Numbered from the stretch's first letter, positions 1-64,000 are shown. The stretch: 64,000 bases of DNA from Vulcanimicrobiota bacterium (GCA_963812135.1 CAWETU010000001.1:1888001-1952000); one strand, 5' to 3'. Translations and numbers: made by a program. The notes: generated from the sequence alone by a model not told the origin.

Positions 1-3000
1 CCACGGCAGCCAGTGCAAGAACGTGGCGCCGACGACGATCAGCATGCCTTTATGCCGTTCGCGCCAGGCCCAGATGCCGGCCAGCGGCACCGTGATCAGC
101 CCGGCAATCCAGACGAATGGGTTGGGGAGGGCCAGCACTTCGGCGCGCAGCCCCAGCGGATTCGGGTTTACGACACTACCGTCGTAGGCGTACGCGACCG
201 GCCGGATGTCGAGCGGCCACGTCCACCAGGGTGAGGCGTACACGTGCGTCGCGCGCAGGTTGTTGTGATATTCGTACATCGTATGCTGCAGATTGAGCAT
301 GTCTTGGAACGTGCGGCCCAAGCTGAAGAACGGGATGTACGTCAGCACGTAGAGCGTCATGCCGAACAAAACGATGCCGCCGACGAACAGCGGGAGGCGC
401 GAGCCGAGCGGATTGCCCCACAGCAGGCGACGCGGCAGATCGAGATCCAGCTTGAGATCGTGATCGCGCCAGCGCCAGAAGGTCGGCAAATAGCCCTGCA
501 GCGTCACGAGCACTGCGGCGATGAGCAGCGTCGCGATGTCGAAGATGCCATACCACTTGCTCGCGCTCACCGCACCCAATGCGAGCCCCGTGAGGATAAG
601 CCACACGACCCATTGCTGCTTGTCGAGGAACGACGCACCGGCGGCCGTGCCGGTGATGGCGCCATCCGCTTGCCAGCGCACGCTCGTCTCGCCTTCGGTC
701 AGCGAGACGCCTTCCGCGCTCCACGCCGCCTTTTGGATCCCGTCATTGTAGCTCGCGCCCTTGATCGGCCGCTGCTCACCTGACGGGAATGTCAGAGTTC
801 CGCTTTGGGCAACGCTGCCGTCCGGATAGACCGCGATTTTTCCGTCGACACGTTCGAGCGCGAGACGCCGGGCCCAAACCGCGCAAAACGCCGCAAGGAG
901 CGCCATGAACGCGAGGAAGATATACCATGAGATCGCCGGCGGCGTCTTGGATGGATCGTAGAACGCCACTTCGAGCCCGACGAACACGATGATCCCGACA
1001 GCCACGCCGATCGTCGCGAGGGTCGACTGGTGGTCGGGATACGAGCCTTTGATGCGGCGCACGATCTGACCGGCGGTGAAGAACCGATAGCCGCAATACA
1101 GCGCGCACAGCGAGAACAGCCCGACGAAGATGTCAGGCAACGCGGTGCGTGCCTGCACGAAGAAGAATCCGCTCGTCATCAGCAGCAGCACTGATATCAC
1201 CGCCGCGGCGGTCGACGCGAACATCCGCTTGGCGAACGCGTACAGCACCGGCACGGTCGCGATGCCGGCGAGCGCGCACGCGATCCGCGAGCTGACTGGA
1301 TCGCCGATCTGGTTCTTCGCGAAGAAGCCGCCGAGCGAGGGTAGCCAGATCTGGAAGAACCACGACGTCGCCGCCATGAACAGCTTGGGCAGCGGCGGAT
1401 GGGTCCACTCGAAGACGTCGACGTGCTGCAGATATTCCTGCGCAGAGCGCGCGTAGTAGATCTCGTCAAAGATTCGACCGGGGGGCAACCCGATCCGATA
1501 CAGCAGCAAGAACGCGGTCGCGGCCGTCAGCCCCAAGAGGATGAGCCAATCGCGGCGCGTCATCGCGACGAGCCCCTCGATCAGCTGCGGCGAGCGGCGC
1601 GGGGGTGAGCGCGGCGCGCGCGCGCCGGAGGTGAACCACAGCTTGACCTTCTCGTCGAACTCCTCGATCAGATAGATGCTCGCGACCGCGAAGAAGCAGA
1701 GCACGTTGACGATCGAAAGCGAGTGCACGAGCAACGGGTTGAGGTCGGCGCTCGGCGTTTTGAGATATGCGAGCCCGTAGAACAGATCGACGATGAACGT
1801 CGCCGCCAAGGCGAGCGTCACGATGCGCTGCACCGCGCCAAGCGGCCGGACGAACACGATGAGCACGATCGCGGTGAAGATGTAGCGCTCGTGCATGCGC
1901 GTCAGCAACATGAAGTAGCCGAGCATGACGAGGAAGCAGGCGGACAAGAAGCTGTTCTCTGCCTCTTGACGCGAGACGTCCGGACCGGTGGTGCGCCACT
2001 GTCTGAGCGCGAACGCGACGAGGAAACCGAGGAAGATGCACACGCCCCACAGCCACAGTGGGCCGAGCGAAGCGCCGTTGAAGACCAGACGCACGGGGAT
2101 CGCGACGACCAGCCCCGCCACCGCGGCCGCGATCCACGACATGGTGGGGCTGACTTTCTCTCGGAACGCCTGGTACGAGAGAATGCCGACCAGCGCTCCG
2201 AAAAGCGCTGCGATGCTCCACGCGATGAGCGGCTCGAGGCGCGCGATGACGACATGCTGGAGATCAGACTGCCAGAAGTCGTTCTTCATCGAATACAGGT
2301 TGAACGCGTTGACCGAGTTATACGGATAACCGTCGCGCCCGTGCGCGTACGTTCCGTAGAGCCACTGGAACAGCGCGATCGGCGGTCTGAAGAACCAACT
2401 CAGGAAGGCCGCAGCGGTGGCGATAAAATGATTTCCGCTTTCCAAGAGATTCGAGAATCCCGGAATCGCCGCCAGCAGTGACGGGCCCGGATAGAACGGC
2501 GCCGTTCCGAGATACATGACGAGCAGCGCGACCGCTGGAATCGTCGCGAGCCGCCACGTGATGCCTTGGCGGCGGATCTGCCACAACAGGAAGAGCGGCG
2601 CAACGGCGATCGGGTGCGGTTTGATCAGCACCGCGAACGCGAGGCTCGCCCACGCCCATTCGTAGCGCTCGGTGAGCGCGAGATAGATCGCCCAGACGAG
2701 GAAGAGCGCGGCGACCGAATCGGCTTGGCCCCAGTACGCCGACAAGAATGCGATGTCGGGATTGAGGATCGTGATGATGGCGCCACCGACCAATGCGGTC
2801 TGCGTCGACCAGTTGCGCCGCATGATGAGATAGGTGAGGTAGACGAGGCCTACGTCGGCGAGAATCGCCGGCAATTTCACCGCGACGATCAGCGTGTCGA
2901 TGCCGTGGCGCGCCAGCCCCATCGCATCCATCAGCGAATGCAGTCCGGCGGCGCCCCACAAGAAGAGCATGTAGCCCGGTGGATAGTCGATGAACTGGAC

Positions 3001-3276
3001 GTGCGTGTAGAAGCCGCTCGGGCCGTACTGCGAGAGCACAAGCAGCCAGTTCTCGAACGTCGAGATGTCGGTCGCGTGGCCGATGAGCATGATCGGCAAC
3101 AGCCGCAAAACGAACGCCGCCGCGCAAAGGGCGGCGATGTTCACGATCTCGTTGCGGGTGAGCGGGGTGCCGGCAGCGCCAGCGCCGTCATTTCCCCCGG
3201 TGCTCACGGCTTTGGGGCGCCCATCAGCGCCGGAAGCGACTGCCGTTTTGGGCACCGCAGGATTGCGTTGTGACAC
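1..3276 (-). CDS. Polytopic GT-C glycosyltransferase fusion: N-terminal Gpi18/DUF2029-like mannosyltransferase domain plus C-terminal PMT-like protein O-mannosyltransferase domain (3' end runs off the window)
   Basis: Translated by hand; absent from the ORF track because it is open at position 1. GTG at 3276 follows AGGAG. Motifs FIDYPPGY, WGQADS, LLTRMHERY, then IFDEIYY, EWTHPPLPK, ASKWYG and HVYASPWWTWP; many hydrophobic segments. Confidence 0.85.
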   Translation of the reverse strand, partial: MSQRNPAVPKTAVASGADGRPKAVSTGGNDGAGAAGTPLTRNEIVNIAALCAAAFVLRLLPIMLIGHATDISTFENWLLVLSQYGPSGFYTHVQFIDYPPGYMLFLWGAAGLHSLMDAMGLARHGIDTLIVAVKLPAILADVGLVYLTYLIMRRNWSTQTALVGGAIITILNPDIAFLSAYWGQADSVAALFLVWAIYLALTERYEWAWASLAFAVLIKPHPIAVAPLFLLWQIRRQGITWRLATIPAVALLVMYLGTAPFYPGPSLLAAIPGFSNLLESGNHFIATAAAFLSWFFRPPIALFQWLYGTYAHGRDGYPYNSVNAFNLYSMKNDFWQSDLQHVVIARLEPLIAWSIAALFGALVGILSYQAFREKVSPTMSWIAAAVAGLVVAIPVRLVFNGASLGPLWLWGVCIFLGFLVAFALRQWRTTGPDVSRQEAENSFLSACFLVMLGYFMLLTRMHERYIFTAIVLIVFVRPLGAVQRIVTLALAATFIVDLFYGLAYLKTPSADLNPLLVHSLSIVNVLCFFAVASIYLIEEFDEKVKLWFTSGARAPRSPPRRSPQLIEGLVAMTRRDWLILLGLTAATAFLLLYRIGLPPGRIFDEIYYARSAQEYLQHVDVFEWTHPPLPKLFMAATSWFFQIWLPSLGGFFAKNQIGDPVSSRIACALAGIATVPVLYAFAKRMFASTAAAVISVLLLMTSGFFFVQARTALPDIFVGLFSLCALYCGYRFFTAGQIVRRIKGSYPDHQSTLATIGVAVGIIVFVGLEVAFYDPSKTPPAISWYIFLAFMALLAAFCAVWARRLALERVDGKIAVYPDGSVAQSGTLTFPSGEQRPIKGASYNDGIQKAAWSAEGVSLTEGETSVRWQADGAITGTAAGASFLDKQQWVVWLILTGLALGAVSASKWYGIFDIATLLIAAVLVTLQGYLPTFWRWRDHDLKLDLDLPRRLLWGNPLGSRLPLFVGGIVLFGMTLYVLTYIPFFSLGRTFQDMLNLQHTMYEYHNNLRATHVYASPWWTWPLDIRPVAYAYDGSVVNPNPLGLRAEVLALPNPFVWIAGLITVPLAGIWAWRERHKGMLIVVGATFLHWLPW

Positions 3277-3334
3277 GACTGCTTCGGTTCTCCTGATGGG
3301 ACGTTTGGAACCTGCCGCGCGGGCGATCTATGCG

Positions 3335-4345
3335 TCAGGCACCCGGTGCGCTCCACTCTTGGATGAAGCGCTGTAACGCTTCGCTCGCGCGCGCCTGCTC
3401 GGACGCTTTTGCGAAGAATCCGGCCGCTGCGTCGTGTGCAGCCTCGCGCGCGCCGCAGCGCTCGAGCGCGTTTCGTATATCTTTGATATCGGCGTCAGCG
3501 ACGCCGGGCTCAACCCGCGCGTATGCGCGAGCGATGATGGCTCCCGCGCCGCTGCGGTCGTGCTCGGCGGCCCACACGATCGGATACGTGTGCTTGCGGC
3601 GCTCGATATCGCCGCTCGCGGTTTTCCCCGTGGCTTCGCGCGCCGCCCAGATGCCGAGCTCGTCGTCGCGGATCTGAAATCCGAGACCGAAAAGCCGACC
3701 GATCTCCGCACAGCGCTCGACTTCTGCTTCGTGTGCGCGCGCGAGCGACGCGCAGCGTGCGCCGAGCGACGCCGCGCACGCGAACAGCGCTGCGGTCTTC
3801 CCCTCGATCATCGCGAGATACTCGGCAAGCGTGACTTGCGACGCGCCTTCTGCGGCCAGGTCCAACGCTTGTCCTTCGCACATCTGCACGTGCGCGGTCG
3901 CCAGATCGGTCAGCATCGCGTGGGCAACGGTCGGGCCGAGCGCCGTCGCGCTGCGGGCGAGCGCAGCGTACGCGAGCGCGCCGACCGCGTCGCCGGCGTT
4001 GATGCCGTGCGCGATGCCGTATTTGGCCCACAGCGTCTCGCGGCCGCGCCGCAGACGGTCGCCGTCTTCGATGTCGTCGTGGATGAGCGAGTAGTTGTGG
4101 AGCAGTTCGATGGCGGCGCACGCGGGCAGCGCGTCTTCGAGCTTGGCGCCGAGCGCCGTCGCGGCGGCCAGCACGAGACGTGGTCGCAGGCGCTTGCCGC
4201 GCCGCGCGGCGGGCCCGGCGAAATGGTGCTCGATCTGCGCGGCGAGCGGGTTGCCGTGCGCTTGCGCTTCTAAGAAGTGCTTGAGATAAAACTCGAATGC
4301 TTCGAGCGCTTCTTCTTCCACCGCGCTCGCGGGGCTGCTGCCCAA
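3335..4345 (-). CDS. Short-chain polyprenyl diphosphate synthase (GGPP/FPP synthase)
   Basis: GKRLRP, NYSLIHDDIED..LRRG (first Asp-rich motif with an aromatic residue at -5), GQALDL, KTAALF, FQIRDD. Confidence 0.93.
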   Translation of the reverse strand: MGSSPASAVEEEALEAFEFYLKHFLEAQAHGNPLAAQIEHHFAGPAARRGKRLRPRLVLAAATALGAKLEDALPACAAIELLHNYSLIHDDIEDGDRLRRGRETLWAKYGIAHGINAGDAVGALAYAALARSATALGPTVAHAMLTDLATAHVQMCEGQALDLAAEGASQVTLAEYLAMIEGKTAALFACAASLGARCASLARAHEAEVERCAEIGRLFGLGFQIRDDELGIWAAREATGKTASGDIERRKHTYPIVWAAEHDRSGAGAIIARAYARVEPGVADADIKDIRNALERCGAREAAHDAAAGFFAKASEQARASEALQRFIQEWSAPGA

Positions 4346-4349
4346 TGAG

Positions 4350-5207
4350 CTATCGAGCGACGGCTTGCGCCGCCGGGAACCAGTCGAGCAGCTTTTGCTC
4401 TACTTCGTCGGCCAAAAAGCCAGGCGTCGATGCGCCGGTGGCGATACCGACGCGCTCGTCGCCGGTGAACCACTCGCGCCGCACGTCGCCGGCGTTCTCG
4501 ACGAGGTGCGCCTTGGCGCCCTCGCCTTCCGAGATCTCGGCGAGGTGGCGCGTGTTCGCCGACTTCGATCCGCCGACGACGATCATCACGTCGACGTCGC
4601 GCGCCAGCTCGCGCGCTGAGAGCTGCCGGCCTTGCGTGTCGGGGCAGATCGTGTTGTAGATGCGCGTCTCGTAGTTGATCGCGGCGATCTTGGCGACCAG
4701 CTCTTTGAACTTGTCCTCGTTGAGCGTGCTCTGCGACACGATCGCGATGCGGCGCATCTTGCGGATCTGCGATTCATCTGCCGGCCATTCGTTGAGCACG
4801 ACCGCGCCCGGCACGTGGCCGGCGATGCCGCGCACTTCAGGATGGTTCGGATCGCCGAGGATGATGACGCTGCGGCCTTCTTCTTGCAGCTTCTTCGCGA
4901 GCTTTTGGGTGCGCGTGACCATGGGGCACGTCGCGTCGACCACTCGCAAGCCTTTTTGCTCCGCTTGCTCGAGGGTTTGGGGCGGCAGGCCGTGCGCCCG
5001 GACGAAGAGCGTGCCGGAATCGATGTCGTCGATGGACTCGGCGTTCTTGAGCCCGCGATCTTCGAGCTCTTTGACGATGAGCGGGTTGTGGACGATGTTG
5101 CCCATGGTGTGCACGTCGCCGCGGGTCGCCGTCTCGGCAAGCGCTTTCTTGTACGTCAGCTCGACGCCGAAGCAGAACCCTTGCGTGCGCGCCTTGAGAA
5201 TCTCCAT
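4350..5207 (-). CDS. ispH: 4-hydroxy-3-methylbut-2-enyl diphosphate reductase
   Basis: GFCFGV, IVHN, RAHG, DATCPMV, NTICPDT..RQ, SANT, GASTP motifs. Confidence 0.97.
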   Translation of the reverse strand: MEILKARTQGFCFGVELTYKKALAETATRGDVHTMGNIVHNPLIVKELEDRGLKNAESIDDIDSGTLFVRAHGLPPQTLEQAEQKGLRVVDATCPMVTRTQKLAKKLQEEGRSVIILGDPNHPEVRGIAGHVPGAVVLNEWPADESQIRKMRRIAIVSQSTLNEDKFKELVAKIAAINYETRIYNTICPDTQGRQLSARELARDVDVMIVVGGSKSANTRHLAEISEGEGAKAHLVENAGDVRREWFTGDERVGIATGASTPGFLADEVEQKLLDWFPAAQAVAR

Positions 5208-5220
5208 GGGCCTCCAGTCT

Positions 5221-5814
5221 CTAGGGGTTGCTCAGCCGTGCAAGTTCGTCCGACAATTGGCTGGTCCACGCCTCGATTTCCGCTTTCGTGGCTTTTCGCG
5301 CGCTTCCCTGGAGCTCGATCGGCTTGCCGATGCGCACTTCGACATGACTCGCACGCCAGCGACGCGTGGCAAGCGACGTCCTGGCCAGTCCGACGGGCAC
5401 CAACGGACAACGTGCGGTCGCCGCGAGCAGCACCGCGCCGCCCTTCGCCTTCGCCTCGCCCGTGACGTTGCGCGTGCCCTCGGGAAAGATGCCGACCACG
5501 CCGCCTTCTTTGAGGATGCGCAGCGCACGCCGGAACGACCCGATGTCCGCCGTGTCGCGCGACACCGGAAACGCGTGGACCTTCGAGATGAGATACCCGA
5601 GGACGGGGATCTTGAAGAGCTCTTCTTTGGCCATGAAATGCACGACGCGCGGGAACCACGTGCCGAGCATCGGCGGGTCGAGAAACGAGCGGTGGTTGGC
5701 GGCAACCACGAGCGGCCCGCTCATCGGCACGTTGTCCTCGCCGTAGACTTTCGCGTCGAACAGCAATCGCGTCAGCGGACGAAGCACGCCCTTGACGAGA
5801 AGGTACAGGCTCAT
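5221..5814 (-). CDS. plsC: 1-acyl-sn-glycerol-3-phosphate acyltransferase
   Basis: NHRSFLD, FMAKEELF, FPEGTR motifs. Confidence 0.95.
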   Translation of the reverse strand: MSLYLLVKGVLRPLTRLLFDAKVYGEDNVPMSGPLVVAANHRSFLDPPMLGTWFPRVVHFMAKEELFKIPVLGYLISKVHAFPVSRDTADIGSFRRALRILKEGGVVGIFPEGTRNVTGEAKAKGGAVLLAATARCPLVPVGLARTSLATRRWRASHVEVRIGKPIELQGSARKATKAEIEAWTSQLSDELARLSNP

Positions 5815-6479
5815 GCGCGCACGCGCCGCTCGAGCTCGTTCACCACTTCGTCAAGCGTCATGTCGGTGGTGTCGATCTCGATCGCGTCGGGGGCTTTGAG
5901 CAGCGGCGAGATGTCGCGTTCGCTGTCGCGCGAGTCGCGCCGCTCGATCTGCGCGCGCAACTTGTCGCGATCGACCTCGACGCCACGCGCCTCGAGCTCG
6001 CGCAGCCGGCGGTCGACGCGCGATTCCAACCGTGCCGTGAGAAAAAATTTCCTCGATGCGTGGGGCAGAATCACCGTGCCGATGTCGCGTCCAGCCATCA
6101 CGACGCTGCGCTTGTCTGCGAATGCCCGCTGCGCCGGTACCAGGCGCTCGCGCACGCCAGCCATCGCAGCGATGGGCGAGACCGCGCGCGCGACCGCGCC
6201 GGTGAAGAGCTCGTTGCCGAGTTCGTTCCCATCCACCACGATGACGGCGCGACCCGCGGGCCCGGGCGCGGCGATCGAAGGCATGTCGCGTTCGAGCAAC
6301 GCGATGATGGCGGGCTCATCGGCCGGGCTCACGCCGCGTTCGAGCGCGAGCCACGCCACCGCGCGATATAACGCGCCTGTATCCAGGAACGCGCAGTGCA
6401 GCCGCTGCGCAAGCCGCGCAGCGACGGTGCTCTTGCCTGATGCGACGGGCCCGTCGATCGCGATTTGGAGCGGTTCCAT
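5811..6479 (-). CDS. cmk: Cytidylate kinase
   Basis: IAIDGPVASGKST, LDTGALYRA, GRDIGT, RDSRD..R..SPL. Confidence 0.96.
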   Translation of the reverse strand: MEPLQIAIDGPVASGKSTVAARLAQRLHCAFLDTGALYRAVAWLALERGVSPADEPAIIALLERDMPSIAAPGPAGRAVIVVDGNELGNELFTGAVARAVSPIAAMAGVRERLVPAQRAFADKRSVVMAGRDIGTVILPHASRKFFLTARLESRVDRRLRELEARGVEVDRDKLRAQIERRDSRDSERDISPLLKAPDAIEIDTTDMTLDEVVNELERRVRA

Positions 6480-6552
6480 CTTCCTCTTTTGCGAGCGGAT
6501 GCGCGCGCCTGCGGCGCGAATGTCGGAGCGTTCTACGGTCGAAATAATTCGA

Positions 6553-6576
6553 CGGTCGAATAAATTCGACCGCTAC
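6553..6576 (-). repeat. REP-like palindrome copy 1 (GTAGCGGTCGAATTTATTCGACCG), with a degenerate partial copy at 6536-6555
   Basis: Identical 24-mers at 21201, 26086 and 45265; one mismatch at 59269. GTAG tetranucleotide followed by an inverted repeat. Confidence 0.85.
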
Positions 6577-6589
6577 AAGGATACGGATT

Positions 6590-8122
6590 GTGCAGACTTC
6601 CTCCCTCGTCCATATCGACGGGACCAACCTGACGATTCCGCTGGTGAAACGCATCGCGAGCGGCGGCGTCGACGTCAAACTCGCCGAGAACGTGAGGCCG
6701 CTCGTGCGAGCGGGTCGCGAGGTGGTCGAGCGCACGGTCAAAGCGGGCCAGCAGATCTACGGCGTGACGACCGGTTTCGGGCGGCTCAAGAGCGTCATGA
6801 TCGATCCCAAAGACGCGATCGAGCTGCAACGTAATCTCGTGCTCAGCCACTGCACCGGCGTCGGTGCGCCGCTGCCCGACGACGCGGTGCGCGCATCCGT
6901 TTTGTTGCGCGCGCACTCACTGGCTCGCGGCTACTCGGGCGTGCGGCTCGACGTGATCGACTTGCTGCTCGAGATGCTCAACCGCCGCGTGACGCCGATC
7001 ATCCCATCGAAAGGATCGGTCGGTGCGTCGGGCGATCTTGCGCCGCTGGCGCACATGGCGCTCGTCCTGATCGGCGAGGGCGATGCGACGTTCGAGGGCA
7101 AGCGCATGAGCGGCGCGGATGCGCTCAAGGCCGCGAACCTCAAGCCGCTGGTGCTCTCATATAAGGAAGGTCTGGCGCTGATCAACGGCACGCAGATCAT
7201 GACCGGCATCGGCGCGCTGACCGCGTACCGCGCAGACCTGGCGTGCAAAGCGGCCGACATCGCCGGCGCGATGAGCCTCGAGGCGTTCTTCGGCACCGCC
7301 TCCGCGTTCGACGAGCGGCTCAACGCGCTGCGGCCACATCCTGGCCAAGCGCGCGTGGCGGCCAACATGCGCCACTTGTTGCGCGGCTCAGGCATCCTCG
7401 CGTCGCACGTCGATTGCGATCGCGTGCAAGACCCCTATTCGTTCCGCTGCATCCCGGTGGTGCACGGCGCCGTGCGCGACGCGATGCACGCCGTCGAGAA
7501 CACGCTCGTCATCGAGATGAATTCGGTGACGGACAACCCGATCGTCATCCCAGAGGACGGCTCCTTCATCACCGGCGGCAATTTCCACGGCGAACCGGTG
7601 GCGCTGGCGATGGACTATCTCGCCATGGCGCTCACCGAGCTCGGCTCGATCGCCGAGCGGCGCATCTACAAACTACTCGAAGGTCTTGAGGGGCTGCCGC
7701 CGTTTCTGTCCGAGGGCCACGGGCTGCACAGCGGCTACATGCTCGCGCAGTACACCGCTGCCGCACTCGTGTCGGAGAACAAGACGCTTTCGTATCCGGC
7801 GTCGGTCGACTCGATCCCGACGTCGGCCGGACAAGAAGATCACGTGAGCATGGGAACGATCTCCGCTCGGCAATGCGAGCAAGTCGTCGACAATCTGGAG
7901 AACGTCATCGCGATCGAGCTGCTCGAAGCGGCGCAAGCGCTGGACTTCCGCGCGCCGCTCAAGTGCGGACAGGGGACATCCGTCGCGCACAAGATCGTGC
8001 GCGAGCACGTGCCGCACCTCAAAGAAGATCGCAATCTCAGCAAAGACATCGAAGCAGCGCGCGACCTGGTCGCCAGCGGCGAGCTCGTCAACGCGGTCGA
8101 AGCGGAGATCGGCGTCCTTTGA
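6590..8122 (+). CDS. hutH: Histidine ammonia-lyase
   Basis: [20 protein letters not shown] (MIO-forming ASG), [22 protein letters not shown]; adjacent to hutU. Confidence 0.96.
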
Positions 8123-9777
8123 CCACCTCAGCGCCGCGCATCATCCACGCGCCCACGGGTCCAAAGCGCACGTGTCTTGGCTGGGGCCAAGAAGCGGCGA
8201 TGCGTATGTTGATGAACAACCTCGACCCCAACGTCGCAGAACGGCCGCAAGATCTGGTCGTCTACGGTGGCAGCGGCAAAGCCGCGCGATCGTGGGAGGC
8301 GTACGACGCGATCGTGCGCACGTTGCAACGCTTGCGCAACGACGAGACGTTGCTGGTGCAATCCGGCAAACCGGTCGCCGTCTTCACGTCGCATGAAGCC
8401 GCCCCGCGCGTCCTCATCTCCAACTCGATGCTCGTGCCCGCATGGGCGAACTGGAAGACGTTCCGCGAGCTCGAGGCGCAAGGCCTGACGATGTACGGCC
8501 AGATGACGGCCGGCTCGTGGATATACATCGGCACGCAAGGCATCCTGCAGGGGACATACGAGACCTTTGGCGCGCTTGCGGACAAGCATTTCGGCGGCTC
8601 GCTCAAAGGGCGCATCGTGTTGACGGCGGGTTTGGGCGGCATGGGCGGCGCGCAGCCGCTCGCCGTCACGATGAACGGCGGCGTCGCGATCGTCGTCGAG
8701 ATCGATCCTGCGCGCATCGAACGGCGCATCGCTGACCGTTATTGCGACGTGAGCGCTGCCAACGATCTTGACGAGGCGTTGCGGCTTGCGCAAGACGCGG
8801 CGATGGAGGAACGCCCGCTTTCGATCGCGCTCCTTGGCAACGCGGCTGAGGTCGTACCCACACTTTTGCAGATGGGCGCGCCGATCGACATCGTCACCGA
8901 TCAGACGGCCGCGCACGACGTGCTCACCGGCTACGTGCCTGCGGGCATGACGCTCGAGGGCGCCGACGAGCTGCGCCAGCAAGACCCGGCGCAGTACGAG
9001 CACCGGGCACTCGAATCCATCGCCAAACACGTCAACGCGATGCTCGGCTTCCAAAAACGCGGCGCCGTCGTCTTCGACTATGGCAACAACATCCGCAAGC
9101 AAGCGCAGCTGGCCGGCGTCAAGGACGCGTTCGCATTCCCAGGTTTCACACCGGCGTTCATCCGTCCACTTTTCTGCGAGGGCAAGGGACCGTTTCGCTG
9201 GGCGGCGCTCTCTGGCGATCCCGCCGACATCGCGGCGCTCGACGACGCGCTGCTCGAGACATTCCCGAACAACGAACGGCTGCATCGCTGGATCGCGCTC
9301 GCGCGCGAACGAGTCAGCTTCCAAGGCCTGCCGGCACGCATCTGCTGGCTAGGCTACGGCGAACGGCGCGAATTCGGATTGCGCATCAACGACATGGTGC
9401 GCTCGGGCGCGCTACGCGCGCCGATCGTGATCGGCCGCGATCATCTCGACACGGGCTCGGTCGCGTCGCCCTATCGAGAGACCGAGAGCATGCGCGACGG
9501 TTCGGATGCGATCGCGGATTGGCCCATCCTCAACGCGCTCATCAACGCGGTCAACGGCGCGCATTGGGTGAGCGTGCATCACGGCGGCGGCGTCGGCATC
9601 GGCTATTCGATCCACGCGGGCATGGTGGTCGTCGCCGACGGATCGGATGACGCGGCAGCACGTCTGTCGCGCGTGCTGACGAGCGATCCAGGCATCGGCA
9701 TCGTGCGTCACGCCGATGCGGGTTATCCCGAGGCTATCGCGGCGGCGGATAAACATCGCATCGATTGGCGATTGTGA
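8119..9777 (+). CDS. hutU: Urocanate hydratase
   Basis: [49 protein letters not shown] start overlaps the hutH stop. Confidence 0.97.
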
Positions 9778-9909
9778 ACGCGCAATCCGAAAATTATTCG
9801 GCGACACGTTTGCAGCAGTGATGCAGGTCACGCCGTCCCGCGAGCAGTAAGCCCCACCTTAAGACTTCGTTATCATCTTTTTCACTGCGGTTGTTACCGG
9901 AGGCCTATC

Positions 9910-12900
9910 ATGTTTCGACGCTCGATGCAATGGGTGCTCGGTCTTTTCGCGTTGCTCGTACTCGTGCCGTTCCCAGGCGTTCGCCGGCACGACCGGGGTC
10001 ATCTCCGGCACGACCAAAGACGACCACGGTGTGCCCGTCGTGGCGGTCAGAGTCAGCGTCACTTCGCCGTCGCAGACGGCGTCGGCGCTCTCGTCGTCGA
10101 GCGGCTTCTTCGCGTTCCTCAACCTCTCGCCGGACACGTACCGCGTGACCGCCGTGAAGGACGGCTATGCGACCGCGAACTTTCCCGGCATCACGGTCCT
10201 CGCTGACCAAACGGCGCGCATCGATATCACCATGGCGCCCACCATCCGTACGATCGGACGAGTGACCACGACTGCAGCCGCAAGCCTTGTGAGCAAGAGC
10301 GTCACGGGCGATCTGTACACCGTCAGCGCGCAATCGATGGCCAAGTATCAGGGCAGCGTCGGCGGCGCCGAAACGTTATACAGCCAGAACGGCATCGTCG
10401 GTTCGCTGCCAGGCGTCACCCGGACGGTCGGCACCGGTGGTGGATACGCGGGCAACGGGTCGCTCTTCTTCCGCGGCGGCTCGAACGACCAAGTCGGCTT
10501 CGAACTCGAAGGCATCCCGCTCAACCGCGCGTTCGACTCGGCCAACGCCACTGCGTTCCTCACCAACGGCCTCTCGAGCCTTGAAGTCTACACTGGCGGC
10601 GAACCTGCCGACGCCGGCCGTTCGATGTCAGGCTATATCAATGAGATCATCCACCGCGGCAGCTTCCCCGGCGGCGCCGACCTGTCACTCGTGATCGGGT
10701 CGCCGCTGCTCACGAACGCCGTGGATATGGATCTCTATGGTGGCACACCGAGCAAGCACTTCACGTACTACGTGTCGACGCTGTGGGTCAACGGCGCCTA
10801 CAACTTCGGCGACCGAAGCAACCTCGACAACTCGTCGATAAGCGTCCCGGCCAACGACGTCGGCTGTCCGGCGGTCGCGTTCAACACCGGCAACATCACG
10901 TGTCCGAACGCTCAAACGAATTTCAACATACCGATCTCCCAAGGCGCATGGTCGAGCTTCGTCAATCCCTCCGCCCGGATGACGAACACCGTGTTCAACC
11001 TCAACTGGTCTCTCGACCACAACGGTTTATCCGACAATCTGCAGGCGTTGTACATGGTCGGCGCGACCGTGAACCCATTCAACTACTCGGGTCCGTTCGT
11101 CGATCCGACGACGATCGCGAACTGCGGCTATGAGACCGTGCTCTCAAATCCGTGCCCAACCCCGCCTGGCTCCGATGAGCTGGCCGTTCGGCATGCTCTA
11201 CAAAGGACAGGTCGGCCAGCCGTTCAACCCGACAGCGAATAACCTCTACACGCTCACCTGGCCGTCCGCGAATGGCAGCATAGGCGACATGCCGCCGAAC
11301 TACCTCGACACACAGCGCACGCAGTCGGCCATCGAGAAAATCGGCTACACGCGCGCGCTCACCAGCTCGTCGTTCTTGCGCCTCTACGCGTACTCGATCT
11401 ACTCGTTGTGGAACTTCGATCAAGCCACCAACGGGTACCAAGGCGACTCGTTCTACGATCTGCACGACAACGCCACGGGCGTCACCGCGAATTACCAGAA
11501 CCAGCTCAACCAGCAACACCTGCTGCGCTTCGACGTGGATTATTTGCAGGAGCGCAGCCTGCGCTACAACTACGCGAACAACTTCCCGTACCCCGATAAC
11601 TTCGTGAATTGCTTCCCATCGACGACGGTCGATTATTCGATCGGCGCCGGCAGCCTCGACTACGGCTGTACGGGATTCTTCAATTCGGCGACGCCTGAGG
11701 CGGTGGCGCAGATCAACGGCCCATTCGCCTACTACAACAACATCAGCCCGGTTTCGGAAGACGTCGCGATCGCCGACACGTGGCGCCCCAACGATCGTTG
11801 GACGTTTGACATCGGCGCTCGCTACGACGACTTCATCGTGCCGCTCATGCCCTTGCAGATCAGCGGACCAAACGGCATCGCCGAGCTGGCGCAGAACCAG
11901 TCCGGCACGTGTCTGCATGGGTATGCGTATGCGCCCGGTGAAATCTGTAACACATTCCTCAACTTTAGCGGCCCCCCATCATCGGTCTCGTGTCCGACTT
12001 GCGTCGGCGACGGCACGTTCGGAGCCTCCGCGCTGCCGGGCGCCGGCAACTGGGCCAACGTTTCCGGCAACCTGACGTACCAGTTCTTTAGTCCCCGCTT
12101 CGGCGTGACGTACGCGGCTGGTCCGAACGACGTCATCCGCTTCGCAGTCGGCCGATACGTGCAGCCGCCGGCGACGGCCTATGAGGAATACATCGCGGCG
12201 CCGCAGTGGGGCGCGACCGCGACCGTGGCCGTGCTCAACAACTTCTACGATGGCTTGGGGTTCACGGCCGTCCACAACGTCCAACCGCAGGACAGCACGA
12301 ACTACGACGCTTCCTACGAGCACGACTTCGCCAACGCGTTCTCGGTGAAAGTGTCGCCGTATTTCCGGGTCACCAGAGGCCAGATCCTCAACTTGCCTGT
12401 GAATCCGCTGCAGCCCACGTTCGAAACCGGTTACAACTTCGGCGCGGCGCGCGTCTCGGGAGTGGAGTTCCTGATGCGCGACTCGCATCAAGGCGACGGC
12501 TGGAGCGGCACGCTTGCCGCGACGTACACGGACTCGAAGATCCGGTTCGAAGCGCCGCTCGGCGGCGCCAACTTCATCGACACGATCAACAAACAGATCA
12601 CCGACTATAACAACTTCTACAGCACAAACTATCCGCTGTTCGACCCGAACGGCTACTACAAGCCGTCGCTCTTCGAGTCGCCGGGCAATACGGGTTCATC
12701 CTATGACGTGGCGTGGGTGGTCAACCTCAACGCGACGTACACAAGGCACGGTTGGGACGTCTCGCCGACGTTCAACTACCAGTCGGGCAACCCGTACGGC
12801 GATCCGCTCCTCTTCCCCGATCCGAATGGCGCCGCGAGCGGCCTGACGTACGGACCCGATCCCTACACGAAGAAGTTCGACGGCCTCGGCTCGTTCAACG

Positions 12901-13187
12901 GTCCGTGGTGGCTCACGATGAATCTCGCGATTGCGCATGACGTCGCCAAGAACATCAAGGCGAGCATCCTATACACGAATATCTTCACCGTCATCGGCAA
13001 CCGCGGCTATCCATGGGAGTACCCGACGAGCAAACAAGTGGTCTCGTACGAAGATAACTTCTTCTACTCGAACGCGCCGTTCGGCGCGCTCAATCCGGTC
13101 TATGTCGGCGAGAGCTACTACCCCTACGGACCGGGCTCGATCAACCCGTACCACCAGCTGGTGTTCAGCGTCTCGACCAAGATCTAG
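9910..13187 (+). CDS. TonB-dependent receptor with N-terminal carboxypeptidase-regulatory-like domain; two frameshifts (~9972, ~11170)
   Basis: GGAGG RBS and signal peptide ending QAFA-GTTG after the first shift; plug motif RGG..DQVGFELEGIPLN; beta-barrel-like segments (GARYD, FSPRFGVTY); C-terminus FSVSTKI. Spans ORFs 9910, 10031 and 11130. Confidence 0.85.
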
Positions 13188-16100
13188 CGACGCGAGCTGA
13201 TGTAGGTCTTGTAGTCCGACATCAGCGCATCGAACTGAGCTCCGATCGCCGCCTGCTCCGCAAGTTGCGCGGCGGTCGGCGGCCCTTGTGAGTACGACGG
13301 CGGGATCATCAGGATCTGCAGCCGCTCGCGCAGCTGGTTGGCCCGCTGCAGGTCATCTTCTGAATTGATCGGGTTCGACGTGAGCCGATCGTAGATCGCG
13401 CGGCCGCGCGCGTCCAACTTGCCGTGCTTCGCGAGATCGTCGAGCGCGTTGAGCGCCACGTCGATGTCCGACAGCCAGCCATTGAGTTGGTGGAAGAACT
13501 GATAGCGCGCGGCGTAGTCGGCCTGCGTCCACGTCGCGCGCGGGTCCGCGTGCACGCTGAGCGGTTGCTCTTGCGTCACCGCTCCTGCGATCAGACGAAC
13601 TTTGTACGAACCGGGAACGACCTGGGCGCCATCGCTTGGGCCCTGGTTCCACTCCTTGACCGAATGCCACGACACCGGCGCCGGCTCGGTGAGACTCCAC
13701 GCAATCCGGTTGAGGCCGGGATGCGCTGAGCCGGTGAGCGTCCGGACCACTCGTCCGCTGCCATCCACGAACTGGAGGCGCGGCGCAGACGGCATCTTGG
13801 CGGCGAGGTAATAGGTGATGATGGCGCCGTCCGGCGGATTCTCGCCGACGAACTGGCCCGCCGGCGCGCTGCCTTCATGTTCGCCGACTCCATACATCGT
13901 CAGCCACCACCGATACCACGCAAACGTGAGACGCGGCGGAAAGAGATAGGCCGCTGCGGCGCGCGCCTGCGCGAGCTGCTGCAACGCCGTCAGATCGTCG
14001 AGCACGTAGAAGTCGCGTCCATGCGTCGCGACGATCAGGTCGTTCTTGTCCGGCTGCACCTGGAGATCGCGCACCGCGGTCACGGGCAGGTCGCCTTGCA
14101 AGCTGCGCCAATGCGCGCCTCGATCGAACGAGATCCAGATCCCCTGTTCCAACCCAGCGTATAAGATGTCCGGATTGTTCGGGTCTTGACGCACGACGTG
14201 CACGTATTGGCCGGATGGCAAACCGTGGGCGATGCTGCGCCACGTGGCGCCATAGTCGTCGGTGGCGAACGCGTATGCGGTCCGATCTCCCATGAAGTGA
14301 CGGTCGAGGGCGAGGAACGCGCTTCCCGGCTTGAACGGCGATGCATCGATGTTCTCGACACGCCCGTACGGAGGCGCGGGCGGCGAGACGTCGACCCAGT
14401 GCAAGCCGCCGTCGCGCGTGAGGTGGACAAGGCCGTCGTCCGCACCGGCCCAGATCACGCCTTGGCCGGTCTCTGCCGGTGAGGGCGCGATACTGAGCAG
14501 CGTATCGTAGAACTCCGCACCCGAAACGTCGAGCGTCACGTCCCCGCCGGCTCGTTGCTGGTGTGCGATCTCGTTGCGCGTCAGGTCGGGGCTGATGACC
14601 CGCCAATTTCGGCCGTGATCCATCGTCTTGAACACGACGTTGCCGCCGAAGAACACATACTCCCGATCGAGCGTGTCGACGGCGACGGGCGCTTCCCAGT
14701 TGAAGCGATATGGCAAACCGGCGAGCGCCGTGCCATTGGTGTCGCGAGCGTACGGCGAGACGTCATAGCTCTGACGCGAATCGAGCAAGAACGTGTTGAT
14801 CTGCCCGGTGAGAACGTTGACGCCAACGTTCCAGACGATGTTGTCGTCCATCAGGTCAGGTATGGTGAAGACGCCGTCGCTGTCGTTGCCGACGTCGCGC
14901 CAGTTCGCCGACAGGATGCCGAGCGGGTCGAGGCTGTTGCTCGGACCGCAAAACGAGTCGTTGTCCTGGAACCCGCCGCAGATGTTGTACGGATTTTGGC
15001 GATCGAAGCCCATATGGTAGATCTGGCCGATCGCGATGTTGTAACGCCACTCCCAGTTCGCGCCGCCGTCCACGCTGATCGGCGCGCCGCCATCGTTTCC
15101 TTCTATCATCCGTCTGCCGTCGGCCGAGATCCACAGTGCGTGATGGTCTTGGTGGACAGCGGTTTTCACTTGGGAAAAGGTCACGCCGCCGTCCTTCGAC
15201 TCGAACATATCTTCCGAGAGGAAGAACACATGGTTGGCGTCGTGGGGATCGACTTCGAGCCGGCTCATATAGAACGGCCGCTGGTTGAGCGCATCGTCAC
15301 GGTTGACCAGCCGCCAGTCGACGCCTGCGTCATCCGAGCGCCAGAGCACGCCGCTGCGCGATTCGATCAGCGCGTAGACGCGCCGCGGATCGCTGTGCGC
15401 CACCGCAAGTCCGATCCGCCCCATGTCGCCCGGCGGCAAACCGTGACCGGTGAGTTTGGCCCAGTGTTGCCCGCCGTCAATCGATCGATAGATGCCGTCC
15501 GCCGCTCCACCGCTGGTGAACGTCCACGGCTTGCGTCGGAACTGCCAGATAGCGGCGAACACGAGCTTGCCGCCCGCGTCGCTCGCGAGATCCGCGGCGC
15601 CGCTGCTGGGTCCGACGTAGAGCGTCTTGCGCCACGTGAGCCCGGCGTCGGTCGTGCGATAGACGCCCCGGGCGTCGCTGTCGGCAAACGGATTGCCCAG
15701 CGCGCCGGCAAGCACGGTCTTTGGGTTCGAAGGATCGATGAGAATGCGCGAGATGATGTACGAATCCGCCAGCCCGCGATGCAGCCACGTCGCGCCGGCG
15801 TCGCGCGAAAGCCAGACGCCGTCGCCATACGACGCGTCATTGCGCGGCTTCGACTCTCCCGTGCCGACCCAGACCGTGCGCTTATCGGCGGGATCGATGG
15901 CGAGCGAGCCGATCGCCGCCAACCGGCTGCCCTGACCAGGTGTCTTGCCAGGTGACGCCGCCATTGGTCGTCCGGAAGACGCCGCCGTCGGCCGCGCCTA
16001 TGTAGTAAAGCCATGGATCGGCGTTCGTTCCCGCGACCGCGGGGACGCGGCCGCCCGACTGGCCAGGCCCGATCGAGCGCCAATGGAGGTCGCCGAGCCA

Positions 16101-16190
16101 GCCACCGTCTGCGGCCGCGGCAACCGGGCATATTAAGAGAACGAGGCTGACGCCGCAGCCGATAAGCCGCCTGCTGGAATTGTGCGAGAT
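13184..16190 (-). CDS. Secreted VPS10/sortilin-like BNR (Asp-box) repeat protein; frameshift ~15920, start uncertain
   Basis: Repeated S/TxDxGxxW boxes, GGFQDN, RFNWEAP. The N-terminal WRSIGPGQSGGRV..GGVFRTTNGGVTW lies in another frame upstream of ORF 13184..15964. Confidence 0.85.
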
Positions 16191-16297
16191 CGTGCCCTCC
16201 GTCGCCGCGCGCCGTTCGCGTCACACTTCTTTTTTTCCGCTGAGATCCGCCTGAGGAGGGAGGACCACGCGCCGCTCATGGCCTAGCAAACACGGTC

Positions 16298-17048
16298 ATG
16301 GACAGCCCGAAGACGATGGACCCCAAAGCGACCACCTTTTCCATCCAGCGCGCAAAAGAGCGTTACTGCGCCGACCACGGTTGGCTGAGCAGCTGCTTTT
16401 CGTTCAGCTTCGCCGACTATTACGACCCGAAGAACCTCAACTGGGGCGCGCTGCGCGTGCTCAATGACGACACGATCGCGCCGAGCTCAGGGTTCCCGAC
16501 GCACCCGCACCGCGATATGGAGATCCTCACCTACGTGCTGAGCGGAGCGCTCGAGCACAAGGACAGCATGGGCAACGAGGGCATCGTCAAGGCCGGCGGC
16601 GTGCAATACATGAGCGCCGGCACCGGCGTGCGGCATTCGGAAGAGAATCCGTCGAAAGATGAAGCGCTGCACCTCGTGCAGATGTGGGTCTTGCCAGGGC
16701 GCAAGGGACTCAAGCCGACGTACGGCCAGTGCGACTTCACGCAAAAGGATCGCTTGAACAAGTGGCTGCATGGTCGCGAGCGGCATTCCCGGCGAGCGCG
16801 CGCCCGTCGCGCTCTCGCAGAACGGGTCGTTTCGCATCGCGCGGCTCGAGAACGGCGTGCTTGATTATTCCTTCGGCAACTCGCGGCTTGGGTTTCTGTT
16901 CGTCGCCGACGGCAGCGTCGCGGCGAACGGCTCGCGTCTCGACACGGGCGATGCAGTGCGCATTGCGAACGTGCCGTCGCTCGCGCTCAGCGGTGCCGGC
17001 GAAGTGCTGCTGTGGGACGTGCCGCCGACCGTCGACGTTCCGATCTAG
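16298..17048 (+). CDS. Pirin family protein (YhhW-like); frameshift ~16770
   Basis: DHGWL.S..SFSFADYYDP, GF.THPHRDMEI, MSAGTGVRHSE; C-terminal cupin continues in ORF 16770..17048. Confidence 0.9.
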
Positions 17049-17478
17049 TTTTTCACCCAGGGATTGATCGCTAGTCGCAACTGATTCACCGCGCTTCGCG
17101 CGGCGTAGTCGTCTGTGGAGGTCGCAGCGTAGGAATACAGACGATCGAGCAGCGCAGCACGTTTGCGATTTTTCTCGTCGCCCTCAGCCGTCGCAAGCCA
17201 ATCGCCGACCGCCGAATTGACCCAAGCTGGAACATGCGGCACGTTCCGCTTTGCGTGAGCTCGTCGTGTATTGCCAGCTCGTCGACGGGCCGAGTTGAAG
17301 CCGGAACCGACAGCGCGCTCGATTTCTTACCGAACCCCGAAGAAGCAGCGTGCGTACGTAAAGACCCAAAGGCGAGCTTCGGAGCCAGAAACAGCAGCAG
17401 GACGACGATCGCGACAGCGTGTTCTGCATCCATGTGTTTGCCGGTCACGGAGGCGATGGCCAAAAGCATCAGCCCCAA
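17045..17478 (-). CDS. Hypothetical membrane-anchored protein, possibly one frameshifted gene
   Basis: Overlapping ORFs 17086..17478 (two hydrophobic stretches) and 17045..17242 fill the gap between pirin and liuE; no motif recognised. Confidence 0.35.
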
Positions 17479-17547
17479 TGAGCCGATGAGAAGACCATGA
17501 GGACAAGTCGTGAGCCTTCGGCGGCATCGGCTGAAATCATTGTGAGT

Positions 17548-18446
17548 TTATGAGACGGCTTGGTAGTATCTGCTCGTCGGGGCGTGATCGAGCGCGCCTG
17601 CGATCAACGTTGATGCGGCGACGACGCCTTCGAGCGAAACGCCAGTTTTGATGCTCATGCCGTGCAGCATGTAGAGCAGGTCTTCGGTCGCGAGATTGCC
17701 GCTCGCGCCGGGCGCGTACGGGCAGCCACCGAGACCCGCGGCGGATGAGTCGAAGGTTGAGATGCCGGCTTCAAGCGCCGCGAGCACGTTGGCCAGCGCG
17801 GTGCCGCGCGTGTCGTGGAAATGCATCGCGAGCCGCCCGATGTCCAGGCGATTCGGAGAGCAGCGCGACAAGCTCGACGACTTGGTTCGGCGTCGCGACG
17901 CCGATCGTGTCGCCGATGCTGATCTCGTCGATCCCCAGGGCGTCGAGGCGCATCGCGACCTCGACCACGCGCGCGAGGCGCGATCGTCTCCTCGAACGGC
18001 GAGCCGAAGCACATCGAGACGTAGCCGCGCACCCGAATCCCGTCTTGCTTCGCCCGTTTGATCACCGGAACGAAGCGGTCGATCGATTCATCGATCGTCG
18101 CGTTGATGTTGCGCCGGTTGAATTCTTCGGATGCGGCGGTGAAGACGGCGACTTCAGTCGCGCCGGCCGCCAGCGCTCGTTCCAACCCCCGTTCGTTCGG
18201 CACGAGTGCCGCGTAACGCGTGCCCGCGCGGCGCTTGATCGCGCGCATCACGTCTTCGGCGTCGGCGAGTTGGGGAATCGCCTTGGGGCTCACGAACGAC
18301 GTCGCTTCGATCACCGGTAAGCCGGCGTCGGAGAGCGCGTCGATGAAGCGCACTTTGGTCTCCGTCGGAATCGTCGTCTTCTCGTTTTGCAGTCCGTCGC
18401 GCGGGCCGACTTCAACGATCGTGACCTGCTTTGGAACCGACTTCAT
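17548..18446 (-). CDS. liuE: Hydroxymethylglutaryl-CoA lyase; frameshifts ~17975 and ~17850
   Basis: EVGPRDGLQNE, SFVSPK, GDTIGVATP, HFHDTRG, GGCPYAPGASGNLATED spread over three frames. Confidence 0.93.
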
Positions 18447-18454
18447 GGCCGCGC

Positions 18455-20416
18455 TCACGCAGCCGGCTCGACTTCGACAAGCACGTCGCCAGCATCGACC
18501 CGGTCGCCGGGTCGCACGTTGATCGATTGGACCCGTCCGTCGAACGGTGCGGTGATCGCGTGTTCCATTTTCATCGCCTCGATGACGGCGAGCACCTGAT
18601 GCGCCTTCACGTGTGCGCCTGGCTCGCAATCCACCTTGACCACGGTGCCGCTCATCGGCGCGGTGGCCGATCCGGAACCGCCGTGACCGCTCGCGTGCGC
18701 GCCCGCATGCGTGACGTCTTCGAGCGCATCGAGCACGAACGCCCGTCGAACGGGCGGGTCGCCCACCGCGAGCTCGATGCCACGATCGGTGGGCCACGCG
18801 CGCAGCGATTCCGGTCGCCCGTTGGCGGTCAGCTCGAAGTCAGGAGCCGCGAGCGGTCGAACCGTGGCATCGGTTTGCCCATTTCCAACCAGCCATGCCG
18901 ATGTGCGCCAATCGAATTCGGCCTGCACCGAAGCCGTGGGTGCGCTGAAACGGACCGAGCGACGCTGCGACCCGAGACGCCATGACCCGAGCGACTGGAG
19001 CGCGCCCGCCGCCGCGAGCGTTTCGACGACCTCGCGTTCGGGCGACGTTTGCGGTGGCGCCCAATGATGTTTGTCCAGGAAGTCCGTCGTCGCTTTGCCC
19101 GCGACAAAATCGGGCTCACGCACCAGCCAGCGCAGGAATTCGACGTTGGTCGCGACGCCCGCCACATGGCAATCATGCAGCGCGGCCTGCAAACGCCCCA
19201 GTGCCTCAGCGCGCGATTCGCCATACGCGATCAGTTTTGCGAGCATCGGATCGTAGTCCGTTGTGACGATTGAGCCCGCGGCAATGCCCTCGTCGACGCG
19301 GATACCTGGACCGGACGGCGCGCGGAAGTCGAGCACGCGACCGCTCGACGGCAGAAAGCCGTTGCTCGGATCCTCCGCATAGATACGCACTTCGATCGCG
19401 TGACCGCGCGGTGCGACATCTTTCTGGCGCAGGCTAAGAGGAGCACCGGCCGCGATCTCGATCTGCTCGCGGACGAGGTCCGTGCCGGTGACCATCTCGG
19501 TGACCGGATGCTCCACTTGCAGCCGCGCGTTGACCTCGAGGAAATAGAATTCGCCGTCCGCGTCGAGCATGAACTCGACCGTGCCCGCGTTCTCGTAGCC
19601 GACCGCTTTGGCGATGGCGAGTGCCGCGCTGCCGAGCTTATCGCGCAACTGGGTCGTGACGGCCGGTGAGGGTGTTTCTTCGACGATTTTCTGATGTCGG
19701 CGTTGGATCGAGCAGTCGCGCTCGTTGAGGTGGATATACGCACCGTGACGGTCGCCAAGGATCTGCACTTCCACGTGACGCGGCGATTCCAAGTATCGCT
19801 CAAGAAACACGGTCGCATCGCCGAACGCTGAACGCGCCTCGCGCTGCGCGCCTTCGATGGCCTCACGCAGCTGCGCAGGCTCGCGCACCAGCCGCATGCC
19901 CTTGCCGCCGCCGCCCGCCGCCGCTTTGACGATGAGCGGCGTGCCGATGCGCCGCGCCTCCCTGGAGAACGCCTCGATGGTCTGATCCTCGCCGAGGTAG
20001 CCCGGCACCGTCGGCACGCCGACCTCGGCTGCGATCCGCTTCGCCGCGATCTTATCACCGACGGCTTGCATCGCCGATGGGGGTGGTCCGACGAAGATGA
20101 CGCCTGCATCGAGACAGGCTTGCGCGAAGCGCGCGTTTTCGGAAAGGAAGCCGTAGCCTGGGTGCACGGCGTCGGCGCGAGCGCCACGCACCGCGGCGAT
20201 GACGTTGTCGATGTTGAGATAGGATTCGCGCGCCGGCGCGGGTCCGATGCGGACGGCTTCGTCGCATTCCTGCGTGTGCAGCGCTCCCTCGTCCGCGTCA
20301 GAATAGACGGCGATCGACGTGATACCCATGGCGCGACACGTGCGCGCGATGCGCACCGCGATCTCGCCACGATTCGCGATGAGGAGCCGCTCGATGCGCC
20401 GGATTACGCCTTCCAC
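18455..20416 (-). CDS. liuD: Methylcrotonyl-CoA carboxylase alpha subunit (biotin carboxylase plus BCCP)
   Basis: LIANRGEIA, HPGYGFLSEN, ERDCSIQRRHQK, EAMKME; lies between liuC and liuE. Confidence 0.9.
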   Translation of the reverse strand: MEGVIRRIERLLIANRGEIAVRIARTCRAMGITSIAVYSDADEGALHTQECDEAVRIGPAPARESYLNIDNVIAAVRGARADAVHPGYGFLSENARFAQACLDAGVIFVGPPPSAMQAVGDKIAAKRIAAEVGVPTVPGYLGEDQTIEAFSREARRIGTPLIVKAAAGGGGKGMRLVREPAQLREAIEGAQREARSAFGDATVFLERYLESPRHVEVQILGDRHGAYIHLNERDCSIQRRHQKIVEETPSPAVTTQLRDKLGSAALAIAKAVGYENAGTVEFMLDADGEFYFLEVNARLQVEHPVTEMVTGTDLVREQIEIAAGAPLSLRQKDVAPRGHAIEVRIYAEDPSNGFLPSSGRVLDFRAPSGPGIRVDEGIAAGSIVTTDYDPMLAKLIAYGESRAEALGRLQAALHDCHVAGVATNVEFLRWLVREPDFVAGKATTDFLDKHHWAPPQTSPEREVVETLAAAGALQSLGSWRLGSQRRSVRFSAPTASVQAEFDWRTSAWLVGNGQTDATVRPLAAPDFELTANGRPESLRAWPTDRGIELAVGDPPVRRAFVLDALEDVTHAGAHASGHGGSGSATAPMSGTVVKVDCEPGAHVKAHQVLAVIEAMKMEHAITAPFDGRVQSINVRPGDRVDAGDVLVEVEPAA

Positions 20417-21183
20417 GAAGGATTGCGCTTTTCGAGAAATGCGCGCAGCCCTTCTTGCCCCTCGGCGCTCGTGCGTTGGTTCGCCAGACGACGCGCGGTC
20501 CATGGGCCGACCTGTTCGGGCGCAAGCCGCGGCACGTTGAGGGCGATCTCCTTGGCCAGCCGCGTCGCGGCCGGACCGCCGCTGAGCACTTCACCACAGA
20601 CCGCTTGCACGGCCGCATCGAGATTGGCGCCCGGCACGACGTCATGGACGAGGCCGATGCGCATCGCGCGTTGGGCGTCGAATCGTTCGCCCGTCGTGAA
20701 GAGCGCGCGGGCATGCGTCTCGCCGATCTTGGCGATGACGAATGGCGAGATGACGGCCGGCACAAGGCCGAGTTTCACTTCGGTGAAGCCAAACGTTGTG
20801 TCGTCGGCGGCGATCACGCGGTCGCATGCCGCCAGCACGCCCGCGCCGCCGCCCAATGCCGCACCGTGGACGCGCGCGATGACGGGCACCGGGCAGGCGT
20901 TTACGGCGTGCAGCATGCCGGCGAGCTTCATAGAATCCTCAAGATTCTGGTCGGCCGTCATGTCAAGACTGGTCTGCATGTAGTTGATGTCCGCGCCGCC
21001 GCAAAACACGGGGCCTTCTCCGGCGAGGACGACGACGCGCAGCGCATCGTCTTTGGAAAACCCGTCGAAGATGCCCCTGATCGTCTGGATCATGACCGGA
21101 TCGAACGCGTTGCGCTTCTCCGGATTGTTCAGCGTCACGCGCGCGACGCCGCCGTCGCGGGCGAGGGTCACAATGTCGGCCAT
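20404..21183 (-). CDS. liuC: Methylglutaconyl-CoA hydratase (crotonase family)
   Basis: LNNPEKRNAF, FCGGAD, GAALGGG, TEVKLGLVPAVISP, EGLRAFLEKRNPSW. Confidence 0.9.
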   Translation of the reverse strand: MADIVTLARDGGVARVTLNNPEKRNAFDPVMIQTIRGIFDGFSKDDALRVVVLAGEGPVFCGGADINYMQTSLDMTADQNLEDSMKLAGMLHAVNACPVPVIARVHGAALGGGAGVLAACDRVIAADDTTFGFTEVKLGLVPAVISPFVIAKIGETHARALFTTGERFDAQRAMRIGLVHDVVPGANLDAAVQAVCGEVLSGGPAATRLAKEIALNVPRLAPEQVGPWTARRLANQRTSAEGQEGLRAFLEKRNPSWKA

Positions 21184-21200
21184 GTCTGCCCCTTTGTTTT

Positions 21201-21224
21201 CGGTCGAATAAATTCGACCGCTAC
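21201..21224 (-). repeat. REP-like palindrome copy 2, between liuB and liuC
   Basis: Exact CGGTCGAATAAATTCGACCGCTAC on the + strand. Confidence 0.85.
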
Positions 21225-21244
21225 ATCCGAGTTTTGCTCGGGTC

Positions 21245-22853
21245 CTACATCCGGAAAACGCCGAACGTCGTCGGCTCGAGCGGCGCGTTCGCCGCGGCGG
21301 AGATGCCCATCGCGAGCACGTGGCGCGTATCGGCCGGATCGATGATCCCGTCATCCCATAAGCGCGCGGTGCTGTAGTACGGGTTGCCTTCCGCCTCATA
21401 CTTCTCAAGTGTCGGGCGCATGAACTCCTCACGCTCTTGCGGCTGTCATCGTCTCGCCCTTCTTCTCGAGCGCCTCGAGCCGCACGGTGAGCAGCACGTT
21501 CGCGGCCTGCGGGCCGCCCATCACCGAAATGCGTGCGTTGGGCCACATCCACAGCTGGCGCGGCGAGAACGCGCGTCCGCACATGCCGTAATTGCCGGCG
21601 CCGAACGATCCGCCGATGATCACGGTGAATTTCGGCACGTTCGCGTTGGCGACCGCCATCACCAACTTGGCGCCGTCCTTGGCGATGCCGCCTTCTTCGT
21701 ATTTCTTGCCGACCATGAAGCCGGTGATATTCTGCAAGAAGATGAGCGGCACGCCGCGCTGGCACGCGATTTCGATGAAATGCGTCCCCTTGAGCGCACT
21801 CTCGGAGAACAAGATGCCGTTGTTCGCAAGGATGCCGACCGGGTTGCCTTCGATGTGCGCGAAGCCGCAGATCAGCGTCTCGCCGTAGAGCGCTTTGAAC
21901 TCGTGGAACTCGCTGCCGTCGACGATGCGCGCGATGACCTCGCGGACGTCGTACGGTTTGCGCCAATCGCGCTGCACGATGCCGTACATCTCGCGCGGGT
22001 CGTACTTAGGCGCACGCGGCTCGGTGACCGACCACGGCGTTTTTTTGCGCCGGTTGAGATTCGCCACGATCTCGCGGCACATCGCCAGCGCATGCCGGTC
22101 GTTGAGGGCCAAGTGGTCGCTCACGCCCGAGATGCGCGTATGGACGTCGGCGCCGCCAAGCTCTTCGGCGGTGACGATTTCGCCAGTCGCCGCTTTCACG
22201 AGCGGCGGCCCACCCAAAAAGATCGTCCCTTCGCCTTTGACGATGATCGACTCGTCGGACATCGCGGGCACGTACGCGCCGCCGGCGGTGCACGATCCCA
22301 TCACGGAGGCGATCTGCGGGATGCGTTTGCTCGACATCTGCGCTTGGTTGTAGAAAATGCGTCCGAAATGATCGCGATCGGGAAACACTTGGTCCTGAAG
22401 CGGCAAGAACGCGCCGCCCGAATCGACGAGATAGATGCACGGCAGGTGGTTCTGCTCGGCGATCTCCTGCGCGCGCAGATGCTTCTTGACGGTGATCGGG
22501 AAATACGTGCCGCCTTTGACGGTCGCGTCGTTGCCGACGATGACGCACTCGACGCCTTCGACGCTGCCGATGCCGGTCACGATGCCGGCGCTCGGCGCCT
22601 CGTTCTTGTACATCCCCCACGCGGCCAGCGGCGATAGCTCGAGAAACGAGGAGTTCGCGTCGACGAGCAGATCGATCCGCTCGCGCACCGGCAGCTTGCC
22701 GCGCGCCACGTGTTTGGCCAACGCTTCGGCGCCGCCGCCTTGGGAGACAAGCGTTTGGCGCTGCGCGAGCTCCTCGAGCAACGTCACGAAGTACTCGCGA
22801 TTGGCGGCGAACTCTTTCGAAGCAGTATCGACGCGCGATTGAATGACAGCCAT
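21245..22853 (-). CDS. liuB: Methylcrotonyl-CoA carboxylase beta subunit; frameshift ~21435
   Basis: [47 protein letters not shown]-terminus [17 protein letters not shown] in the shifted frame. Confidence 0.94.
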
Positions 22854-22921
22854 CGTGCGCGGTCCACTTAACTCTCGCAAGGGACGGCGCCTGCTCGGGG
22901 CCAACGAGGAGCGTCGAAAGC

Positions 22922-23797
22922 ATGTCCAGCGTTTTTGAGTGCGTGCCAAACGTTTCAGAAGGGCGGCGCGCCGATGTCATCGCGGAGATCGCGCGCGACG
23001 CTGCAGGACGCGATGTCGTCCTGCTCGACACGCAAAGCGATAGCGCGCACAACCGCTCCGTCTACACGCTCGTCGGCACGGGTGACGGCGTGCTCGGCGC
23101 CGCGCTGCGGATCGCCGGCGCCGCGGTCAAGCTGATCGACCTGCGCACGCACACCGGCGAACACCCGCGCATGGGCGCGGTCGATGTCATCCCCTTCATC
23201 CCGGTGAGCGGCGCGACCATGGATGACGCGGTGGCACTGGCGCACTCGTGCGCGGAAGAGCTGTGGAAGCAGTATCGACTGCCTTCTTATTACTACGAGT
23301 TCGCCGCGACGCGGCCGGAGCGGCGCGACCTCGGCAACGTCCGCAAGGGACAGTTCGAAGGCTTGCTCGAGGCGGTCAAAGAGCCCGCGCGCCATCCCGA
23401 CGTCGGGGAGCCCGCGCTGCACCCGAGCGCCGGCATCGTCGCTGTCGGCGCCCGCAATTTCCTGATCGCCTTCAACGTGAACCTCGCGACCGGCGATCTC
23501 AAGCTTGCCGAACGCATCGCGCATGCAGTGCGGCGGCGCAGCGGCGGACTGCTCGGCATCAAGGCGCTCGGCTTCGCGCTCTCCGACTCGATCGTGCAGG
23601 TGTCGATGAACGTCGTCGACGTCAATGCGATTCCGCTCTACCGGGTGACCGAGCTCATCCGGCGCGAAGCCGCCGCGGCCGGCGTCGCCGTCAGCGGGTG
23701 CGAGCTCGTCGGGTTGTCGCCGCTGTCCGCGATCGCCGAATCCGCGGCGTACTACCTTCATCTCGAAGCGCTCGATCCGCGCGCGGTGACGTGGTAG
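22922..23797 (+). CDS. ftcD: Glutamate formimidoyltransferase (stand-alone FT domain)
   Basis: [51 protein letters not shown]. Confidence 0.93.
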
Positions 23798-25051
23798 CAG
23801 GCCCAGGCGCGTCGTCGTACGCTTTGGTCAACGCAGTCGCCATCACGATGGCCCCGTTGGCCGCGCGCGTAGACGGCGACCCGCGCGTCAGCGACGATGA
23901 CCTTGGCATCGTGCGCGACGCGACGATCGTCGTGCGCGACGGTGTGATCGAATTCGTAGGACCCGAGCGAAGCTCGGGTGTCGCCGCGAGCGAAGCTCGC
24001 GGTCTCACGACCTACAATGCGGGCGGTTGCGTCGTCATGCCCGGGTTCGTCGACGCGCACACCCACGCGCTGTTCGCGGGCGATCGCGTTGCCGATTTCG
24101 AGGCGCTTGCGCGTGGCGAGCCGCCCTCGCTCGGCATCGGCTTCACCGTGGCGCAGACTCGCAAGCTCGACGAGGCCGCATTGGTCGCGAAAGGCAGACG
24201 CAAACTCGCAGCCATGCTCGCGCACGGCACGACGACCGCCGAGGTGAAGACCGGTTACGCCTTGAGTGCCGACGGCGAAGTCAGGCTGTTACGTGCACTC
24301 GCGCAGCTCGATGCCTTGGATGACACGCCGCACGTGATCGCCACCTTTTGCGGCGCGCACGCGCTGCCGCCGGAATTCACTTCATACGACGCGTTTGTGG
24401 ACGAGCTGGTCGCGCGGATCTTGCCGGCGGCCGCCGACACGAAGATCGCGCGCTTCGCCGACGCGTTTTGCGAACAGGGCTTCTTCAGCCCCGCTCAGAG
24501 CCGGCGCTTTCTCGAGGCGTGCGCCGCCCGCGGCCTACAGCTGCGCATCCACGCCGATGAGCTTTCGCATTCCGGCGGTGCGGCAGTCGCCGCGCAACTG
24601 CGTTGCACGTCGGCCGATCATCTCAACCATATCGCGAGCGCCGAGATCCCAGCGCTGCGCGAGTGCCGGAACATCTGCCGTCCTGTGTCCGGCGACGGCG
24701 CAATACATGGATCTGCCGTTCGCGCCCGCGCGAGCGCTCATCGATGGCGGCGTGCCCGTCTCGCTGGCGACCGACTTCAATCCGGGCACGTGCCCGTGCT
24801 TCTCATTGCAAGAGGTCGCGCATCTGGCTCGGCGGCGCATGCGCATGAGCATCGCCGAAACCATCGCCGGCGTCACCGTCTTCGCCGCGCGCTCGCTCGA
24901 CGCGGCCGGTGTGGCTGGCTGCATCGCACCAGGCCGGCCCGCCGATCTCGTCCAGCTCGAGACGCTAGATCATCGCGAGTTCGGCTATTATTTCGGGGTC
25001 AACCTCGTCACACGGTCATTCGTTGGACACAAGGGGGAGCATGTCGCTTGA
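23791..25051 (+). CDS. hutI: Imidazolonepropionase; frameshift ~24665
   Basis: PGFVDAHTH, HGTTTAEVKTGY, GAHALP, DAFCE, HADEL, then ATDFNPG in the next frame. Confidence 0.92.
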
Positions 25052-25613
25052 ACTGATCAGCGCTATTGCGAGTCTGACGACCGCGGTGGTCATCGGAGCG
25101 ACCGCGATCGCCGCGCTCATCCAGCTGCGTCACATGCGGGCCAGCAACCAGATCACCGGTTTCCTCACGCTGCGCAACATGCTCGACGACGACGCGCACC
25201 AGCGCGCGCTCGCGTTGCTCCACCGCGAAGGTGATCTTTCGCAAGACGAGGGGTATCGACGCTTCGTCGCGGACGATGCGGCCTTAAAACCGACCGGCGG
25301 TCAAACGCACTACGAGGAGATTCGCGCGGCCGTTCTGATAATGGCAAATTCGGTTGAGGTGATCGGCACGCTCGTTCGGAACGGCGTCGTCGATGACCGG
25401 ATGTTTTTCGAACAGTATTTTGGCACGATCGACGGATTGTGGTTGCGACTCCAAGGGCACGTCGCGTTGGAGCGTGGTATGCATCACGACGATGCCATTT
25501 GGGAGGACTTCGAATACCTCGCCGCTCGCTCGCGCCAGTTCGCCCAAGAGCACCCGAGCGTTTACCCGTCGGGCGTGCCGCGGCTCTTGCCTCCTCAAGC
25601 GAAAAAAGAGTGA
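25041..25613 (+). CDS. Membrane-anchored DUF4760-like protein, paralog 1
   Basis: N-terminal TM segment then ATAIAALIQLRHMRASNQ and WEDFEYLAAR..YPSG, shared with three other ORFs. ATG at 25041 after GGGGGAG. Family name is from recall. Confidence 0.7.
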   Translation: MSLELISAIASLTTAVVIGATAIAALIQLRHMRASNQITGFLTLRNMLDDDAHQRALALLHREGDLSQDEGYRRFVADDAALKPTGGQTHYEEIRAAVLIMANSVEVIGTLVRNGVVDDRMFFEQYFGTIDGLWLRLQGHVALERGMHHDDAIWEDFEYLAARSRQFAQEHPSVYPSGVPRLLPPQAKKE

Positions 25614-25662
25614 CCGAACAGAGGTTTGATGCTGCAATCGCTAGGGTATATGGCGTCCAACT

Positions 25663-26082
25663 GTGCCTGAGTCATTAGGGCAAGACGGCTTCGACGCGCT
25701 TTTCCCGAGCGCGTATCGCTCCGTCGCCGAAGCCCGCCATGCGGTTGCCGACTATGCCATCGACTGCGGTTTCGACTATGCAGACGTTTGCGATATCGCG
25801 TTAGCCGTCGGCGAGGCATGCAACAACGCCGCGGAGCACGGCCACGTCGCGAGCGGCCACTTCCGGCTTGGGGCGACTTTTGATGGCGTTGACTTGAGCA
25901 TCGTGGTGTCTGATAAGGGAACCGGTTTTGACGTCCGCAAGGTTCCAGGTACGATTAAGCTCGACGCCATGGACCGCGGCATGGGCATGTTCCTGATGCG
26001 CGCGCTCATGGATCGCGTCGAGCACGATTGCACGGGCGACGGCACGACCGTCCGACTGGTGAAGCGTCGGCGGTTACATTAG
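25663..26082 (+). CDS. RsbW/SpoIIAB-like anti-sigma factor Ser/Thr kinase (HATPase_c_2)
   Basis: LAVGEACNNAAEHG, VSDKGTGFD, RGMGMFLMRALMDRV, GTTVRLVK. Confidence 0.88.
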   Translation: MPESLGQDGFDALFPSAYRSVAEARHAVADYAIDCGFDYADVCDIALAVGEACNNAAEHGHVASGHFRLGATFDGVDLSIVVSDKGTGFDVRKVPGTIKLDAMDRGMGMFLMRALMDRVEHDCTGDGTTVRLVKRRRLH

Positions 26083-26085
26083 CAA

Positions 26086-26109
26086 CGGTCGAATAAATTC
26101 GACCGCTAC
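26086..26109 (-). repeat. REP-like palindrome copy 3; its GTAG provides the pfk stop codon
   Basis: Exact 24-mer; CTA at 26106-26108 is the TAG that ends pfk. Confidence 0.85.
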
Positions 26110-27352
26110 ATCACGACGGGTTCGAAGCGGGTCTTGAAATCCGCCGCCGACATGCCGGCGGTTTTCGCCAGCTCGCCTAGGCGCGGCTGCTCGAAATCAT
26201 CTTTTTCGAGCCGGATCATATATTTGCGCGCGACCTCGTAGGCCTCGGTCGACGTGTCGACCTGCCGCACGCGGATGCGACCGGTGGCGGGGTCGAGCAT
26301 GTCCTGCAGCGTGACCGGCGTCACCTTGCCGCCGCGCAGCGCGATCATCGCGCCCGAGCCGCCGCTCATGAGGTAGCGCACCGCCCCGTAGCCCAGCGTG
26401 CGCGCGTACTCAACGTCGAACGCGACCGGTTTGGCGCAGCGCAGCTCGTAGCCGATCTCTTTCTTGATCACCGTGGCCTTGATGTGCAGCGCCTCCAAAC
26501 GCTGGCGCACGAATCCGCGCACGGCGTCGCCGACGTCGAGGTCGCTGATGCGGATATGGCCGTATTGGTCGCGCGGCAGGTTTTTCAACCCTTCGAGCGC
26601 CTGCTCGTCAAGCCGCTCGACAACGCCCTCGGCCACGATGGCGACGCCGTGATCGTGACCCATCCAGCGCCGCTTGATGATGCTGCCGATGATGATGTCG
26701 GCGACGCGCTCGAGCGAGACCTTCGAGTCCCCGAATTCCTCCGGGATGACCGCCAGCGTGCCGCCGGCCGATTTGCAGATGCCAAGCGCAAGCGCGCCCG
26801 ATTTGCGCCCCATGCAAACGGCGGTATACCAACGTGTCGTCGTCTTCGCATCTTCCATGAGGCTCTCGACGATGTCGGTGCCGACCTCTCGTGCCGTCTC
26901 GAAGCCGAACGTCGGCATGTTATCGGGCAACGGCAAGATCATTGTCGATCGTCTTGGGGACCGTGGCGACGTGGATGTCGCCGCCCGCGGCTTGCGCGAT
27001 CTTGGCCGCGCCGAACGTCGTGTCGTCGCCGCCGATGCAGATCAAGTGCGTGATGCCGAGCACGCGCAGCACCGAGACGCAGTTCGAGAGACTCTCGTCG
27101 TCCTTGGCCGGGTTGGTGCGAGACGTGCGCAGCAACGAGCCGCCGGTCCAATGGATGCGGCTCACGTCGTCGATGTGCAGCTCGGTGGCATGACTCTGCG
27201 TCGCGCTGCGCCAGCCATTGATAGCCGTCGTAGATGCCGAGCACGCGGCAGCCTTCATTGATGGCCTCAATCGTCGCGGCCGCGATGACGCCGTTGATGC
27301 CCGGCGCCGGCCCGCCGCCGACGAGAATGCCGAACGTCGGTATCGTTTTCAT
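26106..27352 (-). CDS. pfp: Probably PPi-dependent 6-phosphofructokinase; frameshifts ~27200 and ~26940
   Basis: GGGPAPGING, IGGDDT and PKTIDND (the Asp/Lys pair typical of PPi-dependent enzymes), MGR, GYELRC across three frames. Confidence 0.88.
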
Positions 27353-27909
27353 GTCTGCTTACGCCTCGCGTCGGCGACGTCAAACTCAGCCATCCGCGGC
27401 GTGCCCTTGGGATAGGCGCCATCGGGGTAGCGCCGCTGCCACAGCATCGCTCGCGCGGCAAGATACTCGAAATTCTCAAACGCAGACAGGCCCGCGCGCG
27501 AGCGCATCGCCGTGATCGGGACTTCAAGCAGGCGCCACGCGGCCACGACCTGCGAGGAGAGGATGTCGAGCCACGAGCGCTCGTCGACGAGCTCCCATTT
27601 CGCGAAGGTGCCGATCTGCTCCCAAAAATCAGCGACTAGCATCTCCGGGTGGCTCGCGCGAGAGATACCGCCTGCCGCGTACTCGGCTAGGACCGCCGGA
27701 TCTTTGAGCTTTTCTGGCAGCACCGTGCGCGTATACTGGATGTGGTTCTGCATCTCGGGCGAATCCCACATCTGCATGAGCGTGAGGAGCGCGTTGAGTT
27801 GGTTGCCTGCGCGGAGATGGCGTAACTGAATGACCGCGGCGATCGCCGTCGCCGCGATGACGACGAACGTCGCGCCCGCAAATATCGTGTTCCACAACTC
27901 AAGTGGCAT
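27349..27909 (-). CDS. Membrane-anchored DUF4760-like protein, paralog 2
   Basis: MPLELWN..ATAIAAVIQLRHLRAGNQ..FWEQIG..FENFEYLAAR..YPKG; ATGA overlap with pfk. Confidence 0.7.
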   Translation of the reverse strand: MPLELWNTIFAGATFVVIAATAIAAVIQLRHLRAGNQLNALLTLMQMWDSPEMQNHIQYTRTVLPEKLKDPAVLAEYAAGGISRASHPEMLVADFWEQIGTFAKWELVDERSWLDILSSQVVAAWRLLEVPITAMRSRAGLSAFENFEYLAARAMLWQRRYPDGAYPKGTPRMAEFDVADARRKQT

Positions 27910-28333
27910 GCGCGGCAAGGTCTCTTTCAACGAATGAGCTATACCTGTGCAAAACCCAAAGACCCCAAACCGCTACGGCTTCCCAAAGAACAGCGGCAGC
28001 GATCAGGGCAGCCGGGTGCGCGGCTGCAATCGGAATGTCCAGAATGCTCCACGTCGGTTGCACTCTACCACCGAAGACGATCAACAAAGCTAGTGGGGTG
28101 GCGATCGCGCTGATCCACGTGAAAACCCGAGCCCATGTCCACCAGCGCCGCTCTCCCCGAATGAGCCCGGGTCCGATCCACAAACTCAACACACCGAAAT
28201 CGAGATTGATATGCAGGATGAACGCGCCGACTAAAATGTGAAGAACGGAGACAACTCCTCCAAGAAAAAAGAGCACCCCAAGAACATACACCGGCCTAGG
28301 CACATCGTCTTGGGGGAGCACTCTAAGCGTCAT
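27899..28333 (-). CDS. Hypothetical small polytopic membrane protein
   Basis: 144 aa with about four hydrophobic segments; overlaps both neighbours by 11 bp; looks more AT-rich than its flanks. Confidence 0.6.
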   Translation of the reverse strand: MTLRVLPQDDVPRPVYVLGVLFFLGGVVSVLHILVGAFILHINLDFGVLSLWIGPGLIRGERRWWTWARVFTWISAIATPLALLIVFGGRVQPTWSILDIPIAAAHPAALIAAAVLWEAVAVWGLWVLHRYSSFVERDLAAHAT

Positions 28334-28886
28334 GCGCCGAATCCTCCGGGTACGGATCGATCACCGGCAGACGCGGCGCGTCTTTCGGGTACGTGTCCGG
28401 GTTCTTCGCCTCCCAGATGAGCGCTCGCGACACCATGTACTCGAAATTGTCGTACGCGGTCGGCCCCCGTTTGCGGCGGATGATCGCGATCACGGGCATC
28501 ATCCTGTTCCAGGCTGCGGTTGCCGTCCAACCCCCGCTCTCCATGAAGGCCCGTTCCTCGAAGGAGCCCAACTTGAACATCCCGCCAAGCGACTCCCAGA
28601 AGTCGATATAGTTGATTTCCGGATACGCGACGCGATCGATCGGCTGGCGCATCAACCCCGCGCGGTACGCAGGGTCCTCAAGCTTCTTCTCGATCTCGCC
28701 GCTGAAGACGTACGCTTGCAGCTTCCTCGCTTCGGGGCCGGCCCATTTGTCGAAAAGGCCCAGCGTGGCGTTAATCTGATTGCCCGAGCGCATGTGCCGC
28801 AGCTGGATGACCGCCGCGATCGCTGACGCCGCGATCACAACGAGCGTGCCGAAGGTCGAAAGTGCGGAAAGTTCTTCCCAGCTCAT
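28323..28886 (-). CDS. Membrane-anchored DUF4760-like protein, paralog 3
   Basis: MSWEELS..ASAIAAVIQLRHMRSGNQ..FWESLG..YDNFEYMVSR..YPKD. Confidence 0.7.
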   Translation of the reverse strand: MSWEELSALSTFGTLVVIAASAIAAVIQLRHMRSGNQINATLGLFDKWAGPEARKLQAYVFSGEIEKKLEDPAYRAGLMRQPIDRVAYPEINYIDFWESLGGMFKLGSFEERAFMESGGWTATAAWNRMMPVIAIIRRKRGPTAYDNFEYMVSRALIWEAKNPDTYPKDAPRLPVIDPYPEDSAHDA

Positions 28887-29470
28887 CCTTGAGCCTCACC
28901 GACCGTCGCGCGGCCCTCCGCGGCGGTCGCGGCGCCGACATCCGGCAGCGGTAGCCGCTGCATGGTCGACGGGAACGAGCCCTGCGGATGGCGCCGCGTG
29001 AACTCCCTCCCGCGCGCGGCGAGGTATTCGAAGTTCTCCCAGAGCGCGGGGCCGCGCGCCCGGCGCATCAAAGCGACCGGCACGCCGAGGCGATCCCAAT
29101 CGTTACTCACCACCCCCGACGCGAGGTCGAGAAACGGATCCTCCTGGATGAGGCCGTGTTTGACCATGGTGCCGACCTGCTCCCACCAGGTGATGATTCG
29201 AACCTCGGGATGAACCGACCAGTCATTGGCCGCTGTGTCCAGCGATTGCGAATAGCCCGGTTCTTGTACTCGTTTGGCGAGCTCTACCCGCACGTAATGG
29301 GCAGCCGCGCGCATCGCGTCATCATCCCACATCTCGTTGAGCTTGAGCATCGCCTGCAATTGATTGCTCGCCTGTAGATGCCGCAGCTGGACGAGGGCTG
29401 CGATCGCAGTCGCCGTGATGACCACGAACGTGCCGACTGCGGCCAGCGTGTTGATCGTCTCTATCGGCAT
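28883..29470 (-). CDS. Membrane-anchored DUF4760-like protein, paralog 4
   Basis: MPIETIN..ATAIAALVQLRHLQASNQ..WWEQVG..WENFEYLAAR..FPST; start chosen by alignment with the paralogs. Confidence 0.7.
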   Translation of the reverse strand: MPIETINTLAAVGTFVVITATAIAALVQLRHLQASNQLQAMLKLNEMWDDDAMRAAAHYVRVELAKRVQEPGYSQSLDTAANDWSVHPEVRIITWWEQVGTMVKHGLIQEDPFLDLASGVVSNDWDRLGVPVALMRRARGPALWENFEYLAARGREFTRRHPQGSFPSTMQRLPLPDVGAATAAEGRATVGEAQG

Positions 29471-29570
29471 CAGCGCCCTCATCAAGAGAATGGCCTCGAG
29501 CATTCGCTCGAGGCCTTCACCCGAGCTGTCGCTCGGGTCCTACCTTCAGCCGTGGCTGGGGTCCCACATG

Positions 29571-32072
29571 CTAGTTGTTTGCGGGACCTGTCTCCGTCGG
29601 TTCGGGCACCGGTGGTTTGAGCGGCTCGCCGATCTTGCGGAACGTCGACTTGCCCTCTTCAGCGTCGAGCAAGATGTGGTCGCCGACCTTGAACGTGCCG
29701 CGCAGCAGCTCTTCGGACAGCGGGTCTTCGACTAGCCGGCCGATCGCGCGCCGCAGCGGGCGGGCGCCGAACGCCGGATCCCAACCCTCTTTGGCGATCA
29801 GCTCGCGCGCCGCTTCGGTCGCTTCGAGCGTCATGTGCTGGTTCTCCAGCTCCTTGACGACCTTGGCGAGCTCGAGCGTGACGATCTGCTTGATCTGGTC
29901 CATGTCGAGCGAGTGGAAGACCACGACTTCGTCGACGCGGTTGAGGAACTCCGGCCGGAAGATGTGTTTGATCTCTTCCAGTATCTTGTTCTTCATGCGC
30001 TCGTAGCGCACCGCCGACGAGCCTTCTTCCTTCACCGGCCGGAAACCGATGTCGCTGCTCTTCTGCAGTCCCATCGCGCCGATGTTGCTCGTCATGATGA
30101 TGACCGTGTTTTTGAAGTCGACCGCGCGGCCTTGCGAGTCGGTGAGCCGGCCGTCTTCGAGCACCTGCAGCAGCAGGTTGAACACGTCCGGATGCGCCTT
30201 CTCGATCTCGTCGAGCAGCACGACCGCGTAGGGGCGACGGCGCACCGCTTCGGTGAGCTGTCCGCCTTCTTCGTAGCCGACGTAGCCGGGCGGCGCGCCG
30301 ACCAGCCGCGAGACCGAATATTTCTCCATGTACTCGGACATGTCGATGCGGATCATCGAATCGGCGTCGTCGAACATGAACTCGGCAAGTGTGCGAGCGA
30401 GCTCGGTCTTGCCGACGCCGGTCGGACCCAAGAAGATGAACGAGCCGATCGGCCGCTTCGGATTCTTCAAGCCAGCCCGGGCGCGCCGGATGGCGCGCGA
30501 GATGACTTTGATCGCTTCGTCTTGGCCGATGATGCGCTTGTGCAACGCTTGGTCCATGTTGAGCAGCTTGGAGGTCTCTTCTTCTTTGAGCCTGCTGACC
30601 GGAATGCGCGTCCAGGTTGAGACGATGTGCGCGATCTCCTCGGGGCCGACCGTGTTGGTCTTCTCGCCCTTGGCGTTGCGCTTCTCGATCCACTCGGCTT
30701 CCATGGTCGCCTTCTTGGCGCGCATCTTCTCCTCGCGGTCGCGGATCTGCGCCGCGCGCTCGAATTCTTGCGCCTTGATGGCGGCTTCTTTCTCAGCCTT
30801 GACCTTGCGGATCTCGGTCTCGACCTCGCGGATCTCCGGCGGCAACGAGGTTGATTGCAGCCGCACGCGCGATGCCGCTTCGTCCATCAGGTCGACGGCT
30901 TTGTCGGGCAGGAAGCGATCGGAGATGTAGCGCGCCGACAGCCGTGCCGCGGCTTCGAGCGCTTCATCTGAGATCTTGACGCGATGGTGCGCTTCGTAGC
31001 GGTCGCGCAGGCCCTTGAGGATCTCGACGGTCTCGTCGATCGACGGCTCGCCGACCATGATCGATTGGAAGCGGCGCTCGAGCGCTGAATCCTTCTCGAT
31101 GTGCTTGCGGAACTCGTTGAGCGTCGTCGCGCCGATGCACTGCAGCTCGCCGCGTGCGAGCGCCGGTTTGATGATGTTGCTCGCGTCGATCGCGCCTTCG
31201 GCGGCACCCGCCCCGACGAGCGTGTGGAGCTCGTCGATGAACAGGATGATCTCGCCGCTCGCGCCGCGGATCTCATCCATGACGCGCTTCATGCGCTCTT
31301 CGAACTCGCCGCGATACTTCGTGCCGGCCACCAGGCCCGCAAGATCGAGCGTGATGACGCGTTTGTCGCGCAGCAGCTCGGGCACGTCGCCGTTGATGAC
31401 GCGCTGTGCCAAGCCTTCGGCGATCGCCGTCTTGCCGACGCCGGGCTCACCGATGAGCGCCGGGTTGTTCTTGGTGCGCCGCGAGAGGATCTGCACGACG
31501 CGTTCGATCTCGGTGTTGCGGCCGATGACCGGATCGAGCTTGCCCTCGCGGGCGAGCTGCGTGAGGTCGCGGCCGTACGCGTCGAGCGTCGGCGTCTTGC
31601 TCTTGCCTTTGGACGCGGTCTGCGTCTGCGTCTCGGCGCCCAGCAACGAGGTCGTCTGCACGCGCACTTTGGCGGGGTCGACGCCCAGGTTGGTGAGCAC
31701 GCGCGCGGCAACGCCTTCGCCTTCGCGGATCAAGCCGAGCAGCAAATGCTCCGTGCCGATGTAGTTGTGGTTGAGCTGGCGCGCTTCTTCAAAAGCCAGT
31801 TCGATGACGCGCTTGGCCCTGGGGGTGAACACCATCTCCTGTTGCACGGTCTGGCCGCCGCGCCCGACGATCGCCTCGACTTCGGCCCGAACCTTCGCCA
31901 GGTTGACTCCTAAAGTTTCCAACACTTTGGCGGCAAGGCTCTCGCCTTCGCTGATGATGCCGAGCAGGATGTGTTCCGTTCCGATGTAGTTGTTGCCGAG
32001 CCGCTGCGCCTCTTCTTGCGCCAGCACGATGCTGCGGCGCGCGCGCTCGGTGAACGGTTCCCACATTGACAT
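29571..32072 (-). CDS. clpC: ATP-dependent Clp protease ATPase subunit ClpC
   Basis: Two Clp-N repeats (YIGTEH), [11 protein letters not shown]-like middle coiled coil, GPTGVGKT, ClpP-docking IGF loop (DIGF), FGARPLRR. Confidence 0.96.
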
Positions 32073-32229
32073 TACTTTATCTATCTCCACCGGCCGCGCA
32101 ATGGCAGCCGCTCCTTTGAATGGTGTACAGGTGTTCGACGTGGCGTGGGGTTGTGCTTCTTTCCAATACCTAAACGTTTTATCGGTATCTTTCGTGTCCG
32201 GGTTCGTGTTTGGGCCTGAAAAAAAGAGA

Positions 32230-32414
32230 AAGCCCCAAGGGCTCTCGGTCGTCGCAGTACTGGAGCCCGCCGTAAGTGGCGGGAGTCTTATCGGCTTTCG
32301 CTTGATCAGGTCTTTGCCTAATCGCTACGCCCGGGTTACACAATCCGGATGCGGTCGGTGCTCACGCCGTCCGCTCGCCGATCGGTACGCTATAGAGCAA
32401 GCCCCCTGAGGCTT
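32230..32414 (-). ncRNA. Candidate ~185-nt structured non-coding RNA, family unassigned (6S-sized)
   Basis: 5' AAGCCUCAGGGGGCU pairs with 3' AGCCCUUGGGGCUU; four internal hairpins; G-U wobbles work only on the minus strand; upstream promoter; U7 tract at 32225-32219. Confidence 0.7.
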
Positions 32415-32420
32415 AAGCGC

Positions 32421-32449
32421 ATGATACGCCTGCACTCCTGACGTGTCAA
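32421..32449 (-). promoter_or_regulatory. Sigma70-type promoter TTGACA-N17-TATCAT
   Basis: On the + strand tgtcaa is at 32444-32449 and atgata at 32421-32426, with a 17-nt spacer. Predicted +1 near 32414 coincides with the 5' end of the RNA stem. Confidence 0.85.
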
Positions 32450-32496
32450 GGCGGTTTGGCACCGGAAATTTGAGAACTTTTCGAGAAGACTTGCGC

Positions 32497-33981
32497 ATGA
32501 CGGAATCCCGGCACTTCGTCGCGATCGGTTTGGGTTCGAATCTCGGCGACCGGCAGAGCAATCTCGCGCGCGCGCTCCATCTGCTGCGCGAAGTTATCCA
32601 CATCGAGCGCATCTCGCCTGTGTATGAGACCAAACCCGTCGGCTTCGCCGATCAGCCGGATTTCCTGAATTGCGCGTGCACTGGTCGAACGGCCCTTGGG
32701 CCGCGCGAGCTGCGGGCCGCGCTCGCCTCGATCGAGCGACGAGTCGGCCGCGCGACCTCCTTCCCGATGGGGCCGCGCGCAATCGATCTCGACATCCTGC
32801 TGTACGACGATCTTGTGATGCGCGACGAAGATCTGACCATTCCGCATCCGCGCATGCGCGAACGCGCCTTCGTGCTTGCGCCGCTGCGCGATATCGCACC
32901 TGACGCCGTCGAACCGGTATCGGGCAAGAGCATCCGCGACCTCGCCGCCGCTGCCGACGCGTCCGGGGTGCGCCGGCTCGACGGCGACCTCGTGGCGCGC
33001 ATCCGCCGCGATGTGCAAGAGATGCAGCCGCACGTGCCGTTGTCGCTCAATCGCGCCGGCGTGACCGGTGTGAAGACGACGATCGCGTTGAACCTGCCCG
33101 CCGGACGCCAAAGCGCGATCGCGACGCTCGACATCTTCGCCGATCTCGATGCGGCGCACAGCGGCGTCCACATGTCGCGCTTCTCGCAGGATCTGGAGGA
33201 CGCGCTCTCCGACATCGCCGGTCATTCGGAGGGCGGCGTCGAGTCGTTAGCGCTGGCAGTGGCTCAGCGCGTCGTGGCAAGTCAGCGAGCGGAGATCGCG
33301 CACGTCGATCTGCGCGCGGAGTTCGCGTTGCCGCGCCACACGCCCGCGAGCGGCATCGCCACCAACGAGTATTACACGGTGCTGGCAAAGGCGGTCGCGG
33401 GACCCGATTTCGCGCGCAGCCTCTTTGGTGTCGAAGCCCAAGGAATCACCGCGTGCCCGTGCGCGCAGACGATGGTCGCTGAGAGCTCTGCGGAGCGGCT
33501 CGCGGCTGACGGCTTCTCGCCCGACCAGATCGCGCGCATTCTCGCCTCGCTGCCGATCGCCACGCACAATCAGCGCGGCCGCGGCACGCTGCTGATCGGC
33601 GGCACCACGGCGCTGGATCTTCCTGCGATGGTCGCGATCGTCGAGCAGTCAATGTCTTCCGAGACGTACGACCTCCTCAAGCGCCCGGACGAGCTTTTCG
33701 TGGTCAACAAAGCCCACTCGGCGCCGCGCTTCGTCGAGGACGTCGTGCGCGAGATACTGCGCTATGCCAACGAGGCACTTGCCGCCGCTCCTGAAAGCGC
33801 ATTCGTGCTCGCCCGTCAGCTGAACTACGAGAGCATCCATAAGCACGACGCGGTTGCGGAGTCGTGCGCGCTGGTCGGGGAATTGCGTCGCGAGCTGGCC
33901 GGCGAAACGGGGGTGCGCCACACGTCCCTCGAAGAATGGCTGTACCCGCGTGGTGTAGACGCATCGAAATCGAGTAAGTAA
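32497..33981 (+). CDS. folK: Fusion of HPPK (FolK) and GTP cyclohydrolase of the FolE2/MptA family
   Basis: N-terminal GLGSNLGDR, QPDFLN, GPRAIDLDIL, IPHPRMRERAFVL; C-terminal GVHMSRF, GITACPCA, ATHNQRG, LKRPDE, PRFVED, ESIHKHD; one uninterrupted ORF. Confidence 0.9.
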   Translation: MTESRHFVAIGLGSNLGDRQSNLARALHLLREVIHIERISPVYETKPVGFADQPDFLNCACTGRTALGPRELRAALASIERRVGRATSFPMGPRAIDLDILLYDDLVMRDEDLTIPHPRMRERAFVLAPLRDIAPDAVEPVSGKSIRDLAAAADASGVRRLDGDLVARIRRDVQEMQPHVPLSLNRAGVTGVKTTIALNLPAGRQSAIATLDIFADLDAAHSGVHMSRFSQDLEDALSDIAGHSEGGVESLALAVAQRVVASQRAEIAHVDLRAEFALPRHTPASGIATNEYYTVLAKAVAGPDFARSLFGVEAQGITACPCAQTMVAESSAERLAADGFSPDQIARILASLPIATHNQRGRGTLLIGGTTALDLPAMVAIVEQSMSSETYDLLKRPDELFVVNKAHSAPRFVEDVVREILRYANEALAAAPESAFVLARQLNYESIHKHDAVAESCALVGELRRELAGETGVRHTSLEEWLYPRGVDASKSSK

Positions 33982-33982
33982 T

Positions 33983-35741
33983 ATGTGGGATTGGGAACGC
34001 GCTTCTGTTCCCTACCGGCCGATCTACCGGCGCCGGCTCCTGCGGCGTCGCTTCCTCACCGTGCTCCTTGCGGCCGCGATCGCCATCCCCTACTACCTCT
34101 ACCATCACCATCAGGCCACCCAGTCGATCGGCGAGCGGATCTTCGATGAGGTGACTTCGACGGTCTCCGTGCGGTATTTCGACGCGTCTTACCACGGCGT
34201 CGCGTGGCAAGCGGTGGCAGAACACTATCGGCCGCTGATCGCGAACGCGCCGACGACCCAAGCGCGTTATGCGGCGCTGCGCTCCATGCTCGCGCAATTG
34301 CACGACAGCCACACCGCGGTGTATTCTCCGACCGATCTCGAGCCGCTGCGCGACCGCGAACCCGCATGCCGTGTTCGGGATGGCACCCGATGCTACGGTC
34401 AGCGAGCCGGCAGTGGACTGGAAAATCGTGCGACCTGGCGTCGGCTATCTGCGTCTCTCGTCATTTCCTGATTCGGTGCACAGCGTACTCGGCTGGGCGA
34501 TGGCAAGCGTCGGACACGAGCCCGCGCTCATCCTCGACCTGCGCGGCAATCCTGGTGGCCTGGTGGATTCGGTGGATGAAGTCGCCGGCATATTCTTGCC
34601 GCCGGGGACGTTGATCTCGACCGGCACGCGCCGCTACAACCTGTTCGGGTCGCAACGCTTCACGGCGACCGATAATGCTGGGTTCTCGTATCCAGGACGA
34701 CTTGTCGTGCTGATCGATAAGAACAGCCGCAGCGGCGCCGAGTCGCTTGCGCGCGCGCTGCAATACTATCATCGCGCGACGTTGGTGGGCACGCGCTCCG
34801 CGGGCAAGGTGTTGGGCGTCGATGCCGAGATGACGCTCGCCGACGGCGGGCTATTGCGCGTCGCGACGCTGGACATGCACGCACCTGACGGTCAGCGCCT
34901 CGAAGGCGCGGGTGTTCACCCGAATGTTCTTGTGAGCGAGCCGGCACACCAGCTCAGCACAGCGATCGTTATCGCAAACCCTGGTCCCGCGGCTTCTCCA
35001 CCCTCCCCCACGTCGCCGTGCCCTCTTTCGGTCTCCGACTTCAGCGTCGCGTCGCTGGGGAAGCCACAAGGGTTTGTCGAGTACCGGGTGGGCGTTCGCA
35101 ATTCTGCGCCGGTGCCAATCGCAACGAAGTTAGACGTTTACAACGATGCGCTCGTCCAGGTCGGAACGGTTATCGTCTCGGAGGTTGACTCGGCGGCGGA
35201 TGCGATCCTATTTCGTTGGCGCGATAGGAGCCTGGTGCGCGTCGCTCTATCCCAAGTGGAAGCGAACGGCGGGAAGATCCTCTGCCAGCCCACTTCTTCA
35301 GTCGCTCTTGCTCCGCGCTTATCGCTTATTGCAGACGCGCATCGTAAACGCAGCTATACTGGTCCCCGCGGAGAGCCGATGCCGAAAGACATTCGCGACG
35401 CTGCAGATCAGTTTTGGCCGGAATTTGATGATTCGTCCGTAGTGGATACGTCACCGACCATCGGCTCGACGCTCCGTGATGCAAGGCTGTCGTTTGTCTC
35501 CCCCCTCGACTACCCGTACGAAGCCCACACCACCGGCGAGCAAGGTTCGGTACTCGTGGCTGTAATCGTGGGCTCGGGAGGCAACCTGGTCGGCACATCA
35601 GTCTTGAAGACGTCGGGGTTCCCCATCCTCGATGCTGCCGCGCTGGCCTCTGCACGGGGCAGCCGCTACACAGAGCCTGAAATCAACGGTAAGCCCGCCA
35701 ATCGGGCTTATCTTGTTGATTTCTATTTCGAGCTCGAGTAG
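33983..35741 (+). CDS. S41 (CtpA-like) peptidase with C-terminal TonB_C-like domain; frameshift ~34370
   Basis: N-terminal TM, YFD...L.DSHT, GYLRLSSF, LDLRGNPGG, SRSGAE, GTRSAGK, GVHPNV; then YP.EA..GEQGSVLV..SGFPILDAAAL. Confidence 0.75.
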
Positions 35742-35747
35742 CGAAGA

Positions 35748-36122
35748 TCAGGACTTTCCGGCTAGGTTCTCCATCAGTTTCTTGTAGACCGCATCATGCA
35801 GGTCTTTCTGCTCGACGATGATCGCGCTGGGCGCCGACTTGCGGCTCTTGTCGATCTCTTTGGCCGGAACATCGGTGAGGAACACCGGCAGGTTGCGCGA
35901 GTTGAATCCATCTTTGATATAGCGCGCCGCTTCGCGCCCGTGCGAGGGAATGGCGCCGAGCGAGATCACCACGACGTCCGGCTGCTCGCGCTTGAGCACG
36001 TCGAAGAACGACGGCCAGCGCGGCTCTGCCTCCACGAGTTCGGCCCCGAGGCCTTTGAGCGCATCATAATGTTCCTGACGATGCGGATCGCTATGGAACT
36101 GCAAGAGCAATATCTTGGCCAT
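35748..36122 (-). CDS. Stand-alone atypical receiver (CheY-like) domain protein
   Basis: Receiver-like pattern (KILLL, EQPDVVVISL, G.EAARYIK, LPVFL), but Ser sits at the usual phosphoacceptor position. Confidence 0.55.
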   Translation of the reverse strand: MAKILLLQFHSDPHRQEHYDALKGLGAELVEAEPRWPSFFDVLKREQPDVVVISLGAIPSHGREAARYIKDGFNSRNLPVFLTDVPAKEIDKSRKSAPSAIIVEQKDLHDAVYKKLMENLAGKS

Positions 36123-36238
36123 GCAGCGTAATTCTGCCATATAGTGTGCTGCGACCTGGCATGAATGAATGTGTGACCGATTGCCGAATGCCGCGGACTC
36201 GGCCTTACGAGGACCGCACCCGCTTCAAGGGAGATGTC

Positions 36239-36613
36239 ATGGCGATCACTGGAAAGACCAAAGTCAAGGGCATGGATGCCTCGTTTTACACCGTGAAAGA
36301 TCTCGCTCGCGCCACGAAATTCTACAACGCGCTGCTGAGCATGGAGCCCACGGTAGCGCAGGGCGACGTGGTGGTGGAGTACACATTCCCAAATGGCGAG
36401 ACGTTTGGGCTTTACAAACCGTCCGAGGGAGAATGGACACAGCACGGCGGCGTGCTGTTCGCGGTCGACGATCTCGCCGCCGCAGTAGCCGAACACAAGG
36501 CACGCGGTGTGAAGTTCGACGGCGATGGGCATATCGAGAACACACCGGTATGCTTCATGGCATTCGGCGAAGACAGCGAAGGCAACAACTTCATCCTGCA
36601 CCAGCACAAATAG
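36239..36613 (+). CDS. VOC (glyoxalase/bleomycin-resistance) family protein
   Basis: [43 protein letters not shown]. Confidence 0.85.
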   Translation: MAITGKTKVKGMDASFYTVKDLARATKFYNALLSMEPTVAQGDVVVEYTFPNGETFGLYKPSEGEWTQHGGVLFAVDDLAAAVAEHKARGVKFDGDGHIENTPVCFMAFGEDSEGNNFILHQHK

Positions 36614-36623
36614 GAGACAAGCC

Positions 36624-37020
36624 GTGCCCACAACCCCGACGACCCGCGTCAGCGGCGTGGATGCGATCTACTACCAAGCGAAGGATCTCGATCGCGCCAC
36701 CAAGTTCTACGTCGACTTGCTCGGCATGGAGCCGACGATGCCGATGCCGGGCTTCGGCGCGGAATGGACGTTGCCGAACGGCGAGTCGTTCGGCATCATG
36801 AAGCTGCCCGACGACGATGCAGAGCGAGTTCGGGCGCTATTGGCATGGCGGCTCGGGCGTGATGTTCGCGTGCGAAGATCTCGACCAGACCGTTGCCGCC
36901 GCCAAAGCGCGCGGCGTGAAGTTCCACAAGGACGGCGAGGTCTCGGACACGCCCATCTGCCGTATGGTCTTCGGCGAGGATAGCGAAGGCAACACCTTCG
37001 CCTTGCACAAGCGCAAGTAA
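36624..37020 (+). CDS. VOC family protein, tandem paralog; frameshift ~36820
   Basis: [15 protein letters not shown], then [22 protein letters not shown] in the next frame. Confidence 0.8.
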
Positions 37021-37061
37021 CGCAGCGGGGACGCCCGCCGCCCGCACGGAACTCCGGCTCC

Positions 37062-38608
<1,547 letters not shown>

Positions 38609-38612
<4 letters not shown>

Positions 38613-38824
38613 ATCTGCTGGAGATCACACCGGCGCCGACCGAGGAGGAAGCGGCGGCGATCGCGGCGGCGCTGACGGCGTTCGCAGCGCAGGCACGTGC
38701 GCGGAGCGTGCGTGCGCGACCGAACGCGAATGCGCGCTGGCGAACTTCGCGTCTTGAGAGCTCGCCGCTGCGCATGACCTGGGTTCAAACGGCGCGCGCT
38801 GAGGCGCTCGATGCCGGCCTTTAA
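38609..38824 (+). CDS. Acyl-CoA carboxylase epsilon-like small subunit
   Basis: 71 aa, [13 protein letters not shown]...ARW..S pattern; overlaps both carboxylase genes. Confidence 0.7.
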
Positions 38825-40583
38825 GAAGATCCTCGTCGCCAATCGCGGCGAGATCGCGCTGCGCGTCATCCGCGCGTGCCGCGAGCTCGGCATCGCGAGC
38901 GTCGCCGTCTATTCAGACGCCGATCGAGAGGCAGTGCACGTCGCGGCGGCCGACGAGGCATACCGGCTCGGTCCACCGCCCGCCACGCAATCGTATCTCA
39001 ACGTCGAGCGGCTCATGCAAGTCGCCGCGCAGGCCGGCTGCGACGCGGTGCATCCCGGCTACGGCTTTCTGGCGGAAAGCGCGCCGTTCGCGCGGGTCTG
39101 CGCCGAGCACGGCCTGGTGTTCATCGGGCCGTCGCCGGACAAAATCGAAGCGATGGGCGGCAAGATCGCCGCGCGCCGCGTGGCGACAGTCGCCGGCGTA
39201 CCGGTCGTGCCGGGCACGCTCGAGCCGGTCTCCGATGTGGCATCGATCCGCGCGTTCGCGGAGCGCTTCGGCTATCCGATCGCGATCAAAGCTTCCTCCG
39301 GCGGCGGCGGCAAGGGCCTCAAGGTGGCGCACACCTCCGCGGAGATCGAACACGCCGCGGAGCTCGCGGCGCGCGAGGCTGCCGCCTATTTCAAAGATGC
39401 GACGTTGTACGTCGAAAAATATCTGGCTCGTCCCAAGCACGTGGAGGTCCAGGTCCTAGGCGACAAGCACGGCAACATCGTGCACCTAGGCGAGCGCGAT
39501 TGTTCGATGCAGCGTCGCCATCAAAAGCTCGTTGAAGAGACGCCCGCCTCCATCGGCACAAACGTGCGCAACGGACTGCACGCGGCCGCCGTCAAGCTGG
39601 CGCGCGCGATCGGCTATGACAGCGCCGGCACGATCGAGTGCCTCGTCGAGGGCGACGATTTCTATTTCCTCGAGATGAACACGCGCATCCAAGTCGAGCA
39701 CACAGTGACCGAGATGACCTGGGGGGTCGATCTGGTCAAAGCGCAGATCCGCATCGCCGCCGGCGAACCGCTGTGGTTCGCGCAGCGCGATCTTGCGCCA
39801 CGCGGCCATTCGATCGAATGCCGCATCAACGCCGAGTCGCCGGCACACGACTTTCGACCGAGCGCGGGGCGCATCGTGCATTACAAAGAGCCCGGCGGTC
39901 CAGGCGTGCGGATCGATGCGGCGGCCGTCCCCGGTACAGTCATCCCGCAAGAATACGATTCGCTCATCGGCAAGCTGGTCACGTGGGGCGAATCTCGCGA
40001 AGAAGCGCGGACGCGCATGCTTCGCGCGCTGGGCGAATACACGATCGATGGCGTCGACACGACGATCCCGTTTCTCAAGCTGCTGCTCGCCGGCGAGGCA
40101 TTCGTCTGCGGCGACTATGCGACGCCGACGGTGGACGAGTTCTGTCGCACGCACGCTGCCGACATCGCGGCGCTCTACCCTAGCTCGCGTGTCGAGCCGA
40201 CGGCGGGCGGGCCAGAGGCCTCCACCTTGACCGTCGAGGTAAACGACAAGCGCTTCACCGTGCGCGTGCAAGGCGTCAATGGAAATTCGGCGTCGGCACC
40301 GAGGCGCGCACCGCGCTTCAAGCCGGCCAAGCGCGCTGGCGCGAATGCATCCGCAATCGTCGCGCCCATGCACGGCATCGTCGCGGAGATCCGCGTCAAG
40401 GCGGGCGACGCCGTCGAGGACGGTCAAGTGGTCGCCGTGATCGAGGCGATGAAGATGATGAACGAGGTGATCGCAGACCGCGCGGGCACGGTAGGCTCGA
40501 TCGGCGCGAGTGCCGGCGAGACCGTGGAGACCGGCGCGCCGCTCATCGCGTTCTTGGAGCCGGGCGGCGCGGGCTCAAAATAA
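38811..40583 (+). CDS. pccA: Acyl-CoA carboxylase alpha subunit (biotin carboxylase plus BCCP)
   Basis: KILVANRGEIA, HPGYGFLAES, ERDCSMQRRHQK, EAMKMMN. Confidence 0.85.
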   Translation: MPAFKKILVANRGEIALRVIRACRELGIASVAVYSDADREAVHVAAADEAYRLGPPPATQSYLNVERLMQVAAQAGCDAVHPGYGFLAESAPFARVCAEHGLVFIGPSPDKIEAMGGKIAARRVATVAGVPVVPGTLEPVSDVASIRAFAERFGYPIAIKASSGGGGKGLKVAHTSAEIEHAAELAAREAAAYFKDATLYVEKYLARPKHVEVQVLGDKHGNIVHLGERDCSMQRRHQKLVEETPASIGTNVRNGLHAAAVKLARAIGYDSAGTIECLVEGDDFYFLEMNTRIQVEHTVTEMTWGVDLVKAQIRIAAGEPLWFAQRDLAPRGHSIECRINAESPAHDFRPSAGRIVHYKEPGGPGVRIDAAAVPGTVIPQEYDSLIGKLVTWGESREEARTRMLRALGEYTIDGVDTTIPFLKLLLAGEAFVCGDYATPTVDEFCRTHAADIAALYPSSRVEPTAGGPEASTLTVEVNDKRFTVRVQGVNGNSASAPRRAPRFKPAKRAGANASAIVAPMHGIVAEIRVKAGDAVEDGQVVAVIEAMKMMNEVIADRAGTVGSIGASAGETVETGAPLIAFLEPGGAGSK

Positions 40584-40585
40584 AT

Positions 40586-40617
40586 ACGGAGCGGCCGGGA
40601 GGCCGCTCCGTTCTCTT
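40586..40617 (+). terminator. Hairpin terminator between convergent genes
   Basis: ACGGAGCGGCC-GGGA-GGCCGCTCCGT: perfect 11-bp stem right after the pccA stop, followed by TCTCTT. Confidence 0.75.
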
Positions 40618-40634
40618 GCTACGCGAGATCGGCG

Positions 40635-40955
40635 TTAGACCGTTGCGTGAACCGGCATCTTGTGGAAGGTCGAGCTCGCGACCTCGTAGGTCTTGACTTG
40701 CGGGCTGCCCTCGAGCACGTTTGACAGCGCCTTGAGCACTTCTGGATACGTCACGGCGTTGTACGTCTCAGCGCTTTCCTTACGATCCCACAGGCTGATC
40801 GAGACCATTTCGGTGCCGCTCGGGCCGGCGAAGATGATCTCGTCCTGGAAACCCTTTTCCTTACGCAGCATCGGAAGAATGTTCTTCTCGAATGCATCGT
40901 TGAAATCGGTCGTGCGGTTGGCCTTCAGATTGATCTTCACTATGCGTGCGAACAA
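40635..40955 (-). CDS. ABM-like (dimeric alpha/beta-barrel) small protein
   Basis: TTG start after AAGGAG; ILPMLRKEKGF..SISLWDRKESAE.Y..P.VKTYEV pattern. Confidence 0.7.
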   Translation of the reverse strand: MFARIVKINLKANRTTDFNDAFEKNILPMLRKEKGFQDEIIFAGPSGTEMVSISLWDRKESAETYNAVTYPEVLKALSNVLEGSPQVKTYEVASSTFHKMPVHATV

Positions 40956-41005
40956 TTGATACTCCTTAGGTAGATGGACAACAGTCGATATCATTCGTAT
41001 TCACC

Positions 41006-41099
41006 AAAAAAGAAACCGCCCACAGAGATGTACGCCGAATCGGCGGTACGGGGCAGCTTTTCGGAAATGCCTAGAGTCGCTGTACATGCAGTATACCAC
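41006..41099 (-). promoter_or_regulatory. Extended -10 promoter followed by a terminator-like leader upstream of the ABM-like gene
   Basis: Minus strand TGGTATACT (41098-41090); stem AAAGCUGCCC/GGGCGGUUU enclosing a GUAC-CGCCGA..UCGGCG-UAC hairpin, then CUUUUUU. Confidence 0.5.
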
Positions 41100-41210
41100 A
41101 CACGCGCGAGGCGTGCGGGCGGAAACCGCAGAACGGTCCGCCCAATGCGGCTTCCATCGCATCGATGATAGCGGCGCCCATGCGCAGCCGGTACACGCAA
41201 GGGAGCGATC

Positions 41211-41594
41211 ATGTCTCTGCCGTTCGTCTTTAGTCACGTCGACATGCGCGTGCGCGACCGCGTGAAAGCAATCGCGTTCTACGATGATCTCTTAGGCTTG
41301 CTCGGGCTTCACCGTGGTGAAACGAAGCCCGAACATGAATGGGTTTCCTACAGCCGGCGCGACGGCACCGAGCAATGGTTCGCATTCACGCAAGCCGAGC
41401 GCGTCAATCCGGGTGACGCCCGCATCGCGTTTGCGGTGTCGGCGCGTGAGGTCGTCGATCAGGCGGCCGAACTTGCGCGCCGCATCGGCGCGCGCAACGT
41501 CGAGGGACCCGAAGAGGCCTACGGACCCGATTATTACGCGGTGTTCTTCGAAGATCCGGACGGCAACAAGCTCGAGGTCTGCTGTATCGACTAG
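41211..41594 (+). CDS. VOC family protein
   Basis: FSHVDMRVRD...FYD, RIAF, YYAVFFEDPDGNKLEV. Confidence 0.85.
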   Translation: MSLPFVFSHVDMRVRDRVKAIAFYDDLLGLLGLHRGETKPEHEWVSYSRRDGTEQWFAFTQAERVNPGDARIAFAVSAREVVDQAAELARRIGARNVEGPEEAYGPDYYAVFFEDPDGNKLEVCCID

Positions 41595-41627
41595 GCCGTG
41601 CGAGGCCCGCCGACGAACGCCCCTGTG

Positions 41628-43214
41628 ATGCACGAACGCGAGACGGACAGCGGCATTCCGATCAAGCCGGTCTATTCGGCTGCGGATGTCGCCGATCTCG
41701 ATCTAACCCATCAGCCCGCGCCCGGCGAGTACCCGTACGTCCGCGGGATCCAGCGCGAGATGTATCGCGCGCGGTTGTGGACGATGCGGCAATACGCGGG
41801 TTTTGCGACCGCCAAAGAGTCGAACGAGCGCTATCGCTATCTGCTGGCGCACGGCCAGATGGGCCTTTCGGTCGCGTTCGACTTGCCGACGCAGATGGGG
41901 ATGGACTCAGACGCGCCGCTCGCCGCCGGCGAGGTCGGGCGGACGGGCGTCGCCATCGACACGATCGAGGACATGGAGGCGCTCTTCGACGCCATTCCGC
42001 AAGACCAAGTGAGCGTGTCGATGACCATCAATGCGCCCGCCGCGATCCTGCTCGCGTTGTATCTGGCGGTGGCGCGCAAGCGCGGCGTGCCGTTCGACAA
42101 GCTCTCGGGCACGTCGCAAAACGATATCCTCAAAGAGTACGCAGCGCGCGGCACCTACATCTATCCACCGGGTCCCTCGATGCGGCTGGTCACCGACCTC
42201 ATGTCGTACTGCGCGCAGCATGTACCCAAGTGGAACACGATCAGCGTGAGCGGCTATCATATTCGCGAGGCCGGATCGACGGCGGCGCAAGAGCTCGCGT
42301 TCACGCTCGCCAACGGCATCGCATACTTGCGCGCCGCGGCGGATGCTGGTCTGCCGGTCGACGACGTCGCCCCGCGCATGTCTTTTTTTTGGAACGCGCA
42401 CAACAATTTCTTCGAGGAGATCGCCAAGTTCCGCGCCGCGCGCCTGCTCTGGGCGCAGATCGTGCGCGAGCAGTTCCACGCGAAATCGCCTAAGTCGTGG
42501 CTCATGCGCTTCCACACCCAGACCGGCGGCTCGACGCTCACCGCGCAGGAGCCGGAGAACAACGTCGTGCGCGTCTCGCTGCAGGCCATGGCCGCGGTGC
42601 TCGGCGGCACGCAGTCGCTGCACACGAACGCGATGGACGAGGCGTTGGCGCTGCCGTCGCAGTCGGCCGCCAAACTCGCGTTGCGCACGCAACAGATCAT
42701 CGCGTTCGAGAGCGGCGTGGCCGAAACGGCCGACCCTCTCGCCGGTTCCTATTTCGTCGAACGTCTCACCGCCGATCTGGCAGAAAAGGCGCGCGCTTTG
42801 CTCGGTGACGTCGACAAGCGGGGCGGCGCTGTCGCAGCGATCGAGAGCGGCTGGATGCAAGAGCAGATCGCCGAGAGCGCCTATCGCGCACAGGGGCGTT
42901 TGGAGCGCGGTGAGTCCGTGGTCGTCGGCGTCAACAAGTTCGTCGAGTCCGGTGGCGGCGCTGTGGCGCCGCCGTTGCAGCGCATCGATGCCGCGATCGA
43001 GCGCGAGCAGAAAGAGCGTCTCGCGGCGTTTCGCGCGCGGCGCGATTCTTCGGCTGCCGCGGCGCGCATCGCGTCGCTCAAGCGAGCGGCGGCCTCGAAT
43101 GCGCCGTTGATGCCCGAATTCATCGAAGCGGTGGCTGCCGGTTGCACGCTGGGCGAAGTCGCCGATGCGCTCCGCGACGTGTTCTCAGTCTACCATCCAG
43201 CGGCGGTGGTCTAG
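41628..43214 (+). CDS. Methylmalonyl-CoA mutase, substrate-binding large subunit (split type)
   Basis: WTMRQYAGF (Tyr) and [10 protein letters not shown] (Arg) match MCM rather than isobutyryl-CoA mutase; SGYHIREAG; no DxHxxG B12-binding domain. Confidence 0.9.
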
Positions 43215-43651
43215 TGGCCGACCGGCCGATCGATCACGTGGCGTTGGTCGTCGCGGATTTGGCACGCAGCGCCGCATTGTACACAGCGCTCGGCTTTGAC
43301 GAACGTTATCGCGAGATCGTCGCGGATCAAGGCGTCGAGATCGTCGGCATGCGCGCGGGCGATTCGACTATCGAATTGCTGAGGCCGCTGTCTGCCGACT
43401 CGCCGCTGGTCGCCTTTTTGGGCGACAAAGAATCGCGATTGCATCACGTCGCGTATCGCGTGGCGGATATCGGTGCAGAGCTTGCGCGTCTTAGAGGGGC
43501 GGGAATGCGTTTGATCGACGAGCGGCCACGCCGCGGCGCACACGGCAACCTCATCGCGTTCATCCACCCGAACTCAGCGGGTGACGTACTGATCGAAGTA
43601 TGTCAGCCATCGGAGGGAGACCCTCGCAACTACAATTTGCAAGATATTTGA
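43214..43651 (+). CDS. mce: Methylmalonyl-CoA epimerase
   Basis: IDHVALVV, IELLRP, LHHVAYRV, PRRGAHG..IAFIHP..VLIEVCQ; coupled to the mutase gene. Confidence 0.9.
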   Translation: MADRPIDHVALVVADLARSAALYTALGFDERYREIVADQGVEIVGMRAGDSTIELLRPLSADSPLVAFLGDKESRLHHVAYRVADIGAELARLRGAGMRLIDERPRRGAHGNLIAFIHPNSAGDVLIEVCQPSEGDPRNYNLQDI

Positions 43652-43713
43652 TACGCCACTATAGTGCGGTTGACGGGTCTACGCTGGCACCAGCCGCCAC
43701 GGCAGCTGGTGCT

Positions 43714-45304
43714 TTACTTTGTCGATTCTGTCAACATCGTGTCGAGTTTGATCTCAAACGTCCGCCCCCATGGCAAGTACATCGAAGTCTGCGTCTGGCG
43801 CCAACCATCGGGAGCAAACGAATTGTCGAACAATTCGATCGCGAGCGGCCAGAGGCAGGCTGCGCATCTGCGATTCTGCGTCGGTGCTGTTCGCACCGAG
43901 CGCATAAGTGTCGTAGCCCTGCGCCCGCAGGTCGGCGTTGAGCCCCGGCCGCACGAGCAAGCGATAGGCATAGTCGTCGACGTATCGATCGAAAAGGAAA
44001 TTCTCACGCGCGGACGCCTCTTCGATGCCGAAGTGCTCCGCCAACGAAAAACACGCTGCCGCTGAGAGCGCAGTGCCAGTCGAGTTGGCGGTCGTGTTCC
44101 ACGACGCGTAGGCGACCGGGCGCGCCGCGACTCCCGCATCGCGCAAAGCTTCGAAGGTCATGCGCTCTTGAGGGATGTCGTCCGCGATGAACGTGAGATC
44201 GACGATCGCGACCCGATAACCCCTGCTCACCTCGTCGGTCAGCGAGCGCAGATACGGCCGAAGATCGTCGGGCGAAGCGGTGGGCACGATGACGTGAAGC
44301 TTCACATCCATAAGATAGCCAGTTGTCGGCAGGCCGAGCGCGCGCACGATGCCGGCGATGGTTTGCCCGACGGGTATGTCCTCGAGCGGATCTTGTACGC
44401 TTGGTCCCCGCGGGCTGGAATACTCGATCGAGATCGGTGGATGCCACGCGGCGGCGTCTTCGATGGCGCGGGTGACGCGCGACCATGCCCATCTCATCGG
44501 CGCCCGGAACTCAATAGCACGCGGTCATCGGCATGCAGCTGCGCGACCAGATCCGGCGAGCGCGACGCTGATCGGCGATTTGGAGCCCATCGGGCGCGCC
44601 GGCGTCGTCTTGGGTGATCGCCAACCAGTTGATGTCGCCTTGCGCCGCGAGCGTGATCAGCGCGGCATCGGTGTCGACGTCGCGGGCTCGGGCGCCGACG
44701 TAGTCCCAGTAGGCGGCGTCGGGGATCTTCGCGCGCCACGCCGCGAGCTGCGCGGTCTGCTCTGCGCTCGGATGCGCCGCACCCGCACTGCGCGCGCATA
44801 CGAGGCTAGCGCGTCGAGATATGGTTCGCTCTGCGGCGTCTCGGTCGGCGTCAGTCGCATGATCGTGCCGAACACGTAGATCGGCAACCGGGATGCAAAT
44901 CGTGAAAACGCGCCAGCGCTCGGATCCGGGCTTGTGCATCGGCGAGCGGCGTCGAGGCCGTGCGCGACGCCACGAGGCCTCCATACGCCAGCATGTCCGA
45001 CGAAACGACCAGCGCGCTCAGGCCTGTCGTGTCGAGATTGAGCAGCCAGCGACCCAACGCGTCCGCGTCACCCGGCTGCGTGAAATGTCCGAGCAGCTGC
45101 GACGGCGGCATCACGAGCTGCGCGCCGCAGATCGCGGCCGTCTGCTGCGGGAACTGCGCGGTGGCGGGTCGGTCGTCCATCGGGACGAACGCGACGCGGA
45201 TCGAAGGCGGGGACGCGTGGGTACGGTGGGCAGGCACACAAGAATGCGGCAAGCGCGGTCGCAACGGTCGAATAAATTCGACCGCTACTTACTTTGCGCG
45301 TCAG
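43714..45304 (-). CDS. DUF4127-like protein, probably secreted; several frameshifts, start uncertain
   Basis: VPMDDRPAT..P, SSDMLAYGGLVASR, FGTIMRL, QDDA, YASWNTTANSTG, DDYAY, LPWGRTFEI in successive frames. Family name is from recall. Confidence 0.7.
45265..45288 (-). repeat. REP-like palindrome copy 4
   Basis: Exact 24-mer; shares the flanking GCAA with copy 3. Confidence 0.85.
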
Positions 45305-46000
45305 ACGGAAAGGTAGCGTTGGATCAGACCCTGGTCTTCGCGCAGCTCGGCCGATTTCTTCGAAGCCACGATCCTGCCGTCCGAGAGCACGTGAGCCCGG
45401 TCGGATACTGCCAGCGCCACGCGTGCGTTCTGCTCGACGAGCAGCATCGTCATTCCCTCGCGCTTCATCTCGAGGATCGCGCTCTGGATCGCCTGAGCGA
45501 TCACGGGCGCCAATCCCTCGAGCGGTTCGTCAAGCAGAATGATCTCCGGGTTTTGGATCAGCGCGCGCGCGATCGTGAGCATCTGTTGCTCGCCGCCGGA
45601 CAGCGCTTTGCCGATGCTGGCCTCGCGTTCCTCGAGCCGCGGGAAGAACTCGAACACCCTCTTCTGGTCCCATGGCCCCTTTCGTCCGGCAAGAGTCGCG
45701 AGTTTCAGGTTCTCAAGAACGCTTAAGTTGGGGAAGATGCGACGTTCTTCGGGAACGTAGGCGACACCAAGACGCGCGATCGTGTAGGGTTTCAGTCCTG
45801 CGATGCTACGGCCGGCCAACGTGACGGAGCCGCTGCGCGGCGGCACGACACCCATAATGCTCTTCAGCGTCGTGCTGCGCCCCGAACCGTTGCGTCCGAT
45901 AAGGGCGACGACTTCACCGCGGTCCACATCGACCGAAACATCCTGCAGCACGTGGCTCTTGCCGTAATAGGTGTTGAGATCCGTGGGCTTCGAGAAACAT
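45301..46000 (-). CDS. livF: Branched-chain amino acid-type ABC transporter ATPase (LivF-like); N-terminal frameshift
   Basis: YYGKSHVLQ, GRNGSGRSTT, LSGGEQQML, LLDEP.EGLAP, VEQN. Confidence 0.85.
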
Positions 46001-46744
46001 CAGATGGCCGTGCCCAGATACGCTTGCTGCACAAGCTGTTGCCCTTGATCTCGGCCGGCGTGCCCTCCGCGATCTTGCGGCCGTTCTGCAGCACGGTGAT
46101 CTTGTTGGAGAGCGACATCACGAGATCCATGTCGTGCTCGATGAGCACGATGGTGTGCTGCTGGCTAAGGTCTTGCAGCATCTGCATCGTCTGCTTCGAT
46201 TCATCGAGCGACATACCGGCGGTTGGTTCGTCGAACAGCAACAGACTCGGGCTTGCGGCGATGACCAGGCCGATCTCGAGACGCTTTTCGTCGCCGTGCG
46301 AGAGCGTGGCCGCCTGGACGTCCTCAAAACGCGTTAAACCGACGCGTTCGATGATCGCGGCGGCCTTCTCATCGACTTCACCCAGCCATTTCGGCCGCAC
46401 GAAGATGCCGGGCGCATCGCCGTACGTGGCCTGCACGGCCACGCGCACGTTTTCGAAGACGCTAAGCCCCCGAAGATGTTGCTGATCTGGAATGATCTGC
46501 CGATGCCTTTGCGCGTGATGACGTGCGGCGGCAGTCCGGTGATGTCTTCGTCGCGGAAGAATATCTTGCCCGCGGTGGGCGCGAAATTACCCGTGAGCAT
46601 ATTGAAGAACGTCGTCTTGCCCGCACCGTTTGGGCCAATGATCGCGTGTATCGAGCCCTCCTCGACTGCGAAATCAATGCCATCGACGGCCTTCAATGAG
46701 TCGAAGTGCTTCGAGAGTCCTTCGGTGCGAAAGATGACGCTCAT
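46000..46744 (-). CDS. livG: ABC transporter ATPase (LivG-like); frameshifted
   Basis: GPNGAGKTT, GIGRSFQ, LSHG, FDEPTAGM, IEHDMD, AYLG. Confidence 0.85.
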
Positions 46745-47740
46745 GCGCGTTTCGCCCGCAGATTCTTCCATGCGCTCTCGGCAAGACCCCAGATGCCTTG
46801 CGGCGCGAAGAGCACGAATCCCACGAAGACGATGCCGATGTAACCCTCCCAGAACTGCGTGTAGTTGGACACGTATTGCTGCATGAACTTGAACAGGCCG
46901 GCCCCAAGCATCGGCCCCCAGAACGTCGGCGCACCGCCGAGCAGCGTCATCATGACGATGTTGCCGGATTCGGTCCAGTTCAGTCTGTCCTGGATCGACC
47001 GCGCCGTTATAGTAGCCGAGCAATACCCCAGCGACCGCCGGCAGGATAGCGGAGAGCACGAAGGCGTTGATCTTGTACCGCGTGACGTCATAGCCTAAAA
47101 ACTCGGCGCGCTGGCGGTTCTCGCGAATCGCGTGACAGACCGCGCCGAACGGCGAGTGGATGATCCGCCACATCAACACCGTGAGCACAAACGCGATGAC
47201 TGCGCAGAACGTGTAGAAGTGGAGTTCGTTGTTCATGTTCAGCGGATTGCCGGGCAGGATGTAGTGCGGACGGGGGATGCCCTGCAGTCCATCGTCGCCA
47301 CCGGTCACCGCATTCCAACGCTCGCCGACGAAGAGGAGCACCTGGCGACCGCGAGCATGATCATCGAGAAATAGATGCCGGTACTGCGCGGCACGATGAC
47401 CCGCGCGAGCACGAAGGCGAGCAGCATCGTCGCCCGCGAGCGCCATCAGTATCGCCGGCCAAAACGTCCAGCCATGGTTGAGCATCATGAACGCAGCGAT
47501 ATATCCGGCGATACCGACGAACGCGCGTGGCCGAATGAGAGTTCGCCCGTGTGGCCGTACAGCAGATTGAAGCCGAGCGCGATCAGACCGAAGATCACCA
47601 TGTCGTGGCGAGCGCGACGTTGCTCTTAAGCACGTGCTCCAAGACCCACGGGAGGACGAAGAGCACAACCGCCCAGGCGAGAGCGGTACCAGACCGTTCC
47701 AGCCGCTGCGCGATCGAACTGCTGGTCCGAGGGCGGCCAT
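46741..47740 (-). CDS. livM: ABC transporter permease (LivM-like); several frameshifts
   Basis: FNLLYGHTGELSFGH, TGGDDGL.GIPRP, SPFG....AIREN..RAEFLGY, LLGG..FWGP.LG. Confidence 0.82.
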
Positions 47741-48644
47741 CAGTCGAACAGCCCTTCCGTGCCGAACAAGCCGCGCGGACGAGCAACAGGACGAGCAGCA
47801 TGAATGCGAAGGGCACGATGTCTTCGGCGGACGAGCCACCGGGAATGAGTGCACAGTGAACTCCTGCAGCAGGCCGATGATCAAGCCGCCTACCACCGCG
47901 CCCCAAAACGAGCCGATGCCCCCCACGATCACCACGAGAAACGCGATGATGATATAGGTCGCGCCCATGTTCGGGTCTATGTTGTACAGCGGCGCTTCAA
48001 GCCCACCGGCCAGGCCGCCGAGCAGCGAGCCAAGTCCAAACACCACGGTGAACGTCAATGGCATGTTAATGCCTAGGATGCTGACCATCTGGCTGTCGCG
48101 GGTGCCGGCGCGGATGGTCAAGCCGAGATTCGTGCGGACCAACATCAGATAGACGAGGACGAGGACCACGAGGGTGACGAGCACGACGACGAGACGGAAG
48201 GTCGGATAATGAATGAAACCCAGATTGATCGAACCCGCCAACCAGCCACTGGGCGAGAGCGGTTGCGGCGTATCGCCCCAAATCTTGCGGATGATCTGGA
48301 CGAAGATCAAGAACACGCCGAAGGTGAACATGAGCACGTGTTCGGGCGGACGGCCGTACAACCGGCGGATAAAGCCGCTCTCCATCCCCATTCCGACTAT
48401 GGCCATGCAGAGGATCCGACGACGATGGCGGGGAACAGGCCGATTTTCGTCGAGGAGGGTGAACGTGATGTAGGCGCCCAGCGCGAAGAACGCGCCGTGT
48501 GAGAAATTCAGCACACCCATGAGGCCGAGGATGATGTTCAGGCCAAGCGCCAAGAGCACGTAGAGCATGCCGCGCGTCAGGCCGTCGAAGATCGTCTCTG
48601 CGATCTGATTGGGCAGGAGTCGAGTAGGCTATCGCCAGGGACAA
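47740..48644 (-). CDS. livH: ABC transporter permease (LivH-like); frameshifted, start approximate
   Basis: LLALGLNIILG..GVLNFSHG, T.LGL.IRA, VVIVGGIGSFWGA. Confidence 0.85.
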
Positions 48645-48746
48645 GACAGGGTATGCGTTCGTCGTCTTCTAGGTCTCCGCTATGCGAGAGGCGCCGGCGG
48701 TTTTCAGGCGCCGACGCCCCGTTACGTCGAAGGAGCCGGATACCTC

Positions 48747-50070
48747 CTACGCCTTGCCCTTCGGCGTGTAGTCCTCGCGGACGGGGACGGTCTGCGCGGC
48801 CAACTTCGCCGGCGCCGGGCTCTGGTCGCAGGGCTCGAGCGTCTGGCTGGCCGGCACGATCGATTGATCTTGAAGAACTGGTTCGGGTACTTCCACTGCG
48901 ATTTTGGAATCGCTTCGGTGACCAGCACGTCGAGCTCGTTCTGATGGTCGCACGCGCGGATATGACAGAACTTCGCTGTAGTCCGTTGAAAGTGAGGCCT
49001 TCCATCGCTTCACAAGACGCGTCGCGTCTGTCGTGCCGGCGCGCAAGATCCCGTGATCACCGCCTCGGCCGCGAGCCAGCCGAGATACATCCGCCAGTCG
49101 ACATACGGCGCGCCGGCTGCTCGGAGCTTCTTGACGAGGCTGCCGAGCCTTCGGTCGGATAATCGGGCGTCCACGGGGCGCCCCAAATCCCGAGGTTGTT
49201 CTCGACGCCGTAGCCGAGCGCGACCTCGACGCCATTGAGCGAACCGCCGACCTGCTTGAAGACCTTATCCAAGCCGAGCTGCATGTATTGCTTCATGCCG
49301 TTGACGAGATCACCGCCGTACCAGCTCAAGACGAGCACATCCGCGCCGCTGTTCTTGGCTTTGGTGAGCTGCGCGGTGAAGTCGCCTGAGTTCTTCGGAA
49401 ACGCGGTGAGTTCGTTGCCTAGGGACGTTCCGCCGTTGGCCTCAAGCACGCTCTGAAATCCTTCTTGGGCCGAATGACCGTACGCGTAGTCGGGCGTTAT
49501 GAAGAACCACTTTTTGCCGAATGGAAGGAGCGCTTTGGCCGTCGCGTTCGCGAGCATCGAGTTGGCGGCTGTGGTCCGGAAGCAGCACAGGCGCGCATTG
49601 GTTCCCGTGATGGTCGTGTCGTGCGTGCCGGCCGCGACATAGACGATGCCGATCCGCTGGGCAAGCGCTGAGACGGCCAGACCCACGTTCGAAGCCACTT
49701 CGCCGACCAGCACGTCGACTTTGTCCTGCTCGATGAGCTTCGTAACGTTGGCCCCGGCGATATTAACGTCTGCTGCCGTGTCGGCGTGGACCAGTTTGAT
49801 CTGTCGGCCAAGGACGCCGCCGCGCGCGTTCCACTCGTCGGCTGCGACCTTCGCGCCGAGGGACTGGCTGGCGCCGGAGACGGCATACACGCCGCTGCTT
49901 TCGTTGACGTCACCGATGAGGATCGGTGCGTTGTCGGCGACGGCGGCCGGCGCGTAGCCTAGCGTCGTCGCAACAGCTGCTCCGCTTGCGATCGCGGCTG
50001 CGCCCACACCTGCAGCGAGAAAATCTTTTCTGGAAAGCGAGGATCGGTCTTTTGGCTCGGATTCCGACAT
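48747..50070 (-). CDS. LivK-like ABC substrate-binding protein with Tat-like signal; frameshifted C-terminus
   Basis: SRKDFL signal, SGVYA..G, GGVLGRQI, DYAYGHS, DFTAQL; C-terminal pieces in other frames. Confidence 0.82.
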
Positions 50071-50217
50071 TGTCTTCCCCTTTGCGCCCATTTCGCAGCG
50101 ATACGGATGAACGCCGTCTGTTCAAGTGCGACAACGGCGTCGGTTTCTCGTGCGGCCACTACCGAAGGCTAGGGCCGGACTATTATGCCAGCTTTTTGCC
50201 GTCTCCTGTGGCTTTAG

Positions 50218-51285
50218 CTAGTCGGGGTGCATCGGCTGCGCGGGTATCGGGCCGGGCGCGGGCACAACTCCGCCGGGCCGGATGCCGCGCAGCATATCCG
50301 ACCACGCCCTGGCGATCGCCGGGTAGATGGTGGCGAGCGAGTGCGTACCGGCCGGTTGCTCGTAGTAGCCAGTGGGTATGCCGCGCTCGCGCAAGACGCG
50401 AGCCGCGAGCCGGACGTAGGCGTTGGGTATCACGTCGTCGTCGACGCCTGAAACCATGTAGACCGGCTTGCCCGCAAAGCTGGCGAACACCGCTTGTTCG
50501 TCCTCGTTGGTGGGTCCGCCGGCGATCGCCAAAAACCCGGCCCAGTCGCCAGGGCGCTGGGGACCGACCGAATACACGCCATACCCGCCCATCGAATATC
50601 CCGCGAGAAACGTGCGATGCGAGTCGATATTGAACGCCGCTTTGGCGGCGTCGAGCGTCGCGTAGATATCTTGTGGCGCAGGTTCGGCGTACTGGACGTC
50701 ACCGCGACCGTAGGGCGCGACGACGATCGCGCCGCTCGCGTCGGCGAGTTCCCGGAACCACTTGATCGCTAGGATGTCCATCTCGCTCTGCGTGCGCCCG
50801 TGCAAGAGGATGACCAGCGGCGCGGCTTTGTCTGCACGATATGACAGCGGCACGTAGATCGCCACCGGTTGCATCGTGCCGTCCGCCGGCGAGCGCACGA
50901 CGACTTCGTCGACGCCGCGGACCGCGGACCAGGGATGATACTGGCCGGTCGCTAGCTGATGGATCAGCGTCGCCGTCATGTCCGCTTCGAGTGCCATCGC
51001 CTGCGCGTACACTTCCGGCGTGATGCTTCTCGACGCCGGGATGTCATTCAACGTTCCGAAGTCCTCGTCGAGACGCGTCTCGATCATGACGGCCGAGCGC
51101 GATCGCTGATCGATCGCGCTGAAGTGAGTCATCAGCTCCTGGCGGGCGTCGCCGAGCTCTTTGCGGGCCAGCACGAGGGCCGTGGGGGTCACCCGCGGCG
51201 CCGGCGCGGGAGCCAGCGGTGGAGGTGTGGCCGTTGCCCCCGCCTGCGCGACGAGCGCGAGGGCGAGCGCGAGAGCGTGGGTCAT
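50218..51285 (-). CDS. Secreted alpha/beta-hydrolase (esterase/peptidase-like)
   Basis: Signal peptide, PLVILLHG, GYSMGG nucleophile elbow, G.DD.VI, GTH. Confidence 0.8.
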   Translation of the reverse strand: MTHALALALALVAQAGATATPPPLAPAPAPRVTPTALVLARKELGDARQELMTHFSAIDQRSRSAVMIETRLDEDFGTLNDIPASRSITPEVYAQAMALEADMTATLIHQLATGQYHPWSAVRGVDEVVVRSPADGTMQPVAIYVPLSYRADKAAPLVILLHGRTQSEMDILAIKWFRELADASGAIVVAPYGRGDVQYAEPAPQDIYATLDAAKAAFNIDSHRTFLAGYSMGGYGVYSVGPQRPGDWAGFLAIAGGPTNEDEQAVFASFAGKPVYMVSGVDDDVIPNAYVRLAARVLRERGIPTGYYEQPAGTHSLATIYPAIARAWSDMLRGIRPGGVVPAPGPIPAQPMHPD

Positions 51286-51428
51286 GAGGGTGCGTGATTC
51301 GACAGCGTCGAGCACCGGTCCCATGCGCCGAATTAGTGCCATCTTTTTGCAATGTCGCGATAATGAAACCTTAGCCGTCGAACGGTAGTATAGTCGGCGT
51401 CAGTAACAACACGGCGAAAAGGAGACAT

Positions 51429-51959
51429 ATGCATATGCTCGCAGGTTCCAAAGCCGGTGTCCGTCGCATTGCGGCTACCGCGATGACGCTCAGCGTTTGC
51501 GCAGCGCTGCTCGTCCACATCCCCGCCTCAGCTGCCGCAACATCTGTCCAGACGGTTGCCGATGCGGGCGGCGCGTGCGGCAGTCTCGAGATCGGCAGCA
51601 GCGCAAGCAAGGACGTCCTCGCCGCCGAGAATTGTTTCTCGAAAGCCTACACGAATTGCGATGCGGCGCTGATCTCGGTCGGTTACCACGGCGGTGATGC
51701 CGGCGTCTCGCGCACGTTCGAGACGATGCGCAACCAGAACAGCGACGCATGCCAGATCGCAGAAGTGGTCGACCACTACAAGGGATCGAACGTCGCGTCG
51801 AGCGATACGTATCTCTGCAACGACGTCAAGCAAGCCGGCGACGGCCTCACGTTCAAGGACTGTGGAGCCGAAGGCGACGTCTTCGTGCCGAGCGATCTCG
51901 GCTCGTCCAGCGCGAAGAAGCTGATGACGCTTGCGGACGCGTTCCGGCTCGCGACTTAA
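51429..51959 (+). CDS. Hypothetical secreted Cys-containing protein
   Basis: AAGGAG RBS, signal-like N-terminus, six Cys in the mature part, followed by a terminator. Confidence 0.7.
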   Translation: MHMLAGSKAGVRRIAATAMTLSVCAALLVHIPASAAATSVQTVADAGGACGSLEIGSSASKDVLAAENCFSKAYTNCDAALISVGYHGGDAGVSRTFETMRNQNSDACQIAEVVDHYKGSNVASSDTYLCNDVKQAGDGLTFKDCGAEGDVFVPSDLGSSSAKKLMTLADAFRLAT

Positions 51960-51980
51960 TCCACACAGGACGTACGACGG

Positions 51981-52014
51981 GAGAGGCGCTGAGGGAATCG
52001 GCGCCTTTTCATTT
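51981..52014 (+). terminator. Intrinsic terminator
   Basis: GAGAGGCGCTGA-GGGAA-TCGGCGCCTTTT followed by CATTT. Confidence 0.65.
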
Positions 52015-52030
52015 GAAGCCGCGCACCGCA

Positions 52031-52954
52031 ATGCGCGTCGTCAGCCTCCTGCCGAGCGCGACAGAGATCCTCTACGCGATCGGCGCCGGGGACGATGTCG
52101 TCGGCGTCACCCATGAGTGCGATTTCCCGCCGCGCGCGCGCAGCAAGCCGCGCTTGACCTCGAGCGCGCTGCCGGCGGTCGCGCGCGCGGCCGACATCGA
52201 CCGCCACGTGCGCGCGCACTTGCACGCCGGCTCGTCAATCTACACGCTGGATGCGGCGCTGCTCGAGCAACTGCGCCCAGACCTTATCGTCACCCAGGAA
52301 CTGTGTCCGGTGTGCGCGGTCTCGTACGAGACGGTCAGCCACGCGACGCGCCGTTTGCAGGGTGATCCGCGCCTCGTCTCGCTCGAACCGTCCAGTCTCG
52401 CGGACGTGTACGCGACGATCGAGTCGATCGGCGCGCTGACCGGCAAAGCCGGTGCGGCGGATGCTCTTGTTGCGCAGCTGCGCGATCGCGAAGGCGCGTT
52501 GCGCGCGCTGACGGCCGCTGGCCCTCGCCCGGCCACGCTCGTGCTCGAGTGGACGGATCCGCCGATGAGCGGCGGCCACTGGACGCCCGGACTCGTCGAG
52601 CTCGCGGGCGGGCGGGCGCTTCTCGCGCATCCCGGCGCGGATTCACAACGCTTGGACTGGGATGCGATCGCAAGCGCCGATCCCGACATCATCATCATCG
52701 CGCCGTGCGGCTTCGATCTAGCAGCGTCGCTGCGCGCCACTGGCGAGCTTGCCGATAATTCCGTGTGGAGCGGTCTGCGCGCCGTGCGAGCCGGTCGCGT
52801 GGCGGTCGTCGACGGCAACGCCTATGTCAATCGTCCTGGACCGCGCCTGCTGGACTCAGCGGAGATATTCGCAGCGGCGATCCATCCCGAGATCGCGCGC
52901 TCGCTGCCCGAATATCGTGACGGTTGGTCCTGGCTTTCCCTCGCGGCGCGCTAG
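52031..52954 (+). CDS. BtuF-like cobalamin/iron-siderophore binding family protein (no signal peptide)
   Basis: MRVVSLLPSATEIL, VGVTHECDFP, TQELCPVCAV, LEWTDP..GGHW, NRPGPRL. Confidence 0.8.
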   Translation: MRVVSLLPSATEILYAIGAGDDVVGVTHECDFPPRARSKPRLTSSALPAVARAADIDRHVRAHLHAGSSIYTLDAALLEQLRPDLIVTQELCPVCAVSYETVSHATRRLQGDPRLVSLEPSSLADVYATIESIGALTGKAGAADALVAQLRDREGALRALTAAGPRPATLVLEWTDPPMSGGHWTPGLVELAGGRALLAHPGADSQRLDWDAIASADPDIIIIAPCGFDLAASLRATGELADNSVWSGLRAVRAGRVAVVDGNAYVNRPGPRLLDSAEIFAAAIHPEIARSLPEYRDGWSWLSLAAR

Positions 52955-52958
52955 TCGT

Positions 52959-53858
52959 CTACGAGAGCGCGCGGCGCAGATCCCCGTCACAACGTTCGAG
53001 CAGCTCACTCGCTTCTTTTGGACTGCAGCGCCGGCGCAATACGACGACCGCCGGCTTGACGCCATACTCGCAGGCCTCCAGCGCCGCGCGCGCTTCTTCT
53101 TCTCCCCGCCCGGAAAGCAGCGCGACCATACGCACGGCGCGCGCACGCAGTTTTTCATTCGTCGCGGCGACGCCGACCATGAGGTTGCCATGGACGCGGC
53201 CGAGTTTGACCATGACCGCGGTGCTGATCGTCGCGAGCGCCATTTTTTGTGCAGAGGCCGCCTTCATGCGCGTCGAACCGGCCACCGCTTCGGCGCCGGT
53301 CAGCAGCGCTATCGGCACGTTCACCGCTTGCGCCAGCGGACTGCGCTGATCGTTGGTGATGCCAACAGTGAGCGCGCCGGCGCCGGCCGCTTCACGCATC
53401 GCGCCAAGCACGTACGGCGCGCGGCCGCTCGCTGACAGTCCGATTACAGCATCGGCCGAGCCGATGCGCGCCAAACGCACCTCCGCGCCGCCCGCCGCCG
53501 CGTCATCTTCAGCGCCTTCTACAGCGCGCGACATCGCGGCCGGGCCGCCGGCGATGTGCGCGACGACCAAGTCATCGGGGACCGAGAACGTCGGCGGCAT
53601 TTCGGCGGCGTCCGTCACGCCGATCCGTCCGCTCGTGCCCGCACCGAAATAGTGAAGCCGTCCACCGCGCGCGAGCCGGGCGGCGATCGCGTCGACCGCG
53701 GTGCCGATCGCGTCGAGCTCGCGCTCGACCGCCCACGCCGCGCGGCGGTCTTCGTCATTGATGCGATGCAGCAGCTCGTGCGTGTCGAGCCGATCGAGAT
53801 CCGCGGTCGACGGATTGATCTCTTCCGTCAGCGGCAGGTCGTGGCGATTCTCACTCAT
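52959..53858 (-). CDS. murQ: N-acetylmuramic acid 6-phosphate etherase
   Basis: TEEINP, GAGTSGRIG..DA.E.PPTF, EGAED, GSTRMKA..AQK, GNLMV.V.ATNEKL. Confidence 0.95.
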   Translation of the reverse strand: MSENRHDLPLTEEINPSTADLDRLDTHELLHRINDEDRRAAWAVERELDAIGTAVDAIAARLARGGRLHYFGAGTSGRIGVTDAAEMPPTFSVPDDLVVAHIAGGPAAMSRAVEGAEDDAAAGGAEVRLARIGSADAVIGLSASGRAPYVLGAMREAAGAGALTVGITNDQRSPLAQAVNVPIALLTGAEAVAGSTRMKAASAQKMALATISTAVMVKLGRVHGNLMVGVAATNEKLRARAVRMVALLSGRGEEEARAALEACEYGVKPAVVVLRRRCSPKEASELLERCDGDLRRALS

Positions 53859-54792
53859 GGCGTACGGTTTCGAGAGCGAGGCGCGCGGCGCCCAGCGCCG
53901 GCGAAACCGAAAGCAATGTGATATCGCATGGGCCGCGAGCCAGTAGGGTCGCACGCACCACGTCCGCCAGCGCGGGAACCACTTCGAAAACGCCGCCGGT
54001 GAACGCCACCGGCAAAGGCCGGGCGCCTTCGCGCACCTCGGCAGCCACCCTATTGGCAAGTCCCCCCAGCACCGCGCCGTGCTGTTCGACGATGCTGCGC
54101 GCGGCTTGGTCGCCCGATTCATATGCCGCGCCCACATGGATGGCGAGCCTTGAGATCTCCGCGACCCGCAGGTGCGCGTCGCGCAACCGCTCGTCGACAT
54201 CGACGGCGCTGCGCGCGTCGAAAGCGCTCGCGACGAACGTGGCCAGGTCTTGCTTGCGCTCGAGACCATCGAGCGCCGCCGACGTGTGCTCGAGCGCGCT
54301 CCGAGCGATCGCGTAGCCGCTGCCAGGATCGCCCACCCGTGCTCCCTTGCCGCCGGCGCGAGACGGCGTGCCGTCTCTGCGCTCGCCATAGACCAGTGAA
54401 CCAGTGCCGGCTATGACGACCATCGCAGGCCGATGCGGCGTTGAGGCTTCCAGCGCGATGCGGCCGTCGTGCACGATCGTCAAGGCGACGTTCGGGGGCA
54501 TCAAAGGGGCGACGATCGTGCGCAACGAGTCGATCTGAGTCTCGCCGCCGGCGCCGGCAGCGCCGATGCAGATCGCGCGCACGTCGCCGCGCTCGAGCAG
54601 CGGCGCGAGCACCGCCGCGAGGCTGCGTCCGACGGCTTCAGGGGTGTCGACGCGCAGATTTGCGCCGGCGCCGAGCGACCTGGCGACCTCGGCGCCGTTC
54701 GCGTCGACCAGAATCCCCTCGGTGTGGCTCGCGCCGGCATCGATGCCGATCGCGACGCCGCGACCCTCAATAGTCGACTTGGTCGGTGACAT
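53851..54792 (-). CDS. BadF/BadG/BcrA/BcrD-family sugar kinase (GlcNAc/MurNAc kinase-like)
   Basis: IGIDAGASHT, GAAGAG, IAGTGS, RAGG.G..VGDPGSGY, GGVF. Confidence 0.85.
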   Translation of the reverse strand: MSPTKSTIEGRGVAIGIDAGASHTEGILVDANGAEVARSLGAGANLRVDTPEAVGRSLAAVLAPLLERGDVRAICIGAAGAGGETQIDSLRTIVAPLMPPNVALTIVHDGRIALEASTPHRPAMVVIAGTGSLVYGERRDGTPSRAGGKGARVGDPGSGYAIARSALEHTSAALDGLERKQDLATFVASAFDARSAVDVDERLRDAHLRVAEISRLAIHVGAAYESGDQAARSIVEQHGAVLGGLANRVAAEVREGARPLPVAFTGGVFEVVPALADVVRATLLARGPCDITLLSVSPALGAARLALETVRHE

Positions 54793-55234
54793 GCACACTC
54801 GCGCCTTGATACGGAGCGTTCCAGTAGGTCACGGTCGCCGGAGTCTTCCCAATCACAAGATTCGCAGGCGGGAATGGATCGTGAACCCGTCGACCGTTCA
54901 TCCTTAACGGATACCCGACGAAGAAGTCCATCATCGTGCCCGCGTGCGTTCGAAGCACGACGTGACCTTGCTTCATTCCGATACCGTATTCTGCGACGAT
55001 GCCGCCGATGTGCCGGACTGATACACCGCGCGGCCGGCTCGGAAAGAAACCGATCTCGCCGGCGGGCAGCAGCCGTGGCACCCTCGTCTGAAGCGGCCCG
55101 ACGACCATCGGCCTCCCCGACGGCATGGACGTCGCCACCGCGACCGGTCCCGCATTCACGGGTGTCACTTCGCGATGCGAGGACGCGCACCCGGCGCACA
55201 ACACCACCGCACACATCGTGGTGAGCCATCTCAC
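54767..55234 (-). CDS. Hypothetical lipoprotein
   Basis: GTG start overlapping the anmK stop; lipobox-like LCAG-C after a hydrophobic stretch. Confidence 0.6.
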   Translation of the reverse strand: MRWLTTMCAVVLCAGCASSHREVTPVNAGPVAVATSMPSGRPMVVGPLQTRVPRLLPAGEIGFFPSRPRGVSVRHIGGIVAEYGIGMKQGHVVLRTHAGTMMDFFVGYPLRMNGRRVHDPFPPANLVIGKTPATVTYWNAPYQGASVHVTDQVDY

Positions 55235-56412
55235 GATTGTGCCCAAATCGTGCGCATCAGTTTCGCGAAATTCTTGCCGGGCGCGATCACGCCCATCACC
55301 ACGCCGCTGCGCGCACCCGTGGCGGAAGGCAGATTGTTGGCGCGGCCATACAGCGCTTCGTGCGCGAGCACGGCGAACGCCATCGCTTCCTTGGCGTCCA
55401 CGGGCATGCCGAACGCATCCGAGCGCTCGATCGCGGCGCGCACGGAGCGCTTCTCCAGTTCATCTTCTAACATCGTCATCAGCGCCCGGTTGTGGACGCC
55501 GCCGCCCGCCACGATGATCCGCTGGCATTCGCGCGGCACGGCGGCGGCGATCGTGTGCGCGGTCAGCGCCGTCACGCTCGCGATCAGATTCGGGCCGGTG
55601 ACGCCGAGGTTCGCGGCGCGCTGTAAGACGTCGCCTGCGTACGCTTCACCGAATTCCTCACGGCCCGTCGACTTCGGACTCGGCCGGCGGAACCACGGCT
55701 CTTCCATCAACTCGTCCACGAGCGCCTGTGAGACGTGGCCGCCTTGCGCCAGCGCACCACCACGATCGTAGCGCTGCACGCCGTGCGATTCGAAGCGCAT
55801 GCATGCATCGATCAGCATGTTCCCAGGACCGGTGTCGAATGCTCGGACTTGCTCGGGACTCGCGCCGGCAGGCAACCAGGTCACGTTGGCGATGCCGCCG
55901 ATGTTGAGCGCAAGCCGGTGCTCCGTGTCGCTGCGCAACAAGAGATAGTCCACGAACGGCACGAGCGGCGCCCCTTCACCGCCGGCGGCCACGTCGGCGA
56001 CGCGAAAGTCCCCGACGCTCGTCACACCGGTCGCCTGCGCGATGATCGAGGGCGAACCGATCTGCAGCGTCGCGCGCGCCTCGGGCCGTGCGCCCGCGGC
56101 GTGGTATAACGTCTGGCCGTGCGAGCCGATCGCGTCGACGCCCGCCATGTCGATGCCCGCGCGCGTGCACAGGCGCGTTGCGGCGTCGGCAAACGCCTCC
56201 GCAATGCGAGCGTTGAGCACGCAAACGTCTCGCGTGCTGCCTTGTTTAGGGGGCAGCGATGCTTCGAGCGATGCGCGCAAAGCCGCGTCGTACGGCGCCG
56301 TCGAGTGGCCAAGCAGCGCGATGTCGAGGCGATCGCCGTGGCGTTCGACGTCAATCGCGGCGGCGTCAATGCCGTCGAGCGACGTGCCCGACATCAGACC
56401 GATGATGCGCAT
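55231..56412 (-). CDS. anmK: Anhydro-N-acetylmuramic acid kinase
   Basis: GLMSGTSLDGID, GSHGQT, D.AAGGEGAPLVP, NIGGIAN, FDTGPGN, PKSTGRE, KEA.AFA. Confidence 0.96.
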   Translation of the reverse strand: MRIIGLMSGTSLDGIDAAAIDVERHGDRLDIALLGHSTAPYDAALRASLEASLPPKQGSTRDVCVLNARIAEAFADAATRLCTRAGIDMAGVDAIGSHGQTLYHAAGARPEARATLQIGSPSIIAQATGVTSVGDFRVADVAAGGEGAPLVPFVDYLLLRSDTEHRLALNIGGIANVTWLPAGASPEQVRAFDTGPGNMLIDACMRFESHGVQRYDRGGALAQGGHVSQALVDELMEEPWFRRPSPKSTGREEFGEAYAGDVLQRAANLGVTGPNLIASVTALTAHTIAAAVPRECQRIIVAGGGVHNRALMTMLEDELEKRSVRAAIERSDAFGMPVDAKEAMAFAVLAHEALYGRANNLPSATGARSGVVMGVIAPGKNFAKLMRTIWAQS

Positions 56413-57549
56413 CTAGCGCGGCCGCGAGCGGTCGCTCGCGGCGACACCCGAGCTGCGCTCGGGTGCTACATCATCGTCGAGGTCGGCGATCACGGCGTCG
56501 TGGACGCGCGCCCGCAGGTTCGCGATCGGTCCGGGTTCTCGGCTGACGTACACGCGGTTGGTCAGTAAGGCGATCGTGAGCCCGCGCTGCGGATCGACGA
56601 CGAGCGACGTGCCGGTGTATCCTGTGTGGCCGTACGAATTGCCTGAGAGCCCCGCTCCCCAGGGCCGCGCGTCGCTCGACTTGAGCGCCCACGCGAGGCC
56701 GCGACGCTCGTCCTGCGAATGCGCGTGCTCGCGAACCGCCATCTGCGCCGTCGGTCGCAACAACACACGGCGCCCTTCGAATTGCCCTGCATCGCGATAA
56801 AGCTCGCCCAAGCGAGCGACGTCCGAGGCGGTGCCGAACAGACCCGCGTGTCCTGCGATGCCGCCCATCGACCAACACGTCTCATCGTGCACTTCGCCGC
56901 GCAACAGTTTGCCGCGCCACTGGTCGCGCTCGGTGCAGACGATGCGCTGCGCGATCTCACCTTGCGGCAAGAACCCGCAACTTGAGACGCCGAGTGGATC
57001 GAAGACCAAACTTTGCAGCGCGATCGGCAATGGGACTCCGGCCAATCGCGCCACGGCCTCCCCGACGAGGATGAAACCGCAGTCGCTGTACACGACGCGC
57101 TCCCCCGGCACCCGCGCAAGCGGCGTGTCGCACACGCGGCGCACGACGCGGGCAGCGCCTAAGTCCGCACGCGCGTTGACGCTCGGCGGCAATCCTGACG
57201 TATGAGTGAGCAGGTGGCGGAACGTCACCTGCTTGCGGCGTGGATCGCGACCTGCGAACTCAGGGAATGTTTCGACGATCGGATCGTCGAGCGCGAACGC
57301 CCGCCGGTCGAGCAGCGCGAGCAGCGCGGTGCCCACGGCGATCTTCGTCAGCGACGCGAGGTCGAAGACTGCGTCGGTGGTCGCCCTTGGCCCGTCCGGC
57401 GCGAGCTCGCCGAGCGCCGCCTCGTACACCACTGCGCCGCGCACGCGCACGTGCAGCACCGCACACGAGCAGACGCGTCCGAGCGAGTCCTCGAGCGCCG
57501 AGAGCGCGGTCGGAAGCGCGCGAGGCTCGCTGCCCGCCGGCCGTATCAC
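56413..57549 (-). CDS. Beta-lactamase-like serine hydrolase (AmiE-like position in the recycling operon)
   Basis: FDLASLTK (SxxK), LLTHTSGL, YSD, GEVHDE, GHAGLF, GHTGYTGT. Confidence 0.85.
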   Translation of the reverse strand: MIRPAGSEPRALPTALSALEDSLGRVCSCAVLHVRVRGAVVYEAALGELAPDGPRATTDAVFDLASLTKIAVGTALLALLDRRAFALDDPIVETFPEFAGRDPRRKQVTFRHLLTHTSGLPPSVNARADLGAARVVRRVCDTPLARVPGERVVYSDCGFILVGEAVARLAGVPLPIALQSLVFDPLGVSSCGFLPQGEIAQRIVCTERDQWRGKLLRGEVHDETCWSMGGIAGHAGLFGTASDVARLGELYRDAGQFEGRRVLLRPTAQMAVREHAHSQDERRGLAWALKSSDARPWGAGLSGNSYGHTGYTGTSLVVDPQRGLTIALLTNRVYVSREPGPIANLRARVHDAVIADLDDDVAPERSSGVAASDRSRPR

Positions 57550-59114
57550 GACGTGCCCGCGACCTGTGGACTTGCGCCCAGCACCACCGGCAGCCGCCCG
57601 AGCGCCTGCGCGGTTCCGAGCAGCACAGCACCCGCTGCGGCCAGTTCGGCGTCGCCGTCGCCGAAGGACGCGATGACCGCGACGCTATCCGGCAAATGCG
57701 TCGCGTCGTATGGCTCCAGCGCCGCGATCGCGACGATCGGTTTGCCGTACAGCGCGAGATCCGCGACCGCTTGCGCCTGCAATCGGTGAACGAAAGCCCG
57801 TCGCGTCACCGCGACGAATGCATCGGCCGCGCCGGCCGCCATCAGAAGCTGTTTGTACTCGTGACCCGCAGGCTCGAGATCGCGCAGCTGCTCGCTCACC
57901 TGCAGGCCGGCAGCGGCCAGCATTTTGCCAAGCACGCTTTCCACTCTCGCGCCAGTGGACTTCGCGGGACCGCCCTCGATGAAATTGACGACGAACACGC
58001 GCGCACCGCTCGGGAGCGAGAGCGGCGGTATACCGGCGCCGGTGCGCACGACGCACACCGAACGTTGCGCGACGTCACGCGCGAGCTCCGCCGAATCGAT
58101 GGGCGGCGCGTCCTCGTCGGGCACGCGTTGCGCGGTTCGCCAACGCAGCGTCTCGACGCGCGCGAGACTCGCCGCGACGCGGTCGGGCTTGAGGCGGCCG
58201 TCGCGCACGGCAGCGCGCAACGCCTCCAAGCCTTCGCGAGCCGCGTCGAGTTCTGAAAACACGAGCAGGTCTGCGCCTGCGTCGATCGCCAGCACCGACG
58301 CTTGCGCGATCGATGAGCGCGAGGTGATGCCGGCCATCACCATGTCGTCCGTGCACACAACTCCATTGAAGCCGAGCTCATCGCGCAACACGGCTTGCAG
58401 CAACGCCTTGGACAGCGTGGCGGGGGCGCCGCTTGGATCCAAGGCCGGCGCTGATACGTGACCGGTCATGATAAGATCGACGCGGGCATCGATCGCGGCG
58501 CGAAACGGCGCCAGCTCGACCCGGCGCAGATGCGCGGCGTCGCGTGTGGTGGCGACCGGCGCGAGGTGCGAATCTTCGGAGGTGTCCCCATGACCGGGAA
58601 AATGCTTCGCTGCCGAGGCGATGCCGGCTGCGTGCAGGCCATCGATCGCGGCGGCGACGTGCGCGCTCACCCTGGCGGGATCATCGCCGAACGAGCGCAG
58701 GCCGATGACCGGATTTTCTGGATTGGTGTTCACGTCCGCGACGGGCGCGAAATCGAGATTGATGCCCAACGCGCGCAGATCGCCGCCCATCATCCTATAC
58801 ACCGCGCGCGTCAGCTCAGGTTGCCATGCAGCGCCAAGCGCCATCGCCGAAGGAGCGGGCGCTCCTAATGACCCCAACCGTTCGACGGTGCCGCCCTCCT
58901 GGTCGGCAGCGATGAGCAGCGGCGGGCGATGCGGCGGACGGGCCGCTTGGAGATCGTCGATGACCGCACGCGTTTGCTCGAGAGTGGCAATATTACGGCG
59001 AAAGAGGACGGCTCCGGCCGTTCCCGCAATGAATTGCGCGATCTCTTGAGGCGCGTCGATCCCGGGCAAGCCCGCCAGGATGAGACCGCCGACCCGGCCC
59101 GCGAGCTCTTCCAC
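57546..59114 (-). CDS. nagZ: Beta-N-acetylhexosaminidase (GH3)
   Basis: DQEGG, APVADVN.NP.NPVIG.RSF, KHFPGHGDTSEDSH; GTG start after AGGAGG. Confidence 0.92.
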   Translation of the reverse strand: MEELAGRVGGLILAGLPGIDAPQEIAQFIAGTAGAVLFRRNIATLEQTRAVIDDLQAARPPHRPPLLIAADQEGGTVERLGSLGAPAPSAMALGAAWQPELTRAVYRMMGGDLRALGINLDFAPVADVNTNPENPVIGLRSFGDDPARVSAHVAAAIDGLHAAGIASAAKHFPGHGDTSEDSHLAPVATTRDAAHLRRVELAPFRAAIDARVDLIMTGHVSAPALDPSGAPATLSKALLQAVLRDELGFNGVVCTDDMVMAGITSRSSIAQASVLAIDAGADLLVFSELDAAREGLEALRAAVRDGRLKPDRVAASLARVETLRWRTAQRVPDEDAPPIDSAELARDVAQRSVCVVRTGAGIPPLSLPSGARVFVVNFIEGGPAKSTGARVESVLGKMLAAAGLQVSEQLRDLEPAGHEYKQLLMAAGAADAFVAVTRRAFVHRLQAQAVADLALYGKPIVAIAALEPYDATHLPDSVAVIASFGDGDAELAAAGAVLLGTAQALGRLPVVLGASPQVAGTS

Positions 59115-59182
59115 GTGCGGTGAGCCTCCTGCGGACCCGTACAAGAGCGCGCGTCGTACCCCCTCTTCAGGAGATAGATGGC

Positions 59183-61876
59183 TTGAAACGTCTGACGTTT
59201 GTCCTCGCATGCATCGCAGTCGCAACCGTGCTGCTCATCACGCCTGCCACGCGCGCAGCGGCTTCGGACGGTCGAATAAATTCGACCGCTCCAGCGGTCG
59301 TGCGGGCGACGCTGCCCAACGGCTTGCGCGTCATCATCGTGCGCGATCCGCTGTCACCGGCGGTCAACGCGCAGATGGTCTATCTTGCGGGCTCGGACGA
59401 AACGCCGCCAGGCTTTCCCGGGATGGCGCACGCGCAAGAGCACATGGCAGCGGGGCGCAGCATGCAAGGCCTCACCGCCAGTCAGCTCAACGACATCAGC
59501 ACGCTCATGGGCGGCCGCAGCAACGCGCAGACAGAGAACACCGTCACGCTCTATTACTACACGGTGCCCAGCAAGGATCTTCCATACGTACTGCACATCT
59601 TCGCGATCCAGATGCACGGCGTGCTCGACTCGCAAGCTGAGTGGACGCAGGAGCGCGGCGCTATCGAGCAAGAGGTCGCGGCGGATCTCTCCAATCCGTT
59701 CTACCGATTTTTCTCGGATGCATGGCTGCACTTGTTCGCCGGCACGCCATACGAGCATGACGCGCTCGGCACCCGGCCATCGTTCGACAAGACGACTGGC
59801 GCGCTCCTGAAAAAGTTCTACGACACCTGGTACCAGCCGAATAACGCGATACTCGTGATCACGGGCGACATCGACCCGCAAGCGACCTTGAGCAGCGTCA
59901 AGACCGTGTTCTCTTCGATACCCGGGCATCCGGTGCCGGGGCGCCCTGCCGTCCACCTGCGGCCTCTCAAGCCCGAGACGATCTCGCTCGACAGCGATCA
60001 ACCCTTTGCGGTCGCGTTCGTCGGCTATCGGCTACCCGGCACCGATAGTCCCGACTACGCAGCGGCGACAATATTAGGCGGCGTACTGGCCAGCCAGCGG
60101 GGCGACGTCTACGCGCTCGGCCCGGCGGGCAAGGCGCTGCAAGCCGGCTATTTTCCCGTGACCCAACTCCCCAAGGCCGGAGCCGGCATTCTGTACGGTG
60201 CCCTGCCGCCCGGCGCGGACACAAAGGCTATGGCGGACACTCTCAAGAGCGTGATCGACAATTATAAGAAGAACGGCGTGCCGGCGGAGCTGGTCGATGC
60301 GATCAAACGCCAGTCCGTCGCGCAGGCAGAGTTCGACCGCAATTCCATCACCGGACTGGCCGACTCGTGGGTGCAGTCGGTCGCGGTGGAAGGGCGCTCC
60401 TCACCCGACGACGACGTGAAAGCGCTGCAAAGCGTGACCGTCGACGACGTCAACCGCGTGCTGCGCCGCTACTTCGACAACTCGACCGCGCTTGTCGGCA
60501 TCCTCAACCCCAAGCCCGCCGGCCAGCCGAGCAACGCGAAAGGATTCGGCGGCGCGGAGTCATTCGCGCCGACGAATGCAGCAAAGACGACGTTGCCTTC
60601 TTGGGCGCAAGCGTTGCTCGCAGCCGCTTCGGTGCCGCCTTCGACGCTCAATCCGTCAGAGGTCAGGCTTTCGAACGGTCTGCGGCTCATCGTTCAGCCG
60701 GAGTCGATCAGTCCGACCGTCACCGTGATCGGCGCAGTCAAGAACAATCCCGATTTGGAGGCGCCACCCGGCAAGGAGGGCGTCGAGGGGATCTTGGGCG
60801 AGCTTTTCAGTTACGGCACGACGACACTGGACCGCCTCGCCTATCGCAAGGCGCTCGATGATATCGCCGCCAGCGCCGAACCAGGCACGGATTTCTCGCT
60901 GACCGTGCTTTCGTCGAAGTTCGATCGCGGCGTTGAGCTGCTCGCCGACGGCGTGCTCCATCCGGCACTGCCCGCGCCGGCCTTTGGCGTCGTTCAGCGC
61001 CAGTTCGCCGGGTTTGTCGGTGGTGAACAAACCAGCCCAGACTATCTCACGCAGCTCGCCCTCGATAAGGCGTTGTACCCGCCGAACGATCCGCAGCTTC
61101 GTCGGGAGACACCCGATAGCGTCAAAGCGCTGACTCTCGATGACGTCAAAGCATATTACTCGACCGTGTTCCGTCCGGATCTCACGACGATCATCGTGAT
61201 CGGCGACGTCACACCCGACCAGGCGAAAGCCTCGATCGAGAAGTGGTTCGGCGGTTGGACCGCAACCGGGCCGGCGCCCCAGACGGACTATCCGCCGGCG
61301 CCGAACAACGCGCCGTCCGCCGCGAACGTACCGGCGACCGGCCGCGTCCAAGATTCAGTGACGCTGCAAGAAACGATCGGGGCGCTGCGCGCAGATCCGG
61401 ATTACTACTCGTTGCGTGTCGGCGGTTCTATCTTGGGCGGCGGCTTCTCGTCGCCGCTCTACATCGATTTGCGCGAAAAAGCGGGCCTAGTCTACTACGT
61501 GAGCCAGTCCTTCGACATCGGCAAGACGCGCAGCACGCTCGACGTGAGCTATGGCTGCGACCCGCCCAAGGTTTCAAAGGCGCGGGCCATCATCGAACGC
61601 GACCTGCGCGCGATGCAGACGACGCTCGTGTCGCCCTCGCAGCTGCAGCGCTCCAAGGCTGAACTGCTCGCCGCCATCCCACTTTCGGAATCCAGCGAAG
61701 AAGCGGTGGCGCAGGGCATGCTCAGCCGCGCGCTGCTCGATTTGCCGCTAGACGAACCGGAGCGCGCTGCAAACCGTTACGCGGCGACCACCGCCGAACA
61801 GATTCGGGACGCGTTTGCCAAGTGGGTGCGCGTGCCCGACCTCGTTCAAGTGGTGACAGGACCGCCGCCACAATAG
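59183..61876 (+). CDS. Secreted M16 (pitrilysin-like) zinc peptidase
   Basis: TTG start after AGGAG, signal peptide, LPNGL, HAQEH zinc motif, WYQPNNA, second half LSNGL..LREKAGLVY. Confidence 0.9.
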   Translation: MKRLTFVLACIAVATVLLITPATRAAASDGRINSTAPAVVRATLPNGLRVIIVRDPLSPAVNAQMVYLAGSDETPPGFPGMAHAQEHMAAGRSMQGLTASQLNDISTLMGGRSNAQTENTVTLYYYTVPSKDLPYVLHIFAIQMHGVLDSQAEWTQERGAIEQEVAADLSNPFYRFFSDAWLHLFAGTPYEHDALGTRPSFDKTTGALLKKFYDTWYQPNNAILVITGDIDPQATLSSVKTVFSSIPGHPVPGRPAVHLRPLKPETISLDSDQPFAVAFVGYRLPGTDSPDYAAATILGGVLASQRGDVYALGPAGKALQAGYFPVTQLPKAGAGILYGALPPGADTKAMADTLKSVIDNYKKNGVPAELVDAIKRQSVAQAEFDRNSITGLADSWVQSVAVEGRSSPDDDVKALQSVTVDDVNRVLRRYFDNSTALVGILNPKPAGQPSNAKGFGGAESFAPTNAAKTTLPSWAQALLAAASVPPSTLNPSEVRLSNGLRLIVQPESISPTVTVIGAVKNNPDLEAPPGKEGVEGILGELFSYGTTTLDRLAYRKALDDIAASAEPGTDFSLTVLSSKFDRGVELLADGVLHPALPAPAFGVVQRQFAGFVGGEQTSPDYLTQLALDKALYPPNDPQLRRETPDSVKALTLDDVKAYYSTVFRPDLTTIIVIGDVTPDQAKASIEKWFGGWTATGPAPQTDYPPAPNNAPSAANVPATGRVQDSVTLQETIGALRADPDYYSLRVGGSILGGGFSSPLYIDLREKAGLVYYVSQSFDIGKTRSTLDVSYGCDPPKVSKARAIIERDLRAMQTTLVSPSQLQRSKAELLAAIPLSESSEEAVAQGMLSRALLDLPLDEPERAANRYAATTAEQIRDAFAKWVRVPDLVQVVTGPPPQ
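59269..59292 (-). repeat. REP-like palindrome copy 5, inside the M16 peptidase CDS
   Basis: 23/24 match (CTAC changed to CTCC); translated as GRINSTA just after the signal peptide. Confidence 0.8.
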
Positions 61877-61965
61877 CCCGGATTGAAACAAAAAGGCCCG
61901 CGACGACGTAGGTGACCTTAGTCGGTACGCGGTCAAGATCACGGCGAAGGAAACAGTGGTCAAGG

Positions 61966-64000
61966 ATGTCGTCGCGCGCGATCCTCGTAGGGGCGGTCTT
62001 CGCCGTTGCCGTGTTCATGCTCGCGCCGGATGCGGCGCGCGCCACCGCCGATCAAAACGCGAAATTGCCGGCAGCCCGGGCGACGGCGCCGTTGCCGCTG
62101 GACGCCACACTGGCCGATCCGCAGTGGAAAGCGGGCCAGCTGGCCACTGAGTTCTTCAACTTCACCACGCAGCGTCCGGCGCGCGTCGATACCGTAGCGT
62201 ACGTCCTGTATGACGATACCAATCTATACGTCGGCTTCCATTGCGAACAGGCCGGCATCCCCATCATCGCGACGCAGACGACGAACAATATCGGGCAGGG
62301 TCTGGACGACTATGTCGAGATCGCGATCGACCCGACCAGCAACGGCGGGCGCGTCTACGAGTTCAGTGCGACGCCGAGGGCGGTCCAATACGTCGCTTCA
62401 AGCGAATCGAACCGCTACAATCCGACGTGGTCGGCCGCCGCCAAGATCAACGGCACATCGTGGAACGCGGTCATGATCATCCCCCTGAAGGCGCTACGCG
62501 CATCGCCTGGATCGTGGCGCATCAATCTGATCCGCCATCTCTCAGGTCCCGATGAAGATCTTACGTTCGCCTACGACCGCCAAATGCTGCTCATCACCGA
62601 CTCGACGTATTGGCCGCAGTGGACGGGGTTGGTGTTCAAGGCGCTATCTGCCCGGCCGCCCGCGTATGCGAACATCTTCGGGCTCGCGAGCGCCGGCGCG
62701 GACCGCAACGTGTTCCCACAGCTCAACGGCACGGCGGGACCATCGCATGCGCCACATCTCGGCATCGATGGCTCGCTACCCATCACCGATACGCTGGCAT
62801 TCGTCGGCACGGTCAACCCAGATTACTCCAACGTCGAATCCGATCAGCAGACCATCACGCCGCAGCAGTTCCAGCGAGCATTGACGGAGTATCGTCCGTT
62901 CTTCTCGCAAGGCGCCAACTATCTGACCCCCAACGCGCAGTTCGGCATCAACGGCCCATCAAATCAACCGTTCTACACACCGTCCATCGGCCAGTTCAAC
63001 GGCGGCGCGAAGGTAGAGGGAACCGCCGGGCTCAACTCGATCGGTGCGCTTGCTGCAGCCGGTCCTGGGTTCAACGATGAGGCGTACGGTTTCAATCACC
63101 GCACCGCCGACCAGGCGTCGCGGTACTGGTTCAACGGCGTCGAAGCACATCACACCGACAACGCCTCGAGCGTCATCCCGTGTCCGTTCGTCGGCGCGAT
63201 GCAGCTCTCGTCGTGCACCGACTCGCTCTTCGAGTTCGGCACGCGGATATCGAGCCTGAAGAACGGCCTCGAGACCGCTTTCGACTACGCGATCGAGACC
63301 GGTCAGTACGTGCCGGATGCCTCAAAGGGGCACAGCTTCATCGTGCTCGAGGCGGTCAACCGCTCGCACTACAGCACGGGCCTCGCGTATCGCGACATCC
63401 AGCCCTACTACGCGCCCATCGACGGCTTCACGCTCATCAACGACATGCGCGGGCCGGCCTTCTTCTACAACGCGACCGGTCAAGGCAAGGGCGGCAGCAT
63501 CTTCAAGACGTTCAGCGGGGGCATCGGGGCCGAGCGCTATTTCGACGATTCGGGTGCGGTCAGATACAGCGAGATCAGCCCGTTCGTCCAGTTCGAGTTC
63601 AAGAACTTGATGTCGTTCACCACCGGACCGCTCGACAGCCAGATCAGACAATACGACATCGGATATCCCGTCTATCTCAACGGACAAACGTTTTCGTCGC
63701 ACACGAATTTCTTCGGGTTGAACTACCGCGACGGCACGCCGCAATCGATCGACTCGGGCTACACGTATGGGCCGAACGCCGGTTTTCTCGCGCCGGGCGG
63801 CGTGCAGCAATCCACGTACTCGTCGTTCTACTTCAACGAGTTCTTCATCAACGGATCGGATCAGCTGACCGCCCGCTGGAACCTCGCGGCGGACTACACC
63901 GGCGATCGCGAGCGCTGCTACTTCACCGGCTGCGACATCCAGCAATCGCTGCGCCGTTTTTCCCTTGGCTACAGCCTCGGGCCGGACTCGAACGTGTCGC
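61966..64000 (+). CDS. Secreted CBM9-like/DUF5916-like protein, probable outer-membrane protein (3' end runs off the window)
   Basis: Translated by hand: MSSRAILVGAVFAVAVF.., LDATLADPQW, LYDDTNLYVGF, DDYVEIAIDP, M.IPLKALR, TVNPDYSNVESDQQ, L.EYRPFF; open to the window end. Confidence 0.75.
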   Translation, partial: MSSRAILVGAVFAVAVFMLAPDAARATADQNAKLPAARATAPLPLDATLADPQWKAGQLATEFFNFTTQRPARVDTVAYVLYDDTNLYVGFHCEQAGIPIIATQTTNNIGQGLDDYVEIAIDPTSNGGRVYEFSATPRAVQYVASSESNRYNPTWSAAAKINGTSWNAVMIIPLKALRASPGSWRINLIRHLSGPDEDLTFAYDRQMLLITDSTYWPQWTGLVFKALSARPPAYANIFGLASAGADRNVFPQLNGTAGPSHAPHLGIDGSLPITDTLAFVGTVNPDYSNVESDQQTITPQQFQRALTEYRPFFSQGANYLTPNAQFGINGPSNQPFYTPSIGQFNGGAKVEGTAGLNSIGALAAAGPGFNDEAYGFNHRTADQASRYWFNGVEAHHTDNASSVIPCPFVGAMQLSSCTDSLFEFGTRISSLKNGLETAFDYAIETGQYVPDASKGHSFIVLEAVNRSHYSTGLAYRDIQPYYAPIDGFTLINDMRGPAFFYNATGQGKGGSIFKTFSGGIGAERYFDDSGAVRYSEISPFVQFEFKNLMSFTTGPLDSQIRQYDIGYPVYLNGQTFSSHTNFFGLNYRDGTPQSIDSGYTYGPNAGFLAPGGVQQSTYSSFYFNEFFINGSDQLTARWNLAADYTGDRERCYFTGCDIQQSLRRFSLGYSLGPDSNVS

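Follow-up and report, generated by a model that had tools for sequence, protein, structure and literature searches.

Described RNAs that come close to the one reported here include 6S RNA, of which Bacillus has a pair (6S-1 and 6S-2), and the Ms1 RNA of Actinobacteria, which is about 300 nt long, binds core RNA polymerase, and is a model of a partner-sequestering RNA. A heavy structural constraint is typical of ribonucleoprotein, ribozyme, or aptamer RNAs and not of seed-pairing small RNAs (sRNAs). Eremiobacterota (formerly WPS-2) form a widespread, almost wholly uncultured phylum of soil and peat, and to our knowledge, nothing is known about their RNA biology. The parts of the full-text literature accessible to us, on noncoding RNAs or sRNAs of Eremiobacterota and on structured-RNA motifs at clpC, describe no RNA of the kind presented below.

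The candidate RNA gene was found in the window, that is, the whole stretch of 64,000 nucleotides that was analysed, which stems from a Vulcanimicrobiota bacterium (GCA_963812135.1, CAWETU010000001.1:1888001-1952000). It is located on the minus strand between clpC and a divergently oriented folK-folE2 fusion gene. The elements of the locus are as follows.

29571..32072, minus strand: clpC (context), with the Pfam domains Clp_N (twice), AAA, AAA_lid_9, UVR, AAA_2, and ClpB_D2-small.
32073..32218, minus strand: spacer to clpC (context, outside the RNA), with a TCGAAC motif at 32133-32138.
32219..32231, minus strand: U-rich terminator tail UUUCUCUUUUUUU, from the sequence and a terminator scan.
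32219..32414, minus strand: predicted RNA transcript of about 190 nt, its ends deduced from promoter and terminator.
32421..32426, minus strand: −10 hexamer TATCAT (promoter scan; spacer of 17), kept as TATCAT, TATTAT, or TATGAT.
32444..32449, minus strand: −35 hexamer TTGACA (promoter scan), invariant in 30 of 30 aligned sequences.
32497..33981, plus strand: divergent folK-folE2 fusion (context), with the Pfam domains HPPK and GCHY-1.

A sequence-only reading of this stretch had proposed a promoter TTGACA-N17-TATCAT with the transcription start near 32414, and the promoter scan bore this out: the motif was detected at 32449..32421 with 11 of 12 consensus matches, and it was the one sigma-70-type site found, compared with 0.3 ± 0.6 in shuffled sequences. 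The 5' end of the transcript would thus be placed near 32414, 7 nt past the −10 hexamer, and the 3' end probably lies inside the U-run at 32231-32219. Among 48 distinct copies of the RNA, 43 carry a promoter of the form TTGAC[AT]-N16-18-TA[TC]N[AT]T and four more deviate from it by one or two changes; the promoter is found at the same position in all 47 copies with upstream sequence, and the 48th copy ends at a contig edge. The start of clpC is conserved among the relatives, the folK-folE2 fusion is the divergent neighbour at 30 of 30 loci, and clpC follows downstream of the RNA, in the same orientation, in 30 of 30 genomes as well as on 28 of 28 metagenome contigs. The neighbours had been named correctly as clpC and folK, with which the Pfam domains agree, the latter being part of the folK-folE2 fusion. 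The statement that no convincing reading frame covers the RNA also held. The open frame differs among the homologues (several frames are open in the GC-rich stretch), loops are longer or shorter by 1-2 nt, and the total length ranges from 175 to 187 nt and not in steps of three. A small protein-coding gene is not supported, as no frame is kept across the homologues.

The distribution of the RNA was determined by sequence and model searches. BLAST of a 261-base region against 60 relatives detected a single copy in each of the 31 other genomes of the window's family (f1), which cover ten genera; outside this family, matches of 19-29 nt (E 0.003-0.01) occurred in three of 29 genomes from two neighbouring families. 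A covariance model (R1; 184 positions, 53 pairs), built from 30 copies, matched the window at 32230-32415 with 163 bits. Among 151 genomes sampled across the class, R1 reached 153-201 bits in the window's own genome and in all 31 other f1 genomes, 22 bits in three of 116 genomes of the sister family f2, and found no match in three f3 genomes. Across the phylum (a sample of 151 genomes), R1 matched eight of eight f1 genomes and none of the 142 that represent 20 other families. The three 22-bit matches in f2 were treated as chance because none of them is near clpC, and the BLAST matches outside f1 were treated in the same way. One of the three was read for frames and is located inside a long membrane-protein-like (permease-like) frame; the other two were only aligned to R1. 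A full-model search at five f2 clpC loci yielded nothing above 9.5 bits, and the regions upstream of clpC in f2 are unrelated and lack folK.

Pattern scans extended the search to further genomes and to metagenomes. The genome scan (one genome per species) returned 23 loci, all of them repeats of copies already in the set, 17 of which are in bins labelled Eremiobacterota, Eremiobacteraceae, or Vulcanimicrobiota and six in bins with other or vague labels. According to the NCBI taxonomy, Candidatus Eremiobacteraceae belongs to the phylum Vulcanimicrobiota. The metagenome scan returned 29 loci, comprising 28 true members and one chance match (L101). Three genomes are flagged as unpublished (G010, G013, and G016), and the alignments and R1 include two of them, G010 and G016; the family tally without the three is 28 of 28. 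Among the genomes searched, the RNA family is confined to Eremiobacteraceae (f1), whose members are uncultured soil bacteria of the phylum Eremiobacterota/Vulcanimicrobiota.

The predicted fold consists of a rod (helices P1 to P3), a four-way junction (P4 to P7), and a side hairpin (P8). Its parts are listed from the 5' to the 3' end of the RNA.

32405..32412, minus strand: 5' strand of P1, GCCUCAGG (family consensus GCCUCAAG), pairing with 32232-32239.
32394..32399, minus strand: 5' strand of P2, UGCUCU (consensus CGCUCC), pairing with 32246-32251.
32383..32390, minus strand: 5' strand of P3, GCGUACCG, pairing with 32254-32262 with one bulge.
32377..32382, minus strand: 5' strand of P4, AUCGGC, which closes the four-way junction, pairing with 32290-32295.
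32351..32374, minus strand: hairpin P5, with 23 distinct variants among the 48 sequences, all hairpins of 6-9 bp.
32331..32348, minus strand: hairpin P6, with 13 distinct variants, all hairpins of 4-7 bp.
32324..32330, minus strand: joining strand J6/7, GCGUAGC (G86-C92 in the numbering of the first sequence), invariant throughout the 30 aligned sequences and likewise in the 48 distinct rows.
32304..32323, minus strand: hairpin P7, with 37 distinct variants, all hairpins of 5-9 bp.
32296..32303, minus strand: joining strand J7/4, AAGCGAAA, whose terminal five bases CGAAA are invariant (C116-A120).
32290..32295, minus strand: 3' strand of P4, GCCGAU (alignment fold).
32266..32283, minus strand: hairpin P8, which leaves the three-way junction P3/P4/P8 on its 3' side, with 29 distinct variants, all hairpins of 3-7 bp.
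32254..32262, minus strand: 3' strand of P3, CAGUACUGC (alignment fold).
32246..32251, minus strand: 3' strand of P2, CGACCG (consensus GGACCG; alignment fold).
32232..32239, minus strand: 3' strand of P1, CUUGGGGC (consensus CUUGAGGC), with the U-run directly after it.

The fold of the single sequence and that of the alignment agree in the closing helix, in GCGUAC/GUACUGC, in AUCGGC/GCCGAU enclosing three hairpins, and in the hairpin CCCGCC/GGCGGG. All of these had been drawn by eye in the sequence-only reading and are present in both folds. The folding energy on its own is weak support for an RNA: the minimum free energy is −78 kcal/mol compared with −70.3 ± 4.5 in shuffled sequences (z = −1.69), of which 10 out of 200 are at least equally stable. 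The RNA stands out from chance through its conservation and covariation among 48 distinct homologues (to which 59 matches collapse), not through thermodynamics. In the model-fitted alignment, 94.5% of the cells are paired, and 17 of 53 pairs show two-sided changes versus 9.6 ± 1.4 in shuffled alignments, a number reached by none of 500; slid partners give 2-9 two-sided pairs. The structure-blind MAFFT alignment of 30 genomes is 94.0% paired, with 12 two-sided pairs versus 8.2 ± 1.2 (again reached by none of 500) and 2-8 for slid partners. Further pair types were not in excess in the MAFFT alignment (29 versus 31.1 shuffled, reached by 474 of 500). An all-against-all covariation scan showed isolated clade-linked column pairs only and one possible extra pair in P1, and no pseudoknot is claimed.

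Compensatory changes are present in six of the eight helices (P2, P3, P5, P6, P7, and P8). P2, which encloses a conserved C-C mismatch, has two-sided changes in three of seven pairs, and P3 in five of eight pairs in the model-fitted and three of eight in the MAFFT alignment. For the hairpins, the numbers are two of five scored pairs (P5), two of six (P6), three of six (P7), and two of six (P8). P5 to P8 form hairpins in every distinct variant when folded singly. P8 is only 73.7% paired in the model-fitted alignment because its 5' strand sits one column off in some genera. P1 and P4 show no covariation because their sequences are fixed, and complementarity is therefore the sole basis of their pairing. 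In the P1 core, six of eight pairs are invariable among the 48 distinct sequences and two vary on one side (U-A/U-G and A-U/G-U); covariation thus speaks neither for nor against the pairing of P1, which is a conserved sequence. In P4, five of six pairs are invariable and one is C-G or U-G. A possible likeness of P1 to half-sites of the HspR operator (HAIR) extends over six bases and was set aside.

In total, 84 of 186 positions are invariant in 30 genomes, whose FolK-FolE2 proteins are merely 57-89% identical. The strongest sequence constraint is found in P1, the P2 core with the C-C mismatch, P4, and the invariant junction strands GA, AU, GCGUAGC, and CGAAA. The strand, which the sequence-only reading had fixed by G-U pairs, is indicated by the P1 U-G pairs (U-A in 36 sequences, U-G in 12), the promoter, and the terminator; the model scores point the same way, with 153-201 bits for R1 on the gene strand versus 21-34 bits on the reverse strand, where it scored.

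The 3' end is marked by UUUCUC-U7 at 32231-32219 directly behind the closing helix, in accordance with the U-run expected there from the sequence. A terminator was detected in 44 of the 48 distinct copies. In 27 copies, the U-run follows P1 directly; 17 have a separate GC-rich hairpin with its own U-run, located 16-53 nt downstream, and in the remaining four these signals are weak. The genera without a U-run after P1 bear the dedicated hairpin and U-run, and this replacement of the lost U-run suggests selection for ending the transcript at this place. In the window's genus, the 3' strand of P1 has a local alternative to this pairing, a stem of 8 pairs at 32246..32228 before the same U7. Both 3' folds, P1 and the local hairpin, precede this U7, and no nonterminating conformer was evident in the window's genome.

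Among the relatives, 119-280 nt of mostly unconserved spacer separate the RNA from clpC. In 24 of 30 genomes, this spacer contains the motif TCGAAY at a near-fixed distance from the clpC ATG (52-102 nt ahead of it), and in 12 of 30 it contains TGAACC-N16/17-CGTT; both look similar to the consensus of ECF sigma factor promoters and may be such promoters. Conserved hairpins before the ribosome-binding site of clpC are also found in the spacer. The promoter scan of the window's genome detected no sigma-70-type site between the RNA and clpC. It seems from these sequence elements that clpC has upstream signals of its own.

Sequences of the region are present in public RNA libraries: between 7 and 24% of the words sampled from 31900-32520 occur in each of 24 runs from 20 studies, 22 of these runs being recorded as RNA. 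Four metatranscriptomes from four studies were compared as assembled contigs, which are blind to the ends, strand, size, and level of a transcript. Contigs without a single difference to the window were found inside the predicted RNA in all four (32244-32403, 32248-32398, 32243-32393, and 32242-32366); they are 125-160 nt long and jointly span 32242-32403. The contig 32242-32366 has a word depth of 597, and adapter letters abut position 32242. A second contig of the same run (depth 537) shares only the invariant core 32321-32354 with the window and therefore originates from the copy of a relative. Exact-match contigs over the spacer, the clpC start, or the promoter were absent in these four runs, although a lack of cover is not a lack of transcript. 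Carry-over of DNA is conceivable in such libraries, but a depth of several hundred on a short stretch alone is hard to explain as DNA.

Comparison with the known RNA families of Rfam gave no match. None of the 4227 models of Rfam 15 matched the window at gathering score, which is in line with the earlier remark that SRP RNA, tmRNA, RNase P RNA, and common riboswitch motifs were not to be seen here. With the threshold relaxed to E up to 10 for 32000-32600, the only match was sX7 (15.8 bits, E 1.8, where the cut-off is 55), and six other family members had no match at E up to 1; neither the riboswitch nor the Y RNA families of Rfam matched the RNA. The Rfam check asked for in the sequence-only reading hence found no family matching the window copy or the six other members. 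The 6S model RF00013 matched neither the window at gathering score nor 32000-32600 at E up to 10. Elsewhere in the genome, the four common stable RNAs were identified: RNase P RNA at 256.4 bits, tmRNA at 149.3 bits, 6S RNA at 84.6 bits (182 nt), and SRP RNA at 66.7 bits. Identity of the RNA with any of these four was rejected, since all of them are encoded at other sites. By eye, the canonical 6S RNA of the genome does not resemble the RNA in sequence. The genome encodes Hfq (96.7 bits), and CsrA and ProQ were not found in it. The TROVE domain of Ro60 (PF05731) had no match in the window's genome, which is 98.4% complete, under conditions in which control genomes gave matches.

Of the identities considered in the sequence-only reading, the divergent 6S RNA found no support in this comparison: RF00013 has no match at E up to 10 and the canonical 6S RNA is found elsewhere. 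The new class of noncoding RNA gained support from the lack of an Rfam match, the compensatory changes, the retention in 32 of 32 family genomes, and the presence in RNA libraries. The analysis of relatives proposed at the same time turned out in its favour as well, with copies in 31 of 31 other family genomes and two-sided changes in 17 of 53 pairs versus 9.6 ± 1.4. The third identity, an attenuating clpC leader, keeps a minor share of the probability and is weighed below. The RNA is a new family without an Rfam match.

Promoter and terminator are both conserved in position, and because a terminator is found in 44 of 48 copies and promoter-like motifs precede clpC, the locus is read as a stand-alone RNA gene. 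We judge the chances to be slightly better than even that it encodes a stable, abundant, structured noncoding RNA of approximately 190 nt, which would depend on its fold, act in trans, and found a new family. In the main alternative, the strong promoter might serve clpC, and the folded RNA might sense a ligand, a protein, or temperature as a cis-acting leader, either riboswitch-like or as a protein-controlled attenuator, that is read through on demand. We regard this as unlikely, though by no means far-fetched: in all 30 genomes and 28 metagenome contigs, clpC is the next gene after the RNA and has the same orientation, the succession of a promoter, a structure with invariant junction nucleotides, and a terminator is the usual layout of riboswitches, and no sigma-70-type promoter is predicted in the window's spacer. 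However, inspection revealed no mutually exclusive antiterminator, as both 3' folds precede the U-run, and 17 of 48 copies use as their terminator a self-contained hairpin that is set apart from P1, 16-53 nt past it. A sequence-invariant P1 that closes the RNA flush would be an unusual expression platform, the spacer of 100-250 nt behind the terminator is poorly conserved and carries promoter-like motifs at a fixed distance from the ATG and conserved hairpins before the ribosome-binding site, and no Rfam riboswitch matches. The linkage itself is uninformative, because the whole neighbourhood is syntenic within the one family and the proximity to clpC is indistinguishable from inheritance. We infer that the RNA is probably uncoupled from clpC.

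An Hfq-dependent sRNA that regulates mRNAs in trans by base pairing via a conserved unpaired segment would be compatible with the promoter, with the terminal stem and U-run (the usual Hfq-binding 3' end), with the Hfq encoded in the genome, and with the invariant unpaired stretches GCGUAGC and CGAAA. The heavy structural constraint, seen in the compensatory changes of the helices and the 84 invariant positions out of 186, fits poorly with this function, which we consider quite improbable; furthermore, the invariant unpaired bases are located inside the four-way junction and not in an exposed linker. The sole complementarity noticed by eye, between the 3' strand of P1 and the ribosome-binding region of clpC, occurs in some genera only. 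Base pairing of the RNA with clpC was dropped as an explanation, since this complementarity is absent in the window's genus and several others. If the RNA were a further 6S RNA, highly divergent and bound to the RNA polymerase holoenzyme, this would account for the length of about 185-190 nt, the paired ends, the separate promoter, and the apparent abundance, and the position of P8, in the middle region and on its 3' side, is reminiscent of some 6S RNAs. Yet P3 leads into P4 without an unpaired 5' strand that could form a central bubble or template, a four-way junction makes up the apical part, RF00013 finds no match at E up to 10, and a canonical 6S RNA (84.6 bits, 182 nt) exists elsewhere in the genome. 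The predicted structure appears to refute this assignment largely, and its probability is very small. Smaller still, and close to negligible, is that of a bacterial Y RNA (YrlA-like) bound by Ro60/Rsr. The conserved stem formed from both ends and the cloverleaf-like module correspond to the Y RNA layout, but no TROVE (Ro60) domain was found in the genome, no Rfam Y RNA family matches, and no T-loop-like loop was seen by eye.

For the stand-alone RNA, the following mode of action is proposed. Transcription would start at the near-consensus sigma-70-type promoter and would end at a constitutive intrinsic terminator, formed by P1 and the U-run or, in some genera, by a hairpin apart from P1. Closed almost flush by the pairing of its 5' and 3' ends, the RNA would be shielded from exonucleases. 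From its anatomy, we infer that it works in trans and that its fold provides the binding surface for a cellular partner. This partner is most likely a protein, in the manner of 6S, Ms1, and Y RNAs; with less probability, it may be a small ligand, and simple base pairing is an unlikely mode of action. Tentatively, and with a probability somewhat short of even, the RNA may be the founding member of an undescribed class of abundant trans-acting RNAs, in which the invariant closing helix and the four-way junction bind a protein or possibly a metabolite. The claim of novelty extends to the RNA family and not to a mechanism.

A central role of the RNA in the cells is likely, because nearly half of its bases are frozen over ten genera, its promoter is of consensus strength, and its depth in soil metatranscriptomes is high. 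If the proposal is correct, Eremiobacteraceae would have a fifth "housekeeping-like" stable RNA beside 6S RNA, SRP RNA, RNase P RNA, and tmRNA, perhaps linked to proteostasis given its fixed place next to clpC. If, instead, the RNA is a regulated clpC leader, it would represent a new sensor class governing a core protease-unfoldase. With about 185 nt and a well-supported fold, it is tractable for structure determination, pull-downs, and ligand screens.

In comparison with known systems, 6S RNA (ssrS, RF00013) is similar in its length of about 185 nt, its own promoter, the ends joined in a long interrupted helix, and the seemingly high abundance. It is a rod with a large central bubble, whereas the RNA presented here has a four-way junction and a side hairpin; P3 leads into P4 without an unpaired 5' strand, so that a 6S-type rod with such a bubble is absent. 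The sequence-only reading had already described a junction and not the 6S rod, and the covariation-supported fold, which lacks a central bubble, confirms this description. Y RNAs (YrlA, with Ro60) share the end-to-end stem of conserved sequence bearing a branched module; they differ in that the genome encoding the RNA has no TROVE gene and that its hairpin loops show, by eye, no T-loop-like sequence. Terminating riboswitches and attenuators also combine a promoter, a conserved multi-helix junction, and an intrinsic terminator ahead of a gene. In contrast to these, the terminator here is the closing helix or an unconnected hairpin, no alternative antiterminator fold was found, and a long spacer with promoter-like motifs follows. 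The raiA motif RNA and other orphan "ornate" noncoding RNAs are likewise lineage-restricted, about 200 nt long, and built of several helices with many invariant junction nucleotides, and the raiA motif adjoins a stress-related gene, too. It occurs in another phylum, however, has another helix layout, and is far more widespread than the RNA described here, which is restricted to one family. No sequence or structural relation was detected to the Ms1 RNA of Actinobacteria; what the two would have in common is that they are abundant, lineage-specific, structured, and able to coexist with 6S RNA.

The ORF listing of the window places the start of clpC at GTG 32090 on the minus strand. The conserved N-terminus of ClpC opens at ATG 32072 (minus strand), as found in all 30 Eremiobacteraceae genomes and all 28 metagenome contigs carrying the structured RNA upstream of clpC; because of this shared beginning, ATG 32072 is judged from the sequences to be the likelier start, rather than GTG 32090. 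The conservation of ClpC (window 29571-32072; L087-L091, five clpC loci of the sister family) is unusually high. Across ten genera, identity over the first 300-400 residues is 93-100%, and the corresponding residues in the sister family display 93-96% identity. In contrast to the 93-100% of ClpC, the FolK-FolE2 protein encoded beside it reaches only 57-89% identity. The neighbouring genes in the window are the following:

28323-29503, minus strand: a tandem pair of genes for DUF4760 proteins of 187 and 206 aa, immediately downstream of clpC
32497-33981, plus strand: FolK-FolE2 fusion, a single ORF in which HPPK (FolK) is joined to a FolE2 domain (type I GTP cyclohydrolase)
33983-34471, plus strand: ORF with a match to the Tricorn_C1 domain
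34269-35741, plus strand: ORF with matches to the Peptidase_S41 and TonB_C domains

The FolK-FolE2 fusion is the divergent neighbour in 30 of 30 Eremiobacteraceae loci; a fusion adjoining clpC was absent from all five sister-family genomes examined. The Tricorn_C1 ORF and the Peptidase_S41/TonB_C ORF (33983-35741, plus strand) overlap by approximately 200 nt in different frames and may represent a single gene that contains a frameshift or whose start has been wrongly assigned. It is unusual for a TonB C-terminal domain to be combined with an S41 protease (34269-35741, plus strand). Upstream of clpC in the sister-family locus L090 (genome G037), a short direct repeat array is located at a distance of approximately 250-450 nt, with units resembling GAGCCTGTCGAAGGAT and CCTTCGACAAGCTCAGG. 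The array occupies the place at which Eremiobacteraceae carry the RNA.

Two versions of the RNA were detected at similar word depth (597 and 537) in the soil metatranscriptome run X4. Since these versions are identical in the invariant core only (window 32321-32354), at least two Eremiobacteraceae populations appear to be present in this RNA library.

The clpC leader contains a conserved GC-rich hairpin of its own, of the GCCGCC-loop-GGCGGC type (window approximately 32075-32112, minus strand, and the 5' leaders of clpC in relatives). Several genera carry an inverted repeat (GAGUGCG...CGCACUC) that adjoins the AAGGAG ribosome-binding site of clpC. Possible roles for such an arrangement are those of an RNA thermometer or of a repressor operator.

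The spacer between the terminator of the RNA and clpC harbours conserved promoter-like motifs, in the window as well as at the equivalent positions in relatives. The motif of the window is:

32133-32159, minus strand: GAAGC-N14-CGTCGAAC, promoter-like motif in the spacer upstream of clpC

The sequence TCGAAY is located 52-102 nt upstream of the clpC ATG in 24 of the 30 genomes, and TGAACC-N16/17-CGTT was identified in the spacers of 12 of the 30 (genera g2, g5, and g9). These putative promoter motifs resemble ECF-sigma promoters of the SigH/SigR/SigE type.
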